Source: Candidatus Hadarchaeum sp. (GTDB lineage: Archaea > Hadarchaeota > Hadarchaeia > Hadarchaeales > Hadarchaeaceae). Taken from it: a DNA stretch of 10,962 nt. Under the pieces are notes generated by a model that saw only the letters and a program-made list of their open reading frames with translations, was not told the origin of the DNA and searched no databases. Below, piece by piece: positions 1 to 10,962 of the stretch. How positions within the stretch are numbered: the stretch's first letter is position 1; the number at the start of each line of letters is the position of its first letter. The stretch spans positions 1 through 10,962 of the forward strand of contig NZ_JBMFOX010000034.1 of NCBI RefSeq assembly GCF_049969415.1. Direction: 5' to 3'. The position numbers were made by a program, and so were the translations under genes.

Positions 1-158
1 CAGACTATCAGACCGTCATAGGTGGCTCCGATCCTGAGCACCCGTATTCTCGACTTTTGAGGGTTCACCAGCCCTTCCTTGGCGTAACTACAGGCAATCT
101 CACAGTTACGGCATCCGGTGCAGTCAAGCGGGTCAATATACAATATTTTCCTTGACAT
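1..158 (-). CDS. 4Fe-4S dicluster protein (DmsB/CooF/HydN-type electron-transfer subunit), N-terminal part, runs off the window
   Basis: Not in the ORF track. Manual translation from ATG at 158 gives MSRKILYIDPLDCTGCRNCEIACSYAKEGLVNPQKSRIRVLRIGATYDGLIV. It has CxxCxxCxxxC followed by the typical NPxxSRIRV segment. GGGTGA RBS lies 6 nt upstream and overlaps the stop of the previous gene. Confidence 0.9.
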   Translation of the reverse strand, partial: MSRKILYIDPLDCTGCRNCEIACSYAKEGLVNPQKSRIRVLRIGATYDGLIV

Positions 159-164
159 CCTTGT

Positions 165-1247
165 TCACCCCAGCTTTATCGCGCGGGTTGGGCAGAGGGT
201 GGCGCAGAGTCCGCAACCGAAACAGGATTTCTCATCCACTTCTGCCGCGCCTTCGTGTATCTTTATCGCCGCATAGGCACAAGCCCGTTCGCAAACACCG
301 CAGCCGTTGCACAAATTAAAGTCCACGGTCGGTATCCTGTAGGCAAACGAGGGCTCCTCTCTAAGATATTTCAAGGACAGCCCCCGGATTTCCTCCAAGC
401 TATCGTGTCCGAGCGCAGCTACAATTTCGTCAATTTCCTTAACTATCCTTGAAAAGACTCCCAGTCCCTTGAGGATGGCCGCGGTGTGGAGATGGACGCA
501 GGTGGCTCCGGCCATTAAGAATTCAACGGCATCCTTGCCATCGCTGATGCCGCCACCGCCGACGACCGGGATCTTTACAATTTTGGCCATTTCAGCAACG
601 CATCTCAGCGCCACGGGTTTTATGGCGGGGCCAGAGAGGTAACCGAAACCGAACTTTGAGCCCAGCAAGGGTTTACCTGTTTTCACGTCTATGACCAGCG
701 CTGGTCCTAGCGTATTGATTCCGGAGATGTAATCGGCTCCAGCCTTTTCAATTCCTTTGGCGTATCCCGGGATGTCCTTAACATCGGGGCCGATTTTTAC
801 TCCCACAGGAATGGAGACGGTTTCCTTGACCCTGCGGATGTCTTCTTGAAGTTGTTCAAGCGGAGGATTGGCGACGGGAAGTTCCAACATATCGGCTCCG
901 GCGGCTTCTAGGAGTTTAGCCATTTTCATTTCCTCCTCGATGTCACCGAGGATGCTAACGATCACCGGCTTCTTTCCCTCCTTGGCTATTTTCATCTGTT
1001 GGCAGAGCTGCATGGTGCTGAGTGCGGACCAGTCATGATTGATCATGTTACCGCTTCCGATGGCGGCCATGCATGGTCGAGGCGTGTCCTCTTCCTTGGG
1101 ATAAACGGTTTTGACCACAACCGCGCCAATGCCGTGATGCTCTGCGGCTTTCTTGACCGCCAGTCCATCCTTGCTCAGGGGTCCCGGGGCCAGTATCGTC
1201 GGAAATTCCAGCCTCAGTCCTGCAAAGTTTACTTCGAGGTCGACCGT
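165..1247 (-). CDS. Dihydroorotate/dihydropyrimidine dehydrogenase (class 1 DHOD/PreA)-like FMN enzyme with a C-terminal 2x[4Fe-4S] domain and a divergent active site
   Basis: Motifs present: GAVVVKT, PVGVKIGP, INT, LSGPAIKP, GGGIS, AGA and two CxxCxxCxxxC. The frame stays open upstream of the track start (1118) and encodes VDLEVNFAGLRLEFPTILAPG, the typical DHOD N-terminus. The best start is ACG at 1247, 4 nt after GGGTGA. The start position is an inference. Confidence 0.85.
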   Translation of the reverse strand, partial: TVDLEVNFAGLRLEFPTILAPGPLSKDGLAVKKAAEHHGIGAVVVKTVYPKEEDTPRPCMAAIGSGNMINHDWSALSTMQLCQQMKIAKEGKKPVIVSILGDIEEEMKMAKLLEAAGADMLELPVANPPLEQLQEDIRRVKETVSIPVGVKIGPDVKDIPGYAKGIEKAGADYISGINTLGPALVIDVKTGKPLLGSKFGFGYLSGPAIKPVALRCVAEMAKIVKIPVVGGGGISDGKDAVEFLMAGATCVHLHTAAILKGLGVFSRIVKEIDEIVAALGHDSLEEIRGLSLKYLREEPSFAYRIPTVDFNLCNGCGVCERACAYAAIKIHEGAAEVDEKSCFGCGLCATLCPTRAIKLG

Positions 1248-1257
1248 TTTTTCACCC

Positions 1258-2649
1258 TCAGCGTCTGGGCAGCTTCCAGACGGGGTTTATTGGAGTTTCG
1301 ATGGCGCGCTCTTGGTACTTCTCAGCTTGACGCTGGGCCCTCTCGAGCAGGCTGTCCTCGTCCACGGTTAATATCCTTTTATTTCTCACCACGATTTTGC
1401 CATCCACCATAACGGTGTCAACATCAGAACCGCGGCAGCTGAAGGCTAAAATGTCAAGCTTGTTCAAAGACGGCGTCAATTTGGCTTTGCCGGAAAAATC
1501 GACGAGGATTATATCTGCCTTTTTGTTCGGTTCTAGGGACCCTATTTCACGGTCACTGCCGAGAACCTTGGCACCGCCCATCGTGGCCAGATGCAGGGCT
1601 TGAGAAGACGGCAGCAGGCCCCCGTCTAGGTAGTAGAGGCGCAGCAAGGCCATGGAAAAGGTCATCAGCTCAAACATATCGTAGATGTTGACGCCGTCTA
1701 TGCCTAGGCCGACCTTACCATTTCTTTTGATCAGCTCCACGGCGGGAGCCAGCCCGTTGGCGTAAAAGGCATTGCTTTTGACGTTGAAGGACAGCCCCAC
1801 GTTGCTTCTTCGCCAGATCTCCAACTCCTTTTTGGAGATGTAGATCCCGTGAGCAGCAGCAACGTCAGGGCCCAAAAAACCAATTGAGTCCAGAAACTCG
1901 ACCGAACCGTCAACATGATATCTATTTTTTATCATCTCGACTTCATAGGTGCTCTGGGCGATGTGAATCTGAATACCACATTTATGTCTGTTGGCTATTT
2001 CCCGCGCTTTGATTAGTGTTTCCGGTGTGCAGGAGAAGCAGGTATGTATCCCCATCATCCCCCGAACGCGGGCATCTCTTTTATAATTTCTTTCCTTGAT
2101 GAAGGCTTCGTTTTCCCTTAGACCCATTTTGCCCTTGCTCAGGCTGACGCGATCGGTGGTTTCAAAGGAGAGGAATGCCCTGATTCCAGCCTCGTCGCAG
2201 GCCCTACCTGCGTGTTCCAGCGCCCCGGGAAGAAGGTTTTGGCCCTCCTGAAGGTCCGCGGTGCAAGTGATCCCATTCTTCAGCATTTCCACTGAAGCGA
2301 GAAGCACCCCAACGAAGACGTCTTCTTTGGTGCAAGTATCCTCAATTTTTGGCCACCACCAGCGCGTGAGAAGACTGCCAAAATCACCGGCCACCTCCGG
2401 TTGCAGCGGGATATCCATATACCGGGTTAAGGAGTTGTACATGTGATGGTGGGGCGTAACAAATCCGGGCAATATGGCCTTTCCTTTGGCATCAATGACC
2501 TCCTCAGCGCGGTATTTTCTTTTAATTTCCGCTGTTTTGCCCACGGCCAGAATTCGATTTCCCTCAACGACCAAGGCGCCGTCGTCTATAATTCTATTCA
2601 TCCGGTCCATGGTCACCAAAAATCCATTCGTGATGATGAAATCCGCCAT
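1258..2649 (-). CDS. Metal-dependent amidohydrolase, SsnA/chlorohydrolase/nucleobase-deaminase-like
   Basis: PGFVTPHHHMY (HxH metal motif), HIAQ, AAHG, GLGIDG (Asp ligand), TMGGAKVLG, IGSLEPNKKADII, DVDTVMVDG. FETTDR, the Trp-rich segment and the short DGxxxxDMF resemble the SsnA subfamily as I recall it. Confidence 0.9.
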   Translation of the reverse strand: MADFIITNGFLVTMDRMNRIIDDGALVVEGNRILAVGKTAEIKRKYRAEEVIDAKGKAILPGFVTPHHHMYNSLTRYMDIPLQPEVAGDFGSLLTRWWWPKIEDTCTKEDVFVGVLLASVEMLKNGITCTADLQEGQNLLPGALEHAGRACDEAGIRAFLSFETTDRVSLSKGKMGLRENEAFIKERNYKRDARVRGMMGIHTCFSCTPETLIKAREIANRHKCGIQIHIAQSTYEVEMIKNRYHVDGSVEFLDSIGFLGPDVAAAHGIYISKKELEIWRRSNVGLSFNVKSNAFYANGLAPAVELIKRNGKVGLGIDGVNIYDMFELMTFSMALLRLYYLDGGLLPSSQALHLATMGGAKVLGSDREIGSLEPNKKADIILVDFSGKAKLTPSLNKLDILAFSCRGSDVDTVMVDGKIVVRNKRILTVDEDSLLERAQRQAEKYQERAIETPINPVWKLPRR

Positions 2650-2676
2650 ATTTTCCTGTTAAATTTGAGCAAATAC

Positions 2677-2690
2677 AATAAAAACTTTTG
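2677..2690 (-). promoter_or_regulatory. Putative BRE/TATA promoter of the amidohydrolase operon
   Basis: The minus strand reads CAAAAG TTTTTATT, ending about 27 nt before the ATG at 2649. Confidence 0.55.
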
Positions 2691-2710
2691 TGAAAATGAG
2701 ATGATCCCGA

Positions 2711-2734
2711 ATTTAAATTAGAAATTTATCAATT
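2711..2734 (-). promoter_or_regulatory. Candidate transcription-factor site, copy 1 of a shared motif
   Basis: The minus strand reads AATTGATA-aattt-CTAATTTAAAT. A near-identical copy lies at 3928-3951. Confidence 0.4.
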
Positions 2735-2781
2735 TTTGATTTAAAGTGCAAAAAAGAAGCTAGCTGAAGCCAGAAAGGTTT

Positions 2782-2822
2782 AAAAAAAAATATCCTCTGG
2801 AGATTATAATTATCTCTAGAGG
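2782..2822 (-). terminator. Hairpin plus U9 terminator of the BMP gene
   Basis: The minus strand reads CCTCTAGAGAT-aattata-ATCTCCAGAGG-ATA-TTTTTTTTT. The 11-bp stem has one mismatch and includes the TAG stop. Confidence 0.7.
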
Positions 2823-3847
2823 CTGATGTTTTTCACCAGTTCCTTGACGTTTATTTTGCCGGATATGATGTCCTGCTTCGCCCGTTCCATCTCGTCCAGA
2901 ACGCTCTGGGGGATCTGATCCTTCAGCGCGTAGAAAGGAGTCAAGGTCACTCCTCCCGTCTTTAGATCTGCGGGGTATATTGACTTGAATTGTCCTGCTT
3001 TGATATCGAGCATTATCGTCTTGTAGTGGGAGTAGGAGTCCCAAATTGCGCTGGTTACGATGATGTTGGGGTTGATTGAGTGGGTGTCGCCCTCGCAGCC
3101 GAAGACGTAGGCCTTGCCGGTCTCTTGGGCAGCCATGATGGCACCTAGAACAGGACCGTCAGTCATCGGAGCAAGGAAGTCGGCACCGGCCTCAATCTGC
3201 GCCCTGGCTGTATCCTTTCCCAACGTGGCGTCCATGAAGCTACCAGTAACTGCGTAGAGAACTTTGGCGTTGGGGTTAACGCTGAGCACTCCAGCTTTGA
3301 ATCCCTTTGACCACTCGACGATGCCAGGAACTTCAAGCGGACAGAGAGTGCCGACAATGTTGGTCTTAGTCATTCTGCCCGCGAGTATTCCAAGCAGGTA
3401 GTAGGCCTCTTCCAAGTAAGACCAGACGACCGAGGCATTTGGCGGAAAGTCGGGTGCCAGCATAGCAGTGGTGACAAAGTATGAGTTGGGATACTTCTGG
3501 GCGGCTTCTCTGGTCGTGTCCACGAACTGAGATCCATGTTGAATTATGAGATCATAACCCTCTGCAGCATATCCGCTTGCAATTCTCACGGCGTCTGGAA
3601 CCGCTACTTGTTCGGTGTAGGAGAACTTGTCGGCAATCCCCTCCGCAACCAGCCTCGACACAGCTTGGTAGGCAGGACCGTTCCAAGTAAGGTCGGTTAT
3701 CACATCAGGCAACAACAGGGCTATCTTCCACTGTTTGGCACCGGTAGTTGCAGCAGGAGCTCCGGGTTGAGTTGCAACGTAGGCTGCGGCCACTGCGATA
3801 ATTGCAATCACTAAAATCACACCGGCAATCATTCCAGTTTTTGGCAT
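2816..3847 (-). CDS. BMP-family (purine/nucleoside) ABC transporter substrate-binding protein with an N-terminal membrane anchor
   Basis: KIALLLPDVITDLTWN, GYDLIIQHGSQF, AYYLLGILAGRMTKTNIVG, GFKAG, GSFMD, GAD and TSA match the BMP/PnrA-like pattern. The hydrophobic N-terminus has no lipobox Cys. GGAGGT RBS at 3853-3858. Confidence 0.9.
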   Translation of the reverse strand: MPKTGMIAGVILVIAIIAVAAAYVATQPGAPAATTGAKQWKIALLLPDVITDLTWNGPAYQAVSRLVAEGIADKFSYTEQVAVPDAVRIASGYAAEGYDLIIQHGSQFVDTTREAAQKYPNSYFVTTAMLAPDFPPNASVVWSYLEEAYYLLGILAGRMTKTNIVGTLCPLEVPGIVEWSKGFKAGVLSVNPNAKVLYAVTGSFMDATLGKDTARAQIEAGADFLAPMTDGPVLGAIMAAQETGKAYVFGCEGDTHSINPNIIVTSAIWDSYSHYKTIMLDIKAGQFKSIYPADLKTGGVTLTPFYALKDQIPQSVLDEMERAKQDIISGKINVKELVKNISL

Positions 3848-3882
3848 TCTTAACCTCCATCAAGAGACTTCAAGTTGGGCTG

Positions 3883-3896
3883 ATATAAATGTTTGG
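3883..3896 (-). promoter_or_regulatory. Putative BRE/TATA promoter of the BMP gene
   Basis: The minus strand reads CCAAAC ATTTATAT about 35 nt before the ATG, leaving room for the RBS. Confidence 0.6.
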
Positions 3897-3927
3897 TCAA
3901 CCCTGTTTGGAAATTTCAGCACTAGGG

Positions 3928-3951
3928 ATTAAATTTAGGTGGATATCAATT
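3928..3951 (-). promoter_or_regulatory. Candidate transcription-factor site, copy 2 of a shared motif
   Basis: The minus strand reads AATTGATA-tccac-CTAAATTTAAT. Confidence 0.4.
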
Positions 3952-4023
3952 AATTTTTCTAACGTGGAGTAACAATGAGGTAATTGTTTATTAGCGTCGG
4001 GAAGAATAAATAAGGGGTGAGTT

Positions 4024-4422
4024 ATGTTCAAAAATATGGTTCTTTGCGTTACCGAGGCCACGCCGGAGGATGTGGTTCAGGTTGCCATAAAGCTCTGTTC
4101 CAAGGAAACCAAAGTTTTCGCGCTGCACGTGGTGCGGCTCTTGAGCGAATTCTCCAAAAAGGATGCCTTGGAAAGGTTCTCTTGGGTCATTGAAGCCTTT
4201 GAGAGAAAGGGATTGAAGAGCCAGCTGGAAATTATCGAATCCACGGATGTCGGCAGGGCAATCGTTTCCTTTGCTAAGAAAAATTCCTGCGACGTGATCG
4301 TTACCGGCACCATTCCGAAAAAAGGGCTGCTTGGTGTCTTTTCCGAGAGCATTTCAGATTATATCGTCAAGTATGCCCCCTGCACCGTGATTTTGGTGAG
4401 AAAGGCCAACCTACCGCCGTGA
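4024..4422 (+). CDS. Universal stress protein (UspA domain)
   Basis: MFKNMVL, ALHVV, AIVSFAKKNSCDVIVTG, SISDYIVKYAPCTVILVR. GGGGTGA RBS 3 nt upstream and a TTTATTA box at 3987-3993. Confidence 0.92.
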   Translation: MFKNMVLCVTEATPEDVVQVAIKLCSKETKVFALHVVRLLSEFSKKDALERFSWVIEAFERKGLKSQLEIIESTDVGRAIVSFAKKNSCDVIVTGTIPKKGLLGVFSESISDYIVKYAPCTVILVRKANLPP

Positions 4423-4459
4423 CGGCAATTTGGCCAATGATGACGAGGGACAGCAATTT

Positions 4460-5830
4460 ATGAACCTGATTTCCTTAGCGCCCATCATAGTCTTTGCCGC
4501 AACAATTTTTCTCGTCTTCAAGCACCCGATAGTGAGGATTCCGTTTACGCGAAGGCACATCCACTTGGATTATGGGTTGGCCCCGCTGTTCGGAGTGCTC
4601 GTTTTGATGGCCTTTGGCTCCATCAATTTTGATACTATCTTGCGAGGGATATTGGGCTCAGGTACGGTGACACCTTACGCAATAATAATACTGATTATCT
4701 CGCTTTCTTACATCTGCGTTTCCTTGGACTACACTGGGCTGTTTGAATACATCTCGCTGCGCTTCGCCCAGTATGCAGGAGGATCAGGAAGGAGGCTCTT
4801 CATCTACTTTTTCCTGCTCAGCAGCCTACTCACGGTGGTGACCGAGAACGATATAGTGATCCTAACGATGACGCCGATAATATTTTATTTCAGCCAGCGC
4901 GCGAAGGTGAATCCGGTTCCCTACCTTATCGCACAGTTCTTTGCCGCCAACATCCTGAGCATGATGCTGTACATCGGCAACCCCGCCAACATCATCGCGG
5001 CCGATTCGATTGGGATGTCCTTTTTGGATTTTTTAAAATGGATGTTCCTTCCATCGGTGGTGGCGATGGTCACCTGCTTGATTATGCTGATGCTAATCTT
5101 CTGGAGGAAGTTACCGGTAGAGACGGAGATGCCGGCCGTGGATCCGAACTTAGCCATAAAAAACAAAAGCGGGGCCGTGTTTGGCACCGTCCTGTTTATC
5201 ATCACCATTGTTTTGATGAGCGTTCCCACCAGCATCCTAGGAATGCCTCTGTGGGTGTTGACCTCAATCTCCGCCGGGATAATGGTCGTCTTCGACATCA
5301 TATACTATCACTATGTTGAGCCGAAAAGGACGGGGCAACGGTCCAGTATTTCTATAATAAGTTCTAGAATGCCTTGGAAGACGATACCATTCGTCGTAGG
5401 GCTTTTCATAATTGTTGAGGACTTGGTCTCAAAGGGCTGGACAGATTTCCTCGCCTCGCAGCTTTCTTCAATCACCGGAAGCTTGGTGGCCACAGTTTTT
5501 GGAATTATCTGTTTAACCTCTTTTGCCGCAGGACTGATGAATAATCAGCCGATGACAATATTTTTTGTTAGGATCTTCCAGAGCCCTTCTTTTGAAGCCT
5601 CGGCAGCGGCGCGAACTGGTTCAACCTTGGCGCTGGTAGCTGGTGCCAACTTTGGTGCCAACTTGACTCTGGTTGGGGTGCTGGCAGGAATTCTGTGGGC
5701 CAGTATTTTATCCGAAAAAGGAGTGCAGATATCGTTTTCAGGGTTCTCAAGATATGGCCTCTTAGTAATGCCCGTGGTAATTTTTTCGGCAGGTTTAACA
5801 TTGGCATTTGAATTATTATTGTGGAGTTGA
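4460..5830 (+). CDS. ArsB/NhaD-superfamily anion permease
   Basis: Many transmembrane segments. Motifs ENDIVILTMTP, GNPANII, NNQP and GANFGANLTLVGVLAGILW. I prefer ATG 4460, which follows GAGGGA, over the track's TTG at 4430. Confidence 0.88.
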   Translation: MNLISLAPIIVFAATIFLVFKHPIVRIPFTRRHIHLDYGLAPLFGVLVLMAFGSINFDTILRGILGSGTVTPYAIIILIISLSYICVSLDYTGLFEYISLRFAQYAGGSGRRLFIYFFLLSSLLTVVTENDIVILTMTPIIFYFSQRAKVNPVPYLIAQFFAANILSMMLYIGNPANIIAADSIGMSFLDFLKWMFLPSVVAMVTCLIMLMLIFWRKLPVETEMPAVDPNLAIKNKSGAVFGTVLFIITIVLMSVPTSILGMPLWVLTSISAGIMVVFDIIYYHYVEPKRTGQRSSISIISSRMPWKTIPFVVGLFIIVEDLVSKGWTDFLASQLSSITGSLVATVFGIICLTSFAAGLMNNQPMTIFFVRIFQSPSFEASAAARTGSTLALVAGANFGANLTLVGVLAGILWASILSEKGVQISFSGFSRYGLLVMPVVIFSAGLTLAFELLLWS

Positions 5831-5908
5831 ACGACTTTATCTAAAGGCGTCTCCGACAATCGGTCACCCATTTTTAATTACGGTTGTTCCAAATTTTTGG
5901 TGGGTGAA

Positions 5909-6277
5909 ATGGCCGCAGGGGTGGCAGCTTCTGATATTATAAGAGCCATGCTAAGGGCGGGTTATCCTACAAATGAAATTTATGATTTACTGGTTGAAGC
6001 CGGATTAAAAGGAGAACAGGTGCAACTGTTGATAGAACGAGTGGCGCTTGAGTTTGGTCAGGCAAATATGGAGCCAAGGCCTTCGCGCACCGTCGCTGAA
6101 CTGAGCAGGTTTTTCTTGGACCCGTTTAACAACTTTGCGCAGGAGATTCGATCTCAAGTAGAGCTGTTTTCATTAAAGCAAGAAATGATGGGAAAAGAGA
6201 TTGAAAATTTAAAACAACTTCTGGTTGTTTTGCTGCGAAGATTCGAGGCTAAGAAGTCAGAGAAAAAAGAATTTTGA
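5909..6277 (+). CDS. Hypothetical protein, small helical N-terminal domain plus a likely C-terminal coiled coil
   Basis: The ORF fills the intergenic gap. ATG 5909 follows GGTGGGTGA, with a TTTTTAAT box at 5871-5878. Heptad-like C-terminus (LKQEMMGKEIENLKQLL). Confidence 0.7.
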   Translation: MAAGVAASDIIRAMLRAGYPTNEIYDLLVEAGLKGEQVQLLIERVALEFGQANMEPRPSRTVAELSRFFLDPFNNFAQEIRSQVELFSLKQEMMGKEIENLKQLLVVLLRRFEAKKSEKKEF

Positions 6278-6294
6278 CAAAAAGATAACTTTAG

Positions 6295-7470
6295 CTACTG
6301 GACAAATATCATGAAAGGTCTGGGGCTGAAGATGGTGATGATTGTTTTGAATTCCTTCTCTGAAAACTTCCACCGGTAGGCGAGGGGCAGATGGGCGCAG
6401 AAGTCACCACAGGGGCGCGGGATGTTCGGGTTGTCAAAGTCGAAGATTTCCTCGACGGGGCTTTCCTCAGTTTCGATAGTTACTTCCCATTGTCCCCACC
6501 AGATAGTGGCTCCGGAGGTTCCCAATGGGATTGGTGTCGCTGTGGGCAAGCCAAGCAAGCCTGCCGGATCTTGGCGCCTGTAGTCGACGTTTTTGACCTT
6601 AAGGTCACGGTAAACCGATATTCCCGGAGTTTTTCTGAGCGGGGTGGGGGGCAGGAGCTCATAGATATTTTCTCGACATACGATTAACTTCTTGCCTGGC
6701 CCGTTTAACAAATCAATCGCGATTGTGGTGAGGTCCGCTTCGGTTTTTAAGTAGTCCGTTGAGCCGAAGATTTCAAGTTCTTTGATTGACCAAGCGGCTT
6801 CGAAAGCCAACGCAGTTCTGGAGCGGTTGAGCGTTACTTTCTCGGCTAAAATCAAATCGGTTAAAACCCTTGAGTATTCCAGAGCCGTCCAAATTCCTAT
6901 GATATCCCCTATCCCTGCCCTGAACTCTTCCATTTTCTGCGCTAAGAGAAAATATCTTGAATCCACCAGAATAGCGGTATTCTCCAGCGAAGCTGAAATC
7001 CGGGTATTGCTGTCCTGGGAGGTGATCATTACCCTCGAGCCTTCAGGGAAAGTTACATCGGCAAGCACGAAGCCACTATCGGATTCCGAAATTTTTATCA
7101 GATGATCCCTCTTGTCAGAGGGGATGACTAATTCAATTCTGGAGCCATGGCGGCTGGATTCAATTTCTGATATTGCCACATGAAAGTATTTCGTCGCCAG
7201 TACTTCAATTTCCGCTAACGCGTTTTCCGAATAATCGCTAGCTTTTTTGCAAACTTCCCACAACGCTTTGAAAACGGCTTGCTTAGCGATTAACCGGATA
7301 TTTTGATAAATCTCCGCGGCAGTCGTGAAAAGGGACGACTGTGATGAGTCGAAAATAATATTCAGCGCCCTGTGGTGCCGGTGAAACTCTGCTTGAGCCA
7401 GCATGGCGATGATGACCAAAACCACGATTGCTCCCGCAGCACTGAAGGGAATAAAACCTCGTTCTTTCAT
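6295..7470 (-). CDS. Large prepilin-like (class III signal peptide) protein, possible minor pilin or adhesin
   Basis: MKERG|FIPFSAAGAIVVLVIIAMLA: basic residue, Gly, then a hydrophobic helix. ATGA overlap with the upstream gene. Confidence 0.75.
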   Translation of the reverse strand: MKERGFIPFSAAGAIVVLVIIAMLAQAEFHRHHRALNIIFDSSQSSLFTTAAEIYQNIRLIAKQAVFKALWEVCKKASDYSENALAEIEVLATKYFHVAISEIESSRHGSRIELVIPSDKRDHLIKISESDSGFVLADVTFPEGSRVMITSQDSNTRISASLENTAILVDSRYFLLAQKMEEFRAGIGDIIGIWTALEYSRVLTDLILAEKVTLNRSRTALAFEAAWSIKELEIFGSTDYLKTEADLTTIAIDLLNGPGKKLIVCRENIYELLPPTPLRKTPGISVYRDLKVKNVDYRRQDPAGLLGLPTATPIPLGTSGATIWWGQWEVTIETEESPVEEIFDFDNPNIPRPCGDFCAHLPLAYRWKFSEKEFKTIITIFSPRPFMIFVQ

Positions 7471-8141
7471 CGGGACCAGAGCTCCAAACCAATTTCAATA
7501 ACAGGATTAGTTTCCAGATGCTGAGGTAAGGAAAAGCCAAGCCTGTTCTCAGCGAGGCTAATCAGCTCCTCGTTTGAGATGGGAAGCGAGAGCAGCGATG
7601 TTTCGCGGCACAACTTGGTCCCAGAAGGTGAAAGGTTCTCGATGAGGAGGTTAAAATCGAAGCTGACAATATTGTTTTTTACCGGCGTTGCCTTCACTAC
7701 GAATCTATATCCAAATTTCCTGCCAGCGAGGTTATCAAGTATCGACTTTAGAAGAAAACTTAACTTGTTGTTCATGTCCTCGTTGGACCAAATTGTGGCG
7801 ACAGTTCTGCTCCCGATTTTTAGTTGCAGGTTCAAGAGAACATCTTCTGCCAGCAGCTCTCCCATGGTCTTGTGTCCTAAATTTCTCAAAGCTAGGTAAA
7901 GTGGTGTTTGGCCGCTAATTTCTGGAACTTGAAAACCAGCTTGGTAACTAAATCCTCCGAATTGGTCTGTGGTGCTGTTCAACAGAGCGAGCAGAGCATT
8001 TCTGGTGAAGCTCATGGCATAGATTTTCGTGCTGATTTCGGCGTTGGGCTGAGAAAATGTGAATAAAACGGTAAACGAGAGCGAGACCAAGAGGGCAAAT
8101 ATTAGCAAGTCAATGGTATAGCCAATTCCATGTTTATTCAA
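7467..8141 (-). CDS. Prepilin-like (class III signal peptide) protein
   Basis: A TTG start at 8141 after GGAGGGAG gives MNKHG|IGYTIDLLIFALLVSLSFTVLF, 1 nt after the upstream stop. The track's 8237 start overlaps the previous gene. Confidence 0.75.
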   Translation of the reverse strand: MNKHGIGYTIDLLIFALLVSLSFTVLFTFSQPNAEISTKIYAMSFTRNALLALLNSTTDQFGGFSYQAGFQVPEISGQTPLYLALRNLGHKTMGELLAEDVLLNLQLKIGSRTVATIWSNEDMNNKLSFLLKSILDNLAGRKFGYRFVVKATPVKNNIVSFDFNLLIENLSPSGTKLCRETSLLSLPISNEELISLAENRLGFSLPQHLETNPVIEIGLELWSR

Positions 8142-8142
8142 T

Positions 8143-8580
8143 TTACTCCCTCCAGAGTTGGACTTTGAGTTCGCAGAGGAGCACCGATTCGCTATCGCAG
8201 GCAAGGGCGATTGGAAGGCTAACGCTCGATTCGGCAAAATAATTTCCCGTCTGAGGTTCAGAGAAATTTTCCAGCTTATAAATCAGTTTTCCGGTAAGGG
8301 ACCGTATTTCAACTTGCATGTTCACTCCGCGTAAAAACAAAATTTTTGAAAGGTTTTCCAAGCGTCCCGGCAAAATCTCGATTGTTTCAATTCTCCTGGA
8401 TTCGTCCATAGCGCCATAAATGATGGCTTCCGCGGTGTCCAGCGTTGATCTGAGATCATCCATTTCTTGCATTTCTCGAGAAGTGTTTTGATACCAGTTA
8501 ATCGCCGCAGCCGCCAGCATCAGTAGCAGCACTGTGGCGACGAGGATGGAGAGTAAGTCCTCACCCCCGTTAACGGTCAT
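8143..8580 (-). CDS. Pilin-like protein with a degenerate class III signal peptide
   Basis: ATG 8580 (ATGA overlap) gives MTVNGGEDLLSILVATVLLLMLAAAAI: a single N-terminal hydrophobic helix, then an amphipathic helix and beta strands. Confidence 0.68.
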   Translation of the reverse strand: MTVNGGEDLLSILVATVLLLMLAAAAINWYQNTSREMQEMDDLRSTLDTAEAIIYGAMDESRRIETIEILPGRLENLSKILFLRGVNMQVEIRSLTGKLIYKLENFSEPQTGNYFAESSVSLPIALACDSESVLLCELKVQLWRE

Positions 8581-9002
8581 CCAATCAACTCTAAGTCTAT
8601 CACACCTGTTTGTCGGATGATAATTCCGCGCGGGTTTTGCTTCGAAATGAGGAACCAACCACCGTTGACGACCGAACTTATGATCAGCGAGCGCTCGAGT
8701 TCAATCTTAGATGAGACCCGCACGGATATCAGTTGAAAGCCGTTAATCAGCTCTCCGGCCAGCGAAACCTCAAATGCTCTTGATATTGGGGCAAAATCCT
8801 TGAGGTACTCGATTTCTCCGGGGAGCCCATCTATCCTTTCCAATGACTCGATTATGTTTCTCGCAATCAATTCTAGTTCTTCCTTTTCAGAGGTTCTGTC
8901 GACAAACGAGTTCAGCGAGAGGGCAAGGCCGATGAAGGCGATGGCGGCGAAGGCCACTCCCAGTTTGCTCAGCAGAAAACCAGCAGAGCCATTGTTCTCC
9001 AT
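8577..9002 (-). CDS. Pilin-like protein with a degenerate class III signal peptide
   Basis: MENNG|SAGFLLSKLGVAFAAIAFIGLALSL followed by a long helix. It starts 1 nt after the upstream stop, with a GAGGGT RBS. Confidence 0.68.
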   Translation of the reverse strand: MENNGSAGFLLSKLGVAFAAIAFIGLALSLNSFVDRTSEKEELELIARNIIESLERIDGLPGEIEYLKDFAPISRAFEVSLAGELINGFQLISVRVSSKIELERSLIISSVVNGGWFLISKQNPRGIIIRQTGVIDLELIG

Positions 9003-9003
9003 T

Positions 9004-9408
9004 TCAGATACCCTCGATCTTTATAAAGAAACGGCCATCAACCCCTTGGCAAATCATCAGGAGATAAAAGCCGCTCCTGAGCTCATTTTCGTCAGCTGAT
9101 ATTGGCAGTGGTAGAAGCTCGGTTCTAATGCTATCTCCGCTCAGAAGCTGAACTAAATTTCCCTTAAGGATAATTATACCGTCTCCCAGCTGAAGCTCAA
9201 CTATTTTTGAATTTCCCACCCCGCCAGCGCAGAGGATTTGGGATTGTTCGACGAGTAAATTGAAACTGTTGATTGCCCGCTGGCGGTCGATCATTCTTTG
9301 GGTTCGGTTTATGACATCGATTCCGATAGAAACGGAGCTGACGGCCAGCATGGCCCCAATCATGATAATTACTGGCAGCGATTCTATACCTCGAGTATCC
9401 TTTATCAT
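9004..9408 (-). CDS. Prepilin-like (class III signal peptide) protein
   Basis: MIKDTRG|IESLPVIIMIGAMLAVSSVSIGI, then a long helix and a GGVGNSKIVEL turn and strand. Confidence 0.78.
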   Translation of the reverse strand: MIKDTRGIESLPVIIMIGAMLAVSSVSIGIDVINRTQRMIDRQRAINSFNLLVEQSQILCAGGVGNSKIVELQLGDGIIILKGNLVQLLSGDSIRTELLPLPISADENELRSGFYLLMICQGVDGRFFIKIEGI

Positions 9409-9414
9409 CGGAGT

Positions 9415-9792
9415 TTACCTCACAGCTACTTGCCCCTGCCAGGGGATGTAGCCGTTCCTGGTGACTTGGACCGTGACGAGGACGACTTTGGCACCGTTCA
9501 TTGGTATGGTGAAGGTGTATTGGTTGGTCTCCTTCCCCAGCGTGCGGGCGTCGGTGCCGCCGGGATATTTCAGCACAATCGTCGCACCGCCCAAGGCGCC
9601 ACCGCTGGCGGCATCGTAGACTTTGACCGTGAGCTTCTTTCCCGAGATAGAGAACTGGACGTCCATGTCCTTGAGCACGTTGCGTTCGGCCGTGCCCACA
9701 AATTGCATCATGATGCCCATGGTCATCGCGCCGATCACGAGCGCCATGATCAGCTTGATCGGCACGCCCATCAACTGTCCTTTTTCTTCCAT
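9415..9792 (-). CDS. Prepilin-like protein with a carboxypeptidase-regulatory/transthyretin-like beta-sandwich domain; candidate major pilin
   Basis: MEEKG|QLMGVPIKLIMALVIGAMTMGIMMQFV. The C-terminal domain reads LTVKVYDAASGGALGGATIVL...YTFT...VTRNGY. First gene of the operon. Confidence 0.8.
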   Translation of the reverse strand: MEEKGQLMGVPIKLIMALVIGAMTMGIMMQFVGTAERNVLKDMDVQFSISGKKLTVKVYDAASGGALGGATIVLKYPGGTDARTLGKETNQYTFTIPMNGAKVVLVTVQVTRNGYIPWQGQVAVR

Positions 9793-9824
9793 TTCTTACC
9801 CGCCGATTTCTTGCGGGCAGCTTC

Positions 9825-9834
9825 TTTATATAAA
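9825..9834. promoter_or_regulatory. Palindromic TATA box TTTATATAAA, possibly bidirectional
   Basis: It lies between the divergent starts at 9792 (-) and 9854/9863 (+), at promoter-like spacing from both. Confidence 0.6.
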
Positions 9835-9850
9835 ACAAAATTTTGTTTTA
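9831..9850. repeat. Perfect 20-bp palindrome TAAAACAAAATTTTGTTTTA, candidate operator
   Basis: Read directly: TAAAACAAAA is followed by its exact reverse complement. Confidence 0.8.
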
Positions 9851-9862
9851 GAAATGAGCGCC

Positions 9863-10126
9863 ATGGCAAAAACTTACTATGTCTACATCCTGCGGAGCTT
9901 GAAGGACGACAACTTTTACACGGGACACACGGCCGACCTCAGGAAGCGGTTGGCCCAGCACAACCGGGGCGATGTTCGTTCGACTAAAGCGAGAAGGCCG
10001 CTGGTCCTGATTTACTGGGAGCCGTTCAAAACCCGTGGAGAGGCGATGCGGCGGGAGCGAAAGATAAAGTCGATGTGTCACGAGGCCAAGTTGAAGTTAA
10101 TTGAGGAATTCAGACAACCGGGATAG
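9863..10126 (+). CDS. GIY-YIG nuclease family protein (UPF0213/YhbQ-like)
   Basis: YYVYILRS...FYTGHT.DL.KRL.QHN.G...STK.RRP..L.Y.E...EAMRRERKIK. The start is 9863 or 9854. The track's 9623 start overlaps the pilin gene. Confidence 0.92.
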   Translation: MAKTYYVYILRSLKDDNFYTGHTADLRKRLAQHNRGDVRSTKARRPLVLIYWEPFKTRGEAMRRERKIKSMCHEAKLKLIEEFRQPG

Positions 10127-10137
10127 TTTTTTAATAA
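10127..10137 (+). promoter_or_regulatory. T6 tract immediately after the GIY-YIG stop; terminator and/or TATA box of the next gene
   Basis: TTTTTTAATAA, ending 26 nt before ATG 10164. Confidence 0.4.
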
Positions 10138-10163
10138 CCTTGTTCTAGCTTAAATGGGATAAA

Positions 10164-10661
10164 ATGCGAGATGGGGCCCTGAAGTGGGCGCTGCGGCTGC
10201 TGGGAATAGCTTTGGTGGTAGTCCCCATAATCTTGGCCTTTTCTGCCAACGGCTGGGATTTGAAGAAGGCGTTGCTGCCCAGCGAGCAGGAGCTGAGCCA
10301 AGTTTCGGAGGGGGTCGGTGACATCTTCGGCGGTGGTTTCTCCGAGGAGACAATGTCCATGGGCCAACCCGTAATCAGCGGCAGCAGCGTCAGGGTCCCA
10401 GTGACGTTCAAATCCCCTTTTAAAGTTCCGATCAAGCTCAAGGAGGTGAACCTGACCGTTTCAGGTCAGGGGATGCCACCCATCCAGCTTCAGATGGAGG
10501 AGGAAGAATTGGAAATTCCGGCGAACGGTTCCGTAAACTTCACGCTAGTTGGGACCATCCCCGGTTCACCTCCGAGCAATCCCCAAATAACCGCCGTTAA
10601 CGTTACCTTTGAGATCTATGGAGTGACCATTCAATTTAGCCCGAAAATATCAGGTGGTTAG
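10164..10661 (+). CDS. Membrane-anchored hypothetical protein with a beta-rich (LEA_2/WHy-like) extracytoplasmic domain
   Basis: N-terminal TM segment (LRLLGIALVVVPIILAF). VPVTFKSPFKVPIKLKEVNLTV and EIPANGSVNFTL resemble the LEA_2 strand pattern. Several NxT sequons. Confidence 0.65.
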   Translation: MRDGALKWALRLLGIALVVVPIILAFSANGWDLKKALLPSEQELSQVSEGVGDIFGGGFSEETMSMGQPVISGSSVRVPVTFKSPFKVPIKLKEVNLTVSGQGMPPIQLQMEEEELEIPANGSVNFTLVGTIPGSPPSNPQITAVNVTFEIYGVTIQFSPKISGG

Positions 10662-10663
10662 TT

Positions 10664-10962
10664 ATGACGTCCTGTAGTTCAACAAACAAACACTCCATGA
10701 ACTTCCTTGGCATCGCTGCCGGGGCCCTGATGGTGATCCTACCATTTCTCGGGCCTTGGTGGGTGGCCAGCGTGGGCACCGGGGCTATGGAGATAGCCCT
10801 CTCCCCATTTGACCTGTTGATCTCGGTGTTCGGACAGCCCATTCACTCGCAACTGGTTGACCTCTTTCTGCTGGCGGGGAAGATAACCATGATTCTCGGC
10901 GGTGTCTTCCTAATCTTGGGGTCGCTGTCGGTAACCAGCTGGTGGTCCGCTCGTTTGGTCAG
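10664..10962 (+). CDS. Multi-pass membrane hypothetical protein, runs off the window
   Basis: Not in the ORF track. ATG 10664 after AGGTGGT is open to the window end: MTSCSSTNKHSMNFLGIAAGALMVILPFLGPWWVASVGTGAMEIALSPF...ITMILGGVFLILGSLSVTSWWSARLV. Confidence 0.8.
   Translation, partial: MTSCSSTNKHSMNFLGIAAGALMVILPFLGPWWVASVGTGAMEIALSPFDLLISVFGQPIHSQLVDLFLLAGKITMILGGVFLILGSLSVTSWWSARLV

Follow-up and report, generated by a model that had tools for sequence, protein, structure and literature searches.

An archaeal gene module linked to a tungsten enzyme that may reduce and open a non-standard purine-like heterocycle

Background

By sequence comparison, the closest known system to the locus described here is the bacterial reductive uric-acid/2,8-dioxopurine core, which consists of YgfK or UacX, SsnA and HyuA as described in 2025 preprints (10.1101/2025.05.19.654654; 10.1101/2025.04.24.650524). 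YgfK, or the PreA-like substitute UacX, is reported to reduce and open 2,8-dioxopurine with SsnA. YgfK and SsnA convert the compound only together, and the absence of product with YgfK alone is blamed on unfavourable thermodynamics. In C. difficile YgfK is replaced by UacX, a PF01180 FMN protein without the FAD domain, for which ferredoxin is proposed as the electron donor. The bacterial pathway combines a pterin enzyme, XdhD, with the flavoenzyme YgfK or UacX in a net four-electron reduction. The analogy with SsnA and YgfK that was drawn in the original prediction for this locus now has this bacterial biochemistry behind it (10.1101/2025.05.19.654654).

The locus resembles the core in having an SsnA-superclade amidohydrolase beside a DHOD/DPD-fold FMN/Fe-S reductase, a hydantoinase-like gene nearby, and XDH-family genes in the genome, which adjoin the cluster in three relatives. 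The reductase is like UacX in that it has no FAD/NAD domain. The differences are the archaeal host, a Gln in place of the HxxE Glu together with SsnA scores below cutoff, a reductase whose Cys loop is missing, genes for a polyferredoxin and for an AOR-family tungstopterin enzyme in the predicted operon, a co-conserved arginase-family hydrolase, and the absence of YgeW, YgeY and YgeX genes from the cluster.

Three other systems share components with the locus. AorABC of Aromatoleum aromaticum (Class III WOR: WorL, WorS, WorN) likewise has an AFOR_N plus AFOR_C catalytic subunit (8c0z, 365 bits), a small subunit with four [4Fe-4S] clusters and a flavoprotein gene in the operon, and its WorL-WorS pair is described as able to hand electrons to the third, flavoprotein subunit (PMC13328260). 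WorN binds FAD and NAD, whereas the third protein of the present locus is a DHOD-fold FMN protein that has a substrate pocket and two [4Fe-4S] clusters, and the flavoprotein and amidohydrolase genes are upstream. A DHOD-fold FMN/[4Fe-4S] partner is not mentioned in the main text of the WOR classification paper. PreTA and class 1B dihydroorotate dehydrogenase share the PF01180 FMN barrel, and the two-cluster C-terminal ferredoxin domain is as in PreA; unlike them, the protein here has no PreT or PyrK partner, lacks the catalytic Cys and approximately 21 loop residues, and scores under both curated cutoffs. The class II benzoyl-CoA reductase subunit BamB-I is also an AOR-family tungsten enzyme with Fe-S partner subunits and carries out low-potential ring dearomatisation; BamB is an AOR-family member known to act on an aromatic ring (PMC13328260). 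BamB-I, with a Cys ligand to tungsten, is itself the ring reducer, whereas the candidate ring reducer here is a separate flavoprotein.

Results and discussion

Layout of the locus

The window is the whole stretch of DNA analysed, 10,962 nt, and represents all of contig C34. ORF calls and profile matches in the window bear out the four co-oriented genes originally proposed, for a BMP binding protein, an SsnA-like amidohydrolase, a PreA-like protein and an Fe-S subunit, all on the minus strand (Table 1). The spacing of 6–10 nt given for the last three is also found: the amidohydrolase stop codon (1258–1260) is 10 nt from the PreA-like start, provided that this start is the ACG at 1245–1247, and the PreA-like stop codon (165–167) is 6 nt from the polyferredoxin ATG. 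The PreA-like frame has no ATG, GTG or TTG before position 1118, and the ACG aligns with the ATG of a sister genome.

Table 1. Features of the locus in window coordinates
Feature	Positions	Strand	Basis
BMP/PnrA-family binding protein gene	2816–3847	-	PF02608
T9 run, just past the BMP stop codon	2782–2790	-	direct sequence reading
SsnA-like amidohydrolase gene, Gln clade	1258–2649	-	PF01979
PreA/DHOD-like FMN + 2x[4Fe-4S] protein gene	165–1247	-	PF01180 + Fer4
Polyferredoxin gene, 5' part, cut by contig end	1–158	-	ATG 156–158

The first 52 residues of the polyferredoxin are encoded in the window (3–158). Full-length orthologues are 153–167 aa with four Cys motifs, and the truncated gene product is predicted to be a 4x[4Fe-4S] polyferredoxin similar to WorS/AorA. 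Contig C26 ends in 21 nt that match the initial 21 nt of the window with one mismatch. The polyferredoxin gene is completed at the right end of C26, with the AOR gene after it, and the two parts of the gene fit together. C26 carries the rest of the polyferredoxin gene and genes for the AOR-family tungstopterin enzyme, a MoaD/ThiS-like protein, an arginase-family hydrolase and a hydantoinase-like protein; the polyferredoxin and AOR genes overlap by 11 nt. The same continuation, in the same gene order, is present in five sister genomes and in the contiguous metagenome contig L048. The amidohydrolase, PreA-like, polyferredoxin and AOR genes form a predicted four-gene operon, of which the window has the first three (the third in part) and C26 the rest. 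Of the genes that had been expected to the left of the window, the AOR catalytic subunit and a hydantoinase-like gene are there, but no carbamoyltransferase gene is present in the cluster.

A gap of 166 nt lies between the BMP gene and the amidohydrolase gene downstream of it. The T9 run between them is a candidate archaeal oligo-T terminator that would divide the BMP gene from the operon, and the BMP gene is probably its own transcription unit.

Altered active sites of the amidohydrolase and the flavoprotein

The amidohydrolase is 463 aa (PF01979, 170.8 bits). Its best NCBIfam matches are chlorohydrolase and SsnA models, all under their cutoffs (TIGR03314, 286 with a cutoff of 455.5; NF005540, 292.5 with a cutoff of 444). 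All metal ligands are kept (H67, H69, H229, H267 and D318), and residue 232 (codon 1954–1956) is Gln in place of the family HxxE Glu. In the alignment, the HxxE of E. coli SsnA, GuaD and two paralogues corresponds to IHIAQS in the window protein. This Gln is found in 24 of 125 aligned amidohydrolases (120 database homologues and 5 references), i.e., in all of P0001–P0023 and in P0040, and the Glu is replaced in 23/23 members of the Gln clade. The clade has an SH-aLRT of 100, is nested in a superclade with a support of 99 that includes E. coli SsnA, and is apart from deaminase-type sequences in the tree. A paralogue on contig C2 matches E. coli SsnA with 196 bits, compared with 131 for the window protein, and scores 410.9 against NF005540. 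On these scores the C2 protein is the nearer SsnA-like paralogue and the window amidohydrolase is not SsnA proper, a point on which the original reading falls short. Given the closer SsnA counterpart on C2, the window module is not the standard pathway.

The PreA-like protein is 360 aa with a C-terminal 2x[4Fe-4S] region (PF01180, 128.8 bits, plus Fer4). It scores 173.9 against NF006183 (PreA; cutoff 335) and 187.1 against NF005574 (cutoff 269), and shares 29% amino acid identity with E. coli PreA and 35% with the PyrD of the same genome. Both of these have SCP and an active-site loop where the window protein shows ELPVANP and a deletion of about 21 residues; the VAN, at 867–875, is at the position expected for S-C-P, and the catalytic Cys is gone. 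The FMN-barrel invariants and 8/8 Cys of the ferredoxin domain are kept, and dN/dS is 0.09–0.13.

Altered catalytic motifs had been predicted for both enzymes, and both changes are present and conserved inside their respective clades. Both proteins score under every curated family cutoff, and since each is without a residue that is considered catalytic in its relatives, a different or non-catalytic role is possible for either. Taken together, the exchange of the proton-shuttling Glu for Gln and the missing Cys loop argue against 2,8-dioxopurine or uracil as the substrate.

The AOR and the downstream hydrolases

The nearest match of the AOR is P. furiosus AOR (497.9 bits), with BamB far more distant (285 bits). 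The enzyme retains counterparts of the P. furiosus Glu/His pair, Glu313 and His448, and has an ordinary aldehyde-oxidising active-site signature. The AOR641 clade is without the leading Cys of CxxCxxxC and is the only one to conserve Cys98, Cys99, Cys167 and Cys506. AOR identity is 70–88% in most loci, 36% in L050 and L051, and 39% in G011. The host is a subsurface archaeon, and the AOR-family enzyme is of the tungsten type. The hydantoinase-like protein scores 371 against the dihydropyrimidinase model (cutoff 393.25). The DAHAD and DLD motifs are intact in the arginase-family protein, which is apparently competent.

Conservation across genomes

Fourteen loci have a Gln-type amidohydrolase. 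In 13 of them a PreA-like gene is adjacent; 12 have an AOR-family gene, 11 a polyferredoxin gene, and 10 both hydantoinase-like and arginase-family genes, in at least three different gene orders. No AOR-family gene was found in the fetched flanks of ten loci with a Glu-type SsnA-like/PreA-like pair. The amidohydrolase is present in 8 of 66 genomes of the phylum. AOR orthologues (≥79% identity) are found in exactly the seven genus genomes that have the amidohydrolase, including the host genome, G000, and both are absent from G006. The arrangement is not due to chance, as it recurs in relatives and metagenome contigs, and the conservation anticipated for archaeal neighbourhoods holds despite rearrangement. 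The XDH-family neighbour that had been sought adjoins the cluster in G004, G005 and L049. In L052 two genes separate the Fe-S/AOR pair from the PreA-like/amidohydrolase pair, and G011 shows no polyferredoxin and has a PreA-like match that stops short of the Fe-S domain; gene order therefore does not demand a fixed physical complex.

Elsewhere in G000 there are four XDH-family genes, one of them 39% identical to E. coli XdhD, as well as genes for carbamate kinase and YgeW-like carbamoyltransferases. E. coli YgeX has no match in G000 and the best match of YgeY is only 23%, so that this genome shows no clear sign of the established downstream path to pyruvate.

The BMP binding protein

The BMP protein is 343 aa with a hydrophobic N-terminal anchor and is probably an uptake component (PF02608, 141.8 bits; cutoff 24.1). 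Its score of 129.8 against NF047927 (B6 binding protein) is well below the cutoff of 400, and this assignment was rejected. Among solved structures the best match is 7x0r ('Lbp', 135 bits). AtzT (6pi5), 3s99 and PnrA (2fqw) have the common PF02608 fold, but at 88, 68 and 47 bits their similarity is low and the ligand is not inferable from sequence. AtzT is reported to keep guanine in its binding site (PMC6834077). The BMP gene is adjacent in G001, G002 and G003; G005 and L049 carry it in the reverse orientation, and the flanks fetched for G004, G011, L050 and L051 yielded no copy. The original reading of import, reduction and ring opening is partly supported: gene content and conservation agree with it for the putative enzymes, but given these flips and absences the BMP gene looks like a unit of its own.

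Proposed mechanism and alternatives

The module is best read as paralogous to, and diverged from, the reductive uric-acid/2,8-dioxopurine core, in which a UacX/YgfK-type reductase dearomatises the ring and SsnA opens it. With a probability of roughly 0.55, it would carry out a tungsten-enzyme-coupled reductive ring opening of a non-standard purine-like heterocycle, where we infer the substrate and the role of the AOR; complex formation and the direction of electron flow are likewise presumed. A nucleobase-like compound would enter through the BMP protein and ABC permeases whose genes are elsewhere in the genome, and the PreA-like FMN would reduce a double bond of the ring. The electron chain would comprise the two clusters of the PreA-like protein, the four of the polyferredoxin, and the AOR cluster and tungstopterin. 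Hydrolysis of the reduced ring by the amidohydrolase would pull the unfavourable reduction forward, and the hydantoinase-like and arginase-family enzymes, encoded slightly downstream of the AOR, may process the products.

It is possible, though on the unlikely side, that the AOR and polyferredoxin are a mere low-potential electron source, in which aldehyde oxidation, or reduced ferredoxin via the polyferredoxin, drives ring reduction at the PreA-like FMN. The similarity to P. furiosus AOR with its retained Glu/His pair and the differing AOR lineages that occupy one position across loci are in favour of this, as are the thermodynamic explanation for the inactivity of YgfK alone and the ferredoxin proposed for UacX (10.1101/2025.05.19.654654), and the transfer from WorL-WorS to a flavoprotein subunit in AorABC (PMC13328260). 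However, the cluster has no evident aldehyde-producing step, the Glu-type paralogue does without a nearby AOR gene, and the pairing of AOR linkage with the Gln change is left unexplained.

That pairing (12/14 Gln-type loci compared with 0/10 Glu-type loci) speaks for a reading in which the AOR itself acts on the heterocycle as a tungsten counterpart of XdhD, either (de)hydroxylating a carbon of the ring or oxidising one that is hydrated, and both redox steps take place in one complex with the PreA-like protein. The Cys features peculiar to the AOR641 clade, the pterin enzyme plus flavoenzyme required in the bacterial pathway (10.1101/2025.05.19.654654) and the BamB precedent (PMC13328260) are consistent with this. 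We consider it unlikely, as the XDH-family genes in G000 and near the cluster in relatives make a stand-in for the molybdenum enzyme unnecessary, the Glu and His of the aldehyde type are retained in the AOR, and the AOR lineage varies between loci.

A little more doubtful is the degradation of another compound class: a pyrimidine, a hydantoin, a guanidino-bearing heterocycle (guanine, creatinine-like rings), a pterin or a pyridine. The two altered active sites speak against standard substrates, the hydantoinase-like protein is near the dihydropyrimidinase cutoff, and the nearest solved BMP relatives take varied ligands. The co-conservation of an apparently competent arginase-family hydrolase in 10/14 loci suggests a guanidino or formimino intermediate and not the ureido intermediate of the known pathway. 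Against this, there is no PreT-like partner, the Cys for uracil/orotate chemistry is absent, the amidohydrolase groups with SsnA and not with dihydropyrimidinases in the tree, and the genome is rich in XDH-family genes.

That the neighbouring genes have no functional relation and encode a DHOD for housekeeping, an MTA/SAH deaminase and an AOR for general aldehyde detoxification would fit the JGI homologue names '5-methylthioadenosine/S-adenosylhomocysteine deaminase' and 'dihydroorotate dehydrogenase catalytic subunit', but is already disfavoured and highly improbable given the co-conservation through three gene orders, the phyletic co-occurrence, the short gaps between genes, the replaced deaminase Glu throughout the clade, and the presence elsewhere of a normal PyrD with its Cys (C10) and a pyrB-like carbamoyltransferase beside a cyclic amidohydrolase that is likely pyrC (C18).

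Conclusion

The module had been put forward as undescribed. This does not apply to the reduce-and-open principle, which is already known from recent work on bacterial anaerobic purine breakdown, but it does apply to the archaeal variant with the AOR link. What is new, and not yet in print, is the archaeal AOR-linked arrangement of a putative ring reducer and ring opener.

Gene layout and the adjoining contig

The source genome (G000) is a 1.47-Mb archaeal MAG in 138 contigs, estimated to be 95% complete, and the names attached to close homologues assign it to Candidatus Hadarchaeum. The window is contig C34 in full. The positions of the genes and other features are listed in the table below. 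The amidohydrolase and PreA-like genes of the window are separated by 10 nt, and the PreA-like and Fe-S genes by 6 nt. A 166-nt gap separates the amidohydrolase gene from the BMP gene upstream of it. Nine consecutive Ts come after the BMP gene, which probably represents a separate transcription unit.

Positions of genes and sequence features in the window and in related DNA stretches
Feature	Sequence	Positions	Strand	Remarks
BMP/PnrA-family binding protein	window	2816–3847	minus	PF02608 141.8 vs gathering score 24.1
Amidohydrolase, SsnA-like	window	1258–2649	minus	Gln type
DHOD/PreA-like FMN protein	window	165–1247	minus	C-terminal two-cluster ferredoxin domain
ACG start codon of PreA-like gene	window	1245–1247	minus	ATG in G005
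4Fe-4S protein (polyferredoxin)	window	3–158	minus	first 52 codons, runs off contig
Overlap with contig C26	window	1–21
Overlap with window	C26 (L020)	15681–15701		last 21 nt of C26
AOR-family enzyme	C26 (L020)	13453–15378
Universal stress protein and ArsB/CitMHS-family permease	window	4024–5830	plus	divergent from BMP gene
Region where most open reading frames have no Pfam match	window	6295–10962
Phage-tail match	window	6295–7470		weak, below cutoff
GIY-YIG nuclease domain	window	9623–10126		E 6.8e-17
Glu-type SsnA-like/PreA-like gene pair	C2 (L025)	5040–9130
Deaminase-AOR frame	C8 right end (L023)	3921–5021		open-ended, no stop

The end of contig C26 is identical to the left end of the window except at one position, where the mismatch turns a Leu codon into a Pro codon. 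The assembly seems to have broken here at a strain variant, and C26 and the window are therefore taken as neighbours. The C26 end encodes residues 49–158 of the truncated Fe-S protein of the window, and then an AOR-family tungstopterin enzyme of 641 aa, whose gene overlaps the polyferredoxin gene by 11 nt. The same gene order is found unbroken in five related genomes (G001, G003, G004, G005 and G007) and in a contiguous metagenome contig (L048). The order is amidohydrolase, PreA-like, polyferredoxin, AOR, a divergent MoaD/ThiS-like gene, and arginase-family and hydantoinase-like genes. In the Hadarchaeum genomes this set is followed by DUF2284 and then, in most of them, by a trio of amidohydrolase, Mo-bisPGD and Fe-S genes; the trio is absent from the fetched G004 stretch. 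The original prediction read the four genes at the left end of the window as a candidate archaeal reductive catabolic module for purines or other N-heterocycles and proposed a search further to the left for an AOR- or xanthine-dehydrogenase-family catalytic subunit and for hydantoinase and carbamoyltransferase genes. An AOR-family gene and a hydantoinase-like gene are indeed found there, by way of the C26 overlap and the sister loci.

The stress protein and permease gene pair is at the same place in G001 and G003 (78–91% identity) and is missing from G004 and G005; therefore it is probably outside the module. The right-hand part of the window contains a nuclease domain and a phage-tail match, as listed in the table.

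The Gln-type amidohydrolase

The window amidohydrolase scores below every curated cutoff: PRK06038, 308 vs 609; NF005540 (SsnA), 292.5 vs 444; and TIGR03314, 286 vs 455.5. For comparison, the E. coli SsnA and GuaD sequences were taken from the annotated K-12 record and aligned with it. The window protein keeps every metal-binding residue of the barrel (an HxH motif, two additional His and an Asp), with H67, H69, H229, H267 and D318 invariant in the alignment. The glutamate of the HxxE motif is absent, the window protein having IHIAQS where E. coli SsnA has IHAAED. Among 125 sequences (the best 120 database homologues and five references), this position is occupied by Gln in 24, Glu in 50, Asp in 50 and Val in one. 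The 24 Gln sequences consist of all of P0001–P0023 (each of at least 43% identity) together with P0040. The presence of Gln in place of Glu argues against deaminase-type protonation.

A quick IQ-TREE tree of 69 rows was made by keeping all Gln rows, the rows to P0034 and every third row beyond, so that 56 of the 120 homologues were dropped. In this tree the Gln clade (23 rows, support 100) is apart from the clade of E. coli SsnA and the contig C2 paralogue (support 97), and the two share a superclade with support 99. The Gln clade is also apart from deaminase-type sequences; E. coli SsnA and GuaD are on long branches. The window protein is thus outside the E. coli SsnA clade in the tree, and its gene has the context of SsnA beside a YgfK/UacX-type reductase, with the PreA-like gene immediately downstream.

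The PreA-like flavoprotein

The PreA-like protein is also below curated cutoffs, with NF006183 (PreA) at 173.9 vs 335 and NF005574 (DHOD 1B) at 187.1 vs 269. The FMN barrel (PF01180, 128.8 bits) and a C-terminal 2x[4Fe-4S] region with Fer4 domains and eight Cys (C313–C323 and C342–C352) are present, and alignment shows that the FMN-barrel invariants and all eight ferredoxin Cys are kept. Where the S-C-P catalytic Cys and active-site loop are expected, the protein has ELPVANP and a deletion of about 21 residues. E. coli PreA, the PyrD of G000 itself (contig C10) and four other paralogues all have the Cys and loop, and the catalytic Cys is missing in all 23 close homologues (P0121–P0143). This loss argues against uracil or orotate chemistry, and it would be expected to open the pocket. 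The original prediction that both enzymes carry altered catalytic motifs is therefore correct, and in the alignments the Gln and Cys-loop changes define clades and are not private to G000.

Pfam searches with open reading frames from the window, from C26 and from the sister loci gave no PreT/PyrK-type FAD/NAD partner. BLASTP comparison with E. coli YgfK gives short weak matches, the best of 25.8 bits. A scan of reference-genome contigs with the PreA-like protein gave two ferredoxin-domain matches only, both in bacterial MAGs, and no related cluster.

The PreA-like gene starts with ACG at a position 10 nt past the upstream stop codon, and a GGTGA Shine-Dalgarno-like motif is a few nt upstream of the ACG. 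ACG is common to five of six independent assemblies (G000, G001, G003, G007 and L048). The PreA-like genes have no internal stops, and dN/dS is 0.09–0.13 at dS 0.85–1.9 when the near-identical G003/L048 pair is left aside. Translation of the gene likely begins at a non-canonical ACG codon or by termination-reinitiation. The lack of a canonical start was at first ascribed to a homopolymer error in a run of six As, since an out-of-frame GTG is just upstream; this was rejected because five independent assemblies share the ACG and the gene is under purifying selection.

Conservation of the gene neighbourhood

Fourteen loci with a Gln-type amidohydrolase were compared, those of G000, G001, G002, G003, G004, G005, G007 and G011, and of six metagenome contigs (L048–L053). 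The PreA-like gene is adjacent in 13 of the 14; the L053 contig ends inside the amidohydrolase gene. An AOR-family gene is present in 12, with G002 and L053 cut by contig ends. The polyferredoxin gene is present in 11 (the same two are cut, and none was found in G011), and the hydantoinase-like and arginase-family genes in 10 (absent in L050 and L051, with G002 and L053 cut). The order in Hadarchaeum is amidohydrolase, PreA-like, Fe-S, AOR. In L050 and L051 it is PreA-like, Fe-S, AOR, amidohydrolase, and in L052 it is PreA-like, amidohydrolase, hydantoinase-like (opposite strand), arginase-family, Fe-S, AOR. The co-conservation expected from the original prediction is thus borne out, with gene orders that vary.

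The amidohydrolase is found in eight of 66 genomes of the phylum, i.e., in seven of the eight of the genus, G000 included, and in G011. AOR orthologues of at least 79% identity are present in exactly the seven genus genomes that have the amidohydrolase. In G006 (90% complete) the amidohydrolase and the AOR orthologue are both absent. Members of the Gln clade beyond the phylum are named Hecatella (which we take to be Bathyarchaeia), Bathyarchaeia, Anaerolineae and Tectomicrobia. With few genomes of the phylum and scattered names outside it, the distribution of the clade is patchy and crosses domains.

The Glu-type paralogue and other modules in the genome

The SsnA-like amidohydrolase encoded on contig C2 of G000 has the normal Glu and scores 410.9 vs 444 for NF005540 and 387.3 vs 455.5 for TIGR03314. 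It is the best match in G000 to E. coli SsnA, with 196 bits vs 131 for the window protein. It is adjoined by another Cys-less PreA-like protein, with an ELSTHY motif, and by a hydantoinase/dihydroorotase-like gene. The Glu-type SsnA-like and PreA-like genes are adjacent in eight of nine loci fetched from other Hadarchaeota genera (L039–L047), and are usually accompanied by a divergent hydantoinase/dihydroorotase-like gene and by genes for ADP-forming acyl-CoA synthetases. The Glu-type pair may be an archaeal counterpart of the bacterial SsnA-UacX-HyuA core. No AOR-family gene is present in the fetched flanks of any of the ten Glu-type loci, that of G000 included.

In several further modules of G000, AOR-family genes occur together with genes for DHOD-like flavoproteins and cyclic amidohydrolases. 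Such modules are on C8 (L022; carbamoyltransferase, hydantoinase-like, AOR and DHOD-like), C49 (L021; DHOD-like, AOR, Fe-S and XdhC) and C36 (L024; Amidohydro_2, AOR and Fe-S); the stretches covered also include C2 (L025) and C3 (L026). G000 has a carbamate kinase as well, and four genes of the XDH family. This gene set suggests a specialist in N-heterocycle fermentation. The frame at the right end of C8 runs from a dCMP/cytidine-deaminase domain (residues 5–101) into the C-terminal region of an AOR (AFOR_C profile 138–385), and represents either a genuine fusion or the end of a chimeric contig. Archaeal SSU rRNA model matches are present on C19, C41, C62 and C69 with 1505, 969, 803 and 432 bits, respectively, and the C41 match is approximately 1800 nt; an insertion, strain mixture or MAG contamination could account for these unequal matches.

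The AOR-family enzyme and polyferredoxin

The AOR encoded on C26 has the domains PF02730 (AFOR_N, 269 bits) and PF01314 (AFOR_C, 433 bits). The polyferredoxin orthologues are 153–167 aa in length with four [4Fe-4S] Cys motifs, of which the window holds only the first. The best match of the C26 AOR is P. furiosus AOR (1aor, 497.9 bits), followed by A. aromaticum AorB (8c0z, 365 bits). The C26 AOR keeps two residues aligned with the Glu/His pair of P. furiosus AOR, which we take to be Glu313 and His448. The first Cys of the P. furiosus AOR-type CxxCxxxC...C motif is Gly or Ser in all six AOR orthologues, and the AOR641 clade alone has conserved Cys98 and Cys99 (in an SSCCGH loop), Cys167 and Cys506. 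Cys506 or others of these clade-specific residues might stand in for the lost cluster Cys. The alignment would fit either a cluster that is ligated differently in this clade or extra thiols near the cofactor.

An AFOR_N/AFOR_C WorL gene that adjoins a four-motif WorS gene resembles the Class II tungsten oxidoreductases. In the published classification, Class I has WorL alone, Class II has WorL and WorS, Class III adds an FAD/NAD subunit, Class IV is electron-bifurcating and Class V is respiratory-linked (PMC13328260). Benzoyl-CoA reductase is described there as the sole known member of the family with non-aldehyde activity. The main text of that paper has no mention of purine, amidohydrolase, dihydroorotate, dihydropyrimidine, uric or Hadarchae, and its supplementary gene-neighbourhood dataset could list such cases (PMC13328260). 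A literature search found no paper that ties AOR or tungsten enzymes to purine catabolism or to SsnA or PreA, and no description of a cluster of this kind from Hadarchaeota.

Comparison with bacterial purine degradation

In E. coli, YgfK and SsnA jointly, and neither alone, are reported to convert 2,8-dioxopurine into ring-opened products, and HyuA is the next step (10.1101/2025.05.19.654654). In C. difficile, YgfK is replaced by UacX, a PF01180 FMN protein without an FAD domain that the authors think is ferredoxin-dependent (10.1101/2025.05.19.654654). The SsnA survey of Li et al. concerns bacteria, and the word archaea is absent from its main text (10.1101/2025.05.19.654654). The window resembles the UacX system (C. 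difficile Q181U4) in having a PF01180 FMN protein without an FAD domain beside an SsnA-family hydrolase, a match of architecture and context only. It differs from the E. coli ygeW-xdhD region in that neither the window nor C26 encodes XdhD, YgeW/UacY, YgeY or YgeX. Other parts of G000 contain XDH-family and YgeW-like genes; an E. coli YgeX query gave no match in this genome (estimated 95% complete), and a YgeY query gave only a weak match (23%).

Proposed function

From gene context, motifs and one bacterial precedent, the PreA-like protein of the conserved unit is probably a reducer and the Gln-type SsnA-like hydrolase a ring opener, both tied to an AOR-family enzyme and a polyferredoxin. The gene arrangement is the basis for a proposed AOR/polyferredoxin/PreA-like complex. 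In the most economical reading, electrons would pass from the tungstopterin to the AOR cluster, the four polyferredoxin clusters, the two PreA-like clusters and then FMN. This chain would serve heterocycle reduction, with hydrolysis pulling the reaction forward, and the hydantoinase-like and ureohydrolase enzymes would act downstream. The arginase-family protein keeps DAHAD and DLD motifs, presumably the metal motifs of an arginase-family enzyme. Its co-conservation hints at guanidino or formimino intermediates in place of the ureido ones of the known route.

Two roles of the AOR can be considered within this scheme. It may supply low-potential electrons in a generic manner, as is consistent with its ordinary active-site signature and with the different AOR lineages that fill the slot (36% identity in L050/L051 and 39% in G011). 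Alternatively, it may act on the heterocycle itself. The strict linkage of the AOR to the Gln type points to such a specific role, as do the features of the AOR641 clade, i.e., the lost first Fe-S Cys and the clade-only Cys residues. A need for the AOR as a stand-in for a missing molybdenum hydroxylase is unsupported for G000, since this genome has four XDH-family genes.

In its strongest form, the specific role would make WorL, WorS and the Cys-less flavoprotein a new class of tungsten complex. The tungstopterin would dehydroxylate an N-heterocycle, or oxidise a ring carbon hydrated by the Gln-type amidohydrolase, and FMN would reduce the ring. This is considered unlikely, at roughly one chance in five. 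If it is true, neither a molybdenum hydroxylase nor NAD(P)H nor free ferredoxin would be required to process a purine-like base. The AOR family would then have a second known non-aldehyde chemistry, and subsurface archaea a route of anaerobic nucleobase catabolism.

Significance

The reduce-then-open scheme for anaerobic purine breakdown dates from as recently as 2025 and was established for bacteria alone. Hadarchaeota appear to carry it in two forms, a conserved SsnA-like/PreA-like/hydantoinase-like cluster and a rarer one coupled to an AOR. In the rarer form both active sites are remodelled, and the coupling is to a tungsten-type oxidoreductase and a polyferredoxin. The Gln-for-Glu and Cys-loop changes provide simple sequence markers by which this variant can be found and tested. 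If the coupling is physical, the partner is of a type unmentioned in the main text of the five-class tungsten oxidoreductase scheme, and a new physiological role would be added to a very large, mostly uncharacterised family. It would also suggest a way in which small-genome archaea of the deep subsurface subsist on the nucleobases of necromass.

Follow-up and report, generated by a model that had tools for sequence, protein, structure and literature searches.

The window analyzed here is the entire contig C34 (10,962 bases) of a Hadarchaeum archaeon from a hot spring. It contains an operon of six minus-strand genes, g1 to g6, running from position 9792 to 6295 with intergenic gaps of 6, 1, -4, 1 and -4 nt. 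The operon and its surroundings are organized as follows.

9869-10126, plus strand: GIY-YIG gene, divergent, its start 76 nt upstream of g1
9793-9868: divergent intergenic region of 76 nt with a TATA-like box inside, as read from the sequence
9415-9792, minus strand: g1, 125 aa, leader MEEKG, then a hydrophobic helix and a seven-strand beta-sandwich
9004-9408, minus strand: g2, 134 aa, pilin-like, leader MIKDTRG, then IESLPV and the helix
8577-9002, minus strand: g3, 141 aa, pilin-like, leader MENNG, then the helix
8143-8580, minus strand: g4, 145 aa, pilin-like and DUF7285-like, ATG at 8580, leader MTVNGG, then EDLL and the helix
7467-8141, minus strand: g5, 224 aa, short, divergent DUF7284 member, TTG at 8141, leader NKHG, then IGYTIDLL and the helix
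6295-7470, minus strand: g6, 391 aa, the largest member, leader MKERG
5897-6277, plus strand: g7, 126 aa, soluble, without a membrane helix, convergent neighbour of g6

All six open reading frames are present as the original prediction gave them, gaps included, and the TTG start of g5 is preceded by a GGAGGGAG motif. The operon was also said to lie between a divergent promoter and a convergent gene, and both sides agree with this. Upstream of g1, the 76-nt region in front of the divergent GIY-YIG gene is the predicted promoter of the operon, with a TATA-like TTTTATATAAAG, read on the minus strand, at approximately 9823-9834, about 30 nt before g1 begins. At the other side, the end of g7 is 17 nt from the g6 stop, and this convergent arrangement recurs in 10 of 10 loci (25 of 30 by HMM). 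The g7 protein has no Pfam family, and its matches in the ESM Atlas are hypothetical archaeal clusters only.

As predicted, each of the six proteins opens with a leader of 4-6 residues, a Gly and a single hydrophobic helix, and this Gly is kept in orthologues of all six families (25-30 Hadarchaeota loci). In g2 it is part of the motif [KR]G/VESLPV, conserved among orthologues, while in g3 it is present in every complete orthologue of 28 rows, three divergent rows having no residue-for-residue alignment in the leader. For g4, cleavage had been placed at NG/G; the Gly is there, but the site is likely NGG/E, since of the two Gly residues it is the second that is conserved. A loose filter that asks for a short polar leader followed by G or A and a hydrophobic 18-mer selects 206 of the 4061 ORFs of at least 80 aa in this genome, about 5%, and thus six matches in a row are far beyond chance.

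The same N-termini could be read as uncleaved signal-anchor helices of six surface proteins that form an envelope complex and are never assembled by a type IV machine. Consistent with this, none of the six is recognized by Pfam Pilin_N, Class_IIIsignal or any NCBIfam model, and the residue preceding Gly differs from the usual Lys or Arg in three of them (Asn in g3, Asn/Gly in g4, His in g5). Moreover, in three g2 loci, all of one family, Gly is replaced by Met, and these orthologues may start without a leader. However, plain anchors would hardly account for a Gly fixed precisely where leader and helix meet in six unrelated families, and this, together with the paralogy, family and phyletic data below, makes the explanation quite unlikely.

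The six genes and their order are conserved across Hadarchaeota. Among 30 HMM loci, which were picked by g6 matches and several of which end at contig edges, g1 to g6 are matched in 25, 28, 28, 25, 30 and 30, respectively. A second set, of five pilin-like genes (p1 to p5), lies on contig C2 directly after ATPase and TadC genes. Judging from profile similarity, the six-gene set is a colinear paralogue of this five-gene set (hhalign probability 94.7-97.8%): g2 corresponds to p2 (97.1%, E 7.8e-11, 108 columns), g4 to p3 (97.8%, E 1.1e-12, 121 columns), and residues 1-143 of g6 to p5 (94.7%, E 5.9e-8), while g3 has no counterpart there. The position of the paralogous set directly behind a motor argues against the envelope complex. 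More distantly, a cluster in Methanosarcinaceae contains g3-, g4- and g5-like genes, g3 weakly matching its second small ORF (hhalign 72.6%, E 3e-5, 56 columns).

As was expected, the sources give all six proteins no name other than 'hypothetical'. An uncharacterized pilus had been proposed, but the set is not wholly unknown: g1-g3 have no Pfam family (no match among 27 orthologues each of g2 and g3), but the other three resemble the families DUF7285, DUF7284 and DUF7286 (PF23956, PF23955, PF23957). The proposed family assignment succeeded for DUF7284 through g5 orthologues, while the window copies of all six proteins stay below every Pfam and NCBIfam threshold, including those of the three DUF models. 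Four of 22 g5 orthologues match DUF7284, two of them over the 27-bit cut-off (29.0 and 32.0 bits). The g5 family profile finds 128 proteins; of the longer ones, 36 of the 40 scanned match DUF7284, 30 of those over the cut-off. The g5 protein of the window itself has no match, but on the sequence relationships of its family it belongs to DUF7284 as a short, divergent member; its G5 and D11 are invariant in 23 sequences. DUF7285 is matched below the cut-off by one of 18 g4 orthologues (22.1 bits) and one of 10 p3 orthologues (20.5 bits), and at least four of its seven six-frame matches in the phylum, all sub-threshold, are at the g4 position. The only two DUF7286 matches in the phylum (15.5 and 15.2 bits, sub-threshold) both fall on N-termini of g6 orthologues, and the nearest ESM Atlas cluster to g6 that has a Pfam family is DUF7286 (score 0.87). 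These family links again speak against the envelope complex.

For the DUF trio, our literature search found no paper naming any member; each of the three models has matches in the control genomes of Haloferax volcanii and Methanosarcina acetivorans. The likeness extends to gene order and to N-termini, as g4, g5 and g6 each open with a short leader and a helix. The Hadarchaeota proteins differ in being much shorter (224 aa in g5, compared with 320-440 aa; 391 aa in g6, compared with the 1000 positions of the DUF7286 model). The window copies also score below threshold, and g1, g2 and g3 are additional genes.

The g1 protein is the most conserved of the six: its identity is 94% in a congener and still 68% across the family, where the other five have 31-64%. 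It has homologues in 130 clusters (E<=0.001); among the 120 matches listed, identities are 57-94%, source names are Hadarchaeota plus some Methanobacteriota or 'Hodarchaeaceae' labels, and one homologue carries PF13620. The N-terminus M-x-E-K-G-Q-L-M-G-V-P-I-K-L is nearly invariant among homologues. Substrates of the EppA peptidase have Gln directly after Gly, and so does g1. The AF2 model (pLDDT 82.8) has an N-terminal helix (12-37) followed by a beta-sandwich (strands 43-124). In its fold, this sandwich is of the generic Ig/FN3/MG type (Z 10.4, rmsd 2.4, 75 aligned); full-length Foldseek matches include the archaeal pili 8fk7 and 8fj5 and the archaellin 9eq7 (E 3-6e-3), while solved archaeal pilins are absent among the best 50 by Z, generic Ig/FN3 folds matching better. 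As a search of the genome gave no PilA-type Pilin_N gene, g1 is the likeliest candidate for the repeating (major) subunit.

Alternatively, all six could be low-copy minor pilins, with the major subunit (p1 of the C2 locus or an unrecognized stand-alone pilin) encoded elsewhere. In related euryarchaeal systems, according to the portions of Makarova et al. 2016 (PMC4858521) used here, major pilins are often stand-alone genes. In the Methanosarcinaceae cluster, none of four proteins has an hhalign match to the g1 or g6 profiles and there is no ATPase within 10 kb, and the 6-nt gap behind g1 is too small for a terminator that would raise g1 over the other five. We regard this possibility as unlikely, given the missing Pilin_N gene, the size and architecture of g1, which are like those of archaeal major pilins, its far higher conservation and its place as the first gene behind the predicted promoter.

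At the other end of the operon, the g6 family is present in 54 of 66 Hadarchaeota genomes. Most copies have 660-750 aa, an insert replacing the linker found at approximately 246-263 in the window copy. The AF2 model of the latter (pLDDT 83.2, pTM 0.76) shows a 67-residue helix followed by a beta-sheet and a helical part, and then, behind a disordered linker, a C-terminal beta domain. It has no convincing relative among solved folds (best Z 5.7, noise level). Multimer modelling of a tip complex, a check named in the original prediction, gave a g5-g6 complex with a score of 0.79, against 0.00 for the best of three controls, and this is the only contact with model support. Of 157 solved complexes, 116 reach this mark of 0.79, as do 2 of 215 mismatched pairs; the calibration is only approximate here, as alignments of our own were used. 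Contact agreement between runs is at least 47% and partner pLDDT at least 70; the modelled interface is in the non-membrane parts of both proteins, with no similar complex among solved structures. We regard g6 as a candidate adhesin, or as a candidate partner of g5 in a tip complex.

Bacterial minor-pilin tip complexes (GspI-J-K of the T2SS; PilV-W-X-FimU with PilY1) offer an analogy in possible function only: several low-copy pilins and one large, with a predicted contact here between the two largest proteins. There is no homology, GspK (Z 5.1, rmsd 3.2, 91 aligned) and PilX (Z 4.6) being at noise level for g6. GspG-H-I-J-K comprises one small protein, several different pilin-like ones and one large, a composition of which the present set is reminiscent. 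This resemblance, and the appearance of GspK among the weak structural matches, would fit a pseudopilus, that is, a short structure for secretion or for DNA or substrate uptake rather than a long adhesive pilus, modelled on T2SS pseudopilins, Com pili or the Sulfolobus bindosome system. In view of the noise-level Z values, and since neither a secretion substrate nor genes for binding proteins that have pilin-like leaders were noted beside the set, we find it very improbable; no feature here separates a long filament from a short one.

Assembly machinery is absent from the window and was predicted to be encoded elsewhere, which is the case. Two ATPase/TadC modules are located on C2 (type A) and C54 (type B). 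A prepilin peptidase gene is truncated by the end of contig C19, so that its tail is seen at C19:2-154. Its last 51 residues are 86% identical to a 253-aa peptidase of a congener, with syntenic flanks; the catalytic domain was not seen in this assembly, while PF01478 was found in all five relatives checked. A separate, apparently more Epd-like cluster with weak Class_IIIsignal matches adjoins the C19 peptidase.

In relatives, BLAST detects no ATPase or TadC within approximately 9 kb of the set in 10 of 10 longer loci, an arrangement also compatible with the envelope complex. In two further loci, both of one family (L057 and L058), the set is 2.5 and 4.6 kb away from an ATPase/TadC pair, which is of type A, not B. 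Type B modules have no match to HMMs of the g or p families and no run of pilin-like genes within approximately 5-8 kb (9 of 9 loci). Since no pilin genes adjoin type B, while a pilin set of its own accompanies each of the other two modules, we favour, by elimination, the C54-type motor for the six-gene set; the C2 type is possible, because its own pilin set is a paralogue of this one. In the 66 genomes, which are related and many of them incomplete, g6 and type B occur together in 49, g6 only in 5, type B only in 2 and neither in 10, the corresponding numbers for type A being 48, 6, 4 and 8. These phyletic patterns single out neither motor. Still, g6 is missing in most genomes lacking both long ATPases, and of the 12 genomes without g6, type A is missing in 8 and type B in 10, which is not expected of an envelope complex independent of a type IV machine.

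The ATPase sequences have an extra Cys-rich N-terminal domain, and the type B ATPase is preceded by a small coiled-coil protein with a DUF7310 match below the cut-off (E 6.5e-5, 23.8 bits). In the portions of PMC4858521 used here, ATPases with Cys-rich N-domains and a coiled-coil partner, and several different pilins per system, are described for euryarchaeal subclade 4F (Clade 2 'grand plan'), which the system studied here resembles in these features. According to the same portions, pilin sets occur in trans to the ATPase/TadC module, and the two are often found at different places or duplicated independently of each other; Hadarchaeota are not included in the census as given there. They also report that Epd pili of Methanococcus maripaludis have several essential minor pilins and that the gene of the major pilin, EpdE, is separate from the main locus. 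The set may be compared with them by analogy, in the separation of a major pilin gene from assembly genes and in the several minor pilins; no sequence relation to Epd pilins was found, and the genes here that look more Epd-like are those beside the C19 peptidase. Even in haloarchaea, roles of such systems are unknown, according to the part of the pilB2/pilC2 regulon study consulted (PMC9856176).

Considering the gene structure, conserved N-termini, paralogy, family links and the motors and peptidase tail present in the genome, we think it likely that the six genes are an archaeal type IV pilin-like set in one translationally coupled operon, assembled by a motor encoded elsewhere. Each precursor would be inserted into the membrane via its single N-terminal helix, and the prepilin peptidase would remove the leader behind the conserved Gly. 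The ATPase/TadC motor would then extract the subunits from the membrane and add them to a surface filament, with g1, a small conserved helix and Ig-like protein, probably repeating along it and g2-g6 serving as accessory pilins in low copy. Joined via their extracellular parts, g5 and g6 could act in priming or capping the filament and also in adhesion. As a whole, the set is a conserved, modest variant of gene combinations that have been catalogued before at archaeal type IV pilus loci.

The window is the whole of contig C34 (10,962 bases) in an assembly of 1.47 Mb that comprises 138 contigs and is 95% complete. Six minus-strand genes, g1-g6, are arranged in it head to tail, and the gaps of 6, 1, -4, 1 and -4 nt that the original prediction had assigned to them are reproduced from the ORF coordinates. 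These genes and their nearest neighbours are the following (aa, amino acids).

g1: 9415-9792, minus strand, 125 aa
g2: 9004-9408, minus strand, 134 aa
g3: 8577-9002, minus strand, 141 aa
g4: 8143-8580, minus strand, 145 aa, ATG start at 8580
g5: 7467-8141, minus strand, 224 aa, TTG start at 8141 preceded by a GGAGGGAG motif
g6: 6295-7470, minus strand, 391 aa
g7: 5897-6277, plus strand, 126 aa, soluble protein of no known family, its stop 17 nt from the g6 stop
GIY-YIG nuclease gene: 9869-10126, plus strand, 85 aa (PF01541, E 1.2e-17), divergent from g1

The 76 nt between g1 and the nuclease gene contain a TATA-like box. Beyond the nuclease gene, two membrane proteins of 165 aa and 99 aa, of no known family, are encoded at 10164-10960. 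The gene on the other flank, g7, is convergent to g6 in all ten of ten loci (by HMM, in 25 of 30), and could be a regulator, a partner or merely a syntenic gene. Searches of the ESM Atlas with g7 and with g6 yielded hypothetical archaeal clusters only. No RNA datasets matching the operon were found, and its sole DNA match is a hot springs metagenome (0.20 of words).

All six proteins start with a leader of 4-6 residues, Gly and a single hydrophobic helix, and thus carry the class III signal peptide feature (a short leader, Gly/Ala and a hydrophobic helix of about 20 residues). Our own filter for pilin-like N-termini, which is a loose one, matches 206 of the 4061 ORFs of at least 80 aa in the genome, and hence six consecutive matches are not due to chance; this observation of the original prediction is confirmed. 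Moreover, the N-terminal alignments (25-30 loci) show that the Gly between leader and helix is retained in each of the six families. The consensuses are M-x-E-K-G|QLMGVPIKL for g1, [KR]G|VESLPV for g2, NERG|LLADFL for g3, LSVG|EDLF for g4, M-x-E-x-G|IGYIADML for g5 (G5 and D11 being invariant), and MKERG|FMPFSAAG for g6. Among the exceptions there are a few g4 rows with D, A, S or P instead of Gly, and three g2 orthologues of a single family, f5 (L031, L036 and L055, reading M-E-S-F-P), in which the conserved Gly is replaced by Met, so that these proteins may start at the mature N-terminus, without a cleavable leader. For g4 of the window the junction had been placed at NG|G; as the alignment shows the second Gly to be the conserved one, the site likely lies one residue later. 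Cleavage after Gly would be performed by an aspartic peptidase of the PibD/FlaK/EppA type.

Pfam and NCBIfam returned nothing meaningful for any of the six proteins. In particular, neither Pilin_N (PF07790) nor Class_IIIsignal (PF04021) nor the NCBIfam archaeal pilin N-terminal models match them at E<=1. Pilin_N has no match anywhere in the genome, where a PilA-type gene was not found, and the matches of Class_IIIsignal are confined to a gene cluster on contig C19 (see below). Archaellins were dropped as candidates, as the N-termini differ and none of the six proteins matches an archaellin family in Pfam or NCBIfam.

The gene set is widespread in the phylum. Relatives of g6 are present in 54 of the 66 Hadarchaeota genomes searched, and in 30 loci gathered around g6 matches the HMMs of g1, g2, g3, g4, g5 and g6 match 25, 28, 28, 25, 30 and 30 loci, respectively, in identical order, the misses falling mostly at contig ends. 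For g1, 130 homologue clusters were retrieved, with 57-94% identity among the 120 listed, the search being word-seeded, with a bias towards close relatives; the named proteins among these 120 are annotated as "hypothetical" and come from Hadarchaeota, with a few from Methanobacteriota or "Hodarchaeaceae". Most g6 orthologues are 660-750 aa long, and an insert of about 280 aa is situated in them (L028, L033 and others) where g6 of the window has a linker. The short form is carried by the genus of the window and the insert by most orthologues, which implies that a whole domain has been lost or gained. A search with the g6 alignment among proteins of 1298-3705 aa found no longer homologue.

Structure models were obtained for g1 and g6, and both show an N-terminal helix followed by a beta-rich part. 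The g1 model (pLDDT 82.8) consists of a helix at residues 12-37 and a seven-strand sandwich, whose Ig/FN3/macroglobulin fold is generic (Z 10.4, rmsd 2.4, 75 aligned residues). When g1 was compared with the PDB by Foldseek, no row reached E<=0.001; the archaeal pili 8fk7 and 8fj5 and the archaellin 9eq7 appear as weak full-length rows (E 3-6e-3) and are absent from the top 50 by Z (VIA). The g6 model (pLDDT 83.2, pTM 0.76) starts with a helix of 67 residues (9-75), after which come a beta-sheet at 112-169 and further helices; a disordered linker (residues 246-263, window positions 6682-6735) then leads to a beta domain at the C-terminus. Foldseek matched g6 to no solved structure, and the best Z VIA-wide is 5.7, with GspK (Z 5.1) and PilX (Z 4.6) at the level of noise.

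The model of a complex between g5 and g6 scores 0.79, against 0.00 for the best of three controls. That mark is attained by 116 out of 157 solved complexes, as against 2 out of 215 mismatched pairs, counts which are only rough, as our own alignments were used. The g5-g6 runs share at least 47% of their contacts, with a partner pLDDT of at least 70, and the interface avoids the membrane helices, pairing residues 42-107 and 348-360 of g6 with 40-120 and 182-213 of g5. No like complex has been solved, and therefore the result is unlikely to stem from the memory of the model. The model lends support to a putative binding of g5 to g6.

The origin of the operon is suggested by a second gene set of the same genome. 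On contig C2, genes for an ATPase (742 aa) and TadC (660 aa) are directly followed by five genes, p1-p5, whose products have the same kind of N-terminus. BLAST of g1-g6 against this set and the whole genome found nothing significant, and the relationship is visible only to profile-profile comparison. With hhalign on ortholog alignments, g4 matches p3 (97.8%, E 1.1e-12, 121 columns), g2 matches p2 (97.1%, E 7.8e-11, 108 columns), and residues 1-143 of g6 match residues 1-136 of p5 (94.7%, E 5.9e-8), all remaining pairs staying below 60%. As the matches are colinear, the operon of the window is a diverged duplicate of a pilin-like cassette that stands behind a type IV ATPase/TadC pair, g3 being extra.

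Some of the families are also related to catalogued ones. In a Pfam scan that covered 116 of 142 orthologues (the gathering cut-off of DUF7284, DUF7285 and DUF7286 being 27 bits), we found DUF7284 (PF23955) in four of the 22 g5 orthologues, two of them above the cut-off, and no match in g5 of the window itself. A profile of 23 g5 sequences retrieved 128 proteins from 1.84 billion representatives; among 40 longer proteins that were scanned, most of them 320-440 aa in length, 36 match DUF7284, and 30 of these exceed the cut-off. One retrieved DUF7284-type protein aligns with g5 at 98.2% in hhalign. The relationship of the g5 family to DUF7284 is thus firm at the family level, the copy in the window being below the threshold. 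DUF7285 (PF23956) is matched, below 27 bits, by one of the 18 g4 orthologues (22.1 bits) and one of the ten p3 orthologues (20.5 bits), and a six-frame search of the 66 genomes gave seven sub-threshold matches, of which no fewer than four coincide with the g4 position; all DUF7285 scores are 17-22 bits. DUF7286 (PF23957) is matched by none of the 22 g6 orthologues. The six-frame search with it gave just two matches, of 15.5 and 15.2 bits, which cover profile positions 3-65 and fall in each case on the N-terminus of a g6 orthologue, and the ESM feature score of g6 to DUF7286 is 0.87, a lead only. The order g4-g5-g6 may accordingly be read as DUF7285-like, DUF7284 and DUF7286-like, where the g5 link alone is firm and the window copies are sub-threshold. 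All three models match in the control genomes of Haloferax volcanii and Methanosarcina acetivorans. No papers naming DUF7284 to DUF7289 were found in the literature search.

Three loci of Methanosarcinales were found with the protein P0225 as query; the single protein P0265 gave no related loci, and tblastn of P0265 against plasmids gave no match. A stand-alone cluster in a Methanosarcinaceae MAG (L084, 8391-11176), between the genes of histidyl-tRNA synthetase and ribosomal protein S15, encodes three small anchored proteins and then a DUF7284 protein of 391 aa. One of the small ORFs resembles g3 (72.6% in hhalign) and another g4 (83%), whereas the first shows no link to g2 (1.7%). An ATPase was not found within 10 kb of this cluster.

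The original prediction held that the ATPase and the platform protein are encoded elsewhere in the genome, and this is the case: T2SSE matches over the cut-off are found on contigs C54, C2 and C23, and T2SSF matches above the cut-off on C54 (28.9 bits) and below it on C2 (21 bits). Three types of ATPase are found in Hadarchaeota.

Type A: contig C2, with its own pilin genes p1-p5
Type B: contig C54, own pilin genes not found
Type C: not assembled in this genome, with five pilin genes of its own at C19:2437-6166, minus strand

The type B ATPase, about 27% identical to type A, is accompanied by TadC, and conserved upstream of it are a coiled-coil protein of about 90 aa (a sub-threshold DUF7310 match) and a protein of about 200 aa. 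None of the nine type B loci examined (L061, L088-L095) has a match to the g or p families or a nearby run of pilin-like genes. Contig C54 itself is 4.3 kb long, has a GC content of 0.59 vs the genome mean of 0.53 and contains a run of N.

The pilin-like cluster on C19, the third one in the genome, has motifs such as AG|QSSMEFLIL and weak Class_IIIsignal matches, and adjoins a truncated prepilin peptidase gene (C19:2-154). Peptidase_A24 (PF01478) has no match in this assembly and is found in five of five relatives. A C-terminal fragment of Arc_PepC_II is seen at C19:2-118 (27.3 bits, cut-off 29.9); the last 51 residues of this peptidase tail are 86% identical to the 253-aa peptidase of a congener, and the flanks are syntenic. 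In the congener the type C ATPase (562 aa; about 565 aa in general) lies beyond the prepilin peptidase. Since C19 starts inside the peptidase gene, and the flanks in the congener map to C19 and C4, the N-terminus of the peptidase, together with the type C ATPase, is located in a gap of the assembly.

Elimination would leave the orphan type B motor as the simplest partner for the orphan g1-g6 set. Type A is also a candidate, as the set is paralogous to p1-p5, is separated by 2.5-4.6 kb from a type A module in two genomes that belong to a single family, and has similar presence/absence tables with A and B. In the first of these genomes (L057, G059:C26) the six genes are 2.5 kb from the ATPase/TadC pair and divergent from it, and in the second (L058, G058:C2) the distance is 4.6 kb and the strand is the same. 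Both contigs end directly after TadC. Across the genomes, which are related and many of them incomplete, g6 and type B are both present in 49, g6 only in five, type B only in two and neither in ten; the respective counts for g6 and type A are 48, six, four and eight, and such co-occurrence does not separate the partner motors.

In our best account, g1-g6 would form a cassette of type IV pilin-like genes whose products are processed and assembled in trans, with g1 as the likely repeating subunit and g2-g6 as accessory pilins, including the g5-g6 complex; leader cleavage, the formation of a filament, the role of each protein and the choice of motor are inferred. The original prediction of a stand-alone pilus operon is largely right, yet overstates how unknown the set is, given the link of g5 to the DUF7284 family, and its division into one major pilin, four minor ones and a larger tip protein is a putative one. 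In Makarova et al. 2016 (PMC4858521), pilin sets are described as being duplicated and moved independently of ATPase/TadC modules, and ATPases with Cys-rich N-domains and coiled-coil partners are described as well. Of the features that mark T4P subclade 4F of that study (an ATPase branching within it, a Cys-rich N-domain and a coiled-coil partner, arCOG07564), Cys-rich N-termini are visible in the ATPases studied here, and the coiled-coil neighbour of type B has the sub-threshold DUF7310 match. A trans-assembled cassette fits this general picture and leaves it unchanged.

A more far-reaching reading, which we consider rather unlikely, is that of a phylum-wide split machine, in which the orphan g1-g6 and the orphan type B motor, tens to hundreds of kb apart, build a novel filament. 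If this were true, g1 would be an unusually conserved component of it and the g5-g6 complex one without a structural relative, and a role of the filament in cell-cell contact or syntrophy would be conceivable for these uncultured archaea of the subsurface and of hot springs. Returning to the cassette served in trans, g1-g6 is a new version, present across the phylum, of a type of pilin gene set already known from archaea.

Almost nothing on the surface of uncultured Hadarchaeota was found in a full-text literature search; the pertinent part of a paper on alkane-degrading Hadarchaeota (PMC11297162) reports that these lack a PilA-type pilin, and the authors state nothing further on pili there. 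The operon provides the phylum with a concrete candidate filament, comprising a very conserved g1 and a predicted g5-g6 complex, together with a few candidate motors and a peptidase. It adds short, divergent members to the uncharacterised Pfam families DUF7284, DUF7285 and DUF7286, and is a clean example from nature in which pilin cassettes evolve and are duplicated independently of ATPase/TadC modules.
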